NCBI GenBank assembly: GCA_045658315.1
Contig: JAZOUV010000023.1
Coordinates: forward strand, 15,065 to 79,064
From: Eubacteriales bacterium
Lineage (GTDB): Bacteria > Bacillota > Clostridia > Oscillospirales > CAG-272
Direction of reading: 5' to 3'
Length of the DNA: 64,000 nucleotides
In this document: in pieces, positions 1 to 64,000 of the stretch
Position numbering within the stretch: the stretch's first letter is position 1
How the letters are laid out: each line of letters opens with the position of its first letter
The notes under the pieces: generated by a model
Databases searched by the model: none
What the model saw: only the letters and a program-made list of their open reading frames with translations
What the model was told of the DNA's origin: nothing
Made by a program: the position numbers and the translations under genes

Positions 1-573
1 CACAAGGTTGTCATTTGTAGAAGCGAGTTTGCGTTCCGCCTCGTTTTTCTTGTAACGATATTTTGAAATGCCTGCCGCCTCTTCAAAAATATTTCTTCTT
101 TCGTCGCTTTTTTGCGATATTATTTCGGCAGCTTTACCCTGGCTGACTATCGAGTAACCCGTCTTGCCCACACCCGTATTCATAAACATCTCGTGAATGT
201 CCTTGAGTCTGGCAGGACGTCGATTTATCATATATTCACTTTCGCCCGAGCGATAGTATCTTCTTGTGACCTCAACCTCGTCGTAGTCAATGTCGATTCT
301 GTTTCCGTCGCCCGTGTTGTCTATAAGCAGAGAAACTTCCGCATAGCCCATAGGACTGCGTGAAGACGAACCGCCGAAGATAACGTCTTCCATCTTCGTT
401 CCGCGTATATTTTTGCTTGACAATTCACCGAGTACCCAACGCATAGCATCAGAAATGTTTGATTTACCGCTTCCGTTAGGACCTACTATGACCGTCATGC
501 CGTCATCGAAGCTTATGGTCGTCTTATCGGGAAAAGACTTGAAACCGTGTAGTTCAAGTGATTTTAATCGCAC
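1..573 (-). CDS. smc: chromosome segregation protein SMC, N-terminal fragment (continues beyond window start)
   Basis: Absent from the ORF track because it is truncated by the window edge. My reverse-strand translation from GTG at 573 reads VRLKSLELHGFKSFPDKTTISFDDGMTVIVGPNGSGKSNISDAMRWVLGEL, with Walker A GPNGSGKS and the SMC N-terminal signature. A G-rich SD-like run (rc of 586-590) lies 12 nt upstream. The rnc...smc neighbourhood is typical of Firmicutes. Confidence 0.85.
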   Translation of the reverse strand, partial: MRLKSLELHGFKSFPDKTTISFDDGMTVIVGPNGSGKSNISDAMRWVLGELSSKNIRGTKMEDVIFGGSSSRSPMGYAEVSLLIDNTGDGNRIDIDYDEVEVTRRYYRSGESEYMINRRPARLKDIHEMFMNTGVGKTGYSIVSQGKAAEIISQKSDERRNIFEEAAGISKYRYKKNEAERKLASTNDNLV

Positions 574-616
574 CTTCGTCAATAGCCCCCTTTCTCGTGT
601 TTTTTCTTAAATATAG

Positions 617-1693
617 TCATAATATGTCTAATACAATATTATAGTCTAAATATTCGTATTTTTCAACAACTTTCAGTGATTTTAAATTATAATTTTTTAT
701 TAACTTTATTTTGTTTGACTTTTTCTGTCCGATAACCTTGGAGACACAGCCCTTCGCACAGTATACTATAAGTTCTTTTCCGTCAGTCTTTTTATTTTCG
801 AGCTGTTTGCATATCTTTTTGTAATACACATAATTTTCGGCTAACTCACCTATTGCAGGGTGATAATCTCCGCCGTATACAACGTCTGGGTCATATAATT
901 CATCGCCCGACTGCAGACCTATTCTTATAACCGGTTTTTTCGCCTTGTCAAATATAAGTAAAACCTCACCGGTTCTTTCTATTGTGTCGTCAAGTCGGAG
1001 AGGTGTATATTCGCCGATTCTTGCCATGTTGCAAAGCTCGGTTTCCCTTAAAACAACGGTAGGGTAAACCCTTGCTCCGTCGCATAGATCTGCAATAATT
1101 TCTGCCGTGTAAAGCTCCTTTTCAAGACTTGAGCCGGGCAGACCTATCATCATCTGTCCTATTAAATTAAAGCCGTATTTTTTTATCAGCTTGCAGGCAT
1201 TTAATGCCTGTTCTGCGGTGTGTCCGCGTTTAGAAAGGCGGAGTACCTCACTATCCATAGACTGAAGTCCGAGCTCAATATTTTTTACACTGTAAGCTTG
1301 TAAAATCTCAAGTATTTCATTGCTTATGTAATCCGGGCGGGTGGACAGTCTTATTGACGAAACAAGTTTTTTTTCTATGTATTTATGGGCGACCTCAAGC
1401 AAATAGAGCATATCGTTTCTGTCAATGCCCGTAAAGCTGCCGCCGAAGAATGCTATCTCGGTTATGCTGTTGTCTGTGTCGACTGTTGACAGTGCGTTTT
1501 TTATAATGCTGTCAACGTCATTTTTGTTAAAAGAAGACGTGCCCGAAATGCGTTTCTGGTTACAGAAAACACAGTCATTCGGGCAACCTAAATGCGGTAT
1601 AAATACCGGTATGTTTACGTGTTTCAATGTTTTTCTCCGACATTTTTTTCTTTTGGATAAGTTGGGGTCAAGCTGCTCGTTTTCTCGGGACAT
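617..1693 (-). CDS. radical SAM protein (ELP3/MiaB-like core, no acetyltransferase domain)
   Basis: 358-aa ORF with the CxxxCxxC cluster motif CPNDCVFC near the N-terminus and the FFGGSF / GLQS motifs of the radical SAM TIM barrel. It lies between rnc and smc. Confidence 0.8.
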   Translation of the reverse strand: MSRENEQLDPNLSKRKKCRRKTLKHVNIPVFIPHLGCPNDCVFCNQKRISGTSSFNKNDVDSIIKNALSTVDTDNSITEIAFFGGSFTGIDRNDMLYLLEVAHKYIEKKLVSSIRLSTRPDYISNEILEILQAYSVKNIELGLQSMDSEVLRLSKRGHTAEQALNACKLIKKYGFNLIGQMMIGLPGSSLEKELYTAEIIADLCDGARVYPTVVLRETELCNMARIGEYTPLRLDDTIERTGEVLLIFDKAKKPVIRIGLQSGDELYDPDVVYGGDYHPAIGELAENYVYYKKICKQLENKKTDGKELIVYCAKGCVSKVIGQKKSNKIKLIKNYNLKSLKVVEKYEYLDYNIVLDIL

Positions 1694-1796
1694 CGAGGCG
1701 TCGTCCCCTACCGGTTTGTGCGTGATATGTTGTTTCTGCAGGTTTTATATCACTTAATTAAAGAGCATAAACCGGAAAGGCAAAATTTTTAAAGGT

Positions 1797-1824
1797 GCGG
1801 AAACTTTTTAGAAAAAGTTTCCGC
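1797..1824 (-). terminator. hairpin downstream of rnc (possible terminator)
   Basis: GCGGAAACTTTTT-ag-AAAAAGTTTCCGC, a 13-bp stem. The trailing U-run on the minus strand is interrupted (ACCUUUAAAAAUUUUG). Confidence 0.45.
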
Positions 1825-1830
1825 GTTATT

Positions 1831-2556
1831 CTATGCTTGACCGAATAAAGCCAAAGCCTCTTTCGCTGCCATTTGCTCGGATTCGCGTTTGCTTTTGCCA
1901 ACGCCTTTTCCAATAACATTGTTATTCAAATAAGCCTCTGTCTCAAACACTCTGTCGTGGGCAGGACCGCTTTCGTTTACCAACTTATATTCAAGCACGT
2001 CGCCCTGCTCCTGCTGTACAAACTGCTGGAGCATAGACTTATAGTCTTTTGTGTTTCCTCTTGCAATAATTTGCTTTATTTCCTCTGTCGCAAAGGGAAG
2101 AAGAAAGTTTTTTACAGGCTCTATTCCGCCGTCGATAAACATCGCCGCAAGTACTGCCTCAAATGCATCCGCAAGTATGGATGCCCGTTCTCTTCCGTGG
2201 GTCATCTCTTCGCCGTGCCCAAGAAAAAGATACTTTCCGAGCTCTATTGCACGGGCAAATTTTGCAAGAGCTTTTTCGCATACAGTACCTGCTCTTACTT
2301 TAGACAGCTCGCCTTCGGGAAGATCGGGATAGTTGGTATAAAGATATTCACTTACGGTCAAAGACAATACCGAGTCGCCGAAAAATTCAAGTCGCTCGTT
2401 ACATTCCGTCTTTATGTTTTTTGATTTTAGCTCGTTTGCAAAGGAAGAGTGGGACAAAGCCTTTATCAATAGCGGTTTGTCCTTGAATGTGTATTTTAAC
2501 TTGCCCTCAAGCTCTTCAATTATACCGATAATCTCGTTTATATCGTTTGTGTTCAT
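1831..2556 (-). CDS. rnc: ribonuclease III
   Basis: 241 aa with the RNase III signature ERLEFFGDSVL and a C-terminal dsRBD (GPAHDRVFE...GKSKRESEQMAAKEAL). Confidence 0.95.
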   Translation of the reverse strand: MNTNDINEIIGIIEELEGKLKYTFKDKPLLIKALSHSSFANELKSKNIKTECNERLEFFGDSVLSLTVSEYLYTNYPDLPEGELSKVRAGTVCEKALAKFARAIELGKYLFLGHGEEMTHGRERASILADAFEAVLAAMFIDGGIEPVKNFLLPFATEEIKQIIARGNTKDYKSMLQQFVQQEQGDVLEYKLVNESGPAHDRVFETEAYLNNNVIGKGVGKSKRESEQMAAKEALALFGQA

Positions 2557-3584
2557 TTGATATCGCCTGTCTTTTCGGTTTCGTTTTTAGGTGTCTTTAC
2601 TGTAAGCTGTGATGATTGACGTGCTATTTCTACTATTATTCCCGTATTAACGTAGTATATAGCCTGTTTGATTGCATTTTTTACGGCTTTTGCATCTGAG
2701 GAGCCGTGTGCCTTAATAACGGGCTTGGATATGCCGAGCAGTGGGGCTCCGCCGTATTCTGATGCGTCAAACTTCTTCTTAAAGGCTTTCAGAGTTGTTT
2801 TTAACACCAATGCCGATGCCTTGCTTACTATATTTGTTGTAAAAAGCGACTTTAGTTGCTCGATCATAAACTTGCCGAAACCTTCGGTCAGTTTGAGTAC
2901 CACGTTGCCCGTAAAGCCGTCGGTAATCACAACGTCAGCTTTGCCGAAGGGAATATCTCTGCCTTCTATATTGCCTATAAAGTTTACGTCAGAATTGGAC
3001 AATTTTTGGAATGTCTCTCTGTGTAGATCTGTACCCTTGGTCGGTTCTGTTCCGTTATTGAGCAGACCTACCGTAGGACACTTTATGCCGTGCAGACGTT
3101 CCATATATATAGAGCCCATTCTTGCAAACTGCTCAAGATTTTCGGGGGTAACGTTTATATTTGCCCCCGAATCCACAAGCAAAACGGGTTTTGCAAGGGG
3201 AAGAATAGTTCCTATTGCGGCTCTGAGCCCGCGTATTCTTCTTACGATAAATGTTGCACCCGCAAGCAGAGCTCCCGTATTACCTGCACTTACAAAGGCA
3301 TCGCCTTTACCCTCGGCAAGAAGCTTCAAGCCCTCGTGCATCGACGAATTATTCTTTTCTTTAACAACGCTCATAGGGGAGTCTTCCATAGTAATATAAT
3401 ATGGAACATCAACTATTTCAATGCGGTCTGAAGGTAGGTTGCTTTTTTCGAGCACTGCATAAATATCCAAAGCATCGCCTACAAGTGTTATATCGCACCC
3501 AAACTCCTTAGATGCCATTAAGGCACCCTCAACAAATTCTGCGGGGGAGTTATCTGCACCCATTATATCAACAATAATTCTCAT
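2553..3584 (-). CDS. plsX: phosphate acyltransferase PlsX
   Basis: 343 aa. N-terminus MRIIVDIMGADNSPAEFVEGA and GNTGALLA / DGFTGNVVLK motifs. 4-nt overlap with the rnc start. Confidence 0.95.
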   Translation of the reverse strand: MRIIVDIMGADNSPAEFVEGALMASKEFGCDITLVGDALDIYAVLEKSNLPSDRIEIVDVPYYITMEDSPMSVVKEKNNSSMHEGLKLLAEGKGDAFVSAGNTGALLAGATFIVRRIRGLRAAIGTILPLAKPVLLVDSGANINVTPENLEQFARMGSIYMERLHGIKCPTVGLLNNGTEPTKGTDLHRETFQKLSNSDVNFIGNIEGRDIPFGKADVVITDGFTGNVVLKLTEGFGKFMIEQLKSLFTTNIVSKASALVLKTTLKAFKKKFDASEYGGAPLLGISKPVIKAHGSSDAKAVKNAIKQAIYYVNTGIIVEIARQSSQLTVKTPKNETEKTGDIK

Positions 3585-3612
3585 ATATCTTCTCCTGTTA
3601 TACTAGGGGTAA

Positions 3613-4941
3613 CTATATCTTGTCTTTAATGCTGTTTATGTATTCAACGGAACGGTTTGCCAACGCTTCATTTCTAAAACGCTTACCGCCTTTTACCTTT
3701 GTTTCAAGGTTTGCAACAAGTCCAAAATTTGCGTTCATAGGCTGAAAATTCACAACGTTTTCATCGCTTATATAGTGAGCCAAAGCACCTATTGCGGTTA
3801 TGTTGGGAAAGTCAACAAGCTCTGTGCCTTTTGCAAATCTTGCCGCATTTACGCCTGCAACAAAGCCGCTTGATGTTGACTCAACATATCCTTCAACCCC
3901 TGTCATCTGTCCTGCAAAAAATACATTTGGCTTGTTTTTCATTGCATAAAAATGGTTCAGGCAGGCGGGGGAGTTTATAAACGTATTTCTGTGCATAACT
4001 CCGTAACGGAGAAAGGTTGCATTTTCGAGTCCGGGTATCATCGAAAATACCCTCTTCTGCTCACCGAAGGTCAGGTGTGTCTGGAAGCCAACCAGATTAT
4101 ACATAGTCTTTTCGGCATTTTCCTGACGAAGTTGAATAACCGCATAAGGGTCCTTGCCGGTCTTGGGGTCTGGCAGACCTACCGGTTTAAGAGGTCCGTA
4201 GCGAAGGGTATCATACCCCCTTTTCGCCATAACCTCAACGGGCATACAGCCCTCAAAAACATTAGGTTTTTTCTGAGAGTCGGAGTCAAACTCTTTCAAG
4301 TGTGCTTCTTCAGCATTGATTAGGGCATTGTAAAATGCATCGTACTCATCTTTTGTCATGGGACAGTTCAGATATGACGCCTCACCCTTACCGTATCGGG
4401 AGGCCGCATATATTTTGTTCATGTCAAGTGTCGAACGATCCACTATCGGTGCTGAAGCATCGAAGAAAGAAAGGTGGCTCTTTCCGAGAAAACTTTCAAG
4501 ATATTCCGAAAAAACATCGGACGTCAAAGGACCGGTCGCAATAACCGTTATCTCGTCTTCGGGGATAGAACTGACCTCTTCTTCAATAAGGTTGATAAGG
4601 GGATTATTCTTTATCTCGTTTGTAATATATTCGGAAAACCTATGTCTGTCAACAGCCAAAGCCGAGCCTGCTTCAACCTGTGTTGCGTATGCTGCCTTCA
4701 TTATCAGAGAATCCATCAGCCTCAGCTCCTCTTTCAGCAGTCCAACTGCATTTGTCAAAACATTGCTTCGGAGGGAGTTGGAGCATACAAGCTCAGCCAA
4801 ATTATCCGATGTGTGTGCAGGAGTCTTTTTTTGGGGTTTCATCTCGTAAAGGTCAACGTATACCCCTCGTTTTGCCGCCTGGTAAGCCGCTTCACAGCCT
4901 GCAAGTCCTGCACCGAATATATTTATCTTATTACTTTTCAT
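3613..4941 (-). CDS. trmFO: methylenetetrahydrofolate--tRNA-(uracil-5-)-methyltransferase TrmFO
   Basis: 442 aa. FAD-binding N-terminus [21 protein letters not shown], then [20 protein letters not shown], typical of TrmFO/Gid. Confidence 0.9.
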
Positions 4942-7213
4942 CTTTTGTATTTTTTTCTTCTTGGCGGCTGTATTCGCACTTTTCGTTTCTGCAATATATT
5001 AGCTTTTTGCGTTTCTTCACCAGAAGTGCGTCACCGCACTGAGGACATTTTTCGCCCGTCGGCATATCCCATGATGAGAAATTACAGTCAGGATATTTTT
5101 CGCAGCTATAGAAAGTAATATGCTTTTTACCGCCCTGCTTTGTTATAATCTTTGAGCCGCAGATAGGGCAGGATATGCCCGTCTCTTTGGATATCTGCTT
5201 TGTGTTACGGCACTTGGGGTATGCCGAGCAGGCATAGAACGATCCGAACTTGCCTGAACGGATAACCATTTCGGAGCCGCATTTTTCACATATCATACCC
5301 GTGGATACCGTCTCTTTTGTTTCCTTTTCCTTCTTGGGTTCTTTCAGCTTGCCGTCCTTGTCAAGCGGCTTTGTGTTCTTACATTCGGGATAGTTGGGGC
5401 AGGCGGCAAACTTGCCATATCTGCCGTTCTTAACTATCATCTTAACGCCGCAATGCTCACAGATAATATCAATCTCTTCGGGCGGAATATCTATCTCGCC
5501 GTTCTTTGCCGCCTCTTCCGCTTTCGCAAGGCTTACCTTGAATCCATCGTAAAACTCTGACAGGATATGGAGCATATTGTCGTTTCCGTTTTCGACAGCG
5601 TCGAGTTTATCTTCCATCTGGGCTGTGAATTTGTAGTCAATGATCTCGGGAAAATTTTCCATTATAAGCTTTGTTGTCATCTCACCGAGATAAGTGGGTT
5701 TAAGTGATTTGCCTTCGCGTGTTACATAATCTCTTGCAATAATCGTAGTAATAATTGGAGTGTATGTCGAAGGTCTGCCGATCCCTTTTTCTTCAAGCTG
5801 TTTAACAAGCGAAGCTTCGGTATATCTGGGGGAAGGTTCCGTGAAATGTTGTTCGGGTAAAAGCTCACTGCATTCAAGCTTTTCGCCCTCGTTTATCTCA
5901 ATGGGCTTTGTCTGCTTTTCGGTATCTGCAAATTCACCGTAATCGCCGGGATCGTATACCGACAAAAAGCCGGGGAATTTTACATTGTAGCCGCTTGAAT
6001 GGAAAATATATCCGTTTGCATCTATCTCGGCATTAACCGTGTTAAGCTGTGCCGATGCCATCTGTGATGCTAAAAATCTATCCCATATAAGCTTATATAG
6101 CTTGTATTGGTCGCTTGAAAGATATTTCTTAATACGCTCGGGCTCAAAATCAAGCGAAGAGGGACGAATAGCTTCGTGTGCGTCCTGTGCTGTAGATTTT
6201 GACTTATAATATCTCTTCTGAGCAGGGTAATATTCCTCTCCGTACTTTGCCTTGATATAGCTTTCGGCACTTGCGGATGCTTCTCCGGATATACGGAGTG
6301 AGTCGGTACGCATATAGGTTATAAGACCGTGTACGCCGCCGTTTTCGCTTCCGATATTTATACCTTCATAAAGCTCCTGAGCGATCTGCATAATCTTCTG
6401 TGAACGGAAGTTAAGTTTTCTTGAAGCCTCCTGCTGGAGAGTCGATGTTGTAAAGGGCGGGGCAGGATTTCGGTTTTTTATCGCCTTCTTTACCGAGACT
6501 ACGACAAAATCGCTGTTCTTGACCGCGTTGTAGACCTTGTCGGTTTCCTCTTGGTCGTGAAGCTCTATCTTGCCGTTTTTATCGCCGTAAAAATTTGCCT
6601 TGAATGTCTTTGATTTTTCTGTGAGAAGGTGGGCTGTAACTGTCCAATATTCAGTAGGAACAAATGCTCTTATCTCCTCTTCACGTTCAACAATAAGTCG
6701 GGTCGCAACAGACTGAACACGTCCTGCGGAAAGTCCGCTTTTTAACGTTTTCCAAAGAAACGGACTTGCCTTATAACCAACTATTCTGTCTAAGATTCGT
6801 CTTGTCTGCTGAGAGTTTACAAGATTCATATTTATGGGTTTGGGATCCTTTATTGCCGCTTTAACAGCTGTCTTTGTGATTTCGTTGAAGGATATTCTCT
6901 TTGCCTTTGCCGGATCAATACCCAATGCCGCCGCAAGATGCCATGATATTGCTTCTCCCTCACGGTCAGGGTCAGTTGCGAGGAATACTTTGTTTGCGTT
7001 CTTCGCTTCCTTCCTGAGCTCGGTGATAAGGGGTCCTTTTCCTCTTATGTTTATATAATGTGCCTCAAAGTTATTTTCAATATCAACGCCGAGGGTACTC
7101 TTCGGCAGGTCTCTTACGTGACCCTTGGAGGCGGTTACTTTGTAGCCGCTGCCGAGATAACCTTTTATTGTATTTGCTTTTGCAGGGGATTCAACTATTA
7201 CGAGATTTGACAT
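4931..7213 (-). CDS. topA: DNA topoisomerase I
   Basis: 760 aa. TOPRIM N-terminus [17 protein letters not shown], and four C-terminal CxxC...CxxC zinc-ribbon repeats visible in the translation. Confidence 0.95.
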
Positions 7214-7256
7214 ATATACACCTCAAAAAATTTGGGATAAGTTTTTATGATTTTTA

Positions 7257-8483
7257 TTATGCCAGCAGAAAGCCTCCGCCCGGCACAGCTTTTACTATAC
7301 CTTGTATTTCTAAAATTGTCAATGACGACATCGTTTCCGAAACGGAAAAATTTGTAATATTTACAATTTCTTCAAGGCTGACGGGAGCGTTTTTCGATAG
7401 GCACAAGCAAATGTTTCTTTGCTCCGTAGGAAGATTTTTGAATATCTGAATTGTTTCTTCGGGGGGCAGTTCTTCCGCGATCGGAGCCTCTTTTTCTGCC
7501 GGCAGCTTTGTTTGCAGCCTTTTTGAAGTCTTAAGATTTATTGCTTCGTTTGTGTTTGCATAGGGGTTGTTTTTTGCATTGGCAGTCCGAATCGTGCGTA
7601 TTTTTTCGGGGTAAAGGAATTCGTATTCCTTCAATATATCTTCGGCATTGGATATTGATCTTGCACCCGATTGTATAAGACTGTTAGGGCCGAGGCTGTT
7701 AAATTCGCCTACCCTTCCCGGAATTGCAAATACATCTCTGTTCTGTTCAGCCGCCTTTTTTGCAGTTATCATAGCTCCGCTTTTAAACTGTGCTTCTACA
7801 ATAAGTGTTCCCAAAGACAGACCGCTTATTATTCTGTTCCTCTGGGGGAAAGAATAGCGTGTCGCCTTTGTGCCCGGAGCATATTCGGATATGATAGTTC
7901 CACTCATACACAGTCTTGAATAAAGATCGGCGTTTTCTTTCGGATAAACAACGTCAACACCGCACCCCAATACCGCAACAGTCTTTCCGCCTGCATCAAG
8001 AGCTGCACCGTGACATACGGAGTCGATACCGAATGCCATACCGCTAATAACGTATGCTCCGCTGAGAGCAAGGTCGAATGCTATTTCGTATGCACAACGG
8101 CATCCATATGAAGATGGTGTTCTTGTTCCGACTGTTCCTATACATATCTCTTTATCAAATTCGGGCAATCTGCCTTTATAATATAACAGTACGGGGGGAT
8201 TTTTAATTGTTCTGAGTCTGGAAGGGAACAGCTCGTCGGTATAAGGCAGTATACCGATATTGTCTTTTTGACAGCTTTTCAGTATATTCATTGCTTTGTT
8301 CGTGCTTTTGTCTGCCAGAGATTTAATATTTTTTTCGGATATGCCGTATATACCCTGCAATTCTTCTTCGGTAGCTGAGTATATTTTTTCAACAGAGCCG
8401 AAAGTGTGATAAAGAATACTGAAAAGAGGGGTGTCGGGAGTGCATTTTTCACTCAGCCAAACCCAATAAAGTAAATTTTCCAT
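7257..8483 (-). CDS. dprA: DNA processing protein DprA (Smf)
   Basis: 408 aa. The Rossmann-like core GTVGTRTPSSYG...ISGMAFGIDSVCHGAALDAGGKTVAVLGCGVDVVYPKEN matches the DprA family. Confidence 0.9.
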   Translation of the reverse strand: MENLLYWVWLSEKCTPDTPLFSILYHTFGSVEKIYSATEEELQGIYGISEKNIKSLADKSTNKAMNILKSCQKDNIGILPYTDELFPSRLRTIKNPPVLLYYKGRLPEFDKEICIGTVGTRTPSSYGCRCAYEIAFDLALSGAYVISGMAFGIDSVCHGAALDAGGKTVAVLGCGVDVVYPKENADLYSRLCMSGTIISEYAPGTKATRYSFPQRNRIISGLSLGTLIVEAQFKSGAMITAKKAAEQNRDVFAIPGRVGEFNSLGPNSLIQSGARSISNAEDILKEYEFLYPEKIRTIRTANAKNNPYANTNEAINLKTSKRLQTKLPAEKEAPIAEELPPEETIQIFKNLPTEQRNICLCLSKNAPVSLEEIVNITNFSVSETMSSLTILEIQGIVKAVPGGGFLLA

Positions 8484-8491
8484 ATATCTTC

Positions 8492-9274
8492 TTACCTATA
8501 CGCTTCCCAAAGAATAACGGATGCCGCCGATGAAACGTTGAGCGATTCCGCATCCTTTTCCATGGGGATAATAACAGTTCCTGTACAGATGTCGATCACT
8601 TCACTCGAAAGCCCGTGTCCTTCGTTACCCATTACAAAGCAACAGTTTTTTGGTTCCTTTACCGAGCTTAAGGGCAGAGCCTTTTCGGTGAGTGCCGTAG
8701 CATAAATGGACTGTCCCCTTTGTTTAATTTCTTTTATTGTCTTGCAGAGTTCATCTGTTCTGTAAGTTTTCGTTCTGAATATAGCTCCCATTGAAGCTCT
8801 GATAGTCTTTTGATTATATATATCCGCACAGTCTTTTGACAAAATAAGCGTCTTCTTACCAAAAGCTGCCGATGTCCTTGCAATAGTGCCTAAGTTTCCC
8901 GGGTCTTGGATCGTCGAAAGTATCAAGCAGCTTGCTTTTAAGTCGATTTCTTCTGCTGAGGTATAATTCTTATGAAGGCTGTCCATATATTTTGCCGTGC
9001 ATATAATGCCTTCGGGAGAGTTGTTCTCCGATATTTTCAAGCAAACTGAGTCGGATATAATTACGGCATTTCTCTGTTTTGCAAGGTCGGGATACCTTTC
9101 AGCACATTTTTCGGTCAAAAAAATATGCGTAATCTCAACGTTTGAAGCTATAGCCTCGCGTGTAAGCTTTATTCCCTCAAAAAGGAAGGTTTTCATTTCG
9201 TCTCGGTATTTTTTTTCTTTTAATTTTGCCGTCTCAACAATAAGTCCGTTGTTTCGGCTTGTTATGATGTCCAA
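8492..9274 (-). CDS. TrmH/SpoU-family RNA 2'-O-methyltransferase
   Basis: 260 aa with SpoU motifs NLGTIARTSAAFG, GNEGHGLS and IPM...ESLNVSSAASVILWE. TTG start preceded by AAGGGGG with 7-nt spacing. Confidence 0.85.
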   Translation of the reverse strand: MDIITSRNNGLIVETAKLKEKKYRDEMKTFLFEGIKLTREAIASNVEITHIFLTEKCAERYPDLAKQRNAVIISDSVCLKISENNSPEGIICTAKYMDSLHKNYTSAEEIDLKASCLILSTIQDPGNLGTIARTSAAFGKKTLILSKDCADIYNQKTIRASMGAIFRTKTYRTDELCKTIKEIKQRGQSIYATALTEKALPLSSVKEPKNCCFVMGNEGHGLSSEVIDICTGTVIIPMEKDAESLNVSSAASVILWEAYR

Positions 9275-9364
9275 AAATTTAACCCCCTTTTTTGAGAAAA
9301 TAATATCCTATTATCTTTTCTTGTACCAATTTTCGATAAAAAAATACTTTGTCGATTGTAGCAC

Positions 9365-9390
9365 AAAAACCCGGGAAAATCCGGGTTTTT
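9365..9390 (-). terminator. rho-independent terminator after rplT (bidirectional shape)
   Basis: AAAAACCCGG-gaaaat-CCGGGTTTTT, a GC stem flanked by A5/T5. Confidence 0.8.
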
Positions 9391-9404
9391 GTTAGTATTA
9401 TAAC

Positions 9405-9761
9405 TTATTTAAGTGCTTCTTTAGCCTTTTCTGCGATTGCAGCAAATGCTTCCTTGTCGGATACTGCGATCTCTGCAAGCATCTTTCTGTTGAGGTTGAT
9501 ACCTGCCAACTTAAGACCGTGCATAAGCTGTGAATAGTTGATTCCGTTTACCTTTGCCTGTGCGGAAATTCTGGTGATCCAAAGTGCACGGAAGTCTCTC
9601 TTCTTCTGCTTTCTGCCGATGTATGCGTAGTTACCACTCTTCATAACAGCTTGCTTAGCCATCTTGAAGTGCTTGCTCTTTGCGCCCCAGTAGCCTTTAG
9701 CGAGCTTGAGTATTTTATTTCTTCTCTTGCGAGTCATCATAGCGCCTTTAACTCTTGCCAT
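9405..9761 (-). CDS. rplT: 50S ribosomal protein L20
   Basis: 118 aa. [39 protein letters not shown] is a clear L20. Confidence 0.97.
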
Positions 9762-9795
9762 TGTTTTTTCCTCCTGTTTTCAATCGTTTTATCAA

Positions 9796-9987
9796 TTATT
9801 TAATAAGTGTTCTAACTGTCGGTGCCATAGATTCGCTGAGGTAACCTGCTTTTCTGAGGCTTCTCTTACGCTTTGCGTTCTTAAGACCGAGGTTATGACG
9901 GTGATGCGAATGGTTGATTTTTACCTTGCCGCTTTTTGTGAGAGTAAATCTTTTGGCAGAGGCGCTGTGTGTTTTCATTTTTCCCAT
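9796..9987 (-). CDS. rpmI: 50S ribosomal protein L35
   Basis: 63 aa. MGKMKTHSASAKRFTLTKSGKVK matches the L35 family. Confidence 0.95.
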   Translation of the reverse strand: MGKMKTHSASAKRFTLTKSGKVKINHSHHRHNLGLKNAKRKRSLRKAGYLSESMAPTVRTLIK

Positions 9988-10073
9988 AGTAATGGACTCC
10001 TTTCGTATTTTATGCGATGTTGTACCGTGTTCCTTTTCGGTACCGCAATACTTTACATTTTTTTGTGTAATTT

Positions 10074-10628
10074 TTATTTTGTGTTCTTTGCGGGAACTAT
10101 CATCATTGACATAAATCTACCTTCAAGTACGGGTGCCTTTTCTACGGTGCCCAGGTCGCTGCACGCTTCCTTGAACTGCTCAAGAAGCTGTTTTCCTATG
10201 TCGAGATGTGTCATCTGACGTCCCTTGAATTTGACAATAACTTTTACTTTGTCGCCACCCTTGAGAAATCTGTGAGCGTGGTTGACCTTGGTATTAAAGT
10301 CGTTTACGTCAATTCTGCACGAAAGCTGTATTTCTTTCGTTTCAATAGTCTGCTGTTTTTTCTTTGCTTCCTTTTCGCGTTTGTCACGGTCAAAACGGAA
10401 TTTTCCGTAGTCCATGATCTTGCACACGGGGGGATCGGACTGTGCCGACATAAGTACCAGATCAAGGTCTTCGTCGTACGCCTTTTCCAATGCATCGATA
10501 AAGGTCAGCATACCAAGCTGTTCGCCTTCGTTTGAAATTACTCTGAACATCTTTGAGTCGGAGCATTTGAGCTCTGTTTTTATATCCTCGTTTATGATGT
10601 TGTCCTTAGCACTTGTGTTTTTTATTAT
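10074..10628 (-). CDS. infC: translation initiation factor IF-3 (start placed at non-canonical ATA)
   Basis: IF-3 N- and C-domain sequence (INEDIK...VISNEGEQLGMLTFIDALEKAYDEDLDLVLMS...CKIMDYGKFRFD...KFKGRQMTH). GGAGGTG (rc of 10633-10639) is followed 4 nt later by in-frame ATA at 10628. The track start at 10691 adds a hydrophobic extension with no SD. Confidence 0.8.
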   Translation of the reverse strand: MIKNTSAKDNIINEDIKTELKCSDSKMFRVISNEGEQLGMLTFIDALEKAYDEDLDLVLMSAQSDPPVCKIMDYGKFRFDRDKREKEAKKKQQTIETKEIQLSCRIDVNDFNTKVNHAHRFLKGGDKVKVIVKFKGRQMTHLDIGKQLLEQFKEACSDLGTVEKAPVLEGRFMSMMIVPAKNTK

Positions 10629-10794
10629 AAAACACCTCCACAAAAAATAAAAAATGCACGAAATCAGCAACAACTCCGTACAAAAATGCACACACAGAGA
10701 TATAATTTAATCCCTATGTCATTTTATTAACCTCGTACAAGTCTTATGCTCTACGGGTGAGAACGGAGCGTTCTGCTTCTTTTTTTACCTTGTG

Positions 10795-10823
10795 ATTATA
10801 ACACACCACCTTCGACTTGTCAA
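10795..10823 (-). promoter_or_regulatory. sigma-70-type promoter of the infC-rpmI-rplT operon
   Basis: On the minus strand, TTGACA (10823-10818), a 17-nt spacer, then TATAAT (10800-10795). It leaves a ~160-nt leader before infC. Confidence 0.75.
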
Positions 10824-10993
10824 GGCTTTTTTTAATTTTTTTCGTCCTATCTTTTACTGCCTTTTTGCATTGCTTTCTTTTTGGGGGGGCAGAAAGAACA
10901 TTTTGTAATTCTATTGCAATTTTTCTTGCCGTATGCTATAATATATAAATAATTGGTAGAAATATTATTTGACGTAATGTGTGGTGAGATGTA

Positions 10994-11911
10994 TTGGCGG
11001 CAAAAAGAAAACCCGATATTCCGCAAAAGAATAACGGAAACAAAAGCAGAATAAAAAGAGCTCCCGTTACCCGTACTCCCGAACAGCCGAGAGAAGCTTT
11101 GAGACGCTCATCTTCTCCGAAAATGAATATCAACGAGCAGACTCCCTCGAAAAGACGTGCCTTAAGAGAGACCAAGAGGATCGATCCGGATTCTCCCGAG
11201 ATAAGAAGAAGTGCGAAAAAGGCTCAGGGTTATAAGATCAAAAAGAAAAAGAAGGGCATCAGCAGAGTTTTTGTCGCATATGCCGTACTGTTCGTCATTG
11301 TCTTTGCGGCTGTGGCGGGGGTGATTTCACTTGCTTTTTACACCAATTTGACGGCGACAGAGCCATCAGCCTATGACGGTCTTAGACTGAAGCTGTGTCT
11401 TGAACATGAGGCAAAGGATCTTAAAGCTGTTGTCGTCGACACCGAAAAATATGTCATCGATGGCGAATTGTACGTCAATATGACGGCTATATCCGAGAAA
11501 TTCGGTTTTATTATGACGGGTGACCGCAAGTGGCTCAGGTTTATTACCAACGAAAAAACGGGAGAAAGCGTTTGTTTTGAGACAGGCACTCCTTTTGCGG
11601 AAATAAACGGCACGGAAGTAAGGCTTAACAGTAATGTTTTAAATCTTGACGGCTCTCTGTTTGTGCCTGCTGAATTTTTCAATGAATATGTAAACGGTAT
11701 GGAAATATCCTTTGATGAAGAGGAAAATATACTGTCAATACTCCGTGATACTGCAAGAAATGAGGCGGGGCACTTTGACGAAGCGGAGATCGGTTTTAGG
11801 CTGAAGCCGGTTGAAGACAGTACTTCTATATCGGAGTTTGAGCTTTCCGAGGAAATTAAAGGGAAATGCTATTTTATTCCCTTAACGCCTGCGGTGTCTC
11901 CGCAAAGTTAA
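10994..11911 (+). CDS. membrane-anchored protein with basic N-terminal tail and copper-amine-oxidase-N-terminal-like (stalk) domain
   Basis: 305 aa. Lys/Arg/Pro-rich first ~95 aa, one TM helix (VFVAYAVLFVIVFAAVAGVISLAFY), then DGELYVNMTAISEKFGF...INGTEVRLNSNVLNLDGSLFVPAEFF, which resembles stalk domains. The TTG start is uncertain. Confidence 0.5.
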   Translation: MAAKRKPDIPQKNNGNKSRIKRAPVTRTPEQPREALRRSSSPKMNINEQTPSKRRALRETKRIDPDSPEIRRSAKKAQGYKIKKKKKGISRVFVAYAVLFVIVFAAVAGVISLAFYTNLTATEPSAYDGLRLKLCLEHEAKDLKAVVVDTEKYVIDGELYVNMTAISEKFGFIMTGDRKWLRFITNEKTGESVCFETGTPFAEINGTEVRLNSNVLNLDGSLFVPAEFFNEYVNGMEISFDEEENILSILRDTARNEAGHFDEAEIGFRLKPVEDSTSISEFELSEEIKGKCYFIPLTPAVSPQS

Positions 11912-11931
11912 ATTATTTCAGGTGATTCAAA

Positions 11932-13089
11932 ATGGAAATAAAGAACAGTAATAACAGAAACTCCTCAAATAAGCCCAGAATTTACGGAACTTATGACGTG
12001 GAAAGGGTAAAGGCTCAAACCGTACACAGCCGAGAAAACGGAACGTATGCAAACAGAGCGAGATCTGTAACCCGTTCTGCCGGGAATGCTCCCCGAAATA
12101 CAGTCAGAGCTGCTGTAGGTAAAGATGGTTACAGACGACGCAGTCCTGCGTCGTATTCACAGAAAAATGGTAGCGATAAATTTTTATGGCTTCTTATTAT
12201 TCTTGCGGTAATAATGGTAATCGGTGCATTTTGTTTTCTTGTCAGTTTTATTAAAAGTGATAAATCCGAGACGGGCGATAATGAATCAGGAGCAGAAACT
12301 ACGGTGAATACGCCGGAAGAAAGCATCGGTGAGACTACAGCACCCGAAACCAACGAGACGACAGCTCCCGAAACCGTTCCGCCTGAGCTGTCAGCCCCCA
12401 TTCCGGAGTTTAAGGCTGACCTGTCGGCGTTTGAAATGTATATGAATCCTACGGGCGAACAACGGGATGCGTATCTTATTCTTGTTAATTCGGAAAATCC
12501 TCTTTCTGCAGATTATGTGCCACCGAATCTCGTTGATGTTAAAAGTACGAGAAAAGACGGGCAGAGAAAAGCACAGCAGTTGCAAGAATATGCGGCAAAA
12601 GCCCTCGAGGCTCTTATGCTTGAGGCTGATGCCTGCGGTATGGTAAGAACGAATACCCCAAGCGGATATCCTCTGTCGGTTATGAGTGCGTACAGAACCT
12701 ATGAGTATCAGCGAGAGCTCTTTTATGACCGTTATCTTGTGAATGAAATGAACAAGGGATACAGTCGGGAAGAAGCAGAAAAGATTGTTGCCACCTATTC
12801 AAACCGTCCCGGCACAAGCGAACATCAGGCGGGGCTTTGCGTGGATATGCACACATTGACTTCGGCCGGGCAGGCTTTCAAAAACGAACCTGAGGCAAAA
12901 TGGCTTGCCGAAAACTGCCACAAATTCGGCTTTATTCTCAGATATCCCGAGGATAAAATGGAAGAAACGGGCGGTATTATGTATGAGCCATGGCATTTCA
13001 GATATGTCGGCAGATACCACGCGACAAGAATGAAAGACCTTGATATGTGTCTTGAAGAGTACGTTGAATATTTAAAAAATAACGCATAA
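11932..13089 (+). CDS. D-alanyl-D-alanine carboxypeptidase, VanY/peptidase M15B family, membrane anchored
   Basis: 385 aa. N-terminal basic tail plus TM (FLWLLIILAVIMVIGAFCFLVSFI). Catalytic motifs SEHQAGLCVDM and EPWHFRYVG. Confidence 0.85.
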   Translation: MEIKNSNNRNSSNKPRIYGTYDVERVKAQTVHSRENGTYANRARSVTRSAGNAPRNTVRAAVGKDGYRRRSPASYSQKNGSDKFLWLLIILAVIMVIGAFCFLVSFIKSDKSETGDNESGAETTVNTPEESIGETTAPETNETTAPETVPPELSAPIPEFKADLSAFEMYMNPTGEQRDAYLILVNSENPLSADYVPPNLVDVKSTRKDGQRKAQQLQEYAAKALEALMLEADACGMVRTNTPSGYPLSVMSAYRTYEYQRELFYDRYLVNEMNKGYSREEAEKIVATYSNRPGTSEHQAGLCVDMHTLTSAGQAFKNEPEAKWLAENCHKFGFILRYPEDKMEETGGIMYEPWHFRYVGRYHATRMKDLDMCLEEYVEYLKNNA

Positions 13090-13107
13090 GTATTTAGGAG
13101 GAATAGT

Positions 13108-13629
13108 ATGGATGCAATTAAGTGTCTCCTTGAAAGAAGAAGTATACGCAGTTTTACCGATAAAAAAATTGCAAGAGAGGACCTTGAAACGATAGTAAAA
13201 GCTGCATATCACGCCCCCAGTGCTATGAACAGACAGTTATGGCAGTTTACCGTTGTGCAAAATGCAGAAATTATAGAGGCACTTGCAAAGTGCTTACGTG
13301 TAAAACTGGGCAGGGATGAAGGATATTGCTTTTACAGACCCAATGCGGTAATACTCTGCTCAAACCCGAGGGACAACGCTCTCGGTGTTGAAGACTGTGC
13401 CGTGGCTATGGAAAATATATTCCTTGCCGCACATGCTCTTGGTATAGGCTCCGTTTGGATAAACCAGTTTAAGGGCGTTTGCGATGATCCCGGTGTCAGA
13501 GCCGAGCTTGATAAAATAGGCGTGCCTGCCGACCACCTTGTATACGGAATGGCAGCTCTCGGCTATGCGGCAGAAGATGCTGTTCGCAACTTTGAGAAAA
13601 ATTCCAATGTTGTAAAATGGGTAATGTAA
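13108..13629 (+). CDS. nitroreductase family protein
   Basis: 173 aa. RRSIRSFTDKKI...AYHAPSAMNRQLWQFTVV is the typical nitroreductase fold signature. AGGAGG SD 7 nt upstream. Confidence 0.85.
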   Translation: MDAIKCLLERRSIRSFTDKKIAREDLETIVKAAYHAPSAMNRQLWQFTVVQNAEIIEALAKCLRVKLGRDEGYCFYRPNAVILCSNPRDNALGVEDCAVAMENIFLAAHALGIGSVWINQFKGVCDDPGVRAELDKIGVPADHLVYGMAALGYAAEDAVRNFEKNSNVVKWVM

Positions 13630-13648
13630 GAAAATACAGTAATAAATA

Positions 13649-13689
13649 ATAGGGGCTGAGTCATTGAACTTAGCCCCTATTACTTTTTT
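13649..13689 (+). terminator. rho-independent terminator after the nitroreductase gene
   Basis: ATAGGGGCTGAG-tcattgaa-CTTAGCCCCTAT followed by TACTTTTTT. Confidence 0.8.
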
Positions 13690-13719
13690 ACCGTTGCACT
13701 TGATAGTATAACTCACCAA

Positions 13720-13758
13720 TACAATAAACGGGCTGATAGCATTAAGCTATCAGCCCGT
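13720..13758 (-). terminator. terminator after purH
   Basis: ACGGGCTGATAGC-attaa-GCTATCAGCCCGT, a 13-bp stem. The T-rich tract on the minus strand is moderate (TTATTGTATTG). Confidence 0.65.
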
Positions 13759-13772
13759 AAATCATTTATGGA

Positions 13773-15323
13773 TTAATGCTTGAAGTGTCTCTTGCCTGTG
13801 AATACCATTGCAATGCCGTACTTGTTGCATGCATCAATGGATTCTTGGTCGCGTATACTTCCGCCGGGCTGAATGATAGCTGTTATTCCGGCCTTGTGAG
13901 CCGCTTCTACGCAGTCAGCGAAGGGGAAGAATGCATCGCTTGCCATGACGCTTCCAACGACTTTTTCGCCGCCGTACTTAATTGCAAGTTCAAGTGCTGT
14001 GATTCTGTTTGTCTGACCGGGGCCAATACCTACGGTTGCACCGTTTTTTGCAAGAGTTATGCCGTTGGATTTGGTGTGTTTAACAACCTTCATAGCAAAC
14101 TTCATATCGCGGAGCTGTTCTGCCGTAGGAGACTTTTCGGTAACAACCTTAACGTCAGCATCATCATACATTTCTGTGTTGAGTTCCTGAACGAGTAGTC
14201 CGCCTGCAACCTTCTTCATATCGAACATTTCTTTTCTGTTCGGTTTTGCAATTTCGGGGAGACGGAGAACACGGAGGTTCTTCTTTGTGCAGAGAACTTG
14301 GAGAGCTTCTGCATCGTATTCGGGAGCGATAATAATTTCAAGGAAGAGTTCAGCAAGCTTCTGAGCTGTCTTGGAATCAACCTTGCGGTTGAATGCAACG
14401 ATGCCGCCGAAAATAGATACGGGGTCAGCCTCGTATGCTCTCATATATGCTTCATAAACCGATTCGCCTATACCTACGCCGCAGGGATTTGCATGCTTCA
14501 ATGCAACACAGCATATATCGTCGCCAAACTCTTTGATTGTATCAAGAGCACCGTTTGCGTCGTTAATATTATTATAGGATAGTTCTTTTCCGTTGAGCTG
14601 TTCAGCCGCAGCCAAAGTTCCCTCAAAGCCCTTGCCTACCTCGCGGTAGAATGCTGCTGCCTGATGGGGGTTTTCGCCATAACGCATTTCGCTTACCTTT
14701 TCGTAAGTAAGAGAGAGCTTTTCGGGGAAGCAGGGCATACCGCTTTCTTTTCTGAGATATCCCGAAATAAGTGTGTCGTAAGCCGCTGTATGCTCGAATA
14801 CTTTGTAAGATAATTTAAGTTTTGTATCCTTTGAAACCTCGCCGTTTGCTTCAAGTTCGCTTGTTACGGTGTCATAGTCAACGGGGTCAACGATAACTGC
14901 AACGTCCTGCCAGTTTTTTGCAGCTGCACGAAGCATTGTAGAACCGCCGATGTCGATGTTTTCAATAGCATCTTCGCGTGTAACATTGTCCTTCAAGATT
15001 GTTTCCTTGAAAGGATAGAGGTTGATAGCAACAACATCGATAGGTGTTACACCGAGTTCTTCGATCTGTTTCATGTGTTCTTCGTTGCCTCTCATAGCGA
15101 GAATACCTGCATGAATCATGGGGTGAAGAGTCTTAACACGTCCGTCGAGACATTCGGGGAACCCTGTAACATCAGAAACGTTAGTAACTGCAACGCCGTT
15201 GTCTGTCAAAGTTTTTGCAGTACCGCCTGTTGAAAGGATCTCATAGCCTAATTTTTCGAGGCGTTTTGCAAATTCAACAACGCCCGTCTTGTCTGATAAG
15301 CTTATTATAGCACGCTTTTTCAT
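13773..15323 (-). CDS. purH: bifunctional AICAR formyltransferase / IMP cyclohydrolase
   Basis: 516 aa. [37 protein letters not shown]...VKTLHP match PurH. Confidence 0.97.
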
Positions 15324-15346
15324 GTTTTACCTCTCTTGTTTTATGG

Positions 15347-15973
15347 TTAATTTTTTATTTTTACTATATTGTTTTCAACTGTAAGTCTTTCGTTGCAAAG
15401 CAAGTCAAGAGCACGGGGAAGAATCTCCCATTCCGCATTTTCCATAACTCTTTTCTGCAACGTCTCGGGTGTGTCGTCTTCTTCTATGCAAACCGCCTTT
15501 TGCAGAATGATAGGTCCGCCGTCTGCAATCTCATTTACAAAGTGAACGGTAGCCCCCGTCACCTTAACGCCCTTAGCTAAAGCCGCCTCGTGAACATGGA
15601 GTCCGTAAAATCCCTCTCCGCAAAAGCTTGGAATAAGTGCAGGGTGTACGTTAAGTATCTTGTTTGTATATTTCTCAATGATTTTGCCGCTTAATATGTG
15701 CATAAAGCCTGCCAATACAATGATATCAATGTCGTATTCTTCAAGCTTTTCAAAGATAGCATCCGAAAAAGCCTCTCTGTCAGTCCCCTTTTTAATAACA
15801 CAGCTTTCGATTCCGTTGTTTGCGGCTCTTTCCAATGCATAAGCCTTTTCATTGCTCGAAAGAACTAAAGAGAGTTTTCCGTTAGTTATCTTGCCCGCCT
15901 TGTATGCATCAATAATTGCCTGTAGGTTTGTTCCGCCGCCCGAAACGAGAACGGCAATATTTTTTTGTTTCAT
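15347..15973 (-). CDS. purN: phosphoribosylglycinamide formyltransferase
   Basis: 208 aa. NIAVLVSGGGTNLQAIID, LAGFM and NVHPALIP motifs. Confidence 0.95.
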   Translation of the reverse strand: MKQKNIAVLVSGGGTNLQAIIDAYKAGKITNGKLSLVLSSNEKAYALERAANNGIESCVIKKGTDREAFSDAIFEKLEEYDIDIIVLAGFMHILSGKIIEKYTNKILNVHPALIPSFCGEGFYGLHVHEAALAKGVKVTGATVHFVNEIADGGPIILQKAVCIEEDDTPETLQKRVMENAEWEILPRALDLLCNERLTVENNIVKIKN

Positions 15974-15974
15974 A

Positions 15975-17363
15975 TCAGTTTTCTCCCGGCACTTTTACAG
16001 GATAGTTGCCCGTAAAGCAAGCATCGCAGAACTCAATGTTGGAGTCGCTTACTATATCCTTAAGGTCTTCTACAGCAAGGTATGCAAGGGAATCTGCACC
16101 TATCTCTTTTCTGATTTCGTCAAGTGTGAGACGGCAGGCAATGAGTTTGTCTCTTGATGCAATATCCGTGCCGAAATAGCAAGGGTTGAGAAATGGGGGA
16201 GAAGATATACGGAAATGTACTTCCGTTGCACCTGCGTGGCGGATAAGCTCGATTAGGTGTGCACAGGTCGTTCCTCTTACAATAGAGTCGTCAACAACAA
16301 CAACTCTCTTGCCCCTCAGCACCGCCGGCATAGGATTGAGCTTGAGTCTTACTAAGTTCTCTCTTTCGCCCTGACCTGTCTGAATGAATGTTCTTCCGAT
16401 GTAACGGTTTTTATTCAATCCTACACCGTAGGGAATACCCGATTCTGCGGCATATCCCAAAGCTGCGTCAAGTCCACTGTCGGGTACGCCGATTACTATA
16501 TCGGCAATATTTTTGGAATCTCTCTTTGCAAGGCATCTTCCTGCTGCCTGTCTTGCAAAATGTACGCTCTGTCCGTCGATAACGGAGTCGGGTCTTGCAA
16601 AGTAGATATGTTCAAAAATACAGCCGGTAGTTTTCTGACCGCATTTTTCTGCGTAAGATTCAACGCCGTCTTTTGTGACCGCAACAACTTCACCGGGCTG
16701 AATATCACGGATAAATTTACCGCCGATAGCATCTATCGCACAAGACTCCGAAGCAAATACAACGGCATCATTAAGCGAACCCATACAAAGAGGTCTGAAA
16801 CCCTTGGGGTCTCTTGCGGCGATAAGCTTGTTAGGTGTCATTATAACTACAGAGTATGCACCCGAAAGTCTGTCCATAATATTGATAAGTGCCTGTTCTG
16901 TAGATACTGTTTTAAGTCTTTCGCGGGATACCATATATGCAATTATTTCAGCGTCGGAGTTAGTGTGGAACATAGCCCCCGATTCTTCCAGGTTTGCACG
17001 TATCTCGTTTGCCCCTACAAGTGAGCCGTTGAAAGATATCGCTATCTGTCCTTTTGTGTATTTTGAAACGTAGGGAAGGTTGTTTTCACGTCCCTTGTTG
17101 TCGGCAGACGCATAACGCACGTGGCCTATTGCTATGTTACCCTTGAGGTAGTTGAGGATCATCTCGTTGAACACCTCGTTGAGCAATCCCTCGTCATTGT
17201 GGTTATAAATCATACCATTGTTGTTTACGGCGATACCGCAGGACTGCTGTCCTCTGTGCTGTAATGCGTAAAGTCCCGAATATGTTATCTGAGTTACATT
17301 GAGTTTCTTTGCGGGGTCGAATATACCGAATACACCGCATTCTTCATGGATCTTTCCAAACAT
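15975..17363 (-). CDS. purF: amidophosphoribosyltransferase
   Basis: 462 aa. N-terminal nucleophile context ECGVFGIF and the PRT motif VVVVDDSIVRGTT. Confidence 0.97.
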   Translation of the reverse strand: MFGKIHEECGVFGIFDPAKKLNVTQITYSGLYALQHRGQQSCGIAVNNNGMIYNHNDEGLLNEVFNEMILNYLKGNIAIGHVRYASADNKGRENNLPYVSKYTKGQIAISFNGSLVGANEIRANLEESGAMFHTNSDAEIIAYMVSRERLKTVSTEQALINIMDRLSGAYSVVIMTPNKLIAARDPKGFRPLCMGSLNDAVVFASESCAIDAIGGKFIRDIQPGEVVAVTKDGVESYAEKCGQKTTGCIFEHIYFARPDSVIDGQSVHFARQAAGRCLAKRDSKNIADIVIGVPDSGLDAALGYAAESGIPYGVGLNKNRYIGRTFIQTGQGERENLVRLKLNPMPAVLRGKRVVVVDDSIVRGTTCAHLIELIRHAGATEVHFRISSPPFLNPCYFGTDIASRDKLIACRLTLDEIRKEIGADSLAYLAVEDLKDIVSDSNIEFCDACFTGNYPVKVPGEN

Positions 17364-17399
17364 ATATTATTTTTCCTCCGAAATCTTAACCGATAAAAC

Positions 17400-17897
17400 T
17401 TATATATTTTTGATTTCTTCTTGGAGCTTTGCGTCCTTGAGTTTTACGCCTTCAGCCATTTTAACCTTTTCCGCTTCAAGCTTTTCTGCGAGTTCATCGT
17501 CTGAAAGGGCGATTATCTGTGCGGCGAGAATAGCCGCATTTGCACAGCCGTCAACTGCTACCGTTGCAACGGGTACGCCGGGAGGCATCATTATGGTAGA
17601 AAGGAGTGCGTCCATTCCGTCGAAAGATGCACTTTTTACGGGAATTCCTATAACGGGAAGTGTGGTATATGCCGCAAGTACACCGCCGAGGTGTGCCGCC
17701 ATACCTGCCGCACTGATAATAACGCCAAAACCGTTAGCCTTTGCATTTTTTGCAAAACTTGCCGCTTCGTCAGGCGTTCTGTGTGCGGAATACACGTGAG
17801 TCTCAAACGGAATACCGAAATATTTCAGCTTTTCGAGACAAATTTTTACCTTGGGGAAATCGCTGTCGCTTCCCATAATTACAGCTACTTTTTTCAT
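17400..17897 (-). CDS. purE: 5-(carboxyamino)imidazole ribonucleotide mutase
   Basis: MKKVAVIMGSDSDFP...SAHRTP...AAGMAAHLGGVLAAYTTLPVIGIPV. Start moved to ATG 17897, behind GGAGGG with 7-nt spacing. The track start at 17954 adds 19 aa with no SD. Confidence 0.93.
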   Translation of the reverse strand: MKKVAVIMGSDSDFPKVKICLEKLKYFGIPFETHVYSAHRTPDEAASFAKNAKANGFGVIISAAGMAAHLGGVLAAYTTLPVIGIPVKSASFDGMDALLSTIMMPPGVPVATVAVDGCANAAILAAQIIALSDDELAEKLEAEKVKMAEGVKLKDAKLQEEIKNI

Positions 17898-17940
17898 ATG
17901 GTTGCCCTCCTGATTTATGTAAATATTAGTTAAAACGAAA

Positions 17941-17975
17941 CACAAAAAGGACATTCTTAGGGTGAATGTCCTTTT
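17941..17975 (-). terminator. intrinsic terminator/attenuator between the leader transcript and purE
   Basis: On the minus strand, AAAAGGACATTC-accctaa-GAATGTCCTTTT followed by TGTGTTT. It sits 44 nt upstream of the purE ATG and abuts the stop codon of the small ORF. Confidence 0.8.
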
Positions 17976-18093
17976 ATTTTGCTATCGTTAAAGAGTTGCA
18001 GTTATACTGTGCAGTTTTGCCGAAATGGGTGCAACAAGGCTGTGAAGATGAGCAAATTGTGTTTGATTTGCAACAGCACATACAACGTGTCAT
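17974..18093 (-). CDS. possible 39-aa Cys-rich small ORF in the pur leader (MTRCMCCCKSNTICSSSQPCCTHFGKTAQYNCNSLTIAK)
   Basis: In-frame ATG at 18093 with GGAGG (rc of 18104-18108) 10 nt upstream, and 8 Cys in 39 aa. It lies wholly inside the promoter-to-terminator unit. It may be non-coding leader RNA instead. Confidence 0.25.
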   Translation of the reverse strand: MTRCMCCCKSNTICSSSQPCCTHFGKTAQYNCNSLTIAK

Positions 18094-18129
18094 ACCGCAT
18101 TTTCCTCCGACAAAACAAAATACACCAAT

Positions 18130-18158
18130 ATTATACATAATATAATTAAACTTGTCAA
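18130..18158 (-). promoter_or_regulatory. consensus sigma-70 promoter driving the pur leader
   Basis: On the minus strand, TTGACA (18158-18153), a 17-nt spacer, then TATAAT (18135-18130). Both hexamers are perfect. Confidence 0.8.
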
Positions 18159-18211
18159 TCGGTAATATAACATTTTTATCGTTAATACAAACATTTTTTG
18201 TCATATTTTTC

Positions 18212-18703
18212 TTATAATAAATACTTATTTGCTAGATTAATTACTTTTAATCCTTTTCTGTAGGCATAGTTTACGGTGTAAAATGTTCCCCCGAATTGTT
18301 TCTTTAAATAACACAAACAAATACTGCTTGAATTAACAAGGTGTCTGTTTCTTTTATACATACATGTGTTGTCATAGTTTTCGGATGTATAAACGATTTT
18401 GTCGCTTTTGTCTTTAATTTTTAAATATCTTTTTTTGTCTTTTTTTGACCAATATTTCGTTTGGTCTTTACATGGATAAACCATTATCAGTTTTATATGC
18501 GTTTTTTTCTTCTTTAAGCGAAGTATTTCTTCGGCGGCTATAGTATCAAAACCTACGGCACCGCCACAACCGAAATATACTATTCCGTTGTCAACCAATG
18601 AAATAAGAGTCTTTCGTATCTTTTTTCTTAACATAATCAGTTTGTGTAAAGGTATATTTCTGTGTCCGCTTATGCAACAGGTTTTTTCAATCAAAATAAT
18701 CAT
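18212..18703 (-). CDS. DUF1273 / SLOG-family protein (YpsA/YoqJ-like)
   Basis: 163 aa. CCISGHRN..., FGCGGAVGFDTIAAEEIL and GGTFYTVNYAYRKG match the DUF1273 SLOG pattern (xxTGHR, GGAxGxD, GGTxxTxxYA). Very AT-rich. Confidence 0.75.
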   Translation of the reverse strand: MIILIEKTCCISGHRNIPLHKLIMLRKKIRKTLISLVDNGIVYFGCGGAVGFDTIAAEEILRLKKKKTHIKLIMVYPCKDQTKYWSKKDKKRYLKIKDKSDKIVYTSENYDNTCMYKRNRHLVNSSSICLCYLKKQFGGTFYTVNYAYRKGLKVINLANKYLL

Positions 18704-18807
18704 TCCTTTCGTTCTGTATAGACTAACACATTATATAACGTATTAATCTATATGTAAAGTGAAAAAATAAGATACTATTTAAAAAATATATAACGAGGAA
18801 GTATCTT

Positions 18808-19011
18808 ATGATAAAGTTAAGGGTTTTGGATTTATTAAAAAAGAACGGAAAGACAAAATATTGGCTGTATAAGCAGCTTGGAATGAGTTATCAGAATTTC
18901 AACAAAATGGTAAATAATGAAACTAAATCCATTCGTTATGAAAATATTGAAACTATGTGTTTGCTTTTTAATTGTACGCCAAACGATTTATTTGAAATAA
19001 CAGAGGATTAA
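18808..19011 (+). CDS. small XRE/Cro-family helix-turn-helix transcriptional regulator
   Basis: 67 aa. LLKKNGKTKYWLYKQLGMSYQNFNKMVNNETKSIRYENIETMCLLFNCTPNDLF is a typical single HTH_XRE domain. GAGGAAG SD upstream. Divergent from the SLOG gene. Confidence 0.8.
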   Translation: MIKLRVLDLLKKNGKTKYWLYKQLGMSYQNFNKMVNNETKSIRYENIETMCLLFNCTPNDLFEITED

Positions 19012-19037
19012 AGTTTGTTAATATTTTTCTTAAACAC

Positions 19038-19065
19038 TTTACAAATGGAAAAAGATGTGTATAAT
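19038..19065 (+). promoter_or_regulatory. promoter of the cysE-cysS T-box leader
   Basis: TTTACA (19038-19043), a 16-nt spacer, then TATAAT (19060-19065). Confidence 0.65.
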
Positions 19066-19071
19066 ATAGTA

Positions 19072-19306
19072 TAAGAAAAATAATGCAGTGATCGGGAAAA
19101 TGCCGTCGGATATAGGTTATTAAAAGGGTTCAGAGAGTGCATTGCTTAGGTGTAAGATGCATACCCGCCGAGACGGAAGTGCGCCCGTGAGCAGGTGTTA
19201 ATCACACCCGTTTTGTCAGCGATAACAGACACGCAAGTTATAAACCGAAGTGGAACCGCGGAATGTGCCGCCTTTGAGTAATATCAAAGGCGGATTTTTG
19301 TTTTTT
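19072..19306 (+). promoter_or_regulatory. T-box riboswitch leader, cysteine-specific (UGC)
   Basis: AGAGAG bulge (~19131) and a distal-loop-like GGUGUAA. The T-box sequence AAGUGGAACCGCG is at 19248-19260. The terminator GCCGCCTTTGA-gtaata-TCAAAGGCGG plus T-run is at 19267-19306. UGC triplets occur at 19158 and at 19180 (context GAAG-UGC-G). cysE and cysS lie downstream. Confidence 0.8.
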
Positions 19307-19324
19307 GAAGGGAGACATTGTGTT

Positions 19325-20080
19325 ATGAAAAATTATTTTAAAAAAGATGTTTTTGATGTTATAGCAGACGTTATAACAAGCGAACCTGTCAAGGTAGCAA
19401 AGCAATATTACAAAAACAGTAAAACGGCAAAATTTGTCAATAATATTAAAAATACGGTTGCCGAAGACGTTAAGACTGTCAAGGAGAGAGACCCGGCGGC
19501 TTCGAGTACCGCAGAAGTTCTTTTGCTTTACTCGGGTCTTCACGCAGTTTGGGCACATAGGATTTCGCATAAGCTCTATAAGAATAACCACAAATTTTCT
19601 GCCCGTCTTATAAGTCAGGGGGCAAAGGCGATAACCGGTATCGAAATCCACCCCGGTGCGACTATTGGTAAGAATTTGTTTATCGACCATGGCTCGGGCG
19701 TTGTTATCGGCGAAACTGCCGAGATCGGCGATAACTGCACACTCTATCAAGGAGTAACCCTCGGCGGTACGGGTAAAGATACCGGAAAAAGACATCCAAC
19801 GTTAGGTGATAATGTTATGGTGGGTGCGGGGGCAAGAGTGCTTGGACCTTTCAAAGTAGGCGACGGTACTAAGATTGCCGCTAACGCAGTTGTTTTGACC
19901 GAGGTACCCGAAAACTGCACTGCTGTGGGAATACCCGCGAAAATTGTTAAACGCAACAACGTCAGGGTGTCTGATGACCTCGACCATATTCACGTGCCCG
20001 ACCCTGTTGCTCAGCGTATGGCTGAACTTGAAGCAAGAATTAAAGAGCTTGAAGATAAGACAAATTCTCAAAAACTTTAA
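19325..20080 (+). CDS. cysE: serine O-acetyltransferase
   Basis: Hexapeptide-repeat core [44 protein letters not shown]. Start set at ATG 19325, downstream of the T-box terminator. The track start at 19250 would lie inside the terminator. Confidence 0.9.
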
Positions 20081-20210
20081 ATTGGGCGTATTTTCTTTTT
20101 TAGCTGATTGAGGTTTTGGTCAACCTTTTACAAAAGGTTGTGAGCGAGGGGGCGGTGTCCCCGATTATAGACAAACGTATATTTTTACTTAAATAGGAGA
20201 CAATAGATAA

Positions 20211-21611
20211 ATGAAACTTTACAACACATTAACAAGACAAAAGGGGGATTTTACACCTCTTAAAGAAAAAACTGTAAGGATCTACTCTTGCGGACCCACG
20301 GTTTACGGCTATGCACATATAGGCAATATGAGAACGTATTTGTTTATGGACTTTCTTCGCAGAACGTTGCAGTGGAACGGCTACGACCTTCTTCACGCAA
20401 TGAACATAACCGACGTAGGTCACCTTGTAAGCGACGGTGATGACGGCGAGGACAAAATGAACAAAACTGCACGCGAGCAGAAAAAAACTCCTTGGGAAAT
20501 TGCAGAATACTATACAAGTGTGTTTCTTAGAGATATTGACAGACTCAACATTCAGCGTCCCGAGCTTATCCCCAAGGCAACTATGCATATTCAGGAAATG
20601 ATAGAGTTTGTTCAAGGACTGCTTAAGACCGGTTATGCTTACGAAACGAGCGACGGTATTTATTATGATATCAAGAAGTTTAAGGATTACGGCAGACTTT
20701 CCAGAATGAACTTTGATGAAAATCAGGCGGGAGCCCGTGTTGAAGTAAACAGTGAAAAACGCCACCCCGCAGATTTTGCACTTTGGAAAAAGGCTGACCC
20801 CACACACATTATGCAGTGGGAATCTCCTTGGGGTATGGGTTATCCCGGCTGGCATATCGAGTGCTCGGCTATGGGGCTCAAATATCTTGGTGAAGAGTTT
20901 GATATCCACACGGGCGGTGTTGACCATATTCCGATACACCACGAAAACGAGATAGCACAGACTTGCGGTTTGCTCGGGCACCCTGCGGCTAAATGGTGGA
21001 TACACGGCGAATTTATGCTTGTTGACGGCGGTAAGATGTCAAAAAGCCTCGGCAACACATATACTCTTGACCAGCTTGAAGAAAAGGGATATTCTCCTAT
21101 GGTGTTCAGATATTTCTGTTTGAATGCTCACTACGGTCAGAAGCTCAACTTTACATTTGACGGTATGGACTCCGCTAAGAAGTCGCTTAAAAATCTTAAG
21201 AATCAAATTAAGAAGCACAAAGGAGCTGACGGTGTCGTAAGTGAAGAAGAGCTTGCGAAGCTTCTAAAGGAATTTGAAGATGCTATCAACGACGACCTCA
21301 ATATTCCCAAGGCACTCGGTGCTGTATGGAATATGGCGAGATATGAAACAAAGTCAAACGCCATATACGAGCTTATAATCCGTTGCGATTCTATCCTCGG
21401 TATTGACCTTGATAAAGAGGATGTTGAAGAGATATTCGCAAACGAGGTTGACAGCGAGCTTGATAAAGAAATCAAGGAGCAGATTGCACTTCGCCTTGAG
21501 GCAAAGAAGGCAAAGAATTACGCAGAGGCTGACAGAATCAGAAACGAGCTTGCGGCACGCGGTATTGTTCTTACCGACACAAAAGAGGGAACGACTTATA
21601 CCATAAAGTGA
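20211..21611 (+). CDS. cysS: cysteine--tRNA ligase
   Basis: 466 aa. Class I motifs HIGN (AHIGNMR) and KMSKS. AGGAG SD upstream. Confidence 0.97.
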   Translation: MKLYNTLTRQKGDFTPLKEKTVRIYSCGPTVYGYAHIGNMRTYLFMDFLRRTLQWNGYDLLHAMNITDVGHLVSDGDDGEDKMNKTAREQKKTPWEIAEYYTSVFLRDIDRLNIQRPELIPKATMHIQEMIEFVQGLLKTGYAYETSDGIYYDIKKFKDYGRLSRMNFDENQAGARVEVNSEKRHPADFALWKKADPTHIMQWESPWGMGYPGWHIECSAMGLKYLGEEFDIHTGGVDHIPIHHENEIAQTCGLLGHPAAKWWIHGEFMLVDGGKMSKSLGNTYTLDQLEEKGYSPMVFRYFCLNAHYGQKLNFTFDGMDSAKKSLKNLKNQIKKHKGADGVVSEEELAKLLKEFEDAINDDLNIPKALGAVWNMARYETKSNAIYELIIRCDSILGIDLDKEDVEEIFANEVDSELDKEIKEQIALRLEAKKAKNYAEADRIRNELAARGIVLTDTKEGTTYTIK

Positions 21612-21632
21612 TTTTTGAAAAGAGGTAAACAC

Positions 21633-23075
21633 ATGCTGAAAAAAATCGGAATATTATTTCTCGTAATATTGCTGTGTATTTGCAGTATGACATCGTGTGT
21701 TATCGAAATAGACGATAGAAAAGAAGGCGGAGAAACTTCGCCCGAAACGAGCCTTGAAACTGACAGAGTTATCGTACAGATACCGGCTATGCCTGATGTT
21801 CTTGAACAAAGTAAGACAGATGCACAAAAAGCTTTGGATGAGGTTTTTACCGATAAAAATCTTGAAGGTGTTGGGCTCAATATCGTTATTGTTGAAGATA
21901 CAAAGTTGGATTTTTCTCTGAACAGTGATTCTACCTACAGTCGTGCACTGAAACAGCAAAGTATGCTTATTTCGAGCAAACTCGGGTGTAATCTTACTGT
22001 TACGACGACCCCGTACGATACTTTTTTGAGTGATGCTCAGTCATCACTTGATGCAGGTCTTTTTTACGCCGACCTTGTTTGCGTACCCCAAAAGGCAGTG
22101 GGTTACCTAAAGAACCGTAATATGATTGCTGACTTGAATGCTCTTTACGGAGATGTATTCAGTGCGGATTGCTATAATGCTTTGGCTACTTCACAGGCTT
22201 CAGGTAATAACAAGATATACGGCGTGGTGGGAGATGCTGCTGTCAGTCCCGGTGCATATACTTGCGTATATCTGAACAAGACGGTGTCCGATGCATACGG
22301 CTTCACTCAAGAAATATACGATGCTGTGAACAACGGCAGTTGGACTCTTGATTTTATGTTGAGCTATAAGGCGAAATGCATAGAAAACCATCCCGATATT
22401 ATATCCGTCGGTGCGGTCAGCAATGATGAATTTATTGAAACTGTATTCGGTGCTTCGGGAATGAATTATATGACGGCATCTGTAGGTGCTTTGCCTGCGG
22501 TTGCAAACAACGGGGCAAGACTTGACAGCCTGGTTGCAAAGCTGAAAGAGATTACGGGAGATGCTTCTTCTTTTGTCGGTTCAGAAAATGCATACGAGCT
22601 TTTTGAGCAAGAAAAGGTGCTTTTTTACGTTGATACTTTGGAGGTTGCATCCACCCTAAAAGGTAATTATACCGTATTGCCTATGCCTAAGGCGGATGCA
22701 GAGCAGGATAAGTATTACACTCCTGCAAACGAAAATGCATATGTTTTTTGCGTGCTGACTTCAAACAACCGCACCGAATATGCTGTTGATTTGCTCCGTG
22801 CATTCAATGAGACCGGAGCTATGCTCAGCGATGCATGTGCCAGAGATTTTCTTGATTTTGCTTTGCGTAATGAACAATCGTATAATTATGTAAAGGAAAT
22901 ATTCAAGAATCCCGTTTACGATTTTGCCTATATGTATGGAGAGTACTATCCGAGTGTTGCGGCATCAAGCTACGGTGCATTGCAACAGGCGGTTACAACA
23001 AGGACCCCGTTTACGTACTATACGGGAAGGCAGGCATACGCTCTCCGAAATGATTTGAATAAGATATTTTCCTGA
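21633..23075 (+). CDS. lipoprotein, possibly solute-binding-protein-like (function unknown)
   Basis: Signal peptide with lipobox (LLCICSMTSC). Start placed at ATG 21633 behind AAGAGGT. The body shows weak resemblance to family-1 extracellular solute-binding proteins. No permease genes are adjacent. Confidence 0.55.
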   Translation: MLKKIGILFLVILLCICSMTSCVIEIDDRKEGGETSPETSLETDRVIVQIPAMPDVLEQSKTDAQKALDEVFTDKNLEGVGLNIVIVEDTKLDFSLNSDSTYSRALKQQSMLISSKLGCNLTVTTTPYDTFLSDAQSSLDAGLFYADLVCVPQKAVGYLKNRNMIADLNALYGDVFSADCYNALATSQASGNNKIYGVVGDAAVSPGAYTCVYLNKTVSDAYGFTQEIYDAVNNGSWTLDFMLSYKAKCIENHPDIISVGAVSNDEFIETVFGASGMNYMTASVGALPAVANNGARLDSLVAKLKEITGDASSFVGSENAYELFEQEKVLFYVDTLEVASTLKGNYTVLPMPKADAEQDKYYTPANENAYVFCVLTSNNRTEYAVDLLRAFNETGAMLSDACARDFLDFALRNEQSYNYVKEIFKNPVYDFAYMYGEYYPSVAASSYGALQQAVTTRTPFTYYTGRQAYALRNDLNKIFS

Positions 23076-23113
23076 CGGGAAATGTAAACAAAATGTAAAA
23101 TAATACAAAGCTC

Positions 23114-23142
23114 TTTACAAAATTAGGAAATTGTGTTATATT
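23114..23142 (+). promoter_or_regulatory. promoter of rpsO
   Basis: TTTACA, a 17-nt spacer, then TATATT with an upstream TGT (extended -10). Leaves a ~100-nt leader before rpsO. Confidence 0.6.
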
Positions 23143-23252
23143 AACAAGGTATGAAATCGTAGGCTCGGTTTGCGGACAAAAAAGCGAAAATGCTTTGCTT
23201 CACCGACCGCATGGCTTAGCTTGTACGAAAATATTTTATGAGGTGAAAGACT

Positions 23253-23516
23253 ATGTTGAAAGAACAGAAACAGCAGATTATTGAAGCTAACAAGCTTCAC
23301 GACGGAGACACAGGATCCCCCGAGGTACAGATTGCTATCCTTACCGATAGAATCAACAGCCTTACAGAGCATCTTAAGAAGAATCCTAACGACCACCACT
23401 CAAGACGCGGATTGCTCAAGATGGTTGGACGCAGAAGAAATCTTCTCGGTTATCTCACAAAGAAGGATATCAACCGTTATCGTGCAATTATCGAAAAACT
23501 CGGTATCCGTAAATAA
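23253..23516 (+). CDS. rpsO: 30S ribosomal protein S15
   Basis: 87 aa. [45 protein letters not shown]. Confidence 0.97.
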
Positions 23517-23530
23517 AACACGCTTAGATG

Positions 23531-23555
23531 GGGCAGAATTTTTACGGTTCTGCCC
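23531..23555 (+). terminator. hairpin after rpsO (weak or partial terminator)
   Basis: GGGCAGAA-tttttacgg-TTCTGCCC with no clean T-run. This is compatible with partial read-through into pnp. Confidence 0.4.
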
Positions 23556-23698
23556 TATAAGTTTATAAAACAAAATATTTTTACAAAATTAATTAATACG
23601 GCATAGCGGTTTAGCAATTAAATATCTGCCCGATTACATTTTCCGGACGGCTATTTAAGTGCTAAAACCTATGACCGTAAAAAAGACGGAGGAAGAAA

Positions 23699-26023
23699 AT
23701 GTTTGAGAACTTTAAGACATTCGAGTATGAATTGTCAGGAAGAAAGCTTGTAATTGAAACAGGCAAAATGGCAGGTCTTGCAAACGGCTCCTGCTTGGTT
23801 CGCTTTGGCGACACGGTTATTCTTGCGACCGCAACTGCAAGTGCAAAACCCAGAGACGGCATTGACTTTTTGCCCCTTTCTGTTGATTTTGAGGAAAGGC
23901 TTTATGCTGTGGGAAGAATCCCCGGCGGTTATCTTAAGAGAGAAGGCAAGCCCTCTGAAAAGGCTATTCTTACATCACGTGTTATTGACAGACCTATCAG
24001 ACCTTTGTTCCCTAAGGATTTGCGTAACGATGTTAACCTCAGCCTCACCGTGCTTTGCGTTGACAACGATAACAGCCCCGAGATTGCAGGCATGATTGGT
24101 GCATCTATCGCACTGTCCATTTCCGATATTCCGTGGAACGGTCCTATTGCAGGTGTGTTTGTTGGCTTGGTTGACGGACAGATTGTGCTTAATCCGACAG
24201 TTGAGCAGAGAGAAAAGAGCGACCTTGAGCTTACCGTTGCAGGCAGCCTTAACAAAGTTGTTATGATTGAAGCGGGAGCTAAGGAAGTTAGCGATGACGA
24301 TATGTTCAACGCAATTATGACAGCTCACGAAGAGATTAAGAATATTTGTAACTTTATCAATACTATTGTCGCAGAGGTAGGCAAACCCAAGTTTGATTAT
24401 CCTTCTTGCGAATTTGACCACGATATGTTTGACAAGGTATTTGATTTTTGCGAAAAGGACGTTATGTTCGCTCTTGATACAGACGACAAGAATGTTCGTG
24501 ATGAGAGAATGCAGCCCATTACAGACGCTATCGTTGAAAAGTTCAGCGAAGAATATCCCGAAATGCCCGACATTATCGGTGAGCTTATTTATAAGATTCA
24601 GAAGAAGATTGTTCGTCGTTGGCTCCTTGAAGACGGCAAACGTGTTGACGGCAGAAGAATGGATCAGATTAGACCCTTGGCTGCTGAAGTCGGCTTGTTC
24701 AACAGAACACACGGTAGCGGTATGTTCACTCGTGGACAGACTCAGGTTATGACGATTGCGACACTCGGACCGATAGGCGACGCTCAGATGCTTGACGGTA
24801 TTGATACCGAAGAAACAAAGAGATATATGCACCACTACAATATGCCCGGCTACTCTGTTGGTGAAGCTAAGTCTTCCAGAGGTCCCGGCAGACGTGAGAT
24901 AGGACACGGTGCTTTAGCTGAGCGTTCTCTTGTTCCCGTGCTTCCTCCCGTTGATGAATTCCCCTATGCCATCAGATGCGTATCCGAAGTTATCAGTTCA
25001 AACGGTTCAACCTCTCAGGCGTCCGTTTGTGGTTCAACTCTTGCTCTTATGGACGCAGGTGTTCCGATTAAGGCACCCGTTGCAGGTATTTCCTGTGGTC
25101 TTATTACCGAGGGTGAACGTTGGATGACTATGATTGATATTCAGGGTCTTGAAGACTTCTACGGCGATATGGACTTTAAGGTTGCAGGTACTCACAAGGG
25201 TATTACTTCAATTCAGATGGACCTTAAGATTGACGGTCTTACTCCGGAAATCATCAAGAATGCTCTTGAAGTTACTCACAAGGGAAGAGATTATATTATT
25301 GATGAGATTCTTCTCAAGGCTATTCCCGAATCAAGAGCTGACGTTTCCGAATATGCTCCCAAGATGCTTACAATGCATATTGACCCCGATAAGATTAGGG
25401 AAGTTATCGGTTCCGGCGGTAAGGTTATCCAAAAGATTGTTGCTGATACGGGTGCTAAAATTGATATCGAAGATGACGGCACAATTTATATTTCCGCAGT
25501 AAACAGAGACAGTGCTTATGCAGCTAAAGAGATAATCGATGGTATCGTATTTGAACCCGAGGTTGGTGCTATCTATACGGGTAAGGTTACAAGAGTTATT
25601 CCGATTGGTGCGTTCGTTGAGTTTGCTCCCGGCAAGGAAGGTCTCGTTCACATTAGTAAACTCGATTACAAGAGAGTTGAAAAGGTTGAAGACGTTTGCA
25701 ATGAGGGCGACGTGATTACCGTTAAGTTTATGGGAACTGACGAGAAGGGCAGACTTAACCTCTCCAGAAAAGATGCTATGCCCAAGCCCGAAGGCTATGA
25801 GGAAAGAGAAAGACGCCCTCAGAACAATAACAACAGACCTCGCAACAACGGCGGAGATAGGTATAGAGAAAATTCCAACAGACGTCCCTACAACAGAGAC
25901 GAATATAAGCCCGAAGCTTCAAAAGCTCCTGTAGAAGAAGCACCCAAGGTTGAAGAACCTAAGGTTGAAGCTCCTGCAGAAGCTGAAAGTAAAGGACTTT
26001 TCGGATTTTTCAAAAAGAAATAA
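23699..26023 (+). CDS. pnp: polyribonucleotide nucleotidyltransferase (PNPase) with extended C-terminal tail
   Basis: 774 aa. Two RNase PH domains, then KH (GSGGKVIQKIVADTGAKIDI) and S1 (GKVTRVIPIGAFVEFAPGKEGLVHIS), plus a ~70-aa low-complexity tail. Confidence 0.97.
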   Translation: MFENFKTFEYELSGRKLVIETGKMAGLANGSCLVRFGDTVILATATASAKPRDGIDFLPLSVDFEERLYAVGRIPGGYLKREGKPSEKAILTSRVIDRPIRPLFPKDLRNDVNLSLTVLCVDNDNSPEIAGMIGASIALSISDIPWNGPIAGVFVGLVDGQIVLNPTVEQREKSDLELTVAGSLNKVVMIEAGAKEVSDDDMFNAIMTAHEEIKNICNFINTIVAEVGKPKFDYPSCEFDHDMFDKVFDFCEKDVMFALDTDDKNVRDERMQPITDAIVEKFSEEYPEMPDIIGELIYKIQKKIVRRWLLEDGKRVDGRRMDQIRPLAAEVGLFNRTHGSGMFTRGQTQVMTIATLGPIGDAQMLDGIDTEETKRYMHHYNMPGYSVGEAKSSRGPGRREIGHGALAERSLVPVLPPVDEFPYAIRCVSEVISSNGSTSQASVCGSTLALMDAGVPIKAPVAGISCGLITEGERWMTMIDIQGLEDFYGDMDFKVAGTHKGITSIQMDLKIDGLTPEIIKNALEVTHKGRDYIIDEILLKAIPESRADVSEYAPKMLTMHIDPDKIREVIGSGGKVIQKIVADTGAKIDIEDDGTIYISAVNRDSAYAAKEIIDGIVFEPEVGAIYTGKVTRVIPIGAFVEFAPGKEGLVHISKLDYKRVEKVEDVCNEGDVITVKFMGTDEKGRLNLSRKDAMPKPEGYEERERRPQNNNNRPRNNGGDRYRENSNRRPYNRDEYKPEASKAPVEEAPKVEEPKVEAPAEAESKGLFGFFKKK

Positions 26024-26034
26024 GTTTTAGATAA

Positions 26035-26080
26035 AAGCAAGAAAATGTCCGTGAAAACGGACATTTTCTTGCTTTTGGTT
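26035..26080 (+). terminator. rho-independent terminator after pnp
   Basis: AAGCAAGAAAATGTCCGT-gaaa-ACGGACATTTTCTTGCTT, an 18-bp stem, followed by TTGGTT. Confidence 0.8.
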
Positions 26081-26231
26081 GTAATAGTTAATTGCATCAA
26101 CAATATAAGCACATGCTTTGGAGTTCTGCCGAACACGGTGAACACGCTAAACGCTTTGCACAAACCACAGGTTATTATTGTAAAAAAAACAAATTGTATT
26201 GATTTTATAGCAAAAAAATGAGAGCTTTTTC

Positions 26232-26260
26232 TTGACTGTTTTGTTGCTATGTGATATAAT
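26232..26260 (+). promoter_or_regulatory. promoter of the 1039-aa secreted protein gene
   Basis: TTGACT, a 17-nt spacer, then TATAAT with an upstream TGa (extended -10). Confidence 0.7.
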
Positions 26261-26290
26261 AAATATATATGATTTTAGAGAGGTGCAAGA

Positions 26291-29200
26291 ATGAAACGTT
26301 TTTTTGGCTTTTTTAGCATAACATTGATAATGATGTCTGTAATAGTGCTGTCGATGTTTGCTTTTGGTGTATTGGCGGACACCGGTACAATTGATGAGAA
26401 TGTCATATACATCAAAAATAATCCCTCGGTGGGCGGAACGGGAAAAACTGCGACTGATCCGCTTTATCCTATCCAATATCCCGCAAGGGACTTAGAGTCG
26501 AATGGTATCACTCAAAATAACTACAAAAATACGGCATTATATCAAGCTGTAGAAAAACTGTCGGATACAGGCGGAACGGTTGTTATTTGCGGTGATTATA
26601 CACTTACGAATGATAATGCCAGAGGCAGAGATGATAACTTTGAGTATTGTCTTCCCATAACTAAAAAGGCTGTACGTATAACAAGTTATTACAGGGATAA
26701 GAATAACAAGGTTGAGGATTACAGAAATAACGCGAAGTTGATTCTGCAAGGTAATTTTCATATTATTTTGAACGGACCTACCGTTTGGGAAAATTTGAAC
26801 ATTAATACAAGTCTTTCCGCCGACAGAGCAATCTGTTGCAATGGAAACAAGACCGTATTCGGTGAAGGTTTGACCTGTACAACAGAAAATAATCGTTATC
26901 TTTCCATAGCAGGCGGCAAGAGGTATGAGGGTTTTACCTCTGATGTTGATGTTACCGTAAAAAGCGGAACGTTTTATAAATTGATAGGCACAACATGGAC
27001 AAATCCGGATCCCAACAATAGCGGAGTTGAAATAGACTGCATAGGTGATGTAAATCTTCAAATAGAGGGTGGGCAAATTACGTATGTTTATGGAAACTCA
27101 CACAATACAGTTCCTAATTCTTTTCATTGGGGTGATGTTAATATATCGATAACCGGAGGAAAAATTTCCGGCGGATATATAGCGTGTACCGGGAACGGCG
27201 GTTTTAAGACTGAGTCTTGTAAGGTTAATGTAAAGATTTCCGGCAGTACGTTTGATTCCGGTATAGTAATAAAAAGCCGAGAAACGTGGGATGGAGAAGA
27301 GATAACCGGTTTTGCATCTAATAATATAAACATTGATTTAACTGATGCCGTTGGAGTGCCTGATGGTAGACTAAACACAATTGTAACAAATCTTCCCGAG
27401 GGTGCTAAGGTAAAATATCCTACTGACTGGATAACCGGTGTCATAATGACAAACGCACCTTCTGCGGACACGTTTGTATTCTGCGGAGACAAGGCTACCG
27501 CTGAGGGAGCAGTTTTAAATGTAACGTATCAGAATCCGATATCCGGGAATTACATATATCAGACCGTTGAATACAGCAAGAATAATTCTGCATTCAGGGC
27601 TGTATACGACGAATCAAAGAATGGGAATGTTGATATAGACTATTATTTCGGTGATAAGAAATATCACACCGGCAAAATAGACGTAATAGCAGTGCCCGAT
27701 GTTGATATTGACGGCGTGCGGATAAGAACCGATACTAAGGAACAGCAGATGTACGGTTGGGGAAATTATACGTCGGGAGATTATTCCCAAATAGAAGTGA
27801 AGGAATGTGGAGTTATAGCGATTCCGTCCGACATGCTTGTTACGGGTGAGCCTTTTGACCATACGAATACATACAAAATGTATGACGCTGTAGCAGATAA
27901 AAATATATATAGCGGCTCAAAAATATCTTTTGGTGCACTTGTATTTGGTGATGAAGCTATAAGAGAGAACAATTATAACAGAGATTACAGCTTGAGAGCT
28001 TATGTGAAAATAAGCTACAACGGCAAAGATTATTACAGATATTCGGATATAATCCAAAGAAGCTTTTATGATGTTGCTAAAATGGCAATAGAGGGAGATA
28101 AGGAGACTGCAGAGACAAAAACTGCATTGAATACAAATCTTATTTCGGTATATGACAATTACGATGAAACCACTAAGTATAACTCCGAGGGAGCAACGGC
28201 GGCAAGACAAAAAGTAGTTAGTTATATGGAATCTATGATGAATATCGAGTGGACTCCTAATAAGACATTTATTTTATACAATAACCCCAACCACGCAAAA
28301 GGAGCTGCCTACAGTATTGGACCCGGTTCGACCGAAATGTACGCGATATTTATTGCAGGTAAAACATATCGTGGTATCCCCTACGTGAACAATACTCTGG
28401 CACAGCTTGAGAACTTTAAGGATAGAATAGCGGAAAAAGAAAATTCTATTATTAAAAACAATTTGGTTCACACTTGGTCGATTAGTAGTGATTATATCTT
28501 TACCCTTTGGCTTTCTGATGCAGAGGAACTAGACGGAGTGGAAAATGCGAGGAATTTCCCCGGAAACGACTGTTATTATTCCGTGTTGTTTGCATGGAAC
28601 ACTGTTTTGAACAACCGAGCACAGATAAGTCTTATGAACTCGTTAGAAAACAGTCTTGGCGGTAAAAACGGTGTAATTGCCGTGGGTAATTACGATAACA
28701 GTAATTATTATGATAATAGTACGTATGGTATTAGCACGAAGCAGACGGTACAAGCGAATGGCGAACAGACGATGGCGAATGCTTACGCTAAGTTGCAACC
28801 CGGAGATGCTACGGTTTATGCTTATACCGATAGTAACGGTAATATTCAACGTCATGTCCGTATGATTCACAAAGCCCCGACTGTTAAATATACTACTGCA
28901 GGTAAAATTGACCTTGCGAACAGTGAAGTAGAATGTATAGACCAAGCCGGTGGCGGAGATACAAGATATATTTGGAATAATAGCATTTCTTCAATACAGG
29001 TAAAAACAAGAACTTTTAAGGAAATGTATACTGAAGGATCGCTTCCGATAACGATTCCCGAGCTTGCGACAGGAAACTCAGATGCACAGTTTACCTACGC
29101 TGCGAAAATGAATCTTGAAGAGGATCTTCCACAAGGCAAGATTTCCGGTGTAATAAAGTCAAACAGACAGATAATATCCGTGAAAGCGGTTATAAGCCAA

Positions 29201-29410
29201 AATGGTTCAGTAGTAAAAGAGGTAAAAGAAACTCTTTCGACGCAAGGATCAATGGTTCATATAGATCTGTATAACTTGCGTACTCTTGACCTCAGCGGAT
29301 TAAATTTGACACCGGGCGGCAACTACGAATTTGACCTTTATGCATGTGTATCAGGCATGAACGGAGCAGAAGTGCAACTCGTAGACAGCTACGAATTTAC
29401 TGCTGCATAA
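26291..29410 (+). CDS. large secreted multidomain protein: signal peptide, beta-helix-like repeat domain, papain-fold (NlpC/P60-like) candidate domain
   Basis: 1039 aa. Signal peptide MKRFFGFFSITLIMMSVIVLSMFAFGVLA. N-terminal ~300 aa are paralogous to the ORF at 60821-62146. GNDCYYS and PGD...RHVRMIH motifs occur near aa 760-860. Confidence 0.7.
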   Translation: MKRFFGFFSITLIMMSVIVLSMFAFGVLADTGTIDENVIYIKNNPSVGGTGKTATDPLYPIQYPARDLESNGITQNNYKNTALYQAVEKLSDTGGTVVICGDYTLTNDNARGRDDNFEYCLPITKKAVRITSYYRDKNNKVEDYRNNAKLILQGNFHIILNGPTVWENLNINTSLSADRAICCNGNKTVFGEGLTCTTENNRYLSIAGGKRYEGFTSDVDVTVKSGTFYKLIGTTWTNPDPNNSGVEIDCIGDVNLQIEGGQITYVYGNSHNTVPNSFHWGDVNISITGGKISGGYIACTGNGGFKTESCKVNVKISGSTFDSGIVIKSRETWDGEEITGFASNNINIDLTDAVGVPDGRLNTIVTNLPEGAKVKYPTDWITGVIMTNAPSADTFVFCGDKATAEGAVLNVTYQNPISGNYIYQTVEYSKNNSAFRAVYDESKNGNVDIDYYFGDKKYHTGKIDVIAVPDVDIDGVRIRTDTKEQQMYGWGNYTSGDYSQIEVKECGVIAIPSDMLVTGEPFDHTNTYKMYDAVADKNIYSGSKISFGALVFGDEAIRENNYNRDYSLRAYVKISYNGKDYYRYSDIIQRSFYDVAKMAIEGDKETAETKTALNTNLISVYDNYDETTKYNSEGATAARQKVVSYMESMMNIEWTPNKTFILYNNPNHAKGAAYSIGPGSTEMYAIFIAGKTYRGIPYVNNTLAQLENFKDRIAEKENSIIKNNLVHTWSISSDYIFTLWLSDAEELDGVENARNFPGNDCYYSVLFAWNTVLNNRAQISLMNSLENSLGGKNGVIAVGNYDNSNYYDNSTYGISTKQTVQANGEQTMANAYAKLQPGDATVYAYTDSNGNIQRHVRMIHKAPTVKYTTAGKIDLANSEVECIDQAGGGDTRYIWNNSISSIQVKTRTFKEMYTEGSLPITIPELATGNSDAQFTYAAKMNLEEDLPQGKISGVIKSNRQIISVKAVISQNGSVVKEVKETLSTQGSMVHIDLYNLRTLDLSGLNLTPGGNYEFDLYACVSGMNGAEVQLVDSYEFTAA

Positions 29411-29472
29411 GCTGTTACGATATATTCAAACAGCAAAACTGCGGATAATATCTAACCAATAACACAAATAAG

Positions 29473-29507
29473 AAATGGGCTGAGTTATTTACTTAGCCCA
29501 TTTTTTT
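29473..29507 (+). terminator. rho-independent terminator
   Basis: AAATGGGCTGAGT-tattt-ACTTAGCCCATTT plus a T7 run. Confidence 0.85.
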
Positions 29508-29673
29508 AAAAGCCTTTGTTTTGAAGTTTTTTTGCTTGAGTTTTTTTACATCCCCTATTTAAAAAAACAAGCACCCCAAAAAGTATATATACGAAATATT
29601 GCAAAAGACTATTGTTTTATTATTAAATTCTGTTATAATAAATTATAAGAATAAATACGAAAGACGGTAAGAG

Positions 29674-31197
29674 ATGAATCCAAAGCTGAAAGAAAAAACA
29701 AAAGAATCACTGACCGCCGTTTTGCCTATAACAGCGATAGTATTGCTGTTAAGCATATTTCTTGTGCCGATGGAACTGGGACATATAGTGTTGTTTCTGA
29801 CGGGAGCATTGATGCTCATAATGGGAATGGGACTTTTCCAGTTGGGTGCAGAAATGGCAATGACTCCGCTTGGAGAGGGTATAGGTGTTCAGGTGTCAAA
29901 ATCGAAAAGGGTATTGACAGTACTCCTTCTCGGTTTTATAATGGGCTTTATTATTACAATTTCAGAGCCTGACCTACAGGTTCTGGCGGAGCAAGTGCCC
30001 GGTGTTCCCAATAACACTCTGATAATTGCCGTAGCCGTAGGCGTAGGATTATTTCTTGCCTTGGCTATTGTCAGAATTAGAGACCAGATTAGCCTTTCTA
30101 TGATGCTTTTGGTGTTCTATGCGGCATTGTTGGCGTTGTCGTTCTTCGTTCCAAAGAGCTTCGTTGCCGTTGCCTTTGACTCGGGCGGTGTAACAACCGG
30201 TCCTATGACTGTGCCATTTATTATGGCTATGGGTGTCGGCTTGGCATCTGTTCGTAGCGACAAAAACGCAGACAGCGACAGCTTCGGTCTTGTAGCATTG
30301 TCAAGTGTTGGTCCTATTCTTGCTGTAATGGTGTTGGGGTGCTTTTTTAAGCCTGATGCGGCTGAATATACGCTGACCGATATACAAAGTGTAACAACTA
30401 CAAGAGATGTTGCAAACGTGTTTATGCGTGGAATACCAAAATTTGCCGAAGAGGTATTTGTTTCTTTGCTTCCCATAGTAGCGGTATTTATTATATTCCA
30501 GCTTGTTTGTAAAAGATATCACGGAAAGCAGATTGCGAAGATTTTGATTGGTATAGGTTATACTTATATAGGACTTGTATTATTTTTGTGCGGAGTAAAC
30601 CTCGGTTTTGCCCCCGTGGGTGCTTATCTTGGGGAACAGCTTGCACTTATTAATTATAATTGGGCGATTATTCCTATAGGTATGCTGATAGGTTATTATA
30701 TAGTTAAGGCAGAGCCGGCGATACAGATATTAAATCATCAGGTTGAGAGCGTAACCGACGGTGCTATATCCGTAAAGGCTATGAATACCTGTATGTCTGT
30801 GGGTGTATCTGTGTCCGTAGGCTTGGCGATGTTGAGAGTAATGACGGGGATATCGATAATGTGGATAGTGATTCCCGGATATGTGATAGCTTTATCACTT
30901 GCGTTTGTTGTGCCGAAACTTTTTGTTGGTATAGCCTTTGACTCGGGCGGTGTTGCCAGTGGCCCTATGACTTCAACGTTTTTGTTGCCGTTAAGTATAG
31001 GTGCTTGCTCGGCGGTGGGCGGAAATCTTATGACAGATGCTTTTGGTGTTGTGGCATTGGTTGCATTGACTCCACTTATAGCGATACAGATAATGGGGCT
31101 TGTATATAGGCTCAAGACCGAGAAACTGGAAAAGAATATCGAGCAGATCGTGGTTTCCGCTGACAGCGACGATATTATTGACTTGGAGGAGGATTGA
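29674..31197 (+). CDS. DUF1538-family integral membrane protein (internally duplicated)
   Basis: 507 aa and polytopic. Two homologous halves each carry AFDSGGV(T/A)(T/S)GPMT (aa ~167 and ~422). Confidence 0.8.
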   Translation: MNPKLKEKTKESLTAVLPITAIVLLLSIFLVPMELGHIVLFLTGALMLIMGMGLFQLGAEMAMTPLGEGIGVQVSKSKRVLTVLLLGFIMGFIITISEPDLQVLAEQVPGVPNNTLIIAVAVGVGLFLALAIVRIRDQISLSMMLLVFYAALLALSFFVPKSFVAVAFDSGGVTTGPMTVPFIMAMGVGLASVRSDKNADSDSFGLVALSSVGPILAVMVLGCFFKPDAAEYTLTDIQSVTTTRDVANVFMRGIPKFAEEVFVSLLPIVAVFIIFQLVCKRYHGKQIAKILIGIGYTYIGLVLFLCGVNLGFAPVGAYLGEQLALINYNWAIIPIGMLIGYYIVKAEPAIQILNHQVESVTDGAISVKAMNTCMSVGVSVSVGLAMLRVMTGISIMWIVIPGYVIALSLAFVVPKLFVGIAFDSGGVASGPMTSTFLLPLSIGACSAVGGNLMTDAFGVVALVALTPLIAIQIMGLVYRLKTEKLEKNIEQIVVSADSDDIIDLEED

Positions 31198-31198
31198 A

Positions 31199-31879
31199 AT
31201 GGAAAAGGAAAAAAGCCCGATTATCAGGACTTTAGTGTTGATAACGACAGAAAAATCTGCTAATAGAGCAGTTGAAATGTTTAAGACAGACGGAATTCAT
31301 ATAAAATACAGTGTGCTTGCGGAAGGAACGGCATCAAGCGAGATACTCGATATGCTGGGACTTGGAAGTACGGAGAAGAGAATATTAATAGCTCTGATGC
31401 CAAAGATAAAGGCGGATATAACGGTTGAGAAGCTTCATAATGAACTGGCAATGAGCAAGGCAGACAGTGGAATAGCATTTACCTTGCCCGTAACCGGTGC
31501 AAGCGGAGCTTTAATGCAGATGATGGCAGAGGGAGAAAGAACAGAAGAAGAGAAGAAAGAAGAGGAAAAAACTATGGGCAATAGCCATACAATGATAACG
31601 GCGATATTGAATAGAGGCTTCAGCAGCGAGGTAATGAAAGTTGCAAAGGAAGCGGGAGCACGTGGTGGCACGGTAATACACAGCCGTCAGATGATTGACG
31701 AAGATACTATGGGCTTCTGGGGTATGAGTATGCAGGAAGAAAAGGAAATGTTGCTTATAATAACCGAAATAGAAAAGAAGCTTACAATAATGAAAGCTAT
31801 AACCGAACAGTTTGGTATGCATAGCGAGGCAAAAGGCATAGTTGTTTCGACACCTATTGACACTGTAATGGGCATATAA
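31199..31879 (+). CDS. tandem P-II-like signalling protein
   Basis: 226 aa from ATG 31199 (GGAGGAGG SD upstream; the TGA stop of the upstream gene ends 1 nt before the ATG). Two ~100-aa halves of P-II/ferredoxin-like character are joined by a Glu/Lys linker. The track start at 31100 overlaps the DUF1538 gene and is rejected. Confidence 0.65.
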   Translation: MEKEKSPIIRTLVLITTEKSANRAVEMFKTDGIHIKYSVLAEGTASSEILDMLGLGSTEKRILIALMPKIKADITVEKLHNELAMSKADSGIAFTLPVTGASGALMQMMAEGERTEEEKKEEEKTMGNSHTMITAILNRGFSSEVMKVAKEAGARGGTVIHSRQMIDEDTMGFWGMSMQEEKEMLLIITEIEKKLTIMKAITEQFGMHSEAKGIVVSTPIDTVMGI

Positions 31880-32118
31880 AACATAAAACAAAGCTGTCGT
31901 TTTTATTTAAATGAAAATCGGCAGTTTTCTGTTTTTATATGGGAACAAAAACATTATTTCTACAAACAAAACCTCACCTCTATATACTGTACAAGCAGTT
32001 AAGACGAAGAGAATAATAAAAAGGGTGTAAATTTTTAAGATACATTTGTCTAAAAAATTATATCAAATAGAACAGAGATATTATTTTAAAAGAATTCTAA
32101 ATTCTTTCTTTTTTTCAT

Positions 32119-32189
32119 ACTTTCTTGGTGCCAAGAAAGTATTGCAAAGAAGGCACAAAGGGAAGGAGCGTTTCGATTCGCTCCTTCCC
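32119..32189. repeat. two strong hairpins/palindromes preceding the tandem repeats
   Basis: ACTTTCTTGG-tg-CCAAGAAAGT at 32119-32140. GGGAAGGAGCG-tttcgatt-CGCTCCTTCCC at 32160-32189, an 11-bp GC-rich stem with no T-run. Confidence 0.85.
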
Positions 32190-32221
32190 CTTGACCCCTT
32201 CCTCACAAACGACCAAAGGTG

Positions 32222-32600
32222 TTCCCCCTTTGGAATCCTCCTTGGTTTGTGCGTAGTTATAATATATTACTTAAAGGTGAAGTGCTATTTATGGATAGTA
32301 TTTTTAAAAATACTATCTAAGGCATTCCCCTTTGGAATCCTCCTTGGTTTGTACGTAGTTATTACATATTACTTAAAGGTGAAGTGCTATTTATAGATAG
32401 TATTTTTTAAAATACTATCTAAGGCATTCCCCTTTGGAATCCTCCTTGGTATGTGCATAGTTATAATGACAACATAGAGGTGAAATTCTATTTATAGATA
32501 GGTATTTTTTTAAAATACTATCTAAGATATTCCCTCTTTGGAATCCTCCTTGGTATGTGATTAGTTATGATAATTTCTTAGAGGTAAAATGCATGTATTA
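32222..32600. repeat. tandem repeat, about 3.7 units of ~102 bp
   Basis: Units start at 32222, 32325, 32427 and 32530. The TTTGGAATCCTCCTTGG block recurs at 32229, 32331, 32433 and 32537 (periods 102, 102, 104). R1/R2 are ~93% identical, and R3 and R4 are progressively diverged. AT palindromes lie at 32294-32317, 32395-32420 and 32496-32523. Confidence 0.9.
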
Positions 32601-32623
32601 AGCAAGAAAATATGTAAAAACTA

Positions 32624-32652
32624 TTGACGGAAAAGTATATAAAGTATATAAT
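32624..32652 (+). promoter_or_regulatory. promoter of the potABCD operon (long leader)
   Basis: TTGACG (32624-32629), a 17-nt spacer, then TATAAT (32647-32652). Predicts a ~385-nt 5' UTR before potA. Confidence 0.65.
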
Positions 32653-33042
32653 ATATTATTGTACACGAAAAATAAAATATATAGACGATTTTTGCATCTG
32701 TGCCAACATTTTTGTCAAAAGCAAAGGTTTGACAAAATCTATCATCACCTTTTTTCTACTAACTTACGGGCACGTGTAGATTATATCCGTAAAAAAGGCA
32801 AGATGTACATATCAGGGCAGTTCTTAACAAGAGCCGTTTTTAAGGTTAGTCTGACTTTAAATTGAGAAACCGAACGCTGCAGCCGTGTTTAAGTTTGCGG
32901 AAGTTTTATTAAATAACCGCAAGGCGTATATACGGTTGTAACAAACTCTTTGCGGGGGCGTTGGGTTAGCCCGATATGGGGTTCGCGCAGAGCTTAACTA
33001 TGAAGCTGTACGCGGTCTTTACCGCAAAGGGGGATGCAAAAA

Positions 33043-34164
33043 ATGAACCAGAAAAATATTATTGAACTAAAGAACATCACCGTGGAGTTTGACGGCGAAA
33101 AGGTGCTTGACAATCTCAACTTGTCTATAAGAGACAAGGAGTTTGTTACACTTTTGGGGCAGTCGGGTTGCGGAAAAACAACCACCCTCAGAATAATTGC
33201 CGGTTTCATTCAGCCTCAGTCGGGAGATGTTTTTTTTGACGGTCAGTCGGAGCTTGGCGTTCCGCCTTACAAAAGACCTGTTAATACCGTCTTCCAAAGA
33301 TACGCTTTGTTCCCGAACTATAACGTATATGACAATATAGCTTTCGGACTCAGAGTCAGCAAGGTTCCCGAAAAGGAAATTGAGCAGAAGGTAAAGGATA
33401 TGCTTAAGCTTGTTAATCTGCAAGGCTTTGAAAAGAGAAGTGTAGCAAGATTGTCGGGCGGTCAGCAACAGAGAGTTGCAATTGCAAGAGCCGTTATAAA
33501 CGAGCCGAAGGTGTTGCTTCTTGACGAGCCTTTGGCGGCTTTGGATTTGAAACTTCGCAAAGATATGCAGAACGAGCTTAAGAATATTCAGAGAGAGCTC
33601 GGAATAACTTTTATATACGTAACGCATGACCAGGAAGAAGCTTTGTCTTTGTCCGATACAGTTGTCGTTATGCACGAGGGCAAGATTCAGCAGATAGGCA
33701 GTCCTATCGATATTTATAACGAGCCTGAAAATGCATTTGTTGCCGATTTTATTGGTGAATCGAATATTATTGACGGCGTTATGAAGGAGGACTACCGTGT
33801 ATCTCTCGTCGGCAAGACATTTGAATGTCTTGACAAAGGCTTTAAAAAGAATGAGCCTGTTGACGTAGTAATAAGACCTGAAGACGTTGATATCGTTCCC
33901 GTAGAAAAGGGAATGCTTGTGGGTGAAGTAACCTCCGTTCTTTTCAGAGGCGTTCATTTTGAAATAATTATAGACGTTGAGGGCTTTAAGTGGATGATAC
34001 AGACAACCGACGAAAGTCGAGTTGGCGACAAGGTTGGGCTTTATATTGAGCCTGACGCTATCCACGTTATGAAGAAGTCCAAGTATTCGGGACAGTATGG
34101 CGACTACAGTACGTACAGCGACGAAATGGACAGAATGAGCGATGTCGAAGAGGTAGAAGAATGA
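33043..34164 (+). CDS. potA: spermidine/putrescine ABC transporter ATP-binding protein
   Basis: Walker [10 protein letters not shown], signature [14 protein letters not shown], Walker B LLLDEP, and a C-terminal TOBE-like domain. Start at ATG 33043, 8 nt after AAGGGGGA. ATG 33034 has no spacing to the SD. Confidence 0.9.
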
Positions 34165-34982
34165 AGAAACGCGGTTGGGGATCTGTAGCGTTAAACGCAC
34201 CCTATACCGTTTGGTCTGTAATATTTATAGTTGTCCCCCTTTTTATTGTGGGATATTACGCATTTACGGACAAAAGCGGTGCGTTTACATTTGATAATAT
34301 AATAGAATTAAAGGAATACGGCGACATATTCTTTATATCGGTGTGGTATTCCGTTTTAGCCACCGTAATATGTTTGCTTATAAGCTATCCCTTTGCATAT
34401 TTTCTGAGCAGACAGAGCGAACAGTCAAGAAGATTGCAGATGATGCTCGTTATGCTTCCTATGTGGATGAACCTTCTCATCAGAACTTATTCTTGGATGA
34501 ATATTCTTGAAAAGAACGGTATAATCAATAATCTTCTTACCGGTATCGGTCTTGAGCCTATAAAGATGATAGGTACTCCGGGGGCGGTTATATTCGGTAT
34601 GGTGTACAACTATCTGCCATATATGATATTACCAATATATACTGTAATGAGCAAGATTGAGCCTTCGCTGCTCGAGGCGGCGGAAGACCTCGGTTGTAAC
34701 GGCTTCAACAAGATGCGTCGCGTAATAATGCCTTTGAGTTTACCCGGTGTTATCTCGGGAATTACAATGGTGTTTGTTCCCTCGGTTAGTACGTTCTACA
34801 TCAGCCAAAAGCTTGGCGACGGTAAAATTATGCTCGTCGGCGACGCTATCGAAAGACAGATGCAGGCGGCATACAACTACAATTTAGGAGCTTCGATTAG
34901 CCTTGTATTGATGATAATGATTATAATCAGTATGGCTATAATGAACAAGTTCTCCGACGAAGAGGGAGGGCTTGTTATATGA
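34161..34982 (+). CDS. potB: spermidine/putrescine ABC transporter permease
   Basis: 273 aa and polytopic. EAA-loop region [27 protein letters not shown]. 4-nt overlap with potA. Confidence 0.9.
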
Positions 34983-35791
34983 AAACTTTCGGAAAGATAT
35001 TTAACACCTGCGTATACGTTTTGCTTTATGCCCCCTTGCTTATAATGGTGTTTTTTAGCTTTAACGAGTCGAAAAGTACCTCCGTATTTACAGGCTTTTC
35101 GCTGAAATGGTATCAAGAGCTTTTTTCAAAGAGTGATATAATTGAAGCTTTGTCGAATACGCTTGTATTGGCGGTGCTGTCATCCCTTATTGCAACCGTA
35201 CTCGGAACGGTGGCGGCGGTTGGTCTCTACAAAATGAGAAGCAAGTTCCTCTACAATACTATGAATACCGTAACGAACCTGCCCATGATGAACCCCGATA
35301 TTGTAACGGGTGTATCATTAATGCTTTTGTTCGTATTCGCGGGCAGAATGCTTGGCTTTGCCGAATATCTGAGCTTTTGGACACTTTTGATAGCTCATAT
35401 TACTTTTAACTTGCCCTACGTTATACTGAACGTTTTGCCAAAGCTCCGACAGACTGACGTTAGTCTTTACGAGGCGGCAATGGACTTGGGGTGTACACCC
35501 ATTAAAGCCTTCTTTAAGGTAATAATGCCTTCAATAATGCCCGGTGTTGTTTCGGGGGCATTGATGGCGTTTACCCTGTCGCTTGACGACTTTGTGATAA
35601 GTTATTATACCACAGGTGCCGATTTCCAGACATTGCCCCTTAAGATATTTGCAATGACGAAGAAGACGGTTAAGCCTGATATGTATGCGTTATCATCGCT
35701 GATTTTCGTAACGATACTCGTTTTGCTTATCGTTATTAACATTCTTCAAGAGAAATCCGAAAGAAAACTGAAGGGAGAAACTAAGAAATAA
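34979..35791 (+). CDS. potC: spermidine/putrescine ABC transporter permease
   Basis: 270 aa. EAA loop LYEAAMDLGCTPIKAFFKVIMPSIMPG. 4-nt overlap with potB. Confidence 0.9.
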   Translation: MKTFGKIFNTCVYVLLYAPLLIMVFFSFNESKSTSVFTGFSLKWYQELFSKSDIIEALSNTLVLAVLSSLIATVLGTVAAVGLYKMRSKFLYNTMNTVTNLPMMNPDIVTGVSLMLLFVFAGRMLGFAEYLSFWTLLIAHITFNLPYVILNVLPKLRQTDVSLYEAAMDLGCTPIKAFFKVIMPSIMPGVVSGALMAFTLSLDDFVISYYTTGADFQTLPLKIFAMTKKTVKPDMYALSSLIFVTILVLLIVINILQEKSERKLKGETKK

Positions 35792-36903
35792 TGAAAAGAT
35801 ATACAGCTATTTTTCTTGCATTTATAATGACTGTGTCGATGTTGAGCCTTGCTTCTTGCGGGGCGGCAAACGATACGGTCGAGAATCTTGAATCAACATA
35901 TTCGCAGGAATATGCGGGTACGACAATAAACGTATTTAACTGGGGAGAATATATTTCCGACGGAAGCGAAGGCTCTCTTGATGTAAACAAGGCTTTTGAA
36001 AACGCTACAGGTATTAGGGTTAACTACAGTAACTACGATAGCAACGAAGCTATGTACGCAAAAATGAAGAGTGAGGCGGTATCCTATGATATTGTTATCC
36101 CTTCCGACTATATGATTGAAAGACTTATCAATGAGAATATGCTCCAAAAAATTGACTTTTCAAAGATAAGCAACTATAAGAACATTTCCGATGAATACAA
36201 GGGTCTGTATTTCGATGAGAATGATGAATATTCGGTGCCTTACAGTGTCGGTATGGTAGGTCTTATATACAATACGACAATGGTAGAGGGAACACCGGAC
36301 AGTTGGAGCATTATGTGGGACAGCAAGTATAAGGACAATATACTTACATTCAACAACCCCAGAGATGCTTTTGCTATTTCTCAGTTTTTGCTTGGTATAG
36401 ACCTTAATACTACCGATAAGGCTGAATGGGATAAGGCGGCAAATAAGCTGAAAGAGCAGAACAAGGTTTTGCAGGGTAAAGTTATGGACCAGGTGTTTAA
36501 TAAGATGCAGGGCGGTAATGCCGCTATTGCACCCTATTACGCAGGCGATTTTCTTACGATGCAGAGCATAAACGAGGACTTGGCATTTGTTTATCCCAAA
36601 GAGGGAACAAACATATTTGTTGACTCTGTTTGTATTCCTGCAAACGCAAAGAACTATGAGGCAGCTTTGATGTATATAAACTTTTTGCTTGAGCCTGAGG
36701 TTGCATTGGCAAATGCAGAATATATATGCTATGCGACACCAAATACCGCAGTTCTCAACAACGAGGATTATTCGTTGAAGGATAACGGGATTCTTTATCC
36801 CGCAGAAGAAAATAAACCGAAAACGCAGTACTTCCATGACCTTGATGCAGATATCCGTTCATACTACGAAAAGCTCTGGGAAGATATATTGAGAGAATCA
36901 TAA
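35791..36903 (+). CDS. potD: spermidine/putrescine-binding lipoprotein
   Basis: 370 aa. Lipobox LSLASCG. INVFNWGEYI and PSDYMIERL motifs are typical of PotD/PotF binding proteins. Confidence 0.9.
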   Translation: MKRYTAIFLAFIMTVSMLSLASCGAANDTVENLESTYSQEYAGTTINVFNWGEYISDGSEGSLDVNKAFENATGIRVNYSNYDSNEAMYAKMKSEAVSYDIVIPSDYMIERLINENMLQKIDFSKISNYKNISDEYKGLYFDENDEYSVPYSVGMVGLIYNTTMVEGTPDSWSIMWDSKYKDNILTFNNPRDAFAISQFLLGIDLNTTDKAEWDKAANKLKEQNKVLQGKVMDQVFNKMQGGNAAIAPYYAGDFLTMQSINEDLAFVYPKEGTNIFVDSVCIPANAKNYEAALMYINFLLEPEVALANAEYICYATPNTAVLNNEDYSLKDNGILYPAEENKPKTQYFHDLDADIRSYYEKLWEDILRES

Positions 36904-36954
36904 GATATTTAGAGAGGATACGGGCGAACCCTATATCCTCTCTAATTGTATATA

Positions 36955-36992
36955 AAAAGATGCACTCGATTTTTGAATCGAGTGCATTTTGT
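36955..36992 (+). terminator. rho-independent terminator after potD
   Basis: ATGCACTCGATT-tttg-AATCGAGTGCAT plus TTTTGTG. It is preceded by a second hairpin, AGAGAGGATA...TATCCTCTCT (36911-36944). Confidence 0.8.
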
Positions 36993-37098
36993 GTTATAAA
37001 AGGCGGACGACTAATGGTCGCCCTACAAATTAGTCAATAATGTTTGCACAAACCGGAGTGGCAAGTTCTTTGCCAAGCTTTCTGCGAAAGAAAGTAGG

Positions 37099-37863
37099 TT
37101 AGAGTGTTGAGCCGAAGTCGGTAACGATTGCTTGACCGGTAATAGCTCTTGACTCGTCGGAAGCGAAGAAGAGGAGCATATTTGCAAGGTCATCGGGCAT
37201 ACAAGGCTGAACCTTGAGGTCATTATGTTTCATCATCTGACCAAATATATCCATATCAAGATTTGCGGGATTCATACCTGCAACCATAGGAGTAACGATA
37301 GTACCGGGGCAGAGTGTGTTACAACGAACTCCCGTACCTGCGAAACGCAATGCAGTATGTTTGGTAAGACCGATTATAGCAGCCTTGGAAGCGACGTAAG
37401 CCGCACCGCCTGTGCCGTAATAACCTGCAACAGATGCAACGTTAACGATAGAGCCAACGCCAGTCTTTGCCATCTCTGCACAAACCTCACGCATCATTAT
37501 CATAGTCCCCTTGGTGTTAATGTCGATAACCTTATCCATATCCTCGTCTGTAAATTTGTCAATAGCTTTAAGACCGGAATCAAGAACGCCTGCGTTGTTG
37601 ATAAGAATGTCAATCTTGCCAAATGCACTCAAAGTCTCGGCAACAACTTTTTTTGCGTCATCTACTTTAGAGATATCGCTTGCGATTGCAAGAACCTCAC
37701 CGCCTGCTTCGCGAATTTTTGTCGCAACTTCTTCGAGGGGAGCTACGCGACGTGCGGTTATAACTACCTTTGCACCTTCAGCTGCAAACTTAATAGCCGT
37801 GGCAGCTCCAACTCCGGAGTTTGCACCGGTAACAATAGCAACTTTTCCGTTTAAACGTTCCAT
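37099..37863 (-). CDS. SDR-family oxidoreductase
   Basis: 254 aa. Cofactor motif TGANSGVGAA, NNAG, and the catalytic YVASKAA (YxxxK). Confidence 0.9.
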   Translation of the reverse strand: MERLNGKVAIVTGANSGVGAATAIKFAAEGAKVVITARRVAPLEEVATKIREAGGEVLAIASDISKVDDAKKVVAETLSAFGKIDILINNAGVLDSGLKAIDKFTDEDMDKVIDINTKGTMIMMREVCAEMAKTGVGSIVNVASVAGYYGTGGAAYVASKAAIIGLTKHTALRFAGTGVRCNTLCPGTIVTPMVAGMNPANLDMDIFGQMMKHNDLKVQPCMPDDLANMLLFFASDESRAITGQAIVTDFGSTL

Positions 37864-38082
37864 ATTATAGAACCTCCGTAATTTATAAAAAATAATGTAA
37901 TACTAAGTAAATTATAACATTTTCTGTGTGAATTGTCAATTGTTTGAGAAATAGTTATATGTATACAGAATAAAATATCTTTATATAAAGCCTTAACAAT
38001 TGTTGTGTTAATTATTTTACGGTGTGCATAGATGATGTCAAAAAATGAAAGCATTGTTAACGAAAAGTTCATAATCTTTCTA

Positions 38083-38111
38083 TTGCAAAATGGTTTAAAA
38101 TGTGGTATAAT
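38083..38111 (+). promoter_or_regulatory. promoter of tRNA-Ser
   Basis: TTGCAA (38083-38088), a 17-nt spacer, then TATAAT (38106-38111). Confidence 0.65.
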
Positions 38112-38147
38112 CAGGGAAGTTGAATAAGTGAGAAATCACTTCACCGA

Positions 38148-38238
38148 GGAGAAGTACTCAAGTTGGTGAAGAGGCGCCCCTGCTAAGGGTGTAGGTCGGG
38201 TAACCGGCGCGAGAGTTCAAATCTCTCCTTCTCCGCCA
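38148..38238 (+). tRNA. tRNA-Ser (anticodon GCU), CCA encoded
   Basis: Manual cloverleaf. Acceptor GGAGAAG/CTTCTCC, anticodon stem CGCCC/GGGTG with loop CU-GCU-AA, long variable arm (type II), T arm GAGAG-TTCAAAT-CTCTC, discriminator G, then CCA. Confidence 0.9.
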
Positions 38239-38280
38239 AAAATACGACGGTATGGTAAAACCATTCCGTCGTATTTTTTT
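38239..38280 (+). terminator. rho-independent terminator after tRNA-Ser
   Basis: AAAATACGACGG-tatggtaaaaccatt-CCGTCGTATTTT plus T-run. Confidence 0.8.
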
Positions 38281-38467
38281 GGGTATGAAAAAGATTTGAA
38301 CTTGAGCGTCGGGAACCGGCAAGAGAGGGAGTGTTTCTCCGCGCCGCCTGTGGCGGAAGAAGCGGAGGAATACGAGTGGCAGCCGTTCGCTGAACAAGAG
38401 CAAATTCTTTTTGCGAATTGAGAAGCGGTAACGGCAACAGTGCGAAGGCGATGAAATCGCCAAGACA

Positions 38468-38487
38468 AAATCTCTCCTTCTCCGCCA
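38468..38487 (+). repeat. 20-nt exact duplicate of the tRNA-Ser 3' end (att-like direct repeat)
   Basis: AAATCTCTCCTTCTCCGCCA at 38219-38238 and again at 38468-38487. Similarity continues into the following A-rich/ACGAC sequence. Confidence 0.9.
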
Positions 38488-38488
38488 G

Positions 38489-38522
38489 AAAACGACAAGT
38501 TTCGACAGAAACTTGTCGTTTT
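38489..38522 (+). terminator. hairpin/terminator following the duplicated tRNA 3' end
   Basis: AAAACGACAAGTTTC-gaca-GAAACTTGTCGTTTT, a 15-bp stem with a short T-run. Confidence 0.55.
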
Positions 38523-38697
38523 CAGTTATATTCGCCTTGCGGCGAGTTATATTGCTTCGCAGTTATATTTGCTTCGCAAGTGTTATTGCCCTTCGGGCAG
38601 TTAGGGGCGAATATTATATCACTGAAACCGCAGGTTTCAATATCACATTTTGCATAGCAAAATATATCACTCCGACGAAGTCGGAATATCACCAAAA
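38523..38697. repeat. multi-hairpin array element, copy A
   Basis: Left half: GTTATAT-type spacers (38525, 38546, 38562; degenerate at 38580 and 38600), each followed by a short hairpin. Right half: ATATCAC spacers at 38616, 38640, 38664 and 38686 (period 24, 24, 22), each followed by a 6-7-bp hairpin with a 3-nt loop. Long-range complement: 38528-38536 with 38606-38614. Confidence 0.85.
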
Positions 38698-38770
38698 ACT
38701 TACTGTTTATGTGAGAATTCGAATTCATACGCAAAAACGCCAGAAAATATCTTTTTTGTAGCCTATAGGC

Positions 38771-38805
38771 AAAAAGAAAAGTCGCGTCAGCGACTTTTTC
38801 TTTTT
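38771..38805 (-). terminator. terminator after the isocitrate dehydrogenase gene (bidirectional shape)
   Basis: AAAAAGAAAAGTCGC-gtca-GCGACTTTTTCTTTTT. Confidence 0.7.
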
Positions 38806-38944
38806 GTTCTCTTCACTTTTCTCTTTTTCCAAAGGAAAGTTGTATAGTAAAAAAGGCATGTTCAAAGAGTGAAAATATGGTTAGCCTTTAGGGAAATCAC
38901 TCGTGTTGTGTATACAAAACAAGGCATTTGTTATGTATAACTTG

Positions 38945-40057
38945 TTATAAAGAGTTGATTATTGCATCACCATAATTTTTACACGTAGCCCCCTCCGGTG
39001 TTCCTGTAACGGTAACAGTGCACGAATTTAGAGCGTCTTCCAGTTGTTTTGCCACATCAGTACGGCAAATGTGTCGCAGAAGCATAACTGTTGCACGGAG
39101 TATGCTTTCGGGATTTGCGTATTCGCTTAATCCTTCTTCCACCATTCGAGGAGCAGAGCCGTGGATTGCTTCAAACATAGCAAATCTGTCTCCGACGTTG
39201 GAACTGCCGGCTGTACCGACACCGCCTTGAAGCTGTGCGGCTTCATCGGTGATAATATCCCCGTATAGATTTGGAAGCAATACTACTTGGAACTGATTTC
39301 TGATTGCAGGATTTACGAGATTTGCTGTCATAATGTCGATATACCAATCATCTACGGATATTTCGGGATAATCTTTTGCAACCTCATGGCAGATAGCAGT
39401 AAATTTACCGTCGGTTTTTTTCATAATATTAGCTTTTGTAACGACAGAAACACGAGTTTTGCCATTTTGCTGTGCGTAGTCGAAAGCCGCTTTAGCGATG
39501 CGGCGTGTTCCAAGGTCGGTGGTAACTTTAAAATCTACCGCCATACCGGGTAATTCTATGCCACGACTGCCTAAAACATACTCACCTTCGGTATTTTCGC
39601 GGAAAAATATCCAGTCAATACCTTCATTTGGAACAGCAACAGGACGTACATTGGCATAGAGATCTAATTCACGGCGTAATGCTACGTTGGCACTTTCCAT
39701 CGTACCGCCCATCGGGGTGGTTGTAGGGCCTTTCAGCAAAACGTCACACTCTTTTATTTGTGTCAGAACATCGTCTGGTATGGATCTTTTCTGTTCCAAT
39801 CTGTTTTCAATTGTCAAGCCTTGTATTTCTTTTAAAATTATGGTTCCGTTTTTCAGTTCTTCCGACAGAAGTTTTTGCAGAATTTTTTTTGCTTGTTCCA
39901 TAATGGTGGGACCGATCCCGTCGCCGTCAATCAAACCAATGACGACGGTTTCTTTTTTTGTGTAGTCGGTTTTTTGGGAGTCCATATCGGATATTCGCTG
40001 TAACTGCTCTTGAAGAAGCTTGCGGAAGCTTTCACACGCCATATCTAATTTGTTCAT
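38945..40057 (-). CDS. icd: isocitrate/isopropylmalate dehydrogenase-family enzyme, probably isocitrate dehydrogenase
   Basis: 370 aa. Beta-decarboxylating dehydrogenase motifs (LLKGPTTTP, NLYGDIITDEAAQLQGGVG). The operon context with aconitase and a citrate-synthase-like gene favours IDH. Confidence 0.8.
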   Translation of the reverse strand: MNKLDMACESFRKLLQEQLQRISDMDSQKTDYTKKETVVIGLIDGDGIGPTIMEQAKKILQKLLSEELKNGTIILKEIQGLTIENRLEQKRSIPDDVLTQIKECDVLLKGPTTTPMGGTMESANVALRRELDLYANVRPVAVPNEGIDWIFFRENTEGEYVLGSRGIELPGMAVDFKVTTDLGTRRIAKAAFDYAQQNGKTRVSVVTKANIMKKTDGKFTAICHEVAKDYPEISVDDWYIDIMTANLVNPAIRNQFQVVLLPNLYGDIITDEAAQLQGGVGTAGSSNVGDRFAMFEAIHGSAPRMVEEGLSEYANPESILRATVMLLRHICRTDVAKQLEDALNSCTVTVTGTPEGATCKNYGDAIINSL

Positions 40058-41979
40058 TGTCCGCCCTCCTTTGTATAATTAAGCAGACCACCCAGTTTTA
40101 TAATCTTTTGTTGACGAGTGGTAAAATTACATACGCCATAGATTGTACTGTTTGTGGTTTCGTTGAAAATGGCAATTCTCCCTTTTTCTATACCACTGTG
40201 AATATCTGTCAAGCGTAAGATATGATCTTGTTGCAGAGAATCATAATCATCGGGATTTTCAAAGGTTAAAGGAAGGATTCCTGAGTTAATAAGGTTTGCT
40301 ACATGTATTCTGGCAAAGCTCTTTGCGATGACACAGCGAACCCCAAGATACATAGGCACTAACGCGGCGTGTTCACGCGAGGAGCCTTGACCGTAGTTAC
40401 TGCCGCCTATAATAATACAATCACCTGCATTTTTTGCTCTTTCGGGGAAAGAGGGGTCGCAGACCTCAAAGCAATATTGTGACAGGTGCGGTATATTTGA
40501 ACGGTAAGGTAAGATCTTAGCACCTGCAGGCATAATATGGTCGGTGGTAATATTGTCACCGACTTTTAATACCGCTTTTGCAGAGAGGGTGTTTGTGATT
40601 GCTTTTGATTTTGGAAATTCCTTGATATTCGGACCGCGAAGAATTTCCATGTTACTACCGTTTTCGGGGGGAGCAATAACTGCAGAGTCATCAATATAAA
40701 AAGAATCGGGAAGTGTCGGAGTCGTAATGGGTGTTAGCGTAGTAGGGTCAGTAATATATCCCGTTAATGCAGATGCTGCAGCTGTTTCGGGAGAAACCAA
40801 ATAGACCTGCCCGTCCTTAGTGCCGCTACGGCCGTGGAAGTTGCGGTTGAAGGTACGGAGGCTGACACCGCCGGAATTGGGAGAGAAGCCCATACCGATA
40901 CATGGACCGCAGGTACATTCAAGCAAACGAGCCCCGCTGGCAAGAATGTCAGCTAAAGCACCTTGCTGCGAAAGCATAGTCAAAACCTGGCGAGAGCCGG
41001 GAGAAACGGAGAGGCTGACATTAGGGGCAATAGTCTTATCCTTGAGAATGGCTGCAACTTTTAACAAATCAAGCAGAGAGGAATTGGTGCATGAACCAAT
41101 GCAGATCTGATCTACCCGAGTGTTTTTTAAGCTGTCTACAGGGACTACGTTATCGGGACTGTGGGGGCAAGCAATAAGAGGCTTTAACTCAGACAGATTT
41201 ATTTCAATAATTCTGTCATATTTTGCATCGGGATCGGCAGTGATAGGTGTGAAATCCTTTTCACGACCTTGTGCTGCTAAAAACGCTTTGGTCACGTCAT
41301 CCGACGGAAAAATAGAAGTGGTTGCACCTAATTCTGTACCCATATTAGTTATTGTTGCACGTTCAGGCACACTTAATGAATCTATACCCGGACCGCCCCA
41401 CTCAATGATAGCACCGACTCCTCCTTTGACAGAGAGGATACGAAGCAATTCGAGGCTGATATCTTTAGCCGTTACAAAAGGACGGAGAGAGCCGGTAAGG
41501 TGTACTTTATAAATTTTAGGCATAGTGATGTAGTATGCCCCGCCCGCCATAGCAACTGCAACATCCATACCGCCTGCACCGAATGCAAGCATTCCGATAC
41601 CGCCCGCCGTAGGTGTATGGCTGTCGGAGCCGATAAGGGTTTTACCGGGGATTCCGAAGCGTTCCAAATGTACTTGGTGGCAGATACCGTTTCCGGGACG
41701 GGAAAAGTGAACGCCGTGTTTTGCCGCAACTGTTTGCAGGTATCTGTGATCATCAGCATTTTCATAACCGCATTGCAAGGTGTTGTGATCAACATAGGCA
41801 ATACTGAATTCCGTTTTTACACGGGGAATATCCATTGTTTCAAATTCCAGATACGCCATTGTACCGGTAGCATCCTGTGTGAGAGTTTGGTCGATACGGA
41901 GAGCAACTTCACTTCCGGGAGTCATATCGCCGGATACAAGATGGGCGGCTATAATTTTTTGTGCAATTGTTTTACTCAT
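40054..41979 (-). CDS. acn: aconitate hydratase
   Basis: ~641 aa. Fe-S ligand regions GSDSHT, IGSCTN and CGPCIGMG, with a C-terminal swivel domain. Start at ATG 41979 behind GAGGT. It overlaps the end of the GntR gene by 8 nt. Confidence 0.9.
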   Translation of the reverse strand: MSKTIAQKIIAAHLVSGDMTPGSEVALRIDQTLTQDATGTMAYLEFETMDIPRVKTEFSIAYVDHNTLQCGYENADDHRYLQTVAAKHGVHFSRPGNGICHQVHLERFGIPGKTLIGSDSHTPTAGGIGMLAFGAGGMDVAVAMAGGAYYITMPKIYKVHLTGSLRPFVTAKDISLELLRILSVKGGVGAIIEWGGPGIDSLSVPERATITNMGTELGATTSIFPSDDVTKAFLAAQGREKDFTPITADPDAKYDRIIEINLSELKPLIACPHSPDNVVPVDSLKNTRVDQICIGSCTNSSLLDLLKVAAILKDKTIAPNVSLSVSPGSRQVLTMLSQQGALADILASGARLLECTCGPCIGMGFSPNSGGVSLRTFNRNFHGRSGTKDGQVYLVSPETAAASALTGYITDPTTLTPITTPTLPDSFYIDDSAVIAPPENGSNMEILRGPNIKEFPKSKAITNTLSAKAVLKVGDNITTDHIMPAGAKILPYRSNIPHLSQYCFEVCDPSFPERAKNAGDCIIIGGSNYGQGSSREHAALVPMYLGVRCVIAKSFARIHVANLINSGILPLTFENPDDYDSLQQDHILRLTDIHSGIEKGRIAIFNETTNSTIYGVCNFTTRQQKIIKLGGLLNYTKEGGQ

Positions 41980-42625
41980 GATAATTAAACCTCGCAATCA
42001 TGTTATCTTTTGCGTGACCGATATGCTGAGCTATCAATTCAGATGCAAGCTCGGCTTTGCCGGATGTAATGGCATTAAAAATTGCCTTGTGTTCCTGAAT
42101 GGAATGCTCCAAGCGTTCAGGGTTCTCAATGGAAAGCTTTCGATATCGCATAGTTTTACGGTGGAGAGGCATCAATGTATCTCGGATAACGGTACGCTGG
42201 CTCAGTTCGTATATGGTATCGTGAAATTGGTCATCCATTTGTCTGAGGTGTTCAACATCCTTGCGGGAGTAATAAAAGTCTTGAAGCTCACTTATCTGCT
42301 TCAGTTTTTCCAAACCTTCGGGAGTCAAATTGATTGTTGCATAATAAGCCGCAAGGCTTTCTACTCGCTGGCGAATTTGCATAATATCAACAAGGTCTTC
42401 TACTGTAATGCCGAGAACAACAGAACCTTTTCCGGATTCTCGGATAAGTCTTTCCTGTTCCAGACGCCGCAATGCTTCTCGTATCGGGGTTCTGCTGACT
42501 CCTAATTCTTCGACCAATTTAAGTTCAGTGAGAATTTCTCCTCGCGGATAAACTCCGGTAATAATATCATTTTCCAACTGTTCAAACACTTGATTGGCAA
42601 GTGATATGGTTTTGAATTCTGCCAT
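41972..42625 (-). CDS. GntR-family transcriptional regulator (FadR/FCD subfamily)
   Basis: 217 aa. N-terminal winged HTH (LKLVEELGVSRTPIREALRRLEQERLI) and a C-terminal all-helical FCD-like domain. Confidence 0.9.
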   Translation of the reverse strand: MAEFKTISLANQVFEQLENDIITGVYPRGEILTELKLVEELGVSRTPIREALRRLEQERLIRESGKGSVVLGITVEDLVDIMQIRQRVESLAAYYATINLTPEGLEKLKQISELQDFYYSRKDVEHLRQMDDQFHDTIYELSQRTVIRDTLMPLHRKTMRYRKLSIENPERLEHSIQEHKAIFNAITSGKAELASELIAQHIGHAKDNMIARFNYHE

Positions 42626-42638
42626 TTGAATTCACTCC

Positions 42639-44012
42639 TTACACTGTGAACCGGCCGGGTGCCAGTTCTTCGATTTTTAATTCCAGTTCTTTTCTGGAGA
42701 TTGTGGTTTGTCTGCCTATATCATATTCGCTGTCAACCCAAGCTTTGAGGGCAAGCACAAGATCATCATTTTTGCCTATCATTTTTTCCGGAGCCAAAGA
42801 ATAGTTTTGGTTGATCCAGTATGCAATGCCTGCCAAACCTGAGGTTTTGCTTATTTCTACCGTTGCAGGACGGTTTAAAAGCTTATTGGTATCAAAAATG
42901 GTATATATTTCGGCATCCTTCATAAGACCGTCTGCGTGGATACCGGCACGGGTAGAGTTGAAATTTTTTCCTACGAAGGGAGTCATAACAGGAATGTTAT
43001 AGCCGATATCTTTTTCAAAGAATTCAGCGATCTCAGTGATGACAGTAGGATTCATACCGTCCAAAGAGCCTCTGAGTGATGCGTATTCAAACACCATTGC
43101 TTCAAGGGGAACATTGCCGGTGCGTTCTCCGATACCTAAAAGAGAACAGTTTACTGCACAAGCACCGTAAAGCCAAGCGGTAGATGCATTGGCAACAGCT
43201 TTGTAAAAATCGTTATGACCGTGCCATTCCAACCATTCGCTGGGAACGTCAGAGTAATGCTGTAAACCATAAATAATACCGGAAACGCTTCTTGGCATTG
43301 CGGCTTCTGTATAGGGAACGCCGTAGCCCATGGTATCACACGCCCGGATTTTTACCGGGATTCCTGCCTGCCGTGACAGCTTTTGTAATTCGTTGACAAA
43401 AGGAACAACGAAACCGTAAAAATCAGCTCGTGTAATATCTTCAAGATGGCAACGAGGAATGACACCCGCTTCAAAAGCATCCGAGATGGTAGCCAGGTAA
43501 TGTTCGAGTGCCTGTCGGCGTGTCATTTTCATTTTTTTAAAAATGTGATAGTCGCTACAACTTACGAGAATACCTGTTTCTTTCAGTCCTAAGTCGCGTA
43601 CAAGACGAAAATCCTCTTTGCTGGCACGGATCCAGCTTGTAATCTGAGGGAATTTCAAATCGAGAGATAGGCATTTTTCGAGAGCTAAGCGGTCTTTTTG
43701 GCTGTAAATAAAAAATTCTGTTTGGCGAATAATGCCGTATGGACCGCCTAAGCGTGAAAGATACTGATAGATTTTAACAATTTGATCTACGCTATATGGC
43801 TCTACCGATTGCTGTCCGTCCCGAAGAGTAGTATCGGTGATCCAAATTTCTTCAGGCATATTCATCGGTACGCGTCGGTGGTTGAAGGAGACCTTGGGAA
43901 CAGAGCCGTAGGCGTAAATATCACGTTGAAGATTTGGTTCTTCAACGTCCTGCAGAGAGTATTTATAGGATTTTTGTTCTAATAGATTTGTTTTGTTAGA
44001 AATTTCAAGCAT
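42639..44012 (-). CDS. homocitrate/isopropylmalate-synthase-family enzyme, candidate Re-citrate synthase
   Basis: 457 aa. DRE-TIM metallolyase motifs ITDTTLRDGQQS and HGHNDF. It is the first gene of an operon with a GntR regulator, aconitase and IDH. Confidence 0.7.
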   Translation of the reverse strand: MLEISNKTNLLEQKSYKYSLQDVEEPNLQRDIYAYGSVPKVSFNHRRVPMNMPEEIWITDTTLRDGQQSVEPYSVDQIVKIYQYLSRLGGPYGIIRQTEFFIYSQKDRLALEKCLSLDLKFPQITSWIRASKEDFRLVRDLGLKETGILVSCSDYHIFKKMKMTRRQALEHYLATISDAFEAGVIPRCHLEDITRADFYGFVVPFVNELQKLSRQAGIPVKIRACDTMGYGVPYTEAAMPRSVSGIIYGLQHYSDVPSEWLEWHGHNDFYKAVANASTAWLYGACAVNCSLLGIGERTGNVPLEAMVFEYASLRGSLDGMNPTVITEIAEFFEKDIGYNIPVMTPFVGKNFNSTRAGIHADGLMKDAEIYTIFDTNKLLNRPATVEISKTSGLAGIAYWINQNYSLAPEKMIGKNDDLVLALKAWVDSEYDIGRQTTISRKELELKIEELAPGRFTV

Positions 44013-44041
44013 ACCTAATCATCCTTTCCGGAGAAAAATTC

Positions 44042-44078
44042 TTGTATACAATTATACACAAAAAAAGAAAATTGTCAA
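44042..44078 (-). promoter_or_regulatory. promoter of the citrate-synthase-like operon with adjacent palindromic operator candidate
   Basis: On the minus strand, TTGACA (44078-44073), a 16-nt spacer, then TATAAT (44056-44051). The perfect palindrome TTGTATACAA (44042-44051) follows directly at the predicted TSS. It has the GT-N-AC core typical of GntR-family operators. Confidence 0.65.
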
Positions 44079-44179
44079 TACAATATGAAATAAAAAATAA
44101 AAGTTTTGGTGCAGATAAAAAAACAAGCAAAAATAATATAGCTCCTCATATTTAATGGTTCACAGTTTTTCCGATAATA

Positions 44180-44208
44180 TTGACTGACTGATAAGATGAT
44201 GATATAAT
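44180..44208 (+). promoter_or_regulatory. promoter of mgtE
   Basis: TTGACT, a 17-nt spacer, then TATAAT. The short ~70-nt leader has no M-box. Confidence 0.65.
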
Positions 44209-44284
44209 AAATTTATTAGGGTACGAGGATAGTGATAGGAACTATGTTCCAAAATAATTATTTATTAAGAAGGGCGGTGTTGTT

Positions 44285-45682
44285 TTGGAAAAGAGAGAAT
44301 TTTTTGAAGCTGAGAAAACAGACTATGGGACAGAGATAGTTGAATTGATACGAGAAAAAAGTTCTGAGGAAGTACTGGGCGAGCAACTGAAAAAATACCA
44401 TGCAAATGATATAGCGGGTATTCTTGTGCATTTAAATGAAGAAGAGTTAGGACGTGTTTTCAAAGGGCTTGATAATGAGACATTGTCGGAGGTATTTTCT
44501 TATCTTGATGATGCGGGCGAGTATTTATCGACAATTGACAGAGAAGAAGCGGCAGACATTATTGAGAATATGGATGCCGATGATGCACACTTTGCACTCG
44601 ACGACCTTGACGAACAGACGAGGAATGAGGTTCTTGAGCTTATTGAGGACGAGGAGATCAAAGAGGATATCGAGCTTATTGAGTCTTATGAAGAAGAGCA
44701 GTTCGGCAGTAAGATGAGTACAAATTATATAGCCGTTAGACGCGGAATCACAATAAAGGAAGCGATGAGAGGATTGATTGCCGAGGCGGCTGAAAACGAT
44801 AATATATATACGGTGTTTGTTGTAGACGAAGAGGGAAAGTTTTACGGTGCGATTGATTTGAAGGCTCTTATAGTTGCAAGGAGCGATGATGATTTTGAAA
44901 GTCTTATAAGTAAGACGTTTCCTTTTGTGTATGATAGGGATAATATTTCCGACAATATTGAGCGTTTACGCGGATACTCCGAGGGATTGATACCCGTTGT
45001 TTCATCTGAGGACAGAAGACTTCTCGGTGTAATTACCGCAAACGTAATAATTGATATGGTTGATGATGCGTTGGGAGAAGATTACGCAAAGCTGGCAGCT
45101 TTGACCGAAGAGGAAGAACCCGACGAGACCTTGCTGAGAAGTATAAAAAAGAGAGTGCCGTGGCTGATAGTGTTGATGTTTATGGGACTTGGGGTATCTG
45201 CCGTTGTAGGACTGTTTGAGGGCGTGGTTGACGCTTTGCCGATGATAGTATCGTTTCAGTCGCTGATACTCGGTATGGCAGGTAACGTCGGAACACAGTC
45301 GCTTGCCGTAACAGTAAGGGTGCTCGGACAGGATGAAAATTTTGGAATTAAGAAACAGTTGAATATAATAGCAAAGGAAACTCGTGTTGCATTTTTGAAC
45401 GGCGTGGTTATAGGTGTGATATCGTTTTTGATTACAGCAGCATATCTTTTTTTGTTAATGGGATATGGAATAGGATTTGCTTTGTCAACTGCGGGCTGTA
45501 TTGGCACTGCAATGTGCTTTGCTATGATGATTTCGGGATTTACCGGGGCAGTAATACCGCTTTGCTTGTATCGCATGGGATTTGACCCTGCTGTAGCATC
45601 GGGGCCGCTGATAACTACGGTGAATGATCTTGCGGCAGTAGTGAGCTATTACGGTTTGGCTTGGGCATTGCTTTTGCATTGA
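44285..45682 (+). CDS. mgtE: magnesium transporter MgtE
   Basis: 465 aa. N-domain, a tandem CBS region, and a C-terminal TM domain with GMAGNVGTQS. TTG start 10 nt after AAGAAGGG. Confidence 0.9.
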   Translation: MEKREFFEAEKTDYGTEIVELIREKSSEEVLGEQLKKYHANDIAGILVHLNEEELGRVFKGLDNETLSEVFSYLDDAGEYLSTIDREEAADIIENMDADDAHFALDDLDEQTRNEVLELIEDEEIKEDIELIESYEEEQFGSKMSTNYIAVRRGITIKEAMRGLIAEAAENDNIYTVFVVDEEGKFYGAIDLKALIVARSDDDFESLISKTFPFVYDRDNISDNIERLRGYSEGLIPVVSSEDRRLLGVITANVIIDMVDDALGEDYAKLAALTEEEEPDETLLRSIKKRVPWLIVLMFMGLGVSAVVGLFEGVVDALPMIVSFQSLILGMAGNVGTQSLAVTVRVLGQDENFGIKKQLNIIAKETRVAFLNGVVIGVISFLITAAYLFLLMGYGIGFALSTAGCIGTAMCFAMMISGFTGAVIPLCLYRMGFDPAVASGPLITTVNDLAAVVSYYGLAWALLLH

Positions 45683-45894
45683 TGTTATAGTGTTTGAGTA
45701 TTGGGAAGCTCTTTACCGAGAAGAGAGAAAAATTTAAATTTATATTTGCTTATAACCATGTAAACGTTTTTTAATCTACGGAGATGTGATTTATAGAGGA
45801 TATTTGATTTAATGTATAGAAAAAATCAAGTAAAAAGCTTCGGTAAAAACAAGAAATCCGAAAGAAAAAAATGGCAGAAAAAAGGTGTAATTTA

Positions 45895-45923
45895 TTGACA
45901 AGGAAATTTGAATATGTTACAAT
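45895..45923 (+). promoter_or_regulatory. promoter of the 351-aa hypothetical gene
   Basis: TTGACA, a 17-nt spacer, then TACAAT. Confidence 0.6.
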
Positions 45924-45984
45924 AAAATCGGTCGATGGGCTTCGGCCGAAAAATTCTATTACAGAGAGAACGAGGTAAAGTAAA

Positions 45985-47040
45985 ATGGCAAAGAGATCAT
46001 TGCTGACAGGCGTTGCTTATCACGGTAACCGCATGCCCTCACACGTAAGACAGGATATGCGTGAGATAGCAAAGGCAGATATGGATATTGTTGTTCATAT
46101 GCTTTCCCATACCGACTGGGACAGACATAAGGACAGAATGAAGGATATTTTTGCGATAACTGAAGACGCAGGAATGGAAGTATGGGTAGACCCGTGGGGC
46201 TTGGGAGGCCCTCCCGGAGATAAGTCGCATTTCCTTGCATACTATCCCGATTCACACATGTATTACAGTAACGGCGAGATGATACCTACTTATGCATGCC
46301 TGAACAGTCCTGATTACCGCAAATTTATAAAGGACTGGATAGACACCGTAGCAGAGCTTGGAGGCAAGACGATAATTTGGGACGAACCCCATATTCCGAA
46401 GAAGAATGTTTCGTCCGAGTCCAAGGACAAGTATTACGGCTGTTGTTGCCCAAGATGTAAGAAGCTGTTTGAGGAAAAGTACGGCAAACCGATGCCATTG
46501 TTTGCTGATGCAGATGCTGAGGAATTTAGAACGGAGTCTATCGTTGATTATTACAAAGACGTAACGGCGTACAGTGCATCATTGGGTATAAAGAATGTTA
46601 TTACAGTTATGCTTCTTCCTAACACAGGTATGGACCTCAGCACGATAGATAAGCTTTGCAGTATTCCTACACTTGATAATATAGGTTCAGATCCATATTG
46701 GTTGAACAGTAAAGGTGCAGACCCTTATGAATATGTATATGAGGGAGCAAAGAAAACGTTGGAAGTATGCGACCGTTTTAACAAAGAGCACAATATATGG
46801 ATTCAGACATACGAAAATCCCCGTGGCAGAGAAGAGGAAATAATTCTGGCTACACAGGCGGCATACGATGCAGGAGCAAGAACCTTGCTTGCATGGGGAT
46901 ATATGGGAAGCGAGTCGAATAACTATGCGGCAAAGAATCCTGAACGTACATGGAATATTACAGTAGAGGCTATGAAGCGTGTCAGAGCAATTGAACGTGA
47001 CAGAGTACTCGAGGAAAAACGTAAGATATATTTCAAATAA
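45985..47040 (+). CDS. hypothetical protein (possibly a TIM-barrel hydrolase-like fold; contains a CCCPRC motif)
   Basis: 351-aa ORF with a GAGG SD and good coding appearance. I recognise no family with confidence. Confidence 0.5.
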   Translation: MAKRSLLTGVAYHGNRMPSHVRQDMREIAKADMDIVVHMLSHTDWDRHKDRMKDIFAITEDAGMEVWVDPWGLGGPPGDKSHFLAYYPDSHMYYSNGEMIPTYACLNSPDYRKFIKDWIDTVAELGGKTIIWDEPHIPKKNVSSESKDKYYGCCCPRCKKLFEEKYGKPMPLFADADAEEFRTESIVDYYKDVTAYSASLGIKNVITVMLLPNTGMDLSTIDKLCSIPTLDNIGSDPYWLNSKGADPYEYVYEGAKKTLEVCDRFNKEHNIWIQTYENPRGREEEIILATQAAYDAGARTLLAWGYMGSESNNYAAKNPERTWNITVEAMKRVRAIERDRVLEEKRKIYFK

Positions 47041-47053
47041 GGAAAAAATTACA

Positions 47054-47101
47054 AAAAGCATTGCACCATTAGTTTCAACGGCTGCAATGCTTTTGTTTTT
47101 T
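47054..47101 (+). terminator. rho-independent terminator
   Basis: AAAAGCATTGCA-(17 nt)-TGCAATGCTTTT plus TGTTTTTT. Confidence 0.7.
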
Positions 47102-47192
47102 AAGCTTAATTCTTATCTTGGTGTGAAAATATTGCAAAATACTTATAAATATGATAAAATGACCCTGTAAAAAAAATTACGGGGTTATTTTT

Positions 47193-47879
47193 ATGGATGA
47201 AGTTACAATAAGACCGATAGCATACATAAAGACGGATTTTACTCAAAAGTTTGGTATTCCCCGTCAAAGCGGAAGAGTAGAGTCTCTGAGGGCAAAGATA
47301 GTATTTTTGCCGGAATACAGAAACAGAGATGCATTAAGAGAGATAGAGGGTTTTTCTCACTTGTGGCTGATATTTGATTTTTCTATCGCTCATAGAGAAG
47401 GGTGGTCTCCGACCGTAAGACCTCCACGTCTCGGCGGGAACAGACGAGTGGGAGTTTTTGCAAGCCGTTCACCTTTCAGACCGAATAACTTGGGGTTATC
47501 TTGTGTGGAACTTATTTCGGTAAAACAAGAAAAAGATAACGGATATGTGTTGATTGTAGGGGGGGCAGACCTGCTTGACGGAACACCGATATATGATATA
47601 AAGCCCTATTTGCCGTATTCCGATTCGAGACCCGAAGCAAAAGGCGGATACGCCGACGAAGAAGCGGAACACCGACTTGACGTGGTGATAGATGAAGAAC
47701 TTCTTGAAAAAATTACGGAAGAAAAAAGAAAGCCACTTCTTGACTGTCTTGCTGATGACCCGCGTCCATCATATCAAGAAGACGAGAAGCGTATATATAA
47801 AATGAGATTTGCGGGATATGAGATACATTTTACGGTTGACGGAAGCTTGTTGAAGGTAGTAGATGTTTCGACAACTTAA
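47193..47879 (+). CDS. trmO: tRNA (t6A37-N6)-methyltransferase TrmO (TsaA/YaeB family)
   Basis: 228 aa. FGIPRQSG, FSHLWLIFDF, RSPFRPNNLGLS and DGTPIYDIKPY motifs of the TsaA-like family. Confidence 0.85.
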   Translation: MDEVTIRPIAYIKTDFTQKFGIPRQSGRVESLRAKIVFLPEYRNRDALREIEGFSHLWLIFDFSIAHREGWSPTVRPPRLGGNRRVGVFASRSPFRPNNLGLSCVELISVKQEKDNGYVLIVGGADLLDGTPIYDIKPYLPYSDSRPEAKGGYADEEAEHRLDVVIDEELLEKITEEKRKPLLDCLADDPRPSYQEDEKRIYKMRFAGYEIHFTVDGSLLKVVDVSTT

Positions 47880-47981
47880 TTTGCAAAAAAATATTGATTT
47901 TTGTCGGAAACGGTGGTAAAATAATACAGTTTAATTGATAATATGACAACGTTTACGGTTGTGAAATAACAGAGGTAAAGT

Positions 47982-48893
47982 ATGAGAAAAATACATATTC
48001 TTAACCCTGCGGCAGGAATGTTGAAGGCACACTTGTATATACCCGAAACTGTTGAGGTGTATGAGACAACGGGTCCTCACGATATGGAGCGTTTTATAAC
48101 CGAGACATTAAGAAATGACACCGAAGTGCATTTTACGGTGTATGGTGGAGATGGAACTGTCAGTGAGGCTGTTAATGGAATAATGGCGGCGGGAGAAGAG
48201 GCGGCAAAGAAGTGTTTTCTTTCTGTCGTTCCTAAAGGCTCGGGGAATGATTTTGTACGCAACTTTTCCAAGACGGAAAAGTATATGGGCAAAGTTGACG
48301 TACTTAAGATAAACGATAGATACGGAATAAATTCAGTTAATATAGGCTTTGACTGCGATGTTGTTGTAGAGACCGATAAGGTTAAGAAGAACTTTTTGAC
48401 GTCGGGCAGTTTTGGCTACATAGTAGGTGTTATTAAGGTTCTCTCGGGAGAAATGGGAAAGGACTTTGAAATAGAGCTTACGAAGAAAGACGGAGAAAAG
48501 ATTGAATTTAAGGGTAAATATCTTATGACTTGTCTCGGTAACGGGAAGTACTGCGGAGGCGGATTCAAATTTGCACCTGCTGCTGTTTTGAATGACGGTT
48601 ACTTTGACGCTATGGTTATAAATAATATGAGAAAGACGACGTTTTTGAAGCTTGTCGGAGACTACAGATTAGGCAAACACGTAAACGAAGCTACTTGCGA
48701 AGTTAAAGACAAATATAAAGAACTGCTGACATATTTTCAGTGTACGAGAATGACAGTGAAAAATATCAGCAGATACGGTATAGACGGCGAAGTTATTTAT
48801 GGAGATACGGTAGATATATCTATCGTACCCAAGGCGATAAACGTTAAGATGCCCGCTTTAGATTTAACTAAGCTCAGCAACATGAAGAAATAA
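47982..48893 (+). CDS. diacylglycerol-kinase-family lipid kinase (YegS/DagK-like)
   Basis: 303 aa. YGGDGTVSEAVNG and PKGSGNDF motifs. Confidence 0.85.
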   Translation: MRKIHILNPAAGMLKAHLYIPETVEVYETTGPHDMERFITETLRNDTEVHFTVYGGDGTVSEAVNGIMAAGEEAAKKCFLSVVPKGSGNDFVRNFSKTEKYMGKVDVLKINDRYGINSVNIGFDCDVVVETDKVKKNFLTSGSFGYIVGVIKVLSGEMGKDFEIELTKKDGEKIEFKGKYLMTCLGNGKYCGGGFKFAPAAVLNDGYFDAMVINNMRKTTFLKLVGDYRLGKHVNEATCEVKDKYKELLTYFQCTRMTVKNISRYGIDGEVIYGDTVDISIVPKAINVKMPALDLTKLSNMKK

Positions 48894-49551
48894 AGTTATC
48901 GAAAATAAGCTTTGCATGAATATTGGTCGAATACATTCTTTCGGGGTGCCATTGTATTCCCAGGTGAAATTTTTTGCCGGGGGCATATACGGCTTCGATA
49001 GTACCGTCTTCGCTTTGTGCGGCTGCCTTTAAACTACCTAAAGCCTTGACTGTTTGGTGGTGGAAGCTGTTGACGTCGGTGATGTCAGCAGCGAGGATTT
49101 TTTGCAGCGGTGTGTCGGGAAGTATTTTTACCGTATGGCTTGTTACGTGCTTATCGGCAGTTTGGTCGTGGTTGTTGATATGCTGATGCAGCGTTCCGTC
49201 TGCGGCAACGGTGAGAAGCTGACAGCCGCGGCAGATGCCGAGGACGGACTTATCTAAATCAGTAGCAAATTTGCATAGCTTAAGCTCGAAAATATCTCTT
49301 TCAAATTCGATGTTTCCGCAATTAGCCTGTGCATTTTCTCCGTATTTTTGCGGGTCAATATTGGTTCCTCCCGAAAAAATGATGCCGTCGAGACGGTTTA
49401 CGGTTTCTTCTATAACAGAGTCGTTTCGGGTATATGGCAGTATAAAAGGGATACCGCCCGATTCTTCTACGGCTTTTGCATAAAAGGGAGAAATTTTGTT
49501 TATACCGAGGTAGTTATCGTATTGAGGTGTTATACCTATAAGTGGCTTCAT
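48874..49551 (-). CDS. gamma-glutamyl-GABA hydrolase-like class-I glutamine amidotransferase (peptidase C26)
   Basis: 225 aa from ATG 49551 (GGAGG 8 nt upstream). GICRGCQLL nucleophile elbow and HHQ/WHPE motifs. The track start at 49731 is rejected. Confidence 0.85.
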   Translation of the reverse strand: MKPLIGITPQYDNYLGINKISPFYAKAVEESGGIPFILPYTRNDSVIEETVNRLDGIIFSGGTNIDPQKYGENAQANCGNIEFERDIFELKLCKFATDLDKSVLGICRGCQLLTVAADGTLHQHINNHDQTADKHVTSHTVKILPDTPLQKILAADITDVNSFHHQTVKALGSLKAAAQSEDGTIEAVYAPGKKFHLGIQWHPERMYSTNIHAKLIFDNFISSCC

Positions 49552-49670
49552 AAATTTTTCCTCCGAAGTAAATTTGTACATTTTATTCGGCGGTAGACAG
49601 ATATATGAATAAAGACAAAACGATTTGTATATAAAGTAATACAAAAGACAAAGAAAGGTTTGGTTTTTTA

Positions 49671-50654
49671 ATGAGCATAAGAGTTGGTATAGTAGGCTAT
49701 GGAAATCTTGCAAAGGGAGCTGAAGCGTCAATAAAAGATAATGCCGATATGACCCTCGAGGCAGTATTCACGAGACGGGATCCATCAAAAGTAAAAATTA
49801 ATACAGAGGGAGTTCCGGTACTTCATACAGATGAGATAAAGAGTTATAAGGACAAGATAGACGTTCTTATAATATGCGGAGGAAGTGCAACCGACCTTCC
49901 CGTACAGACCCCGGAGTATGCAGAATATTTCAACGTTATTGATAGCTTTGACAATCATTCTATGATACAGACACATTTTGAAAATGTTGATAAGTCCTCT
50001 AAAAAAGGCGGTTATGTCAGCGTTATATCAGTGGGCTGGGACCCGGGAATGTTTTCTTTGAACCGTCTTTACGGCGGTGTTACCTTGCCGGTGGGAGAGA
50101 CATATACTTTTTGGGGGAAGGGCGTAAGTCAGGGACATTCCGATGCTATACGCAGAATTGAAGGAGTAAAAAACGCAAAGCAATATACTATTCCCGTAGA
50201 AAGTGCATTGGAAAGAGTAAGAAACGGTGAAAATCCTACACTCACAACGAGAGAAAAGCATACGAGAGAGTGTTTTGTGGTTGCCGAGGACGGGGCGGAC
50301 AAGGCGAGAATTGAAAAAGAGATTAAAGAAATGCCCGCCTATTTTGCCGATTATGATACCACTGTCAATTTTATAACCGAAGAAGAGCTTGAAAGAGACC
50401 ATTCGGGTATTCCTCACGGCGGTTTTGTTATAAGAACAGGAATGACCAACGGCGGTAAATCGACACACGTTGTTGAATATTCGTTGAAGCTTGATTCAAA
50501 CCCCGAATTTACCGCAAGCGTGCTTGTTGCTTATGCTCGTGCCGCATATAGATTACACAAAGAGGGGCAGTCGGGCTGCAAGACGATATTTGATATCCCC
50601 CCTGCATATTTATCCCACCTTGACGGCGAAACTTTAAGAAAAACATTATTATAA
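49671..50654 (+). CDS. ddh: meso-diaminopimelate D-dehydrogenase
   Basis: 327 aa. IRVGIVGYGNLAKG N-terminus and WGKGVSQGHSDAIRRIEGV are typical of Ddh. Confidence 0.9.
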   Translation: MSIRVGIVGYGNLAKGAEASIKDNADMTLEAVFTRRDPSKVKINTEGVPVLHTDEIKSYKDKIDVLIICGGSATDLPVQTPEYAEYFNVIDSFDNHSMIQTHFENVDKSSKKGGYVSVISVGWDPGMFSLNRLYGGVTLPVGETYTFWGKGVSQGHSDAIRRIEGVKNAKQYTIPVESALERVRNGENPTLTTREKHTRECFVVAEDGADKARIEKEIKEMPAYFADYDTTVNFITEEELERDHSGIPHGGFVIRTGMTNGGKSTHVVEYSLKLDSNPEFTASVLVAYARAAYRLHKEGQSGCKTIFDIPPAYLSHLDGETLRKTLL

Positions 50655-50661
50655 AAACATA

Positions 50662-50693
50662 AAAACGAGCCGATTTGATTATCGGCTCGTTTT
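50662..50693. terminator. bidirectional terminator between ddh and the pseudouridine synthase gene
   Basis: AAAACGAGCCGAT-ttgatt-ATCGGCTCGTTTT. Confidence 0.85.
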
Positions 50694-50699
50694 AGTGTT

Positions 50700-51653
50700 T
50701 TAAAATTCTTTAAGGAAATATATATTGTCCTTTTTTACCTCAAATGATTTTCCCTTGAGGTAAGATAAAATACCCGACTCGGTCGTGAAATCAAAGCCTA
50801 ATTTGTATGAGTAAAGTGCCTGACACTTATAACCCGACTTGCGGTCATCCTTGTTTATGCCGTATTTACCGTCGCCGAGGAGAGGGTGTCCGATATACGA
50901 AAACTGTGCTCTGATTTGATGTGTTCTACCCGTCAAAAGTTCGGCTTCAATAAGAGAAAGATTGTTTCTTTCTTCAATAACTCTGTATTTTGTTTCGGCT
51001 GTTTTTGAACCTTTTACTCGGTTGTCATATACTTTGACGGTGTTGGTTTTTTCGTCCTTTAATATAAAGTTTTTGATTGTACCGCTTCTTGGTAAAACCT
51101 TGCCGTGAACCGCTAAAAGATATTTTTTGGTTATTTCACGGTTTTTTATTTTTTGGTTAAGAATACGCAATGTTTCGGCGTTTTTTGCGGCAATAACGAT
51201 ACCGCCCGTGTTTCTGTCTATACGATTGCAAAGTGCGGGAGAAAAAGAGTTTTCGTTTTCGGGAGTATATTCGCCTTTTTGATACAGATATGCTTTTATA
51301 TGGTTGATAAGCGTATTCGTATCTTCTTTTGAATCGGAATGAACTATAAGTCCCGGACGTTTATCTGCAAGGAGAATGTTTTTGTCTTCGTATACAACGT
51401 CTAAGTTAGCTTTTAGCTGAGTAAAAGCTTCCGACTGAGAAGATTTTTCAAAAAACTCTTCTGAAATAAATAATTCAACCGTGTCGCCGTTTTGTAAGAT
51501 GTATTTAGGCTCGGTACGTTTTCTGTTTACTTTAATTTTCTTCGTTCTTATCTGTTTATACATAAGGGAAAGGGGAAGCGTTTTTAATGTTTTGGTTAAA
51601 AATTTATCAAGCCTTTGCCCGGCATCGTTTTCCTTTACGGTAAGAGTCCGCAT
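50700..51653 (-). CDS. RluA-family pseudouridine synthase with N-terminal S4 domain
   Basis: 317 aa. S4-like QRLDKFL and the catalytic-loop region NRIDRNTGGIVIAAKN, then GRTHQIRAQ. Confidence 0.9.
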   Translation of the reverse strand: MRTLTVKENDAGQRLDKFLTKTLKTLPLSLMYKQIRTKKIKVNRKRTEPKYILQNGDTVELFISEEFFEKSSQSEAFTQLKANLDVVYEDKNILLADKRPGLIVHSDSKEDTNTLINHIKAYLYQKGEYTPENENSFSPALCNRIDRNTGGIVIAAKNAETLRILNQKIKNREITKKYLLAVHGKVLPRSGTIKNFILKDEKTNTVKVYDNRVKGSKTAETKYRVIEERNNLSLIEAELLTGRTHQIRAQFSYIGHPLLGDGKYGINKDDRKSGYKCQALYSYKLGFDFTTESGILSYLKGKSFEVKKDNIYFLKEF

Positions 51654-51805
51654 AATAATACTCCTTTATAGGAACTGTTCTAAAAAGATTATACCTTTTT
51701 TTAGCAAAAAATGCAATAAAATATATAAAAAAATATAAAATACTGTTTACAGAATGACAAAAAAATGTTAGAATATATTGATTAAGTATATTTATGGAGA
51801 CATAG

Positions 51806-53119
51806 ATGGAAAAAAAGTATAAAGCTTCGATATATACATTGGGATGCCGTGTAAACCTTTACGAAAGCGAAGCTATTGCGGACAAGCTTTCAGAATGCGG
51901 TTTTGAGATGCGGGATTTTTCCGAAAAGTGCGACGTTTACATTATAAATACCTGTACGGTAACAGCCGAAAGTGATCGCAAATCAAGGCAGATGATTAGA
52001 CGTGCTCTTAAGAATAATTCTGATGCAAAGGTGCTTGTTTGCGGCTGTCATTCTCAGATATTCCCGAAAGAGACGTCGGAGATATCGGGGGTCGATTATA
52101 TCGGCGGAACTACCAACAAGCTTGCGGTGGTTGAAAGGGCAGTTAGTCTTGTTGAAAACGGCAAGAACGAGAAAGCGGATATAAACATAGGAGACCCATT
52201 TAATGCTGAGTTTGAGACTATGGAAGCGATCTCACAGGACAGAACGAGAGCATTTCTGAAGATAGAAGACGGGTGCAATAACAAGTGTTCTTACTGCATA
52301 ATTCCCAAAGCAAGAGGCAGAGTACGTTCAAAGCCTATTGACGAGGTGTTGGCAGAGGTAAAGAATATTGTTGCAAACGGCTACCGAGAAATAGTGCTTG
52401 TCGGTATAGAGACGGCGGCTTACGGTGAAGGGAAGAATTACAGTTTGATTGATTTGCTTGAGAAGCTTGAAAATGTGGAGGGACTCGAGCGAATAAGACT
52501 CGGTTCTTTAGAACCCAGCCTTTTAAAGAAACCTATAATTGATAGGCTGGCGGTACTGAAAAAGCCTATGCCGCATTATCATCTGTCTCTCCAAAGCGGT
52601 ACTGATAGGACACTTAACGCTATGAGGCGTCGGTATAATACAAAAATGATAGCCGAGTGCGTAAATTATATGAGAGAGAAAATACCGAATGTAACTTTCG
52701 GATCGGACTTTATCGTAGGATTCCCGGGCGAGACCGAAGAAGACCACAAAAATACGATTGAGTTTGTTGATTCTTTTGAAATATTGAACAGCCACATTTT
52801 TTCTTATTCGATAAGACCCGATACAGAAGCTTCCCAAATGAAAGAGCAGTTGGATAATGACGTAAAAATGAAAAGGCACAAAGAACTGCAAAGGGTTGCC
52901 GAGAAAATGAAAAAAAGATGTGTTGAAGGTTTTATTGAAAAACAAACAATACTTGACGTACTTTTCGAGACAGAGAAGAATGGATATTGGTACGGACATA
53001 CAAGCAATTTTATTTATGTAAAAGTAAAAAATGATTCCGACTTAGGCGGAAAGCTTAAGGGTGTCGTTTTGAAAAAATATAACGAAAAAGACGGATTGAC
53101 CGAGGGAGAGTTAATATGA
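51806..53119 (+). CDS. mtaB: tRNA methylthiotransferase, MtaB-like (MiaB family radical SAM)
   Basis: 437 aa. UPF0004 N-domain (TLGCRVNLYESEA), a radical SAM cluster GCNNKCSYCIIP, and a C-terminal TRAM-like region. Confidence 0.85.
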   Translation: MEKKYKASIYTLGCRVNLYESEAIADKLSECGFEMRDFSEKCDVYIINTCTVTAESDRKSRQMIRRALKNNSDAKVLVCGCHSQIFPKETSEISGVDYIGGTTNKLAVVERAVSLVENGKNEKADINIGDPFNAEFETMEAISQDRTRAFLKIEDGCNNKCSYCIIPKARGRVRSKPIDEVLAEVKNIVANGYREIVLVGIETAAYGEGKNYSLIDLLEKLENVEGLERIRLGSLEPSLLKKPIIDRLAVLKKPMPHYHLSLQSGTDRTLNAMRRRYNTKMIAECVNYMREKIPNVTFGSDFIVGFPGETEEDHKNTIEFVDSFEILNSHIFSYSIRPDTEASQMKEQLDNDVKMKRHKELQRVAEKMKKRCVEGFIEKQTILDVLFETEKNGYWYGHTSNFIYVKVKNDSDLGGKLKGVVLKKYNEKDGLTEGELI

Positions 53120-56100
53120 GCGTTTTCAGAGTTTTTGTTGAAAGAAAACAGGACAACCGCATTGAAGCGGAAAGTGTGAAGAGAGATCTTCGTGAAAACT
53201 TGATGATAGGCGGACTTGAAAATGTCAGACTTGTCAACAGATATTATGTTGAGGGTATCAGTGAAGAAATTTTTGAGAAAGCAAAGTATACTATCTTTTC
53301 AGAGCCGCAAACAGACGTGGCTTCGGAAGATATCGAATATGGCACTGAAGATAAGCTTTTTGCAGTGGAGTATTTGCCCGGACAGTTTGACCAGAGAGCT
53401 GACTCTTGTTCGCAGTGTATTCAGATTCTTACGCAGGGCGACAGACCAATCGTAAAGACTGCAAAGATTTACATTCTTTCGGGTAACGTATCGGATGGTG
53501 AGCTTGAAAGTATAAAGAAATACGTAATTAACCCCGTAGAAAGTCGCGAAGCTTCTTTTGAAATGCCTGCTTCCTTGGAGGAAAAGCACGAAATGCCCGA
53601 TATGGTTCCTACCATTGACGGTTTTATTAAGATGACAAGACCCGATTTTAAGGGCTTTATAGCTAAATACGCTTTGGCTATGGACGAGGACGACGTTGAA
53701 TTCTGCGTTAAGCATTTCAGAGACGAGGAAAAGAGAGATCCTACACTTTCAGAGCTTCGTCTTATCGACTCCTACTGGTCAGACCACTGCCGTCATACAA
53801 CGTTTCTTACACATATTGACGGTGTAAAAATAGAAGATTCATTTATAGCTGATACTTATAAAGATTATCTTGCAAAGAGAGAAGAGGTATATGCAGGTAA
53901 AAAAATGAAGCCTATGACATTGATGGATATAGGCACGTTGGCTGCAAAGTATCTCAAGAAAAAGGGTATACTCAAGAACCTTGACGAGTCCGAAGAGATA
54001 AATGCCTGTTCAGTTAAGATAAAGGCTGAAATTGACGGAGAAGAGCAGGATTGGCTCTTGATGTTCAAGAACGAGACACATAACCACCCCACAGAAATTG
54101 AGCCTTTCGGCGGTGCGGCAACCTGTCTCGGCGGTGCTATAAGAGACCCGCTTTCAGGTAGATCCTACGTTTATCAGGCAATGCGTGTTACCGGTGCTGC
54201 CGATCCTCGCAAGAAAGTAAGCGAGACTATCCCCGGTAAGCTTCCTCAATCTAAAATTACAACGGGGGCTGCTAACGGTTATTCTTCATACGGTAACCAA
54301 ATTGGTCTTGCTACCGGCAGCGTTAATGAAATATATCATCCCAACTACGTTGCAAAGAGACTTGAAATAGGTGCTGTTGTGGGGGCTGCTCCCGCAGAAA
54401 ACGTAATCAGAGAGGTTCCCGAAGACGGAGATGTTGTAATACTTCTCGGAGGAAGAACGGGACGTGACGGTTGCGGCGGTGCGACAGGTTCGTCAAAGGC
54501 ACATACAGCTGAATCTCTTGTTAAGTGCGGTGCAGAGGTACAGAAGGGTAATCCCCCCGAAGAAAGAAAATTGCAGAGACTATTCCGTTCAAAAGAAGCT
54601 ACGACTCTTATAAGACGTTGTAACGACTTTGGTGCGGGTGGTATTTCCGTCGCTATCGGTGAGCTTGCAGACGGACTTGATATAGACCTTTCAAAAGTAC
54701 CGAAGAAGTACGAAGGACTTGACGGCACAGAACTTGCAATTTCCGAATCTCAGGAAAGAATGGCAGTTGTAGTAAGAGCAAAAGATGCAGAAAAGTTTAT
54801 GAAGCTTGCTCTCGGTGAAAACCTTGAATCTACTGTCGTTGCAAGAGTTACCGAAGAGAAGAGACTCCGAATGCATTGGAACGGCAAGACGACAGTTGAC
54901 CTTTCGAGAGAGTTTCTTAACTCAAACGGTGCAGAAAAGCATACAGAGATTTCGGTTTCTAAAGCTGACGTTGCAGATATATTCGATGCCTCGGCAACTT
55001 CTCATGCAAAGGCTACCGTAAAAGAAAGCTTTGTTTCTTTGGTTGGCGACCTTAACGTATGTTCGCAGAGAGGATTGGTAAGCCGTTTTGACTCGTCTAT
55101 TGGTGCCGGCAGTGTTGTAATGCCCTACGGTGGTAAAACACAGTCGACGTCGCCTCAGTTTATGGCGGCAAAGCTTCCTGTTCTCAAGGGTGAAACAAAT
55201 ACCGTATCTGTTATGGCTTACGGTTATAACCCGATGATAGCAGACAAGAGCCCCTACCACAGTGCACTTTATGCTGTAGTTGAAAGCGTATCGAGAATGG
55301 TTGCGGCGGGCGTTCCTTTTGAAGATTGCTATCTTACGTTCCAAGAGTATTTTGAGAGAACTAATAATAAGCCTGAAAGATGGGGAAAACCCTTCGCGGC
55401 ACTTCTTGGTGCATTCAAAGCACAGACAGAGCTTGGACTTGCGGCTATCGGCGGTAAAGACAGTATGAGCGGAACATTTGAAAAAATAGACGTTCCCCCC
55501 ACGCTCGTATCGTTTGCTTGTGCTGCAACAAAATTGCAGAATATTACAACTCCCGAATTCAAGAAAGCAGGAAACAACGTATATCTTATTACACCCGAAT
55601 ATGATGAAAACGGTATCGTATGCTTTGAATCCTTGAAGAAGGTTTACACCTATATTCACTCGCTTATTGTCGATAAGAAGGCAAAAGCGGTATATACACT
55701 CGGCTTTGGCGGTATTGCAGAAGGTATTGCAAAGATGACGTTTGGTAACGAGATTGGTTTTGAGTTTGCAGAAAACACCGATATGAAAGAGCTTCTTAAG
55801 AACGGCTACGGTGCGTACATTGTTGAAACCGACTCTATGGCAGAAGGCGAGCTCCTTGGTAAGACGTTAAGCGAAGCTGTTATCAAGCTTAACGGCGAAA
55901 CAGTTTGCGTAAAAGAACTTAAAGAAGCTTGGGAAGCACCCTTGCAGAAGGTATTCCCGACAGAAGCAAAGGGAATCGGCAAAGATACTACAGAGACATT
56001 TGCATATACCGAAAGAAATACTGCAAGACCTGTAGTTAAGGTTGCAAAGCCTCGCGTAATTATACCCGTATTCCCCGGTACTAACTGCGAATACGATACG

Positions 56101-56847
56101 GCAAGAGCATTTGAGAGAGCCGGAGCTGAGGCTGAAATATTTGTTCTCCGCAACATCAACTCCGACGTTCTTACACAGTCCATAAAAGAGTTTGCTGAAA
56201 AGATAAACAATAGCCAGATTCTTATGATTCCCGGCGGCTTCAGCGGCGGCGACGAGCCCGACGGTTCGGGTAAGTTTATTACTGCGGTACTTCGTAATCC
56301 TATGGTTAAAGAAGCTGTAACAAATCTTCTCGAAAACAGAGACGGTCTTATGCTCGGTATTTGTAACGGCTTCCAGGCACTCGTTAAATCAGGACTTTTG
56401 CCTTACGGTAAGATTATGGATACTATGGATACAGACAGTCCTACTTTGACGTTCAACGCTATCGGCAGACACCAGTCGCAGATGGTACAGACGAGAGTAT
56501 CCTCCGTTAAGTCGCCTTGGTTTGCAAACGTAAATACAGGTGACGTCCATACTGTTCCGATAAGCCATGGCGAAGGTAGATTTACTGCTCCAGAGGCAAT
56601 GTTGAGACAACTTGCGGCAAACGGGCAGATAGCTACGCAGTACGTTGATGAAAAGGGTAATCCTACAATGGATATTACCTTTAACCCCAACGCATCGGAT
56701 TATGCTATTGAAGGTATTACCAGCCCCGACGGCAGAATTCTCGGTAAGATGGCACACAGTGAGCGTGTTGGCAAAGGGGTTGCAATAAACGTTCCCGGCG
56801 AACAGGATCAAAAAATATTCTTGTCAGGTGTAGAATACTTTAAATAA
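53116..56847 (+). CDS. purL: phosphoribosylformylglycinamidine synthase (single-chain large PurL)
   Basis: 1243 aa. FGAM synthase core plus a C-terminal glutaminase domain (GICNGFQAL). ATGA overlap with the mtaB stop. Confidence 0.97.
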   Translation: MSVFRVFVERKQDNRIEAESVKRDLRENLMIGGLENVRLVNRYYVEGISEEIFEKAKYTIFSEPQTDVASEDIEYGTEDKLFAVEYLPGQFDQRADSCSQCIQILTQGDRPIVKTAKIYILSGNVSDGELESIKKYVINPVESREASFEMPASLEEKHEMPDMVPTIDGFIKMTRPDFKGFIAKYALAMDEDDVEFCVKHFRDEEKRDPTLSELRLIDSYWSDHCRHTTFLTHIDGVKIEDSFIADTYKDYLAKREEVYAGKKMKPMTLMDIGTLAAKYLKKKGILKNLDESEEINACSVKIKAEIDGEEQDWLLMFKNETHNHPTEIEPFGGAATCLGGAIRDPLSGRSYVYQAMRVTGAADPRKKVSETIPGKLPQSKITTGAANGYSSYGNQIGLATGSVNEIYHPNYVAKRLEIGAVVGAAPAENVIREVPEDGDVVILLGGRTGRDGCGGATGSSKAHTAESLVKCGAEVQKGNPPEERKLQRLFRSKEATTLIRRCNDFGAGGISVAIGELADGLDIDLSKVPKKYEGLDGTELAISESQERMAVVVRAKDAEKFMKLALGENLESTVVARVTEEKRLRMHWNGKTTVDLSREFLNSNGAEKHTEISVSKADVADIFDASATSHAKATVKESFVSLVGDLNVCSQRGLVSRFDSSIGAGSVVMPYGGKTQSTSPQFMAAKLPVLKGETNTVSVMAYGYNPMIADKSPYHSALYAVVESVSRMVAAGVPFEDCYLTFQEYFERTNNKPERWGKPFAALLGAFKAQTELGLAAIGGKDSMSGTFEKIDVPPTLVSFACAATKLQNITTPEFKKAGNNVYLITPEYDENGIVCFESLKKVYTYIHSLIVDKKAKAVYTLGFGGIAEGIAKMTFGNEIGFEFAENTDMKELLKNGYGAYIVETDSMAEGELLGKTLSEAVIKLNGETVCVKELKEAWEAPLQKVFPTEAKGIGKDTTETFAYTERNTARPVVKVAKPRVIIPVFPGTNCEYDTARAFERAGAEAEIFVLRNINSDVLTQSIKEFAEKINNSQILMIPGGFSGGDEPDGSGKFITAVLRNPMVKEAVTNLLENRDGLMLGICNGFQALVKSGLLPYGKIMDTMDTDSPTLTFNAIGRHQSQMVQTRVSSVKSPWFANVNTGDVHTVPISHGEGRFTAPEAMLRQLAANGQIATQYVDEKGNPTMDITFNPNASDYAIEGITSPDGRILGKMAHSERVGKGVAINVPGEQDQKIFLSGVEYFK

Positions 56848-56857
56848 AATAAAGCTA

Positions 56858-56899
56858 AAAAAGAGGATACTTTTTTCGTTGAATGTATCCTCTTTTTTT
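56858..56899 (+). terminator. rho-independent terminator after purL
   Basis: AAGAGGATAC-(14 nt)-GTATCCTCTT plus a T-run. Confidence 0.8.
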
Positions 56900-56963
56900 A
56901 ACACAGTTGCAGAGTTTTGCATAGAATATCATTGAAATAATTATTTAAAAGGGAGATATTTTA

Positions 56964-58001
56964 ATGCAGAACGAAAAAAAGTACTTTGCATCTGCAAATA
57001 CCGAAAAGGGTTTTGTATCATATTTTAACGAGATATACGGCGAGCTTGATATGGTATACATAATAAAGGGCGGACCGGGAACGGGAAAATCAAGTCTCAT
57101 GCGAAAAATAGCCGATGAAGCCGAGGCGGAGAAATATTCGGTAGAATATTTTTACTGTTCGTCCGACCCGTTATCGCTTGACGGAATAATAATAGAAGAG
57201 TTGAATACAGCAGTTATTGACGGAACGGCACCGCATACGTATGACCCGAGATATCCGGGAGTAAAAGATAAGATAATACACCTCGGTGAGAATTGGGATG
57301 AAACGATGCTGCGGAAGAGTTCGAGGGAAATATGCGAGATAATAGATACGAAAAAAGCATTGTATAACAACGTGTATAACTACTTATCTGCAGCAGGCAG
57401 AGTAGAAGCCGAAATGAAGATGTGTAACAGACGTGCGGTGCTGTTTGAAAAGATGCAGGGAGCAGTAGACAGATTAAGTAAAGGCTGGAAGAACGGGGCG
57501 GGATTTTCAAAAAAGATACGCCCGGTCGAGGGAATAAGCCACGCAGGACACATAATTTATCATACGTATCACAGATCAGCGGAAAATAATTATGTTATAC
57601 GTGACAGATACGGCATAGGAAACATATTTATTGAAATGATAATTAAGAAAGCAGAGAGCAAAGGCTTAAAGGTGGTTTACAGCCCGAGTTTTCTTGACGT
57701 ATCAAACGTTTCTGCAATTTTATTGCCCGAGGTTAGCAGCTCGTTTGTAATATCCGACGATAATGATATAAACAAAAAGCAGATCAATATGGACAGATTT
57801 ATTGATATAGAGAGGATAAGAAGGAATAAGCAGAAGAACAGATTTGCGAGACGGTGTTTAAATTCACTTTACGAGGGCGTACAAAAAGGGTTTGATGAGA
57901 TATATGAGCTTCATTCCCAACTTGAAAGATATTATATAGAAGCTATGGATTTTGCAAAAAACGAAGAAGTGTTAAAAAGAATAAAAAAAGAGATGTTTTA
58001 G
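56964..58001 (+). CDS. uncharacterised P-loop NTPase
   Basis: 345 aa. Walker A GGPGTGKSS at aa ~36. GGGAG SD upstream. No further family assignment is possible by eye. Confidence 0.6.
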   Translation: MQNEKKYFASANTEKGFVSYFNEIYGELDMVYIIKGGPGTGKSSLMRKIADEAEAEKYSVEYFYCSSDPLSLDGIIIEELNTAVIDGTAPHTYDPRYPGVKDKIIHLGENWDETMLRKSSREICEIIDTKKALYNNVYNYLSAAGRVEAEMKMCNRRAVLFEKMQGAVDRLSKGWKNGAGFSKKIRPVEGISHAGHIIYHTYHRSAENNYVIRDRYGIGNIFIEMIIKKAESKGLKVVYSPSFLDVSNVSAILLPEVSSSFVISDDNDINKKQINMDRFIDIERIRRNKQKNRFARRCLNSLYEGVQKGFDEIYELHSQLERYYIEAMDFAKNEEVLKRIKKEMF

Positions 58002-58033
58002 ATATATCTGAACAAATAAATTAATACTGTTTA

Positions 58034-58091
58034 CAAAAAAACACCGCATCTGTAAATTGTTGATGACAAATGATGCGGTGCTTTTTGTTTT
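58034..58091. terminator. bidirectional terminator between the NTPase gene and the small lipoprotein gene
   Basis: A7-CACCGCATC-(21 nt)-GATGCGGTG-CTTTTTGTTTT. Confidence 0.75.
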
Positions 58092-58101
58092 AATCTGCAT
58101 T

Positions 58102-58410
58102 TTACTTCTTGCTAACGGGATAATAAATAAGACCGTTTAATGTCAAGGTGCCGTTTGAGTTAATGGAATATTCAAGCTCCATAGCTTCTCCGTTGTTGTC
58201 AATGGTAACCTTTTTTTCGTTGACCGAGTAGCTGTATTTTTCGCTTCCTTTTTTGAACCAGCCTTTGTCGTTGAATTCAATTCTGTTGCCCTCGTGTTCC
58301 CAAATGCCTACGATTTGATGTCCTTTCACATTGGAGTGGCAGGCAGAAAAAATAAAAATAAGAGCAAGAATCAATGTAATGAAGAAAAATCGTTTTTTTA
58401 GGGTGAACAT
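58102..58410 (-). CDS. small lipoprotein of unknown function
   Basis: 102 aa. Signal peptide plus lipobox (LIFIFSAC). All-beta-looking mature part. Confidence 0.6.
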   Translation of the reverse strand: MFTLKKRFFFITLILALIFIFSACHSNVKGHQIVGIWEHEGNRIEFNDKGWFKKGSEKYSYSVNEKKVTIDNNGEAMELEYSINSNGTLTLNGLIYYPVSKK

Positions 58411-58559
58411 AAATTATACCTCATAAGATTATATTATATAGATAGTATTTACCGAAAAACCGTGTGTTAAACTATGCAAACTTGACATAGGTGAGCAAAA
58501 ATGGTATAATATAATGCATAAGACGGTTTTAGAATTACATATTTTGAAAGGCTTAAAAT

Positions 58560-60800
58560 ATGAAAAGAATCAAAATAAACAAAATCGGATATATAACATT
58601 TCTTTTAATATCGCTGGGGCTTATACTGTTTTTTATCCTATATCAGCCAAAAAAGATAACAGAAGAGCCGAAATACGAGCCGGCTCCCCCCGAAGCTCCA
58701 CGACTTTCTTCGCTCGGTGCCATAGGCGAAACTGTGAAATTTGAAAGCGAGGTCAGGTATTACGAGATAAAGGTGCCTGCGGGTAATCCTGTTTTGCCGC
58801 AGATTTGGGCAAATGCTTTGTCGTCAGACACAGAACTGAAAATATATCAGGCGTTTTTCGCAAAGGATTCAAACGAGGCATCGGCAAGAATATACCTTGA
58901 TGACGGAAAGTATCAGAACAGCTATGAAGTTAAGTTTGTAAAAGATATATCAAAGGGTTTTATACTTCAGTACGATGACAGATATACCTTTACTCCCCAG
59001 TACAAGCTGAAAGACGGAGAGGTATTTACATATTCGGTTGAAAGCGAGGGCGGAAATGTAACGGTTAATGAGTCGGGCGTAATAAGAGCGGTCGGCGTCA
59101 GCGATACACCGTCTAACGTAAAGGCGTATGTGGGCGAAAAGCTTGTTGACAGCTTTACCGTAACAAAGACGGTAAAGGCTGTTCTCGATATGTTTATCGT
59201 GGCAGGTCAGGGAAATGCCGCAGGTGAGGGCGGTAATATTGAAGAAAGCATAAAGCCATTGGCGGGAACGGCTTATACGGTAGAGCTTGATGACAGAGAG
59301 TATAAGATGCAAGACCTTTCGGAAGGAAGAAAGGGCTTTACACCGGCATTGGCAGCCCAATGGTATTTATATACAGGGGAAAAAGCGTTATTTGTACAGA
59401 CTGCCGTATCTGACGTTTCGGTAACAAAGTGGACAAAGGGCGGCGAGGCATATCAGATGGCACTGACCCGTATTGAATATTTTAAAAACAGCTTGAGCAC
59501 CGAAGGCTCCCCTTTTGAGTTGAACAGAGTTTTTTGCGTTTGGCTTCAGGGCGAATGGGATATAGCACATGGAATGACCTCCGATGAGTATATATATTAT
59601 TTCAACGATTTTTATACATGGATAAATGAGAGTATTGACCTTGAAATGACAGCGATTATTCCGGTAAGAGCGTCGCTTGTAAAAGAGGGGGAGGAGAGTC
59701 AGATAGCACCCATTTGCTCGGCTCAGTATATGCTTGGGAATATGTATGACGAGTTAAGAATAATAACCCGAATTACAGAAGATGCAACTATTGAAAACGG
59801 TATGGTAGGCGAGGGCAATCTTTATTATACTCAGAACGGATATAATGAAATAGGCAAGGATGCGGCATTTAATTTGTATAACTGCTACAGCTCCGACACC
59901 GATAAATCCGTGCGTAAGATAGAGCTTTTCGGAAACACTCACAAGGATTTGTTTAAATACGGAGAAACGGTAGAATTGAGGTTGGATGAGACTATCAGAA
60001 CGGTTGCCGTGGTATCGCCTCTTTATGCGGAAACGACCCGTGTTCAAGTTGACTATGATGAAAATTTGTTGACCTATACGAAGGGCGGACTTATAGGAAT
60101 AGCCGAAACCAATGACGGAACGACTGCCGAAATGCTTTTTTCGTGCGGAGATATTGACTTTAAGTTTAATGTAAAATATGTTCCCGAGGACACGGAAGCT
60201 CCTAAAAAGATTATTTCTTATTTATGGGAGTTTAACGACCTTAGCGAGAGTATGGGTACAAATAATCTGACTTTGTCGGAGAGGTCGAATGCCGATCAAT
60301 ATACAATAGCTGACGGAGTACTTGTTTCAGCCGAAAGACAGGCAGATTTTGTGCTTGGAAGTTTGGTAGAGCTGACTTCCGAAGCTGATTGGGAAATAGA
60401 ATGGACAGGATTGTTGAATGACAACGGTATTATTCTCGGTAACGGGTTCAGTACCAAAGGATATATATATCTTGCACCCTATGCACAGAATATGGGATAT
60501 TCGGTAAGATTAGTTGATAATGATGGGCAGACCATTTATTTGGCATACGGAGAATATGCCGAGGCGAACAGGGATATGAATGGCTGGAAGATAGGTTATA
60601 CACAAGAGAACAGGACAATCGTTTTGTATGCAAACGGTGTTGCGGTTTCGGAATATAAGGCAGATAAACCTTTTTCGTTCAGTTTTACGAATTTGCTGGG
60701 AAGATATGGCAGTGAGAACGTAAATTACTGTTATACGGGAAGTTTGGATAGTTTAAAGATCACTTTTGCATCTTACGAGATAACAGAGCAAGGGGAATAA
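58560..60800 (+). CDS. membrane-anchored multidomain envelope protein: SASA/DUF303-like esterase fold with GQGN in place of GQSN, plus a C-terminal LamG/concanavalin-like domain
   Basis: 746 aa. N-terminal TM anchor (IGYITFLLISLGLILFFILY). FIVAGQGNAAGEG and VWLQGEWD resemble the GQSNMxG and WxQGExD blocks of sialate-O-acetylesterase-like enzymes. The C-terminal ~190 aa look lectin/LamG-like. Confidence 0.65.
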   Translation: MKRIKINKIGYITFLLISLGLILFFILYQPKKITEEPKYEPAPPEAPRLSSLGAIGETVKFESEVRYYEIKVPAGNPVLPQIWANALSSDTELKIYQAFFAKDSNEASARIYLDDGKYQNSYEVKFVKDISKGFILQYDDRYTFTPQYKLKDGEVFTYSVESEGGNVTVNESGVIRAVGVSDTPSNVKAYVGEKLVDSFTVTKTVKAVLDMFIVAGQGNAAGEGGNIEESIKPLAGTAYTVELDDREYKMQDLSEGRKGFTPALAAQWYLYTGEKALFVQTAVSDVSVTKWTKGGEAYQMALTRIEYFKNSLSTEGSPFELNRVFCVWLQGEWDIAHGMTSDEYIYYFNDFYTWINESIDLEMTAIIPVRASLVKEGEESQIAPICSAQYMLGNMYDELRIITRITEDATIENGMVGEGNLYYTQNGYNEIGKDAAFNLYNCYSSDTDKSVRKIELFGNTHKDLFKYGETVELRLDETIRTVAVVSPLYAETTRVQVDYDENLLTYTKGGLIGIAETNDGTTAEMLFSCGDIDFKFNVKYVPEDTEAPKKIISYLWEFNDLSESMGTNNLTLSERSNADQYTIADGVLVSAERQADFVLGSLVELTSEADWEIEWTGLLNDNGIILGNGFSTKGYIYLAPYAQNMGYSVRLVDNDGQTIYLAYGEYAEANRDMNGWKIGYTQENRTIVLYANGVAVSEYKADKPFSFSFTNLLGRYGSENVNYCYTGSLDSLKITFASYEITEQGE

Positions 60801-60820
60801 TATTTGAAAGGAACGGTCGT

Positions 60821-62146
60821 ATGGGCAGAAAGAGCAGAATTAAATATATGATCGCCGCATTATTGCTTTTGTTTATATCGGCTGTTTCGGCGGTGCTTTC
60901 AGGCGGTGTTGCGGAAAAGACTGTTTATCTCAGAACGGGCGGACAGGGGGACGGTTCAACTTACGAAGAGGCGGTAGGCGATTTCAAAGAGGCCGTGAGG
61001 ATTCTTGCGAAGGACGGCGGAAGGCTCGTCATTTGCGGTAAATATACTTTTACTGAGCTTATTAATCTTTCAGAGAAAAGCGGAACGTCTAACGGTTCGA
61101 GGGTTATAACCGTAACAAGCGTTGACGGCGACACCGATTACCGTCAGACCGATAACGCTATGCTGTGTGTCGGAGACGGTAAGACGTCTGCAAATATGAT
61201 TTTGGCAGGTAGATTCGTTTTTGAGAATTTAAATGTTGTAACAAACGGCGGACAGACGCCGAGAGCAGTAATATGCGGCGGTTACGAGACTGTTTTTGGT
61301 GAGGGAATAGTGTGCACCAAGCAGGGAGACGCACCTTATTTGTCTATAGTGGGAATATCATTTGACGAAACACCCGTGTTTTCGGGCGGCAATGTGACGG
61401 TGAAAAGCGGAGCTTATAACAATGTGTGTGCGGGAAGCAGGTGCGGAAACAGCAAGGGAGACACGGTTCTTACTATAGACGGCGGAACATTTGAAGGAGT
61501 TGTTTCTGCAAGCGGTTACAAAAGTATTGGAGCAAAGCAGGAGGGGAATGCCGTTTTAGTGATAAACGGCGGAAACTTTTTGGGTTTGGTAGGAAGTATA
61601 ACCGAAGTTTCGGGCGACTTTAAAATGACTTTGAACGGGGGATATTTCAGAAAAGAAATAAGTGCACAGGGAAAATACAATACTCTTGACATAAATGGCG
61701 GTAATATGCAAAATGTGACTGCTGTAAATATAGCCGATTATATAGAAGCCCCCCCTGAAACGACAGAAGACGGCAAGGAAATTGAGACCGATGCCGCAGA
61801 TGTAAAGAAGACTTCGGTAAACATAAACGAATACGGTGGCAACGTAGATAAGCTGATAAGTAAAATTAAGGGTGAAGGGGTTTTGATAAATAAGAATACA
61901 TTGGGGGGGAACGATGCTGAAACGACATCACAGTCAACGGCAGCTAATACAGCTCCCGAAACAAACATGCCGCAACCTGACGAAACGGAAGCTGTCGGGA
62001 CGGACGAACTGCCCGAAAATAGTAGAGAGAGAGAGTATTACTTAGGTTCGAGAAAGAATACTGTAATAGCGATATCGGTAATAGGTGTTGTGGTTGCTTT
62101 ATCGATAATAATGTTTGCTTACAGAACGGTATACAGAAAAAAATAA
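60821..62146 (+). CDS. cell-surface protein with beta-helix-like repeat domain and C-terminal TM anchor (paralog of the N-terminal domain of ORF 26291-29410)
   Basis: 441 aa. N-terminal signal/anchor, blocks GGRLVICGKYTFT, VFENLNVVT, RAVICGGYETVFGEGIVCT, YLSIVG and VTVKSGAYNNV shared with the 1039-aa protein, a Thr/Glu/Pro linker, and a C-terminal TM (VIAISVIGVVVALSIIMFAY) plus RKK. Confidence 0.7.
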   Translation: MGRKSRIKYMIAALLLLFISAVSAVLSGGVAEKTVYLRTGGQGDGSTYEEAVGDFKEAVRILAKDGGRLVICGKYTFTELINLSEKSGTSNGSRVITVTSVDGDTDYRQTDNAMLCVGDGKTSANMILAGRFVFENLNVVTNGGQTPRAVICGGYETVFGEGIVCTKQGDAPYLSIVGISFDETPVFSGGNVTVKSGAYNNVCAGSRCGNSKGDTVLTIDGGTFEGVVSASGYKSIGAKQEGNAVLVINGGNFLGLVGSITEVSGDFKMTLNGGYFRKEISAQGKYNTLDINGGNMQNVTAVNIADYIEAPPETTEDGKEIETDAADVKKTSVNINEYGGNVDKLISKIKGEGVLINKNTLGGNDAETTSQSTAANTAPETNMPQPDETEAVGTDELPENSREREYYLGSRKNTVIAISVIGVVVALSIIMFAYRTVYRKK

Positions 62147-62191
62147 GATAAAAAAAGGAGCTTTTGCGAGACATCTCATAAGGAAGTCTCG

Positions 62192-62412
62192 CAGTTTTAT
62201 TCGCCAAAGGCGAGTTGTATTGCTTCGCAGTTATATTATGCTTACGCATGGTGGTATTGTCCTACGGACAGTTTTTTGGGCGAATAAAATAACACTACGA
62301 CCAAAGGGAGTAATAATACTTTCACAGAGTGAAAATAGCACCCTGTGCGTTAGCACAGAATACAACTTGTTTTTTCTTTTTTGTTGTAAAAGGTTTTGTG
62401 TATCACCAAAAA
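62192..62412. repeat. multi-hairpin array element, copy B
   Basis: Collinear with copy A, with a near-identical core GGCGAGTTGTATTGCTTCGCAGTTATATT (62209-62237). Hairpins at 62201-62213, 62221-62229, 62238-62249, 62258-62270, 62320-62334 and 62343-62358. Long-range complement: 62195-62205 with 62279-62289. Ends with TATCACCAAAAA, as copy A does. Confidence 0.85.
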
Positions 62413-62461
62413 AGCTTTTGCACTTACAAATGCGATGCTGGTTCTAACTGATAAGCATAAG

Positions 62462-62491
62462 AAAAACCTCGATGAATTTCATCGAGGTTTT
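62462..62491 (-). terminator. rho-independent terminator after gdhA
   Basis: On the minus strand, AAAACCTCGATGA-aat-TCATCGAGGTTTT followed by TCTTATGC. Confidence 0.8.
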
Positions 62492-62562
62492 AATCATCTT
62501 TATGAGAAGTAGCTATTTACAGCCCCTTATGTTTTTTTAAAAAAAACTACAAAGATTAAATT

Positions 62563-63909
62563 TTACATTATACCTTGAGCCAACATAGCTTCGGCAACCT
62601 TGAAGAAAGCGGCAATGTTTGCTCCTGAGACAAGATCGTATCCGAGCTTGTATTCAGCTGCTTTTGATTCGCATTCGTCGTGAATGTTTTTCATTATGTT
62701 GCGGAGTTTTTCGTTTACCTCTTCTTCTGTCCAACTGTAACGCATACTGTTTTGACACATTTCAAGAGCAGAAACTGCAACGCCACCTGCATTTGCAGCC
62801 TTTGAAGGACCGACTGCCGATATATTTTCTTTAAGATATTTCAGTGCATCATTGGTTGTAGACATATTTGAAACTTCAATATAGTACTTAGCACCGCTTT
62901 CAACAATTTTCTTTGCTTCTTCCATATCGACTTCGTTTTGTGTTGCACAAGGCATGATTATATCAGCCTTGGTTCCCCAAGGCTTTTGACCTTTGAAGAA
63001 TTTTGCATTGGGGTATTTTTTTACATAGTCTTCAGCTTTATCTCTGCCCGAGGAACGCATTTCAAGCAAATAGTCAATCTTTTCGCCCACAATACCTTCT
63101 TCATCGTATACATAACCGTCGGGGCCGGAAATGGTAACAACCTTAGCACCAAGCTGTTCGGCTTTTTTGCATACTCCCCAGGCAACATTACCGAAGCCCG
63201 AAATTGCAATGGTTTTATTATTGATGACTTCGTTGAAATGACGGAGAATTTCTACAGTGAAGTAAACGGCACCGTATCCGGTAGCTTCGGGTCTGATAAG
63301 AGAACCGCCGTAGCTCAAAGATTTACCTGTTATAACTCCGTTTTCAAAATTACCTTTTATTCTTCTGTATTGGCCGAAGAGATAACCGACTTCTCTTGCA
63401 CCGACGCCGATGTCGCCGGCAGGTACGTCAGTGTCGGGACCGATATGTCTGTAAAGCTCTGTCATAAAGCTTTGGCAGAATCTCATGATCTCGGCATCGC
63501 TCTTGCCTCTGGGGTCAAAGTCGGAACCTCCTTTGGCACCTCCGATAGGCAGGCCTGTAAGGCTGTTTTTGAAGGTTTGTTCAAATCCCAAAAACTTCAT
63601 CATTCCCATATATACGGAGGGGTGGAAGCGGAGACCGCCTTTGTATGGACCGATAGCAGAATTAAACTGAACTCTGTAGCCGCGATTGACATTGATGTTG
63701 CCGTTATCATCGGTCCATGTAACTCTGAAAGCAATCTGTCTGTCTGGTTCTGCCATTCTTTCAAGAATGCCGTATTTTTCATATTCGGGGTGTTTGTCTA
63801 AAACAACGGAAAGGCTTCCGAAAACCTCCTCGACTGTTTGGATAAACTCAGGCTCGTATTTGTTACGTGCTTTTATCTGATCAATTGTTTTTTGAACGTA
63901 AGTATTCAT
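62563..63909 (-). CDS. gdhA: NADP-specific glutamate dehydrogenase
   Basis: 448 aa from ATG 63909 (GGGAGG 5 nt upstream). GGAKGGSDFDP and GFGNVAWG motifs of hexameric GDH. Confidence 0.95.
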   Translation of the reverse strand: MNTYVQKTIDQIKARNKYEPEFIQTVEEVFGSLSVVLDKHPEYEKYGILERMAEPDRQIAFRVTWTDDNGNINVNRGYRVQFNSAIGPYKGGLRFHPSVYMGMMKFLGFEQTFKNSLTGLPIGGAKGGSDFDPRGKSDAEIMRFCQSFMTELYRHIGPDTDVPAGDIGVGAREVGYLFGQYRRIKGNFENGVITGKSLSYGGSLIRPEATGYGAVYFTVEILRHFNEVINNKTIAISGFGNVAWGVCKKAEQLGAKVVTISGPDGYVYDEEGIVGEKIDYLLEMRSSGRDKAEDYVKKYPNAKFFKGQKPWGTKADIIMPCATQNEVDMEEAKKIVESGAKYYIEVSNMSTTNDALKYLKENISAVGPSKAANAGGVAVSALEMCQNSMRYSWTEEEVNEKLRNIMKNIHDECESKAAEYKLGYDLVSGANIAAFFKVAEAMLAQGIM

Positions 63910-63962
63910 AGTGTCCTCCCGATTTCTTATAACACTTATCAACAAATTTTGATTTTGATATT

Positions 63963-63992
63963 ATTATACTGTCTAGACAGTAAATGTGTCAA
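63963..63992 (-). promoter_or_regulatory. gdhA promoter with a 14-bp perfect palindrome in the spacer
   Basis: On the minus strand, TTGACA (63992-63987), an 18-nt spacer, then TATAAT (63968-63963). The spacer contains ACTGTCTAGACAGT (63968-63981). Confidence 0.6.
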
Positions 63993-64000
63993 CATGTAAA

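Follow-up and report, generated by a model that had tools for sequence, protein, structure and literature searches.

The purEFNH operon on the minus strand of the window (the entire 64,000-nucleotide stretch of DNA that was analysed) is preceded by a leader that, judging by its sequence, is probably a ribosome-dependent transcription attenuator of the pyrBI/pyrE type. A strong promoter would generate an approximately 180-nt leader RNA, translated from a strong Shine-Dalgarno (SD) sequence, whose ORF ends at the exact foot of an intrinsic terminator. The first ribosome, if it is close behind RNA polymerase, would be on or near its stop codon while the 3' arm of the terminator emerges, and its footprint, which extends some 10-15 nt past the A site, would cover the 5' arm (GGACAUUC): the hairpin would be blocked and the polymerase would continue into purE. 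If the ribosome lags or has not loaded, the terminator would form and the operon would be off. Ribosome position would decide the fate of the hairpin, and the switch would therefore compare the speed of the polymerase with that of the ribosome. An RNA antiterminator would be unnecessary, the ribosome itself serving in that role.

Table 1. The purEFNH leader and operon in window coordinates.
Feature	Position	Strand	Details
Sigma-70-type promoter, TTGACA-17-TATAAT	18130-18158	-	-35 box 18158-18153, 17-nt spacer, -10 box 18135-18130
Short U-rich 5'UTR	18094-18123	-	Conserved GUAUUUUG and SD GGAGG (18108-18104)
Leader ORF, 39 codons + TAA	17974-18093	-	ATG 18093-18091, stop 17976-17974; peptide MTRCMCCCKSNTICSSSQPCCTHFGKTAQYNCNSLTIAK
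Conserved motif UUGUUGCACCC	18027-18037	-	Counterpart of the main-group U-run + GCACUC; in most leaders of both groups
AUAACUGCAAC	17995-18005	-	Inside the ORF; aligns with the main-group terminator 5' arm (AACUGCAAC...GUUGCAGUU)
A/C-rich, G-poor end of the ORF, leading into the terminator	17977-18022	-	Base composition
Stop codon TAA fused to intrinsic terminator	17941-17976	-	AAAAGGACATTC / loop ACCCTAA / GAATGTCCTTTT, then TGTGTTT
Terminator-purE spacer	17898-17940	-	purE SD GGAGGG 17910-17905; purE ATG at 17897
Operon purE-purF-purN-purH	13773-17897	-	ORFs: purE 17897-17400, purF 17363-15975, purN 15973-15347, purH 15323-13773

The initial annotation had singled out the promoter, the 39-codon ORF with its SD, the strong terminator and the lack of a promoter between terminator and gene, and all of these are found where it placed them. 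The promoter (12 of 12 consensus positions) is the top-scoring site of a 2-kb scan; the palindrome ATATTATGTATAATAT (18143-18128, minus strand) encloses its -10 box, and the leader transcript is predicted to start at about 18123-18126. The leader ATG sits 10 nt past the SD. The terminator, which ends 44 nt short of the purE ATG, has a 12-bp stem (17975-17945) and then a T-run (17948-17944); its core consists of GGACATTC (17971-17964), the loop (17963-17957) and GAATGTCC (17956-17949). The stop codon overlaps the A-extended stem, and the G-C core starts 5 nt further on. A promoter scan scored no promoter-like site in the terminator-purE spacer, which, at 33-65 nt in relatives, is both too short and too variable to house a conserved promoter; expression of purEFNH by read-through of a cis-acting leader, as had been proposed, appears to be the case. 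Among the genes downstream, the purE product matches the Pfam AIRC domain (6e-60) and has no exact-sequence match on record; orthologous neighbours carry recorded GATase/Pribosyltran and Formyl_trans_N domains, and purH is named from sequence only. The arrangement is rare in the window: among approximately 90 terminator-like sites in 64 kb, five have an SD-preceded ORF ending between -12 and +3 nt of the stem, and of these the purE leader alone has both an ATG start and a short ORF of substantial length (39 codons); it has the full GGAGG SD and a consensus promoter besides. Ordinary genes of the window do not place their stop codons so close to terminators (64-kb scan).

The layout is a recurrent one. 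An automated search for an SD-led ORF of 20-60 codons and a terminator within 150 nt of purE finds such leaders in 38 of 90 purE loci (Oscillospirales/Eubacteriales), and an earlier curated leader set gave a similar outcome; the same layout stands before purE in dozens of diverged genomes, and in close relatives as well (L201 and L202, for example). That the stop codon abuts the terminator had been noted at the outset, and this proves to be the key feature: the stop lies within 1 nt of the start of the stem in 25 of the 38 leaders and abuts the stem in 11 of the 12 members of the window's own clade. The rule spans two unrelated terminators, GGACAUUC/GAAUGUCC and ACUGCAAC/GUUGCAGU, plus further variants. 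Promoter, UTR and terminator stem are far better conserved than the body of the ORF: a homologous promoter, T(A/G)TA(T/C)AATATTAATGTA, is present in all relatives; the 5'UTR is kept across 12 clade members, with an SD-to-ATG spacing of 7-11 nt; the clade terminator stem is invariant in 11 members; and promoter and 5'UTR of the window and L202 differ by one substitution in 65 nt (purE pS for the same pair is 0.44). Every leader found, including those at loci reached by an unrelated terminator-pattern scan, directly precedes purE. (A side observation: a metagenome scan with the terminator pattern of the "main group" of leaders, the larger sister group of the window's clade, is unspecific, in that most matches are unrelated hairpins; all of the motif-bearing matches are L057-type purE leaders.)

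What does selection preserve in the ORF? The frame is kept open: in-frame stops number 0 against 13.2 expected in the window's clade (z=-3.9) and 0 against 31.9 expected in the main group (z=-6.3). The ORFs remain open despite divergence that is almost past alignment; after shuffling, a leader has a mean probability of approximately 0.17 of an open frame, and the individual values multiply, over 22 leaders, to approximately 1e-19 (the window's row was disregarded in this shuffle test, and included in the tests of in-frame stops, complementarity and base composition). In L052, a 1-nt indel shifts the frame and the ORF nonetheless ends with TAATAA at the stem. The peptide is another matter: its pN/pS is 0.29-0.55 (about 0.4-0.5), with substitutions spread flat over the codon positions; for purE, comparing the window with L202, pN/pS is 0.06 and the codon-position distribution is 5/5/50. 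Outside the window, L201 and L202 the leader peptides cannot be aligned. Selection appears to act on translation of the leader ORF and not on its peptide, and the SD, the ATG and the conservation of the frame argue that the ORF is translated. Divergence of the leader ORF is 0.13, as against 0.44 at the synonymous sites of purE; some nucleotide-level constraint therefore remains, which is outside the proposed model.

Main-group leaders have a hairpin inside the ORF (87.9% of cells paired and compensatory changes at 8 of 13 pairs, a level that 0 of 500 shuffles surpass), with loops that vary freely, and, 7-11 nt further on, a U-run and G(C/U)AC. The window's clade is without this hairpin/U-run element; its motif UUGUUGCACCC is possibly a pause element, and AUAACUGCAAC, which occurs in L002 too, is a relic or homologue of the main-group terminator 5' arm. 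The GCAC(C/U)C-type motif is read in another frame in L052 and L059, and is therefore conserved at the nucleotide level. This motif and the invariant terminator stems fall outside the attenuator model; they could be elements for recognition by a protein or ligand. (A GAGUG-like 5' partner for the main-group GCACUC was seen by eye in L039, L040, L048 and L059, and is absent in others.) Of the pairings that the initial annotation offered for the window, the 9-bp helix between UTR and ORF (18116-18108 with 18022-18014) exists and recurs in L201, L202 and L002; in other members it does not hold its position. UTR-ORF complementarity is weakly above shuffles: p ranges from 0.01 to 0.76 per leader, and a hand-computed Fisher combination of 12 p-values from non-independent members gives approximately 0.002. 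We refuse the helix as a defining structure because of that scatter. The GCAAAT-N8-ATTTGC hairpin (18071-18052) is likewise real in the window but has one pair broken in L201 and L202 and is absent elsewhere.

What signal might such a device sense? We favor purine-NTP-dependent slowing or pausing of the polymerase: at low ATP/GTP the polymerase would slow, the ribosome would catch up and the operon would be on. NTP-dependent pausing is hinted at by the A-rich, G-poor tract of the clade (last third of the ORFs: A 43%, C 27%, G 11%, U 19%; operon mRNA: A 31%, G 23%) and by the covarying hairpin/U-run within the main-group ORF. Transcription-translation coupling is weak in Bacillus subtilis, and without the presumed polymerase pause the ribosome may rarely catch up. 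The same device could instead take its input from ribosomes slowed at Ser or Cys codons, or from the general capacity for translation.

One such input deserves separate weighing. Scarcity of charged tRNA might slow ribosomes at the Cys (CMCCC, CC) or Ser codons so that the stop codon is not reached and purine synthesis is off, which would tie purine output to the supply of serine, cysteine and one-carbon units. Leaders of the clade contain 2.2 times as much Cys as their shuffles (z=6.2); both groups have an excess of Ser (z=4.6 and 5.7), and the main group one of Gly and Met, all of which hints that codon content may matter. Comparison of relatives' loci identifies cysE-cysS as the ancestral divergent neighbour, and in mycobacteria Cys-responsive attenuation by poly-Cys short ORFs has been proven (10.1101/834739). 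Yet the main group has no Cys enrichment. The Cys-richness noted at the outset is real for the window peptide (8 Cys) but lineage-specific: the Cys run is confined to the window and its near-identical relatives L201 and L202, and the other clade members have 3-5 scattered Cys. Several Cys codons arise, moreover, from nucleotide motifs conserved in the RNA (UGUUGCACC, AACUGCAAC), none of the regulated genes belongs to Cys or Ser metabolism, and starvation would turn the operon off, a polarity opposite to that of classical attenuators. The amino-acid input is rated unlikely. The leader could also be a small gene in its own right, encoding a Cys-rich peptide or an sRNA between a promoter and a terminator of its own; purE would then be served by leakage or by an unrecognized promoter. 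It does constitute a full promoter-SD-ORF-terminator cassette, and gene callers have called extended versions of its product (P0001 and P0123). These calls, like the 76-aa ORF at 18204-17974, are extensions through the promoter, their N-terminal parts being translated conserved promoter. The +1-frame ORF of 32 codons does exist, but its ATG (18100) follows the SD by only 3 nt and, among the relatives, just the nearest have it. None of the products (39-aa, 76-aa and +1-frame) matches a Pfam or NCBIfam family, and an HMMER search of 1.84 billion representative proteins yields, apart from Cys-repeat noise, nothing but two mis-extended calls from loci of this type. The peptide evolves almost freely, the leader lies directly before purE wherever found, and the 33-65-nt spacer has no promoter. 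Arrival of a peptide gene together with the adjacent AT-rich islet, as initially suggested, gains no support from the neighbourhood: in the window the leader has YpsA, HTH, cysE and purE as neighbours, and L203, L204, L206 and L208 have the same leader before purE with the YpsA/HTH genes absent (in the close relative L201, homology to the window starts approximately 25 nt upstream of the -35 box). An independent gene is very unlikely.

The remaining contender takes the RNA itself to be the sensor: a metabolite riboswitch of a new class, or the target of an RNA-binding regulator, with GCAC(C/U)C and the invariant terminator recognized and the ORF incidental or part of an expression platform. 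In its favor one can count the conservation of UUGCACC/GCACUC irrespective of reading frame, terminator stem sequences that are invariant over many species, the covarying main-group hairpin, the weak excess of UTR-ORF complementarity and the lower divergence of the ORF relative to purE synonymous sites. RNAalifold, on the other hand, yields the terminator as the sole consensus structure of the window's clade, without a multi-stem fold and without conserved nucleotides in junctions or loops; the window leader, shorn of the terminator 3' arm, folds like its shuffles (z=-0.34); and the loops of the main-group hairpin are free to vary. Rfam (cmscan at gathering score) has no match in the leader of the window or in any leader of about 50 related loci, and a more sensitive scan of 17700-18800 reaches only unrelated families (best E=1.2); the initial annotation was right that no known riboswitch resides here, and its new class of cis-regulatory RNA, in the riboswitch sense, is disfavored by a clade consensus consisting of the terminator only and a body that folds like shuffles. 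Nor does recognition of the RNA account for an SD-ATG frame that, in 38 loci, stays open and closes at the stem. We consider this explanation decidedly unlikely.

The proposed ribosome-dependent attenuator can be set beside known systems. E. coli pyrBI (pyrL) and pyrE (rph-pyrE) likewise have a translated ORF that runs up to or through a terminator ahead of nucleotide genes, and have no RNA antiterminator; at pyrE, too, the ribosome translating the upstream ORF blocks the terminator hairpin. For pyrBI, a 1988 paper describes a ribosome close behind the polymerase as itself blocking formation of the hairpin. The geometry is backed by experimental shifts of a stop codon in E. coli: placing it 5 bp rather than 28 bp before the terminator lowers termination from approximately 90% to less than 10%, in a translation-dependent manner (PMC4824070). 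The window leader resembles these systems on two counts: stop placement would allow a translating ribosome to cover the terminator, and RNAalifold finds no antiterminator hairpin (upstream, nothing seen by eye matches the 5' arm over more than 5-6 bp). Ribosome occupancy would be the cause of read-through. The differences are that the pathway here is purine rather than pyrimidine, that the host is Gram-positive and of the Clostridium type, that there is no sequence homology, and that the tract preceding the terminator is U-rich in the E. coli systems and A/C-rich in the window's clade.

Other systems share less. The trp/his/leu/thr/ilvB leader-peptide attenuators also place an SD-led short ORF and a terminator before biosynthetic genes, and the main group may share with them a pause hairpin inside the leader; the purE leader, however, has no conserved run of cognate codons and no mutually exclusive antiterminator and terminator, its stop abuts the terminator, where theirs lies upstream of segment 2, and the product of the pathway is no amino acid. 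The antibiotic-sensing leaders of Firmicutes (bmrB-bmrCD, vmlR, yxjB/tlrB) combine a leader ORF with an intrinsic terminator, and use NusG-dependent pausing to synchronize ribosome and polymerase (PMC6851288 and PMC9226507); there, a drug-stalled ribosome favors an antiterminator, whereas purE has neither a drug link nor an antiterminator. Purine (RF00167), ZTP, PRPP (ykkC) and THF riboswitches occupy the same genomic position before purE and have the same terminator-type output; the purE leader has no Rfam match and no aptamer-like fold, and it has a conserved ORF that is probably translated. The mycobacterial poly-Cys short ORFs (the Cys "ribulon") are Cys-rich upstream ORFs that act through ribosome position, but they are leaderless, control access to the ribosome-binding sites of Cys-metabolism genes and need consecutive Cys codons; the purE leader has a 30-nt UTR with an SD, purEFNH as its target and an unconserved Cys run. 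Genes for small Cys-rich proteins or RiPP precursors are a poor fit, the peptide having little purifying conservation (pN/pS 0.43-0.5), no homologues and no adjacent maturation genes.

In Firmicutes, PurR and the guanine, ZTP and PRPP riboswitches are credited with the control of purine biosynthesis, and our literature search found no pur leader peptide or leader-ORF attenuator for pur genes. It is a bolder proposition, and a doubtful one, that this leader is the first purine counterpart of pyrBI/pyrE: a kinetic purine-NTP sensor, widespread in gut Oscillospirales, with a stop-parked ribosome as its sole antiterminator, in place of purine/ZTP riboswitches and PurR. To hunters of motifs the leader offers a caution: intergenic sequence may be conserved and carry a terminator without being a riboswitch. 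The leader precedes purE in a large share of the Oscillospirales, many uncultured human and animal gut lineages included. If the leader does act as a ribosome-dependent attenuator, coupling of ribosome and polymerase would serve to sense NTPs or translation for purines too, and in Clostridia; the conserved short ORFs that stand unannotated ahead of purE would have an explanation; and the device would be a simple, portable genetic part, its output set by the placement of a stop codon.

The sequence features of the window leader, together with nulls from Rfam, Pfam and NCBIfam, uphold the initial annotation in every detail: a re-scan returned its promoter, Shine-Dalgarno sequence (SD), ORF, terminator and purE layout. 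The promoter is the top-scoring site of a 2-kb scan around the leader; between terminator and purE, where no promoter had been claimed to exist, zero promoter-like sites were scored. The claimed absence of a known riboswitch likewise stands (nil at Rfam gathering score; best E=1.2 in a sensitive scan of the leader), and no Pfam or NCBIfam family matched the 39-codon peptide, its mechanical 76-aa extension or the +1-frame product. The stop codon overlaps the A-extended foot of the terminator hairpin; purE is followed by purF, purN and purH.

Features of the purE leader and its surroundings in the window
Feature	Coordinates	Strand	Remarks
Promoter, TTGACA / 17-nt spacer / TATAAT	18158-18153 / 18135-18130	minus	12/12 match
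5'UTR, U-rich, ~30 nt	downstream of promoter	minus	with GGAGG at 18108-18104
Leader start codon ATG	18093	minus	ten nucleotides beyond GGAGG
Leader ORF, 39 codons, MTRCMCCCKSNTICSSSQPCCTHFGKTAQYNCNSLTIAK	18093 to stop TAA 17976-17974	minus	
Terminator hairpin, 12-bp	17975-17945	minus	core GGACATTC / ACCCTAA / GAATGTCC, then TTTTTGTGTTT
purE start	17897	minus	own GGAGGG ahead
YpsA/SLOG-family gene	18212-18703	minus	between cysE and pur leader
67-aa ORF	18808-19011	plus	counterpart in locus L202 annotated HTH_26 protein
T-box leader	19079-19293	plus	ahead of cysE and cysS (20211-21611)
Terminator-like hairpin	19268-19293		within T-box leader
tRNA gene	38148-38235	plus	sole Rfam match at gathering score in window

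How might such a leader work? Its stop codon is fused to the terminator, so that a terminating ribosome would cover the 5' arm. On the strength of this fusion, of precedents in E. coli and at pyrBI, and of the rarity of the arrangement in the window, we propose that the purE leader is a transcription-translation coupling attenuator of purEFNH: a ribosome ending translation at the leader stop would mask the terminator 5' arm; one keeping pace with polymerase would permit read-through into purEFNH; one that lags or is absent would leave transcription to terminate ahead of these genes. In E. coli, placing a stop 5 bp instead of 28 bp ahead of a terminator lowers termination from ~90% to under 10%, an effect that is gone once translation is removed (PMC4824070), and the pyrBI leader functions through the same kind of ribosome-polymerase coupling (PMC5021804). 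Just 5 of ~90 terminator-like sites in the window have an SD-ORF stop within -12 to +3 nt of the stem, and among these the purE leader alone combines a promoter and a full GGAGG SD with a proper ATG; the ordinary genes of the window avoid the stop-at-terminator arrangement.

Does the leader belong to purE, or did it arrive with the adjoining AT-rich islet, as had been considered? A purE-relative search gave 80 loci from Oscillospirales/Eubacteriales genomes, and homologue look-ups added nine of the window's own clade (purE 83-95% identical). The same unit precedes purE in all 12 clade members: a consensus promoter lying inside T(A/G)TA(T/C)AATATTAATGTA, a U-rich UTR with SD, an ORF 30-41 codons long, and a stop with GGACATTC-N7-GAATGTCC-T-run after it. 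Between cysE and the leader, the window and L202 have a YpsA/SLOG gene and an HTH gene; in four relatives (L203, L204, L206, L208) the leader is present without them, its divergent neighbour being cysE-cysS. Similarity between the window and its close relative L201 begins just ~25 nt ahead of the -35 box. This limit, and the presence of the leader with purE where the islet is absent, indicate that the leader belongs to purE; arrival with the insertion is not supported. The YpsA/SLOG gene and the 67-aa ORF, a pair shared with L202 and absent from the four relatives, where cysE directly faces the leader, look like a small insertion (18212-19011). The T-box leader falls below its Rfam gathering score (56.2 vs 93 bits, E=1.7e-11); the mechanical cysE start, GTG 19250, lies inside it and is probably wrong, the likely true start being ATG 19325.

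Many more distant purE loci (the main group) have equal architecture with another terminator, (A)AACTGCAAC-loop-GTTGCAGTTTTTT, and a strongly conserved promoter, AAATTTTATAT...GTGTTGAAATT...ATATTGTACAATATTAATGTAAG; further terminator variants among purE leaders include CUGUGGC/GCCGCAG, GCUGUGAC/GUCGCAGC and CAGGCUG.... The retention of AUAACUGCAAC / AAAACUGCAAC in the ORFs of the window and of L002, and a U-rich+GCAC(C/U)C motif common to both groups, indicate that the two sets of leaders are homologous. An automated tally (a curated version was also made) found leader ORF and terminator in 38 of 90 purE loci, counting SD-led ORFs of 20-60 codons whose end falls anywhere from 12 nt ahead of the stem to the hairpin loop, the terminator being no more than 150 nt from purE; 25 of these 38 have their stop at most 1 nucleotide from the stem start. 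Each locus has a single copy of the conserved promoter pattern, always at the purE leader, and Rfam matched no leader in ~50 leader-bearing purE loci.

The -10 box lies in a perfect palindrome, ATATTATGTATAATAT at 18128-18143 in the window and ATATTGTACAATAT in the main group (some 230-330 nt ahead of purE in L004, L022, L024 and others), whose whole promoter is nearly invariant across genera; this region may be an operator for a further regulator on top of attenuation. In ten purE loci without the leader (L005, L007, L015, L021, L028, L050, L054, L061, L073, L079) the upstream ORF stops 20-40 nt ahead of purE, and these ORFs share a C-terminal motif, ...T/SxMxLTxSRNxxGxYxYSxFxDxQ.... The terminator-pattern scan also caught an unrelated recurrent element, ...acagaagtaaatctgtgtt(t/g)a ACTGCAAC-(T/G/A)AGTAAG-TTGCAGTTTT, after which ttattttgaataatgatataatagg...aaaacgctatatatttgaaag usually comes; the element is conserved across many gut contigs (metagenome contigs L085, L096, L100, L101, L104, L106, L116-L118, L176, L179, L192, L194, L199).

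Comparison of the leaders indicates that the open frame is under selection and that the peptide sequence is barely constrained. When each ORF body is shuffled with dinucleotide content kept, it is open with a mean probability of 0.17 (product ~1e-19 over 22 leaders other than the window's). Pooled in-frame stops number 0 against 13.2 expected in ten clade lineages (z=-3.9) and 0 against 31.9 in 18 main-group leaders (z=-6.3). Leaders differ by indels and in ORF length, the frame nonetheless always reaching the stop at the stem; L052 and L059 read a GCACUC-type motif in a different frame and still end at the terminator (L052 with TAATAA). Four close pairs have leader-ORF pN/pS of 0.29-0.55, with substitutions across all three codon positions. 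Between the window and L202 the codon-position distribution is 4/6/6 (pN/pS 0.43), compared with 5/5/50 in purE (pS 0.437, pN 0.027). Differences fall at 1 of 65 promoter and UTR positions, at none in the terminator stem and at 16 of 120 in the leader ORF. Clade peptides are nearly unalignable, and eight Cys are limited to the window, L201 and L202; Cys-richness is no hallmark of the leader. A HMMER search of 1.84 billion representative proteins matched the peptide only to P0001, P0123 and Cys-repeat noise; both P0001 and P0123 are gene calls extended across the promoter. With so little constraint, and no family in Pfam, NCBIfam or HMMER, the suggested independent peptide gene is disfavoured.

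Might the leader be a riboswitch or the target of an RNA-binding protein? Sequence-invariant terminator stems, the conserved GCAC(C/U)C motif, a -10 region that is palindromic and strongly conserved, and an ORF body less diverged than purE synonymous sites (0.13 vs 0.44) keep this model alive, at low probability. The terminator is the sole consensus structure that RNAalifold returns for the window's clade, and the window leader is no more stably folded than its shuffles (z=-0.34) unless the terminator 3' arm is included (z -2.25). Of the structures initially annotated, the GCAAAU-N8-AUUUGC hairpin loses one pair in L201 and L202; the 9-bp UTR-ORF helix persists in L201, L202 and L002, dissolving elsewhere into shifting U-rich/A-rich complementarity (per-leader p-values 0.01 to 0.76). 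An RNA antiterminator is evident in neither group. Main-group leaders have a true hairpin within the ORF; the window's clade has no covarying one. For subgroup A, paired cells make up 87.9%, 8 of 13 pairs have compensatory changes, and the score is reached by 0 of 500 shuffles (slid controls 31-55%). The loops are unconserved, and a U-run and G(C/U)AC follow 7-11 nt on. (A covarying 9-13-bp hairpin, then U-run and G(C/U)AC(U/C)C, is seen in L029, L037, L039, L046, L052, L055 and others.) The arrangement resembles a hairpin-dependent pause signal more than an aptamer; alternatively, it may be a weak first terminator.

Which signal would a coupling attenuator read? Purine-NTP-limited polymerase speed, a counterpart for purines of the UTP sensing known from pyrBI/pyrE, is physiologically the simplest of three candidates; it fits both the putative pause element of the main group and the tract rich in A (43%) and poor in G (11%) that precedes the terminator in the window's clade. 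A possible second is slowed translation of Cys or Ser codons, given Cys enrichment in the window's clade (z=6.2), Ser enrichment in both groups (z about 5) and a poly-Cys short-ORF precedent in mycobacteria (10.1101/834739). General translation capacity is the third.

Leader-ORF attenuators and coupling attenuators are kinds of element already known. Our literature search found neither described for purine biosynthesis, the purE leader is not among the uORF candidates in PMC11109978, and no Rfam model covers it. The purE leader is widespread in gut Clostridia; the case for it as an attenuator is a comparative one.

Follow-up and report, generated by a model that had tools for sequence, protein, structure and literature searches.

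A composite, hairpin-rich repeat upstream of a pot promoter in uncultured Clostridia

The BOX element of Streptococcus pneumoniae is built as boxA-boxB(n)-boxC, in which boxB is repeated in variable tandem number, and the element is predicted to form stem-loops and varies between strains (PMC3049150). The SPRITE repeat resembles an over-long Rho-independent terminator in which an extended GC-rich duplex leads into a U-rich tract, and BIMEs are intergenic mosaics of inverted palindromic units and linkers (PMC3049150). In Listeria monocytogenes, each of the LhrC1-5 small RNA copies comes with a separate LisR-dependent promoter and a separate terminator, and each carries three UCCC motifs located in two loops and a single-stranded stretch (PMC4132741).

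Here, we analyze an intergenic repeat in a 64,000-nucleotide stretch of DNA from an Eubacteriales bacterium (the window). Like BOX, it is a composite repeat in which the end modules are fixed and one module, inner or outer, is present in variable tandem number, it would form stem-loops if transcribed, and its presence and copy number vary between related genomes (PMC3049150). The resemblance to BOX is one of build, with no sequence similarity seen. The units here are 102 to 155 bp long, an asymmetric core lies at the center of what is otherwise a long palindrome, and two loci are known, compared to the more than 100 copies of BOX per genome. The resemblance to SPRITE lies in a hairpin, HP2, which together with its tail is terminator-like on the strand read toward the core (the inward strand), but here two to three hairpins follow one another in each of two convergent arms, the loop is conserved, and arms of the L type lack a U-tract. 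With the BIMEs and REPINs of enterobacteria and pseudomonads, the element shares the architecture of an intergenic mosaic of inverted palindromic units and linkers. REP units are about 35 bp long, carry a conserved GTAG, and are tied to RAYT transposases, whereas the arms here are 130 to 400 bp long, and no RAYT gene or GTAG motif was found. Finally, as in LhrC, several similar units of about 100 nt lie side by side and carry C/U-rich blocks complementary to Shine-Dalgarno (SD) regions, but the units here lack a promoter, a terminator, and a conserved C-rich core. Because no detectable sequence is shared with the Rfam, phage, plasmid, or viral collections, we file the element as a new family of the BOX/SPRITE/BIME kind rather than as a member of those families, which are defined by high copy number, compared to two loci in total and one copy in the 64-kb window here. 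It is a previously undescribed composite repeat family in uncultured Clostridia, in which small repeats have been little studied.

The tandem array and the element that contains it

The repeat lies downstream of two plus-strand genes, a DUF1538 gene (29674 to 31197) and a P-II-like gene (31196 to 31879), and upstream of potABCD-like ABC transporter genes (33043 to 36903) that are preceded by a leader of about 390 nt. The pot promoter was correctly placed by the initial annotation, just downstream of the array, which ends about 30 bp upstream of the -35 hexamer. Exact-protein look-ups of the window PotA and P-II-like proteins returned no record. The coordinates of the features are collected in Table 1.

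Table 1. Features of the repeat element and the adjoining promoter (window coordinates)
Feature	Position	Strand	Description
Left-arm unit remnant	31950..32008	-	blastn match to L038 2833-2890 (arm A unit), 73%, E 1e-4
Asymmetric core, about 105 bp	32010..32117	+	ends in TTTCTTTTTTTCA
Hairpin HP1 (R type)	32118..32141		11-bp stem, TACTTTCTTGG-TG-CCAAGAAAGTA
Linker HP1-HP2	32145..32156	+	CAAAGAAGGCAC, near-invariant in six arms
Hairpin HP2	32160..32189		G-rich/C-rich 11-bp stem, loop TTTCGATT, conserved as GTTnCGATTC
Small hairpin	32213..32233		CCAAAGG-loop-CCTTTGG, kept in five of six arms
Unit R1	32222..32324	+	box, GAGGTG-type box, AT palindrome 32294-32317
Unit R2	32325..32426	+	palindrome 32396-32419
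Unit R3	32427..32529	+	looser palindrome 32496-32523
Unit R4	32530..32592	+	truncated, no palindrome; right end of insertion
pot promoter	32624..32652	+	TTGACG-17-TATAAT, 11/12 consensus match; outside element, marks ancestral sequence

Four tandem units had been described at the start positions listed in Table 1, and both their number and their starts agree with the sequence. Tandem Repeats Finder reported a period of 102 and 3.6 copies over 32225 to 32592 (87% matches, score 508), and the 18-mer CTTTGGAATCCTCCTTGG is exact in all four units, compared to 0.08 occurrences expected. Pairwise identity is 94% for R1/R2, 86% for R1/R3, and 89% for R2/R3, and R4 is 84 to 86% identical to the other units over its 63 bp, in keeping with the earlier estimate of about 93% for the first pair and progressive divergence thereafter. 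The extent of R4 had to be corrected. The unit is truncated near 32592: the Tandem Repeats Finder array stops there, nhmmer hits cover unit-model positions 2 to 63 only, and homology to element-free relatives restarts at 32585 to 32607. The sequence from about 32594 onward is common to relatives without repeats and is the ancestral promoter-upstream region. The AT palindromes described at the ends of R1, R2, and R3 stand for the first two units, which are the only places in the window where the 24-bp palindrome is found at up to three mismatches, but the R3 version is looser. Symmetry of the palindrome is kept by a double change, from GATAGTA..TACTATC in the window to GATAATA..TATTATC in a relative (L038). 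Outside the array, the 64-kb window contains no further copy of the box or of the palindrome. UCCCC and CCUCC blocks are present in every window unit. Folds of single units, a check that the initial annotation had proposed, are unremarkable (z from 0.0 to -2.0), and the C-rich block is partly paired in the minimum-energy structures. The ORF drawn through the repeat (32046 to 32396) is indeed closed in R2, its terminal TAG being TGG in R1.

The array does not stand alone; it is the outer arm of a composite element of about 650 bp (about 31950 to 32592). Two strong hairpins had been noticed upstream of the array, and both are real, but it had gone unnoticed that hairpins and array together form one element that is found at another locus too. 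The element in the window consists, in order, of the units, a small hairpin, the GC hairpin HP2, a second hairpin HP1, and the core. A full-length element reads as a long, imperfect palindrome: [units]n, small hairpin, HP2, HP1, the core of about 105 bp, HP1', HP2', small hairpin', [units]n. The window retains the right arm alone, and apart from the unit remnant, the left arm is deleted, hairpins included. When the window arm is aligned with the two arms of L038, the box, the small hairpin, a linker CGTTT..GGGG, HP2, the linker CAAAGAAGGCRC, and HP1 follow one another in fixed order.

The modules differ in how they are conserved. The core aligns with L052 826-943, with L052 1307-1425, and with the reverse complement of L038 3018-3129, and blocks within it such as CAGAGATATT and TTTCTTTTT are invariant. 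HP1 of the R type is identical in L038 arm A and L052 arm B, and in HP1 of the L type (GTTACTTTCTTT..AAAGAAAGTAAC), pairing is kept through a G-C to T-A change. The core and about 55 bp around the R-type HP1 are nearly invariant among the window, L052, and L038, and the 55-bp stretch is identical between the window and L052. On the minus strand, the linker between HP1 and HP2 is the U-rich tail that follows HP2 and completes a terminator-like call at 32193..32156. The 3' half of the small hairpin is the start of R1, and a degenerate copy of it (AAGG..CCTT) opens every unit.

Related genomes and a second locus

The loci compared were the surroundings of close PotA homologues, which come from uncultured Clostridia (metagenome-assembled genomes annotated as Oscillospiraceae, Ruminococcaceae, or Acutalibacteraceae). 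In L042 and L045 to L047 (PotA, 91 to 93%), gene order is as in the window and the element is absent: the upstream-gene match ends 58 to 90 bp before the promoter match starts, compared to about 700 bp in the window, and the pot promoter directly follows the upstream terminator. Because the spacing in these element-free relatives is so short, we conclude that about 650 bp (31950 to 32592), array and two hairpins together, are an insertion. L040, L043, and L044 have different upstream genes and no unit either. At the orthologous site, the element is present in the window, L038, L039, and L041 and absent from L040 and L042 to L047, and it is confined to the PotA-98% clade. The pot promoter is conserved in all relatives, with or without the element.

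The form of the element differs in each member of the clade. In L038, a pair of inverted arms lies to either side of about position 3130, and each arm holds two to three units of about 155 bp, L039 has one unit and no hairpins, and the L041 contig begins inside the element. Variable copy number and a lack of conservation among strains, which the initial annotation had named, together with an absence of transcription, as signs of a neutral satellite, are both seen: copy number and arrangement change from one close relative to the next, and relatives only a little further removed have no array. Nevertheless, the promoter-upstream junction is common to the window, L038, L039, and L041 (...GAGGTAAAATGCATGTATTAAGC in the window and ...TAGGCAATAAAATGTTGGTATTAAGC in L038), which points to one ancestral insertion followed by rearrangement. 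The orientation of the element relative to pot is opposite in the window and L038, and the window arm matches L038 arm A, the arm that faces away from pot, at 79% over 346 bp. In L038, the units also face a different gene. The gene adjoining the L038 element encodes 543 amino acids with no family match, its N terminus is signal peptide-like as read from the DNA, and it appears to show no sign of a transposase.

The second locus, L052, is unrelated to pot. It was found through a protein search with the false ORF at 32046 to 32396, which matched P0121, itself a false ORF. By our own reading of the translated gene end, the elements in L052 probably lie downstream of a PEPCK-like gene fragment. 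There are two complete elements in tandem with a period of 471, each comprising an arm, a core of about 105 bp, and an inverted arm, and they contain neither 102-bp units nor the AT palindrome. Long inverted arms are present in L038 and L052. Over all loci, the copy number of the unit module is four (102 bp each) in the window, two to three (about 155 bp each) per arm in L038, one in L039, and zero in L052, and all units are attached to the same hairpin and core modules.

Further copies were sought by several routes. Profiles of the arm and of the unit (nhmmer) detected no further copy in the window or in about 80 kb of the relatives' loci beyond the pot site. The 18/19-mer of the box, which is a less conserved query than HP1 plus linker, gave only single box-length matches at chance level in 185,579 species genomes and in JGI metagenomes (23 matches in genome contigs and 14 in metagenome contigs, none extending beyond the box), and three Clostridia matches proved on inspection to be unrelated sequence. 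Four patterns, box included, had no match in viral contigs, and blastn gave no match in phage and plasmid records. A six-frame composite query of 1,333 residues returned nothing at E up to 10. The only representative-search match for the false ORF, P0122, was dropped as a chance match because it lies in L053, a nearly ORF-free region of 36% GC that is rich in unrelated satellites. A second repeat that seemed common to the flanks of L052 and L039 was not confirmed. With respect to mobility, no direct repeat indicative of a target-site duplication was seen at the element ends when the window and L052 were read by eye, no transposase was found, and no recombinase gene is adjacent.

Known RNA families were searched as well. 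Rfam at gathering score gave no match in the window; at E up to 10, the region 31850 to 33100 yielded only chance-level eukaryotic microRNA models, and at E up to 1, the elements in L038 and L052 yielded only chance-level microRNA and small nuclear RNA models, none of which recurred. The window also matched Clostridiales-2 weakly (20.5 bits; gathering score, 58.6), but neither L038 nor L052 gave this match. The HP2 loop, GTTnCGATTC, resembles a T-arm (GTTCGATTC), but a tRNA origin of HP2 was rejected, as ARAGORN reported only a tRNA-Ser at 38148 to 38238 in the window and nothing in L038, L039, L040, L042, or L045. Coding on the minus strand was likewise rejected: no start codon lies at a workable distance from the SD-like boxes, and an ATG CCT TAG found 13 nt past GGAGG on that strand is not conserved in L038.

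Folding, compensatory change, and strand

The arms fold strongly. For the stretch from 32104 to 32250, the folding energies are -70.6 kcal/mol (minus strand; z = -8.0) and -55.2 kcal/mol (plus strand; z = -6.2), and across all arms, energies range from -51 to -71 kcal/mol and z from -4.7 to -8.0. Stem sequences differ almost completely among the six arms while pairing is retained, and the HP2 loop and the linkers are conserved. In the HP2 helix of the arm alignment, which is longer than the annotated 11-bp stem, 10 of 13 pairs are changed on both sides and the loop is fixed. Over the whole structure, 88.9% of the cells in the inward-strand alignment are paired, and 14 of 35 pairs show changes on both sides, compared to a mean of 6.2 after shuffling (none of 500 shuffles reached 14) and to at most 6 in slid controls; coming from six related sequences, this covariation is indicative rather than proof, and it does not distinguish RNA from DNA hairpins.

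Structure is better on the inward strand, which is the minus strand in the window. The consensus fold is -30.98 kcal/mol on that strand and -17.58 kcal/mol on the other, with 14 and 8 compensatory pairs, respectively. Free energy is lower on the inward strand in every arm, but that strand is G-rich, and z-scores are alike on both (means of about -6.2 and -5.5). Terminator-like calls were obtained on the inward strand only, at HP2 in the window and L052 B1 and at the small hairpin in the window and both arms of L038. Termination is not a uniform property, however, because HP2 in the L-type arms of L052 has no adjoining U-tract, the tail there being GTAAAGCGCC. No conserved promoter precedes the arms on either strand. 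As terminator-like calls are inward only and no conserved promoter lies before the arms, the two arms look less like genes than like terminator-like cassettes that converge on each other.

Origin and possible roles of the element

We favor, and regard as reasonably probable, the explanation that the array arose by tandem amplification of the outer module of a composite repeat, rich in hairpins and fast-evolving, that entered the DNA upstream of the pot promoter. The repeat would play no dedicated part in the control of pot but might block incoming transcription. A single element entered the interval from the terminator of the DUF1538/P-II-like operon to the pot promoter, and it did so in the common ancestor of a narrow clade. 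Comparison of the loci shows rapid change since then: a module starting at the small-hairpin/box sequence was tandemly amplified, the element was reversed relative to pot, and one arm was deleted in this genome. Slippage or unequal recombination at the short repeat with which each unit begins probably caused the amplification, and recombination between the inverted arms probably caused the reversal. The hairpins would be kept by selection on pairing. The element itself would be selfish or neutral DNA of the BOX/SPRITE/BIME kind, and it probably bears its terminator-like hairpins incidentally. Nevertheless, because the hairpins read toward the core look like intrinsic terminators, the element may block transcription from either side. 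Strict conservation of the HP2 loop, the CAAAGAAGGCRC linker, and about 55 bp at HP1 suggests a sequence-specific constraint that a purely selfish reading leaves unexplained, and recognition of the element by a protein or RNA partner is therefore conceivable.

The initial annotation had offered three readings of the array, namely, tandem small RNAs, operator sites, and a decaying satellite. If the units were plus-strand small RNAs of the LhrC, RoxS, or RsaE type, their C-rich seeds would pair with SD regions, and each window unit does carry the UCCCC and CCUCC blocks. Moreover, R1 is complementary over 10 nt on its plus strand to the potA ribosome-binding site: CAAAGGGGGA occurs in the window only at 32223-32232 (minus, R1) and 33025-33034 (plus, the potA site), compared to 0.08 expected. 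R2 and R3 have a 9-nt version, but neither version is kept in the units of L038 and L039, and we treat the complementarity as a by-product of two SD-like, purine-rich sequences. The "anti-SD" core CCTCC is itself not conserved, being CTTCC in L038 and L039 and CTCCC or TTACCC in L052, and the C-rich blocks as a whole are not kept in L038, L039, or the A arm of L052. A subthreshold promoter-like TTTATA-17-TACTAT overlaps each palindrome, and its counterpart in L038, TTTATA-17-TATTAT, scores 9/12. No plus-strand promoter-like site of at least 9/12 is present within 32222 to 32610, however, the sole call in the array being on the minus strand in R3, and there is no plus-strand terminator-like site in the array, as the AT palindrome is followed by TAAGGCATTCC with no U-run. 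LhrC, by contrast, has a promoter and a terminator in each copy and displays UCCC in two loops and a single-stranded stretch (PMC4132741). Models of LhrC, RsaE, and RoxS gave no match at gathering score in the window, nor at E up to 10 in 31850 to 33100. With the unremarkable folds of the units added, we consider this reading very unlikely. That palindromes and boxes are reiterated operator or UP-like sites for a regulator of the pot promoter would suit the closeness of the array to the -35 hexamer and the double change that preserves palindrome symmetry, but the promoter and its leader of about 390 nt are conserved in seven relatives, also where no unit is present, and units are restricted to the PotA-98% clade. 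The palindrome is missing from R4, which lies closest to the promoter, and from the L052 elements, the same units face another gene in L038, and palindrome and box are absent elsewhere in the window. We rate this reading as highly improbable, and nothing indicates control of pot by the element. Nearest to the truth among the initial readings was the decaying satellite, insofar as copy number and arrangement vary, identity decays from R1/R2 to R4, and more distant relatives lack the array. The satellite is one module of a larger element, however. The variant in which a neutral satellite simply arose at this site, independent of any larger element, is already contradicted by units contiguous and co-oriented with the hairpin/core module and by recurrence of that module in L052 without units, and we give it the least credence of all.

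Other readings concern the element as a whole. The arms might be noncoding RNA genes read toward the core and ending at the small-hairpin and HP2 terminators, such that each added unit would supply another purine-rich box (AAGGAGGAUUCC / AGGAAGAUUCC), able to titrate ribosomes or an RNA-binding protein in the manner of a CsrB-type sponge. The better consensus fold, the lower free energies, and the restriction of all terminator-like calls to the inward strand are as expected for such genes, a 4-bp helix with G-U pairs is possible on that strand only, and the arms converge on the core as convergent genes would. We nonetheless find it unlikely, as the arms have no conserved upstream promoter, the z-scores, which correct for composition, are much alike on the two strands, the box is inconstant, with GGA lost in one L052 arm, L052 has no units, and the L-type arms have no U-tract. 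A more elaborate version, in which convergent structured RNAs with a T-loop-like terminal loop carry GGA/SD-like boxes as a sponge and amplification tunes the box number, is in our estimation quite unlikely; GGA is present in most boxes on the inward strand, but its presentation in a loop is not conserved. We know of no CsrB-like system in Clostridia. Alternatively, the element could be an invertible switch, in which recombination between its two arms would turn the inner segment around and thereby change the direction in which the terminators or a hidden promoter face. Such a switch would account for the opposite orientations in the window and L038. Moreover, complementarity between the arms of L038 reaches 96% over 71 nt in the outermost inverted units, compared to 77 to 82% for the inner parts, which suggests ongoing exchange between the arms. 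The arms are near-symmetrical, however, such that flipping would change little, no recombinase gene is adjacent, and the window, having lost one arm, can no longer invert. A switch is, to our minds, as highly improbable as the operator reading.

If the element is a composite repeat as we favor, the family evolves fast by amplification, inversion, and arm loss, while its stems are maintained by compensatory change. Were a mobilizing enzyme or an RNA-binding protein to recognize the conserved loop and linker, the family would be of greater interest. The locus also carries a warning that anti-SD-like blocks are not to be read as small RNA seeds without comparative data. Finally, the element accounts for a striking repeat in which gene callers predict false ORFs (the 116-amino-acid ORF here and P0121 in L052), and it explains assembly breaks such as the one at which the L041 contig starts.

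Leader of the pot operon

The leader of the potABCD-like transporter operon (pot) contains long invariant blocks in the seven relatives compared (PotA 91-98%). Its consensus fold (-94 kcal/mol) has 93 pairs, 9 of which carry compensatory changes, and in the last helix, CTCTTTGCGG is paired with the potA Shine-Dalgarno region (CCGCAAAGGGGG). A comparison of the leader with Rfam gave no match. This region looks like a candidate riboswitch-type or translational leader of this transporter, undescribed so far.

Features of the window around the pot leader and upstream of the repeat element
Feature	Window position	Strand	Remarks
pnp (PNPase)	23699-26023		
ORF, 1039 aa	26291-29410	plus	between pnp and the DUF1538 gene
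P-II-like protein, 227 aa	31196-31879	plus	downstream of DUF1538
CAAAGGGGGA copy in unit R1	32223-32232	minus	
pot leader, ~390 nt	32655-33042		between pot promoter and potA
CAAAGGGGGA copy in potA ribosome-binding site	33025-33034	plus	

Sequences shared by the array and the pot region

The sequence CAAAGGGGGA has just two occurrences in the 64-kb window, against 0.08 expected: one in the potA ribosome-binding site and one on the minus strand of R1, the first of the four tandem ~102-bp units. Thus, the plus strand of R1 is complementary to the potA ribosome-binding site over 10 nt. That complementarity was not kept in the units of L038 or L039, two loci of relatives (PotA 98%) in which the element has two inverted arms and a single unit, respectively. 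The unit junction (...ACTATCTAAGGCA, window 32412-32424 and also 32310-32322 and 32516-32526) has TATCTAAGG in common with positions 2590-2600 of L042, a relative locus without the element, where the counterpart is the ancestral sequence immediately upstream of the pot promoter (GTTGTATCTAAGGATAAAAAG). Perhaps the palindrome-bearing part of the unit includes captured flank sequence, or alternatively, TATCTAAGG might be shared by chance.

Repeats at other loci

In L038, the outermost inverted units (2741-2811 and 3389-3459) are 96% complementary over 71 nt, whereas the inner hairpin parts of the arms reach just 77-82%, a difference that points to exchange between the two arms in the recent past, through gene conversion or recombination. 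On the L039 contig, two further repeat structures (1-200 and 300-545) precede the solo unit, one made of ~95-bp units, two in tandem, with a GC hairpin in each (CCCCCGCTGACGCGGGGG), and the other a long inverted repeat (GAGGAGGGAGGTGTCACGCGAAGCGTGACGGAGGGAG ... CCTCCCTCCTC). Many repeat families appear to populate these intergenic regions.

L053 (ENA ERZ26859072 ctg12479, 567905-579554), a locus from a protein search with a false ORF, was rejected as a further locus of the element: the protein match was due to chance, and the locus is unrelated to the array. The region, at 36% GC, is nearly devoid of ORFs and looks eukaryotic; its satellite arrays are unrelated and number at least five, with periods of 41, 55/62/110, 126, and 162.

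Genes upstream of the element

The 1039-aa ORF had no match in Pfam or NCBIfam. The 227-aa protein likewise had none in NCBIfam, and its P-II match was below threshold (21.1 bits versus a cutoff of 25) and confined to the C-terminal half. Synteny of the DUF1538 and P-II-like pair is retained in relatives.

Follow-up and report, generated by a model that had tools for sequence, protein, structure and literature searches.

Two gene-less copies of a dispersed heptamer-hairpin repeat, half-catalogued as the Gut-1 RNA motif, and a likely PF05635 protein partner

Two intergenic elements (copy A and copy B) in a stretch of 64,000 nucleotides, hereafter the window, are, by sequence comparison, gene-less copies of a repeat of gut Oscillospirales-type Clostridia, one half of which is catalogued as the Gut-1 RNA motif (Rfam RF01706). 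The repeat unit is larger than the Rfam model. Behind a terminator-like hairpin (hp0) come a left array of 4-5 GTKATAT heptamers with short perfect hairpins, closed by a long-range helix (P1) of about 11 bp, then an AT-rich centre and, inverted, a right array of 4 ATATCAC heptamers with hairpins. We consider it probable, though far from certain, that this unit belongs to a dispersed, probably mobile cassette carrying a PF05635 protein gene, whose arrays would act, folded and single-stranded, as the ligand of a protein pentamer. New with respect to Rfam are the P1 helix, the right array in its inverted orientation, the placement at gene ends and tRNA genes, and the link to PF05635; furthermore, loop and wobble statistics favour the opposite strand or DNA.

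Copies A and B and their relation to Gut-1

Copy A comprises 175 bp (38523-38697) and is devoid of a gene of its own. Its features and those of copy B (about 62166-62450) are as follows.

38467-38488, + strand: duplication of the last 22 nt of tRNA-Ser(GCT), whose genuine gene is located at 38148-38238
38488-38523, + strand: hp0 of copy A, terminator-like hairpin (stem of 16 bp) and, behind it, U-rich CAGTTATATT
38525-38606, + strand: left array of copy A, heptamers GTTATAT (38525, 38546, 38562), GTGTTAT (38580) and GTTAGGG (38600)
38532-38545, 38553-38561, 38569-38579 and 38587-38599, + strand: left-array hairpins of copy A
38528-38536, + strand: P1 5' arm of copy A, ATATTCGCC
38606-38614, + strand: P1 3' arm of copy A, GGCGAATAT, within the AT-rich centre
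38616-38692, - strand: right array of copy A, ATATCAC starting at 38616, 38640, 38664 and 38686
38623-38639, 38647-38663 and 38671-38685, - strand: right-array hairpins of copy A; the minus strand reads GTGATAT plus hairpin
38693-38779, + strand: tail of copy A, conserved with locus L154 only
62166-62192, + strand: hp0 of copy B (GCGAGAC...GTCTCGC); the same hairpin occurs in L187, L209, L210, L231 and L243
62194-62277, + strand: left array of copy B, heptamers GTTTTAT, GTTGTAT, GTTATAT, GTGGTAT and GTTTTTT with four hairpins
62195-62205, + strand: P1 5' arm of copy B, TTTTATTCGCC, with its partner at 62279-62289 (GGCGAATAAAA)
62289-62366, - strand: degenerate right array of copy B, ATAACAC, ATAATAC, ATAGCAC and ATACAAC with three hairpins
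62390-62450, + strand: 3' motif of the full cassette, homologous to the L243 segment behind the stop codon of the PF05635 gene; copy B lacks the ORF itself
62463-62491, no strand assigned: two-way terminator-like hairpin in the interval between copy B and gdh

All coordinates of the preliminary description of copy A agree with the re-read sequence (38523-38697). The hairpins listed there and the 9-bp complement between 38528-38536 and 38606-38614 were all found, and the proposed layout of two head-to-head arrays with a single grammar of heptamer and variable hairpin was borne out. The pattern is far beyond chance. A mechanical scan of the 64 kb for at least three GTKNTAT heptamers with perfect hairpins returned only 38525-38586 (+), 38616-38692 (-) and 62194-62236 (+), and 0 matches were obtained for 20 shuffled windows. 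ATATCAC occurs at 15 sites in the window compared to 7.5 expected, 4 of them in copy A, and folding z-scores relative to shuffled sequence are -4.9 for the + strand and -5.6 for the - strand. A search with the 29-nt core suggested earlier revealed one further occurrence in the window, 62209-62237 (0 expected), which is copy B.

As claimed previously for copy A, gene calls in the window place both copies in convergent intergenic regions: copy A between tRNA-Ser with its remnant and icd, copy B between a + strand ORF and gdh. The surrounding genes are ordinary chromosomal ones, coding for an ABC transporter, a short-chain dehydrogenase, tRNA-Ser, isocitrate dehydrogenase, aconitase and glutamate dehydrogenase. 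The unit of copy A starts immediately past the CCA of the tRNA-Ser(GCT) duplicate. Locus L154 (84% identity to copy A over 38484-38779) carries the same hp0 and element directly behind the CCA of a different tRNA. In the tail of copy A, no recognisable remnant of a protein gene was observed. A strong minus-strand promoter-like site of copy A (TTGAAA-16-TGnTATAAT, 38640 to 38613) was considered as promoter of an sRNA ended by hp0 and rejected; since such a site occurs in only 11/98 family members, it is not a family feature.

In case of copy B, local alignment to the full cassette of L243 covers hp0 plus the greater part of the arrays (62164-62341, 136/176 identical) and, separately, 62390-62484 (72/90 relative to L243 4349-4440), the latter beginning one base past the ORF stop. 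Due to these alignments on both sides of the missing ORF, copy B is recognised as an ORF-less derivative of the cassette.

The preliminary description had not recognised the element as a described family. This does not hold, because in a permissive Rfam scan both halves match RF01706 on opposite strands: the left half of copy A at 38523-38591 (+, 46.2 bits), its right half at 38611-38694 (-, 43.1 bits) and the left half of copy B at 62192-62262 (35.8 bits). With 35.8-46.2 bits none of the window copies attains the RF01706 gathering score of 50 bits. Their relatives score 50-89 bits, e.g., 66.8 bits for L264 of the GTGATAT type, and the copies themselves display the Gut-1 hallmark of at least three short hairpins with covarying stems and a conserved heptamer between them. 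The Gut-1 consensus is given as three heptamer-hairpin modules followed by a heptamer (Rfam RF01706). In the original report, 43 examples exclusively from human-gut metagenomes were described as probably RNA and not cis-regulatory, with the authors' verdict "RNA: Y" (Weinberg et al. 2010, PMC2864571). Three variable-stem hairpins parted by a conserved heptamer (GUGAAAU or GUGAUAU) and the occurrence in gut Clostridia are shared with Gut-1, whereas the Rfam model is limited to three hairpins of the left side, read on a single strand, and gives neither function nor context.

The two opposed arrays extend this half-motif. The deposited Gut-1 alignment retains flanking sequence and was used for comparison of the layouts. 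Seeds BAAZ01000095.1 and BAAZ01025322.1 contain GUGAUAU spacers, a UAUUCGCC/GGCGAAUAU helix and an AUAUCAC array, and their flanks show the complete layout of copy A including the terminator hairpin, in one case just behind a tRNA. Hence, of the earlier claim, the opposed arrays are real and go beyond the Rfam entry, but the family as such is not new.

Architecture, covariation and placement of the family

A genome pattern search revealed at least 119 loci, which supports membership in a dispersed intergenic repeat family. As the search pattern demanded both P1 arms, this sample is biased for P1. The matches listed are derived nearly all from Clostridia MAGs (Acutalibacteraceae, Oscillospiraceae, Ruminococcus, "Eubacteriales") of human and ruminant guts. 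Extra copies inside the retrieved loci suggest some tens of copies per genome.

A common plan was observed for 122 instances, comprising a variable GC-rich hp0, AGTTNTATTCGCC, four hairpins spaced by GTKNTAT, GTTT..GGCGAATANA, three ATATCAC-hairpin modules and a final ATATCAC. A hairpin at the hp0 position was recognised by eye in 122 family copies, and hp0 is common to near-identical units whose flanks are unrelated. Most arrays contain four clear heptamers, not five, with a spacing of 16 to >30 bp, and 39 and 86 distinct stems occur in the left and right arrays, respectively.

RNAalifold predicted 40 pairs on 82 aligned copies, 24 of them with double compensatory changes, and one-sided (wobble-type) changes are almost absent among these pairs. 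At the P1 position left free by the search pattern, UA (36), AU (28) and CG (17) were found in the 82 copies with one exception. Elements selected by their protein (see below) are free of the P1 pattern bias and correct the 119-locus sample; here P1 has a median length of 11 exact bp, is significant in 33/38 elements and occurs with 26 different sequences, e.g., AAATTCGTTCCT/AGGAACGAATTT and AAATAAATCC/GGATTTATTT. Covariation in 82 family members together with these independently sampled elements establishes the closing helix of the left half, which had been proposed from copy A alone. Throughout the family the P1 5' arm has two possible partners, namely the 3' arm of hairpin 1 or the central segment; in copy A the alternative partner of ATATTCGCC is the local GGCGA of hairpin 1.

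Regarding their placement, the nearest left ORF (gene calls are simple ORF calls) is co-oriented with the element in 76/106 cases, and its stop codon precedes AGTT by a median of 50 nt, so that hp0 just fits in between. In 14/115 copies, the end of a co-oriented tRNA gene is found 35-43 nt upstream. Among the gene-linked copies, a tRNA or tmRNA gene of one of many identities ends at most 330 nt before the protein-gene start, i.e., just before the element, in 15/60. Hp0 together with the U-rich AGUUUUAUU scores as an intrinsic terminator. A strong outward promoter on the + strand was found in only 12/98 solo copies.

This placement might indicate a host-domesticated gene-end module, i.e., a two-way terminator, insulator or 3'-end stabiliser comparable to REP/BIME in E. 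coli and without a dedicated protein. The position just past stop codons or tRNA ends in co-orientation with the upstream unit, terminator-like hairpins far above shuffle expectation and the location of both window copies between convergent genes are in agreement with such a role. The right-hand neighbour, however, has no orientation preference (49 + vs 40 -), and the concerted heptamer changes and the protein linkage described in the following section would be left unexplained. We regard this explanation as most unlikely.

Linkage to PF05635 genes and heptamer types

ORF clustering among the 119 matches listed identified an ORF of about 118 aa directly right of the element as the only recurrent abutting neighbour. 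This PF05635 gene follows the element in 10 of these matches, 9 times intact and once as a fragment, and the other flanking genes are unrelated. The encoded protein matches PF05635 (E=1.6e-29) and TIGR02436 ("four helix bundle protein"), and its nearest structure is PDB 2RLD (E=1e-30, five chains). PF05635/TIGR02436 covers the 23S-rRNA-intervening-sequence protein (S23p), a toroidal homopentamer and homologue of Avd, of which structures have been solved since 2006. We know of no role of PF05635/S23p proteins outside DGRs, and PADLOC returned no defence-system match for the protein of about 118 aa.

Within the 64-kb window no PF05635 gene is present. For this reason the link was not visible to the earlier reader, and a partner of copies A and B can only be predicted elsewhere in the genome. 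Both copies exhibit the two opposed one-type arrays of a cassette without the adjacent PF05635/TIGR02436 gene.

Sampling by protein similarity only provided 80 metagenome loci, of which 60 include 250 nt or more of upstream sequence. In 48/60, a crude automatic test detected two opposed arrays of a single heptamer before the PF05635 gene, and in most of the others such arrays are visible by eye. Canonical Gut-1 matches of 50-89 bits immediately precede the gene, in many cases accompanied by a second match on the other strand. In protein cluster 1 (n=38, 54-100% identity to the query, linked at >=66%) the heptamer is ATAWCAC. In cluster 2 (n=32, 46-59% identity) it is ATTTCAC or ATTTCAT, which corresponds to the Rfam consensus, and small clusters are accompanied by ATATCAT, ATATCGC, ACTTCAC or ATTTAGC. 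The heptamer is uniform within an element and differs between protein clusters, and at ten positions of the protein each of the two main types has its own fixed residue. As linked DNA and protein co-diverge by descent, this correlation is no more than suggestive. More weight attaches to the concerted change of all 8-9 heptamers within an element.

Since the complete unit sits directly in front of its gene, the PF05635 protein is likely the missing partner of the Gut-1 motif. We infer that the heptamer arrays are the cognate ligand of an orphan PF05635 pentamer; one pentamer would be matched by one array with its four to five heptamers, although the predominance of arrays with four clear heptamers speaks against this reading. 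Near-identical relatives of the protein on viral contigs are limited to two, both beside a tRNA, and thus the element is not typical of phages. Nothing obviously related was noticed among the matches listed for a loose three-heptamer pattern on viral contigs.

The complete unit continues with an outward sigma-70-type promoter and the PF05635/TIGR02436 gene of about 118 aa. The right array ends with a heptamer directly at the -35 box of this promoter, e.g., ATAACAC-TTGAAA-17 nt-TATAAT, followed by GAGGTGAT and ATG. Due to the position of the promoter downstream of the arrays, the latter are not part of the PF05635-gene mRNA, which counts against the preferred reading. The contact of heptamer and -35 box, together with a right-array period of 22-24 bp in copy A, could alternatively indicate a double-stranded operator or iteron, in which duplex heptamers allow the protein or a host factor to control the adjacent promoter and solo copies are relics or decoys. 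This is very unlikely, as heptamer spacing varies over the range given above, the hairpin potential is kept by double compensatory changes that are needless for sites in dsDNA, and the loops are strand-specific (see below).

Strand, mobility and wider relatives

The strand reading GTGATAT folds better in 101/102 left halves and 94/102 right halves, an advantage caused by the invariant flanks UAU...GUG, which give U-G, A-U and U-G pairs. In the variable stems, 2680 Watson-Crick pairs are opposed to 11 G-T, 17 A-C and 18 other mismatches. Counting G-U against A-C as a pointer to the transcribed strand was discarded, since it showed no wobble use at all. Wobble is neither tolerated nor strand-biased, which is unusual for a structured RNA of one strand.

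The loops are strongly polar. On the ATATCAC strand, 193/281 triloops are GNA (187 of these C-GNA-G) and 128/196 tetraloops are GNNA (80 of these GNRA), with zero such loops on the opposite strand. Stems of just 3 bp occur in 116 modules, and opposite to the near-universal second hairpin TGCTTCGCA the strand contains GCGAAGC. GCGAAGC and C-GNA-G are known as "extraordinarily stable" DNA mini-hairpins (PMC13037366, PMC3201870). Judged by loop polarity, the hairpins are optimised on the bottom strand in the left array and on the top strand in the right one, i.e., opposite to the Rfam orientation. Loop and stem features fit folded ssDNA at least as well as RNA. The cues are in conflict, as the absence of G-U speaks against RNA, yet the Avd precedent is RNA.

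These observations bear on the interpretation under which Gut-1 was filed, i.e., a free-standing structured sRNA transcribed from the GUGAUAU-sense strand, with the second array as a second, convergent sRNA gene. Its classification as RF01706 with the authors' "RNA: Y", the strong covariation and the additional pairs that the flanks may form on the GUGAUAU strand only agree with this idea. On the other hand, the pair counts reveal neither wobble tolerance nor strand bias, the terminator-like hairpin abuts the 5' end and leaves no room for a promoter, stems are as short as 3 bp in 116 modules, and the G..A loops are confined to the opposite strand. An sRNA of this kind is therefore distinctly unlikely in our view.

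A precedent is Avd, a homologous pentameric four-helix-bundle protein, which grips an RNA stem-loop with all five protomers and places flipped-out bases in the inter-protomer crevices; stem-loops of this type, often GNRA-capped, were predicted in 207/278 DGRs (preprint 10.1101/2023.10.23.563531). DGR target DNA likewise needs a hairpin, the stem of which may vary while its GRNA loop is strand-specific (PMC3240598). The same rule, a free stem and a strand-specific G..A-type loop, applies to the hairpins of the present family, although here many short hairpins occur with heptamers and the DGR has one hairpin of 7-11 bp. No RT-like cluster was found among the enriched neighbours of the 119 matches listed, and no template/variable repeat pair was noticed near the elements. 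For the PF05635 cassette we propose that the arrays act single-stranded and folded, either as ssDNA or as RNA, and that the mini-hairpins might draw successive heptamers together, thereby mimicking the contiguous heptamers of the distant plain arrays described below.

Units with 97-100% identity were found in different species-level MAGs with unalignable flanks (L128/L192 and L187/L231). Their left boundary is the base of hp0 and their right one lies just past a -10-like TATAAT; in other unit pairs the common part begins only at AGTT. In full cassettes, conservation begins at hp0 (about -250 from the ATG) and reaches 0-70 nt beyond the stop codon, and many loci share a recurrent 3' motif behind the ORF (GGGTWTGGGC..GCCC..GCATTTGTA..TACAAATGC..). 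Neither a target-site duplication nor a terminal inverted repeat was detected at the unit ends of L128/L192 and L187/L231, and no empty site was recovered; mobility is thus deduced from the distribution only.

The preliminary description had pointed to REP/BIME clusters and RAYT genes. In keeping with that lead, a REP/BIME- or MITE-like repeat might be moved in trans by a RAYT/Y1, other HUH or DDE enzyme, with the four-helix-bundle gene as a passenger. As in REP/BIME, hairpin clusters are dispersed in intergenic regions in both orientations with a conserved short motif beside each hairpin, and the near-identical units with unrelated flanks, the ssDNA-type signs of the mini-hairpins and the existence of ORF-less derivatives are compatible with movement in trans. 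Within a genome, REPs have stems of conserved sequence, and they flank the RAYT genes. In contrast, the stems described here vary from module to module, and the conserved motif is the heptamer rather than a conserved hairpin sequence with a GTAG-type 5' motif. Furthermore, the terminal inverted repeats and target-site duplications of MITEs and transposon ends were not found at the unit ends inspected, and neighbour-gene clustering of the 119 matches listed (loci up to 8 kb) revealed no enrichment of a transposase, integrase or RAYT gene, Y1-transposase-like or other, so that the lead found no support. The passenger idea also leaves unexplained that protein relatives down to 37% identity carry heptamer arrays of their own. 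We consider movement in trans improbable, if worth keeping in mind. None of the four alternatives covers both the concerted changes of the heptamers and the linkage to the protein.

Under the preferred reading, the PF05635 cassette would spread as a small selfish unit, and gene-less copies would represent MITE-like derivatives. Insertion behind genes may be nearly neutral, since terminator and promoter come with the cassette. Copies A and B would then be relict or trans-acting arrays, and their partner gene, if present, is expected outside the window.

A tblastn search of plasmids yielded 31 records with relatives of the protein at 37-51% identity. Distant PF05635 genes are bracketed by inverted plain tandem heptamers in 13/13 cases inspected (Cyanobacteria, Bacteroidota, Spirochaetota, Clostridia), e.g., (TAATTCG)4-ORF-(CGAATTA)4 with exact inverted repeats of 31-36 nt. 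Further arrays are (AATTCAA)4/(TTGAATT)4-5, (TTAGTGA)16 and (CTGGTCA)13, and several of these genes are located inside operons (hsdS|hsdR, drmD|MmeI, RND adaptor|permease).

This design is the same as that of the ORF-bearing 23S rRNA intervening sequences (IVS), in which a 28-bp terminal stem surrounds the S23p ORF and for which mobility has long been suspected (PMC4990558; for the S23p-encoding IVS see Ralph & McClelland 1993, as cited there). The protein family, a compact, non-autonomous-looking element, an association with hairpins, inverted terminal repeats and a sporadic, apparently horizontal spread are points of comparison with the IVS (PMC4990558). The latter, however, sits inside 23S rRNA helices and is excised by RNase III, whereas the present units are located behind terminators of tRNA and protein genes and, unlike the IVS, have both arrays upstream of the ORF. 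The window contains no rRNA, and its copies lie between protein and tRNA genes instead of in 23S helix 9, 25 or 45.

A 2015 study reported heptameric repeats as over-represented in bacteria, unexplained and with the PF05635 protein unmentioned (PMC4692102). The 7-nt period is shared with the tandem heptanucleotide repeats discussed there (cyanobacterial STRR, G-rich heptamers of Xanthomonas and Nostoc), which are plain tandem repeats without hairpin spacers (PMC4692102). In the literature searched, coverage of which is incomplete, we found neither a published link between PF05635 and heptamer repeats or STRR nor a Gut-1 follow-up paper linking the motif to either of them.

It is tempting to speculate that orphan PF05635/S23p/Avd-like pentamers in general read 7-nt arrays, and that protein and arrays, the latter being plain tandem heptamers in many phyla and heptamers with mini-hairpin spacers in gut Clostridia, form a widespread, unrecognised class of compact selfish cassette that moves without a canonical recombinase, which would also be behind the 23S rRNA IVS and part of the heptamer-repeat excess, with Gut-1 as its folded single-strand, possibly DNA, binding array. 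This generalisation is tentative and we deem it possible rather than probable.

Gut-1 has been in Rfam since 2010 without context, host or function. The present data tie Gut-1, PF05635/S23p and heptamer repeats into a single claim, that a toroidal pentamer may recognise its own heptamer arrays. If the claim is false, the element is an ordinary member of a catalogued orphan repeat. If it is true, an "sRNA" would have to be re-filed as a protein-binding array, possibly of DNA, Avd-like proteins would gain a general rule of nucleic-acid recognition relevant to DGR targeting, and there would be a hint as to how ORF-bearing rRNA intervening sequences spread.

Copy A and its surroundings

The stretch 38239-38488 follows the tRNA-Ser(GCT) gene (window positions 38148-38238), which is equipped with its own terminator. 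Approximately 230 bp past the gene, immediately preceding copy A, a 22-nt duplicate of the tRNA 3' end is situated at 38467-38488, which looks like a scar left by the former integration of an element into the tRNA gene. Copy A itself includes the following site:

38613-38640, minus strand: near-consensus promoter-like site, TTGAAA-16-TGnTATAAT

This site is composed of right hairpin 1 and one heptamer, is directed into the left array, and was found in only 11 of the 98 family members.

Elsewhere in the window, a unit of approximately 102 nt occurs in four tandem copies (32225-32634) upstream of ABC-transporter genes starting at 33034, and two leaders were matched in Rfam below threshold:

19079-19278, plus strand: T-box leader (56 bits vs 93)
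10644-10784, minus strand: L20 leader (34 bits vs 59)

Variation within the arrays

In the related loci L151, L202, L203, L205, L210, and L211, right hairpin 2 is enlarged by a nested insertion, tttcttttggaaatatctcgcc..ggcgaggtttt..aaaagaaa, which holds a heptamer-like ATATCTC and a small hairpin of its own. Runaway arrays are located directly upstream of the protein gene in L259 (1-358, at least 16 left-type modules) and in L270 (118-447, at least 14 ATATCAT modules in a single orientation). Within L269, at 3428-4354, a tmRNA gene is directly followed by an element of the GCTAAAT/ATTTAGC type along with its PF05635 gene.

Arrays on both sides of the PF05635 gene

All 13 distant PF05635 genes on the plasmid records L322-L334 are flanked on both sides by inverted tandem-heptamer arrays; several of them are wedged within operons (hsdS|hsdR, drmD|MmeI, and RND adaptor|permease). 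L246 and L256 carry a second left-type array downstream of the PF05635 ORF, resulting in the order left-right-ORF-left. Past the PF05635 stop codon, a two-hairpin 3' motif ending in ..CTGGCGATAAA or ..GATGCTGGTTCT recurs in L243 (4349-4410), L249, L251, L253, L254, L257, and L180, and a further instance is given by window positions 62390-62450 in the 3' part of the gene-less copy B. This motif may be a left-type array, short and degenerate, which together with the right array encloses the ORF.

Follow-up and report, generated by a model that had tools for sequence, protein, structure and literature searches.

Two hairpin arrays in an Eubacteriales genome appear to belong to different subfamilies of a dispersed mobile element related to Gut-1

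The two hairpin arrays of the window (the whole 64,000-nucleotide stretch of DNA that was analysed), copy A at 38520-38700 and copy B, which had earlier been given the bounds 62192-62412, are insertions from different subfamilies of one dispersed mobile element and are not paralogues that have been co-evolving in place. The element is non-coding, has been gained and lost, shows inverted ends and dyad symmetry, is found within or directly after intrinsic terminators, and carries terminator-like hairpins at both of its ends, which face incoming transcription. The family itself seems to be a known one, as both copies match Gut-1 of Rfam (RF01706), and what is new is its host range, a mirror-image second array, a long-range helix (P1) with three covarying states and the subfamily tails; new as well are the evidence that it is mobile, its nesting in terminators and the doubts raised about an action as RNA. 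The compensatory stem changes separating A from B, which an earlier note on this DNA had pointed out, are real, but represent differences between two subfamilies that diverged elsewhere.

The two copies of the window compared

The order of parts is collinear in both copies, and the claim of the earlier note that they share a near-identical core is borne out by a collinear pairwise alignment with a column identity of 74% and by the 29-nt core GGCGAGTTRTATTGCTTCGCAGTTATATT, found at 38541-38569 and 62209-62237 and nowhere else in the window (100 shuffles gave 0 matches). Both copies fold more stably than shuffles on either strand; the folding energy of the plus strand has a z of -5.4 for copy A and -3.3 for copy B, and that of the minus strand a z of -5.0 and -4.1, respectively. 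The hairpins that had been listed for copy B, namely, ATGC/GCAT at 62238-62249, TGTCC-tac-GGACA at 62258-62270, TTTCAC/GTGAAA at 62320-62334 and CTGTGC/GCACAG at 62343-62358, are present at these positions with both arms altered relative to copy A, and the long-range helix of copy B (62194-62205 with 62279-62290) was likewise recovered, its A-T to T-A swap included.

Other parts of that description had to be revised. The “terminal” TATCACCAAAAA common to A and B is not significant, as shuffles average 0.77 matches and contain at least two in 20 of 100 cases, a frequency too high for it to be taken as marking where the element stops; copy B has it within a tail hairpin specific to the subfamily of this copy. 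The module at 62296-62312 (ACGACCAAAGGGAGT), held to be degraded, is kept in 10/10 copies of the same subfamily and is a conserved non-hairpin module rather than a decayed one, and the “~40-nt T-rich insertion” turned out, upon comparison within the subfamily, to be the beginning of a ~145-nt conserved tail. Since the left hairpin, the module, the tail hairpin and the inverted end are common to 10 subfamily copies, the true span of copy B is ~62166-62510, a non-coding insertion of ~345 bases, of which the upstream hairpin at 62166-62192 is a part.

Relation to the Gut-1 motif

At Rfam gathering thresholds, a tRNA alone is reported for the window, the cut-off for RF01706 being 50 bits. Under this cut-off, Gut-1 matches both halves of copy A, the left one on the plus strand (38523-38591; 46.2 bits, local E = 8e-8) and the right one on the minus strand (43.1 bits, local E = 5e-7), and, in copy B, the left half on the plus strand (62192-62262; 35.8 bits, local E = 2e-5); searched over the whole window, these three matches, beyond which no further ones to the model were found there, have E-values of 6e-6 to 3e-3 and are significant. 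Copies of the same architecture at other loci exceed the cut-off, with 7 matches in 6/19 loci scoring 51-64 bits (64.0 and 60.2 bits for L080, 56.9 for L086, 55.2 for L031, 54.4 for L010 and 50.9 for L098), and among them is a member of copy B’s own subfamily, L017, with 51.4 bits. The element shows several features typical of Gut-1: at least three tandem hairpins with 3-nt spacers in a conserved GUKAWAU linker, a first hairpin of the UUCGCC/GGCGAG type, and stems backed by covariation.

The Gut-1 RNA motif goes back to Weinberg et al. (2010, Genome Biol 11:R31; PMC2864571), who found it in 43 human-gut metagenome sequences and rated it “certainly” RNA from covariation, giving neither a host nor a function. 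In the Stockholm file of the 2010 seed alignment, the full architecture is already present in the flanks, as seen for BAAZ01000095, with the right array unannotated; some of the seeds have GUGAUAU linkers and identical flanks, and one 2010 instance comes after a tRNA. The 2010 description was the only one found in the literature searched for Gut-1 function, terminator-targeting MITEs and Acutalibacteraceae repeats.

Further copies, their hosts and covariation

An exact scan of one genome per species with 20 nt of the core as the query (which includes hairpin h2 and makes this hairpin uninformative on conservation) returned at least 119 stretches. Among the matches listed, all genomes are MAGs, assigned to Acutalibacteraceae, Oscillospiraceae, “Eubacteriales”, Faecousia, Ca. 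Fimenecus and similar taxa, and they come from ruminant and human guts and represent ~100 species. The plan is kept by 123 instances from the matches listed, 78 of which have four left linkers, and the right linkers, too, most often number four (59/123). A lack of additional copies keeping the architecture was what the earlier note had named as speaking against it; at least 119 genome loci retain it.

Covariation was assessed on an alignment of 47 canonical copies with a self-specified structure of 47 pairs, 500 shuffles and slid partners serving as the controls. RNAalifold, run on the 47 copies, predicts P1 and the hairpins, with two-sided changes in 25 of its 48 pairs; for the self-specified structure, the figure is 25 of 47. 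Paired cells amount to 98.8% in these copies (82.4% in the shuffles and 32-50% with slid partners), a two-sided change is seen in 317 cells against 89 expected, and the covariation score is 0.39 against 0.098 for the shuffles, of which 0/500 attained the observed values of pairing and covariation. The earlier argument that pairing has been kept and structure has thus been selected holds insofar as pairing is far above chance in the 47 copies, but not for A and B themselves, which are not mutually compensating; these statistics, taken together with the extra copies, run counter to the trivial origin of the hairpins that the earlier note had allowed for.

The manner in which the stems vary deserves attention as well. 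At one P1 position, AU and UA are seen in 23 copies each, with C-G as a third state in L011, L019 and L036, and one-sided (wobble) changes are scarce (~12 cells vs 317 two-sided), the variable stems containing 13 G-T and 15 A-C among ~2700 pairs. Many of the differences of the A/B type are swaps of whole palindromic modules (e.g., GC to CG), and the frequency of GC to CG flips points to different palindromes occupying one slot. As wobble intermediates are nearly absent, palindrome maintenance at the DNA level is a live alternative to selection on RNA.

Anatomy of the element

The interior of the element shows dyad symmetry, with ~4 units of “AGTKATATT + short perfect hairpin” being followed by ~4 such units on the opposite strand. 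Copy A is preceded by tRNA-Ser(GCT) (38148-38238, plus strand), given here as context only, and, directly 5' of it, by a classical intrinsic terminator hairpin (38488-38523, plus strand); it follows this complete terminator and is not nested inside one, and elements of the copy A type begin directly after a complete terminator and finish at the last linker. Its left array (38524-38617, plus strand) comprises hairpins h1-h4 and the linkers AGTTATATT, present three times, and AGTGTTATT, the ATT and AGT of which lengthen each stem by A-T, T-G and T-A, and the 3' arm GGCGAATAT pairs back to the first linker and TTCGCC to form helix P1 (38528-38536 with 38606-38614). The right array (38611-38694, minus strand), to which the minus-strand Gut-1 match belongs, has four ATATCAC linkers and three longer hairpins, h5-h7, with AATATCACT between them, and because AATATCACT is the reverse complement of the left linker variant AGTGATATT, the right half is the left half inverted. 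A promoter-like site, TTGAAA-16-TGaTATAAT (38613-38640, minus strand; 11/12 consensus positions), is directed leftwards into the left array. Comparable minus-strand sites (TTGAAA-16/17-TGaTATWAT), made from h5, the first right linker and the P1 arm, occur in 47/51 canonical copies vs 0/51 in the plus-strand control, and no such site is present in copy B.

Copy B begins with the left terminal hairpin h0 (62166-62192, plus strand; GCGAGACATCTC-ATAA-GGAAGTCTCGC), which is kept in 10 copies with unrelated upstream flanks and, since AGTTTTATT comes right after it, looks like the terminator of the upstream 441-aa ORF; inside h0 lies the left terminal inverted repeat ACATCTCATAAGG (62171-62183, plus strand). 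The left array, which is the Gut-1 motif proper (62193-62290, plus strand), has AGTKDTATT linkers and hairpins h1 (62199-62215), h2 (62219-62231), h3 (62235-62252) and h4 (62256-62272), all on the plus strand; h2 reads GCTTCGC on the plus strand and GCGAAGC on the minus strand. What closes this array is a long-range helix, P1 (62194-62205 with 62279-62290), which has covariation support. The right array (62288-62367), a mirror image of the left one, has the linkers AATAACACT, AATAATACT, AATAGCACC and AATACAACT and is made up of the non-hairpin module (62297-62311), h6 (62320-62334) and h7 (62343-62358).

The right array is followed by a subfamily-specific tail (62368-62462, plus strand) with a T-rich stretch and TTGTTGTAAAAGG, kept in 10 copies whose flanking genes differ, within which a tail hairpin with TATCACC (~62394-62411) and a decayed hairpin of the ATTTGTACTTACAAAT type (~62413-62433) can be discerned. 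An extra perfect hairpin is present inside the tail of L001, L008, L083 and L101. The hairpin at 62463-62491, AAAACCTCGATGAA-TTT-CATCGAGGTTTT, terminator-like on both strands, is the apparent terminator of gdhA, yet it lies inside the element and belongs to it, and its stem covaries within the subfamily (CCTCG/CGAGG vs CCACG/CGTGG). The right terminal inverted repeat CTTTATGAGAAGT (62498-62510, plus strand), the reverse complement of ACTTCTCATAAAG, equals the left repeat at 11/13 positions; the corresponding pair in L014 is TCATAAGGA / TCCTTATGA. Copy B is mildly decayed: its right linkers are degraded compared with the subfamily consensus AATATCACT (AATAATACT, AATAGCACC and AATACAACT being the degenerated ones), h0 contains one mismatch, one tail hairpin contains two, and its Gut-1 score is below the scores of its relatives.

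The mirror symmetry extends to the loops, which, read on the plus strand, are TTC, TTT, TAC, TTGC and TTAC in the left half and GAA, GCA, AAA, GCAA and GTAA in the right half. All 18 GNRA-type loops are found in the right half and none in the left, whereas the reverse complements of such loops are seen 14 times in the left half and never in the right. Under RNA energy parameters, the left half is stabler on the plus strand (-8.7 kcal/mol) and the right half on the minus strand, each in 47/47 copies, an asymmetry that stems from the conserved A-U / U-G / U-A closing pairs; under DNA energy parameters, there is none. A pairing of left linkers with right linkers, as in a four-way junction stack, was considered and rejected, as complementarity at variable positions equals chance in all 16 left-right combinations.

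Insertion sites and mobility

Copy B is a lineage-specific insertion that relatives lack at the syntenic position: L200-L204 have an empty gdhA site, at which 60-94 nt separate the stop codons, vs 416 nt in the window. These contigs, with GdhA identities of 90, 86, 83 and 82%, have a plain bidirectional terminator at the site and keep the synteny (746-aa SASA protein, 441-aa ORF and convergent gdhA), and one of the empty-site genomes, GCA_045580755.1, carries the element at another locus (L088). A metagenome scan for orthologous sites via GdhA gave a best match of 69% identity. For copy A, the empty-site comparison via icd homologues found synteny lost downstream of icd.

Conserved tails of 150-200 nt past the last right linker divide the copies into subfamilies. 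The upstream gene is a different one in each of the 10 copies of copy B’s subfamily, while all of them have in common the left hairpin GCGAGACTTCTC-ATAA-GGAAGTCTCGC, the non-hairpin module ACGACCRRAGGGAGT, and a tail closing with a terminator-like hairpin and the inverted copy of the left end, CCTTATGAGAAGT; in L089, the whole unit is tandemly duplicated (two complete units). Among the matches listed, only 2/123 copies have even a single flank in common with another species, and just two pairs of copies agree in so much as the upstream flank. Upstream genes represent 125 Pfam families among 84 proteins and downstream genes 82 among 58, and no gene association emerged, as no family is enriched on either side and the flanks are unrelated housekeeping genes.

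In 18/91 copies, vs 0 in the control, the element is flanked on its two sides by the arms of an exact inverted repeat at least 12 nt long, and in 31 of these 91 copies, vs 4, by one of at least 10 nt. The bracketing arms, “AAAA + stem” just 5' of the left hairpin and “stem + TTTT” 260-315 nt downstream of the core, show that many copies split the stem of a host bidirectional terminator; no such host arms are recognisable around copy B. The junctions show no consistent target-site duplication (T-rich runs were seen, as was a repeated CATCCTTT in L112), and no transposase or autonomous partner was found among the flanking genes or inside the longer copies. The density of the element is low: the loci fetched, 872 kb in all, contained 2 additional elements, and each genome has few copies, the maximum per assembly being, among the matches listed, at least three copies of the exact core. 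In 537 kb from unrelated loci, which served as a control, there were 0 arrays.

As for the genomic context, 38 copies lie between convergent genes, 28 between tandem and 6 between divergent ones, and, in ~55 copies, 15-58 nt lie between the upstream stop codon and the array. The co-orientation of 20 of the 28 copies in unambiguous tandem contexts (8 being opposed), along with the co-oriented tRNA in 7/7 copies that have a tRNA directly upstream, points to a link with transcription. An orientation set by the direction of replication was considered too, GC skew giving a weak bias of 54 vs 34. Several other origins were tried and abandoned: a genomic island at tRNA-Ser with A and B as att-like direct repeats lacks an integrase, and the genes from 38.9 to 62.1 kb are all housekeeping (icd, aconitase, MgtE, TrmO, purL and others); a cargo ORF in the longer subfamily-2 copies is contradicted by post-tail ORFs that differ by locus and are host genes; and a search for a phage or plasmid origin gave one weak match to an unannotated “Bacteriophage sp.” contig and none to plasmids.

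Folded DNA, RNA or terminator cassette

The best explanation offered here for A and B jointly combines single-stranded DNA, an enzyme acting in trans and the targeting of terminators, and it is proposed tentatively, its chances being judged somewhat short of even. The object under selection would be folded single-stranded DNA and not one RNA transcript, and a putative mobilising enzyme, supplied in trans, would recognise the hairpin-plus-linker units equivalently in both halves, an arrangement that would resemble multi-site transposon ends or a REP cluster. Its target would be the exposed loop or the foot of terminator hairpins, and the host would tolerate the element, as the element’s own end hairpins would replace the terminator that had been disrupted. 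Active lineages of both subfamilies would need to stay foldable, which would lead to the “compensatory” differences between A and B.

Scarce wobble, two-fold symmetry and GCGAAGC-type loops, taken together, make us lean towards DNA. The symmetry reaches the unpaired loops, which is predicted by a symmetric processing of DNA halves and not by a single RNA; the stems are nearly pure Watson-Crick on both strands; and the hairpin tips are C-GAA-G, C-GCA-G or C-GNRA-G on the strand obeying the symmetry, with h2 being identical to d(GCGAAGC). As DNA, this mini-hairpin has a melting temperature of 76.5 C, and the RNA form of the related GCGAAAGC mini-hairpin one of 39 C (PMC13037366), and such mini-hairpins mark single-strand initiation sites (PMC13037366, PMC3201870). 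Against the single-stranded DNA explanation stand the missing transposase, the lack of a clear target-site duplication and the low copy number, as do the RNA-like energy asymmetry (47/47), the conserved U-G closings, the minus-strand promoter-like site directed into the left array and the shared orientation with tRNAs and tandem genes; against terminator nesting stand the unrecognisable host arms of B and the position of A behind a complete terminator.

It is possible, albeit on the improbable side, that the array is transcribed and acts as RNA (e.g., as a multi-site decoy for a protein binding “hairpin + GUKAUAU”), the mobile element being its carrier, or, in a variant for copies of the A type, that a ~115-nt minus-strand sRNA starts at the central promoter, crosses the left array and ends at the bidirectional terminator upstream. 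The “certainly” RNA rating from covariation (PMC2864571) speaks for it, as do the conserved U-G closing pairs with the RNA energy asymmetry of 47/47 copies, rare P1 variants that are slightly more often G-U than A-C on the plus strand, the minus-strand promoter-like site (TTGAAA-17-TGaTATTAT; 47/51 vs 0/51), a plus-strand terminator closing the array in the variants L086 and L117, and the GNRA loops, which are typical of RNA as well. The clues to orientation, however, are in conflict, with wobble closings placing the left half on the plus strand and the right half on the minus strand, and the GNRA loops and the promoter placing the left half on the minus strand. The gap from h0 to the array is too short for a plus-strand promoter, the terminator-like hairpins at the ends would shield the interior from flanking transcription, and the mirror second array and mirrored loops are unaccounted for by a single RNA; moreover, the variable stems are nearly without wobble, copy B has no promoter-like site and is decaying, and Type II copies have no minus-strand terminator after h0. 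A cis-acting bidirectional terminator/insulator cassette, in which weak “hairpin + U-rich linker” units would face polymerase, each from its own side, back up the end terminators and protect 3' ends between convergent genes, is quite unlikely. Such a cassette accounts for the mirror symmetry and freely varying stem sequence and fits the location (the convergent, tandem and divergent counts and the stop-codon distances given above); each half, as RNA, folds best in the incoming direction, and a simple scan finds h1 and h4 (plus strand) and h7 (minus strand) to be terminator-like. Yet the linkers are kept as AGUKAUAUU and not as U-runs, UAUAUU after an extended stem being a poor terminator tail, the loops in the incoming orientation are UUC or UUGC and not the stable GNRA of the real end hairpins, helix P1 is left with no explanation, and relatives have one plain terminator at the gdhA site. 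The absence of any function, with neutral palindromic drift and template-switch “quasipalindrome correction” keeping the inverted repeats perfect, is highly improbable: the almost entirely Watson-Crick stems, the module-level swaps and the extra perfect tail hairpin of the four copies mentioned above would agree with it, but mutational bias alone is insufficient, as linkers, module number and order, P1 and loop classes are kept across ~100 species at unrelated loci, and the 537 kb of control loci gave 0 such clusters.

The single-stranded DNA explanation has a more far-reaching form, in which Gut-1 would be no sRNA but the recognition array of an undescribed class of mobile DNA, with dyad-symmetric arrays of GCGAAGC-type mini-hairpins, a conserved 9-nt linker and replacement terminators at both ends, the folded strands of which a structure-specific enzyme would move to terminator loops; this remains doubtful.

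Comparison with known systems

REP/BIME and REPIN sequences with their RAYT transposases (E. coli, Pseudomonas) are extragenic palindromes found at the 3' ends of genes and between convergent genes; their clusters hold both orientations, a short conserved motif lies 5' of the hairpin, they are recognised as folded single-stranded DNA and have side effects on mRNA stability and termination, and their stems are sequence-conserved, with hundreds of copies and a GTAG motif. The placement at gene ends, the units in both orientations and the short conserved motif have counterparts in the element described here. In the latter, by contrast, the stems vary freely, it is the linker AGTKATATT that is conserved, copies are few and there is no GTAG motif, so that the sequence-conserved palindromes, 5' GTAG and high copy number characteristic of REP/BIME-RAYT were not found. 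MITEs and similar small repeats (Correia, ERIC, BOX, RUP) are non-coding, below 500 bp, have inverted-repeat ends and may carry promoters or terminators; they are scattered over unrelated intergenic sites, show presence/absence polymorphism and subfamilies, and their interiors normally drift. The element agrees with these in its terminal inverted repeats (ACTTCTCATAAGG / CCTTATGAGAAGT in copy B’s subfamily and mirrored terminal hairpins in subfamily 1), in being short, non-coding and present in multiple copies at non-homologous sites, and in its presence/absence polymorphism, as seen at the gdhA site (L200-L204). It differs from them in its strongly conserved structured interior, in that no target-site duplication or parent IS was found, and in its nesting in terminator stems, which is unusual for MITEs and close analogues of which are IS1397/ISKpn1 in REP loops and class C group II introns after terminators.

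Mini-hairpins of the d(GCGAAGC) and d(CCGAAGG) kind are known from the phage G4 origin, RSF1010 ssiA and N4 promoters (PMC13037366, PMC3201870). The likeness is that the most conserved hairpin of the array is GCGAAGC on the minus strand and that most of the array tips are C-GAA-G, C-GCA-G or C-GNRA-G on the dyad-obeying strand. The known sites are, however, single or come in threes, belong to phage or plasmid origins and act with primases or a virion RNA polymerase, whereas the element has 7-8 hairpins per array, resides in chromosomal intergenic DNA and shows nothing tying it to replication.

With Gut-1 itself, the element shares the tandem short hairpins with A-U / U-G closing pairs, linkers of the GUGAAAU or GUGAUAU type, the first hairpin UUCGCC...GGCGAG, a preceding terminator hairpin and the occurrence in gut metagenomes; the window copies differ in having GUUAUAU linkers instead of GUGAAAU and scores just under the cut-off. 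The Rfam model covers three left-half hairpins only, and the Gut-1 description mentions neither the mirror right array and P1 nor the tails and terminal repeats, nor does it speak of host taxa, of mobility or of nesting inside terminators. Since its entry into Rfam in 2010, Gut-1 has been an orphan “sRNA” known from human-gut metagenomes only. It can now be given hosts (Acutalibacteraceae, Oscillospiraceae and related MAGs from the guts of ruminants and humans), and its motif corresponds to half of a mirror-symmetric unit that behaves as a mobile insertion supplying its own terminators; the assumption that it acts as RNA is open to doubt. Should the RNA explanation be true, the element would be a vehicle spreading a structured RNA between gene ends; should the single-stranded DNA explanation be true, it would be a terminator-targeting element of a new type and would warn against taking covariation for proof of RNA.

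Array Arrangements at Loci in Other Genomes

The Gut-1 hairpin array (Rfam RF01706) occurs twice over at some of the loci that carry it in other genomes, as at locus L086, where two arrays lie back to back (4615-4687 on the minus strand and 4940-5060 on the plus strand; locus coordinates here and for the other loci), ~260 nt apart and with a GC-richer stretch between them. The linker types of this pair differ, with one array having the classic GUGAAAU/AUGAAAU linkers and reaching 56.9 bits (Gut-1) and the other having GUUAUAU linkers, and the second array ends in a good plus-strand terminator. At L089, a tandem pair of complete elements of the copy B type, copy B being the second of the two insertions in the window, spans 6900-7460, and the host 5' terminator arm, GGCAGTCTTT, recurs where the two elements join.

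The array variant at L117 (~1750-2070 on the minus strand of the locus) contains a terminator-like hairpin with a T-run in its middle, and several of its right-half hairpins mirror left-half ones (GTCC-TTC-GGAC versus GTCC-GAA-GGAC, and CGCC-TAC-GGCG versus CGCC-GAA-GGCG), which hints at an origin of this variant by inverted duplication.

In subfamily 1, one of the groups of copies defined by conserved tails after the last right linker, the stretch of tail 20-150 nt past that linker (L016, L044, L097 and ~15 other loci) holds a promoter-like pair, TTGAGA-N16/17-TATGTA, the hexamers of which are conserved while the spacer varies. The pair is followed by a hairpin, then an AT palindrome, and lastly a terminal hairpin mirroring the left terminal one (h0); L001, L008, L083 and L101 carry one more perfect hairpin, GTTACGCAC...GTGCGTAAC, as an insertion within this tail.

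Other Features of the Window

GC skew passes from negative to positive across ~11000-19000 of the window, its cumulative minimum falling at ~10-11 kb, and this switch could mark either the region of an origin of replication or the edge of an inversion. Two leader matches stay below their Rfam cut-offs: an L20 leader at 10644-10784 on the minus strand (33.7 bits versus 58.7) and a T-box leader at 19079-19278 on the plus strand (56.2 bits versus 93, E = 1.5e-9), the latter adjoining the lowest-GC kilobase of the window (18-19 kb, GC 0.29). Low GC (0.34 at 32-33 kb) is also the setting of a tandem repeat of four ~102-nt units at 32225-32634 (repeat families D1-D5), of which units 1 and 2 are 95% identical and every one contains the inverted repeat AAATACTATC.../...GATAGTATTT.

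Surroundings and Phage Contig Match of Copy A

Upstream of copy A (38520-38700), the 3'-terminal 24 nt of tRNA-Ser(GCT) (AAATCTCTCCTTCTCCGCCA..., 38219-38242) recur 249 nt downstream at 38468-38491 (repeat family D14), immediately 5' of the terminator preceding the element, and this repeat looks like an att-type scar left by an integrated element, most of which was later deleted. Other genomes have the array directly after a tRNA and that tRNA's terminator.

MT835815.1 is an unannotated 17-kb GenBank contig, labelled "Bacteriophage sp.", from human faeces. Its stretch at 5071-5178 partially matches copy A (E = 3e-11), the 107 aligned nt being 76% identical.
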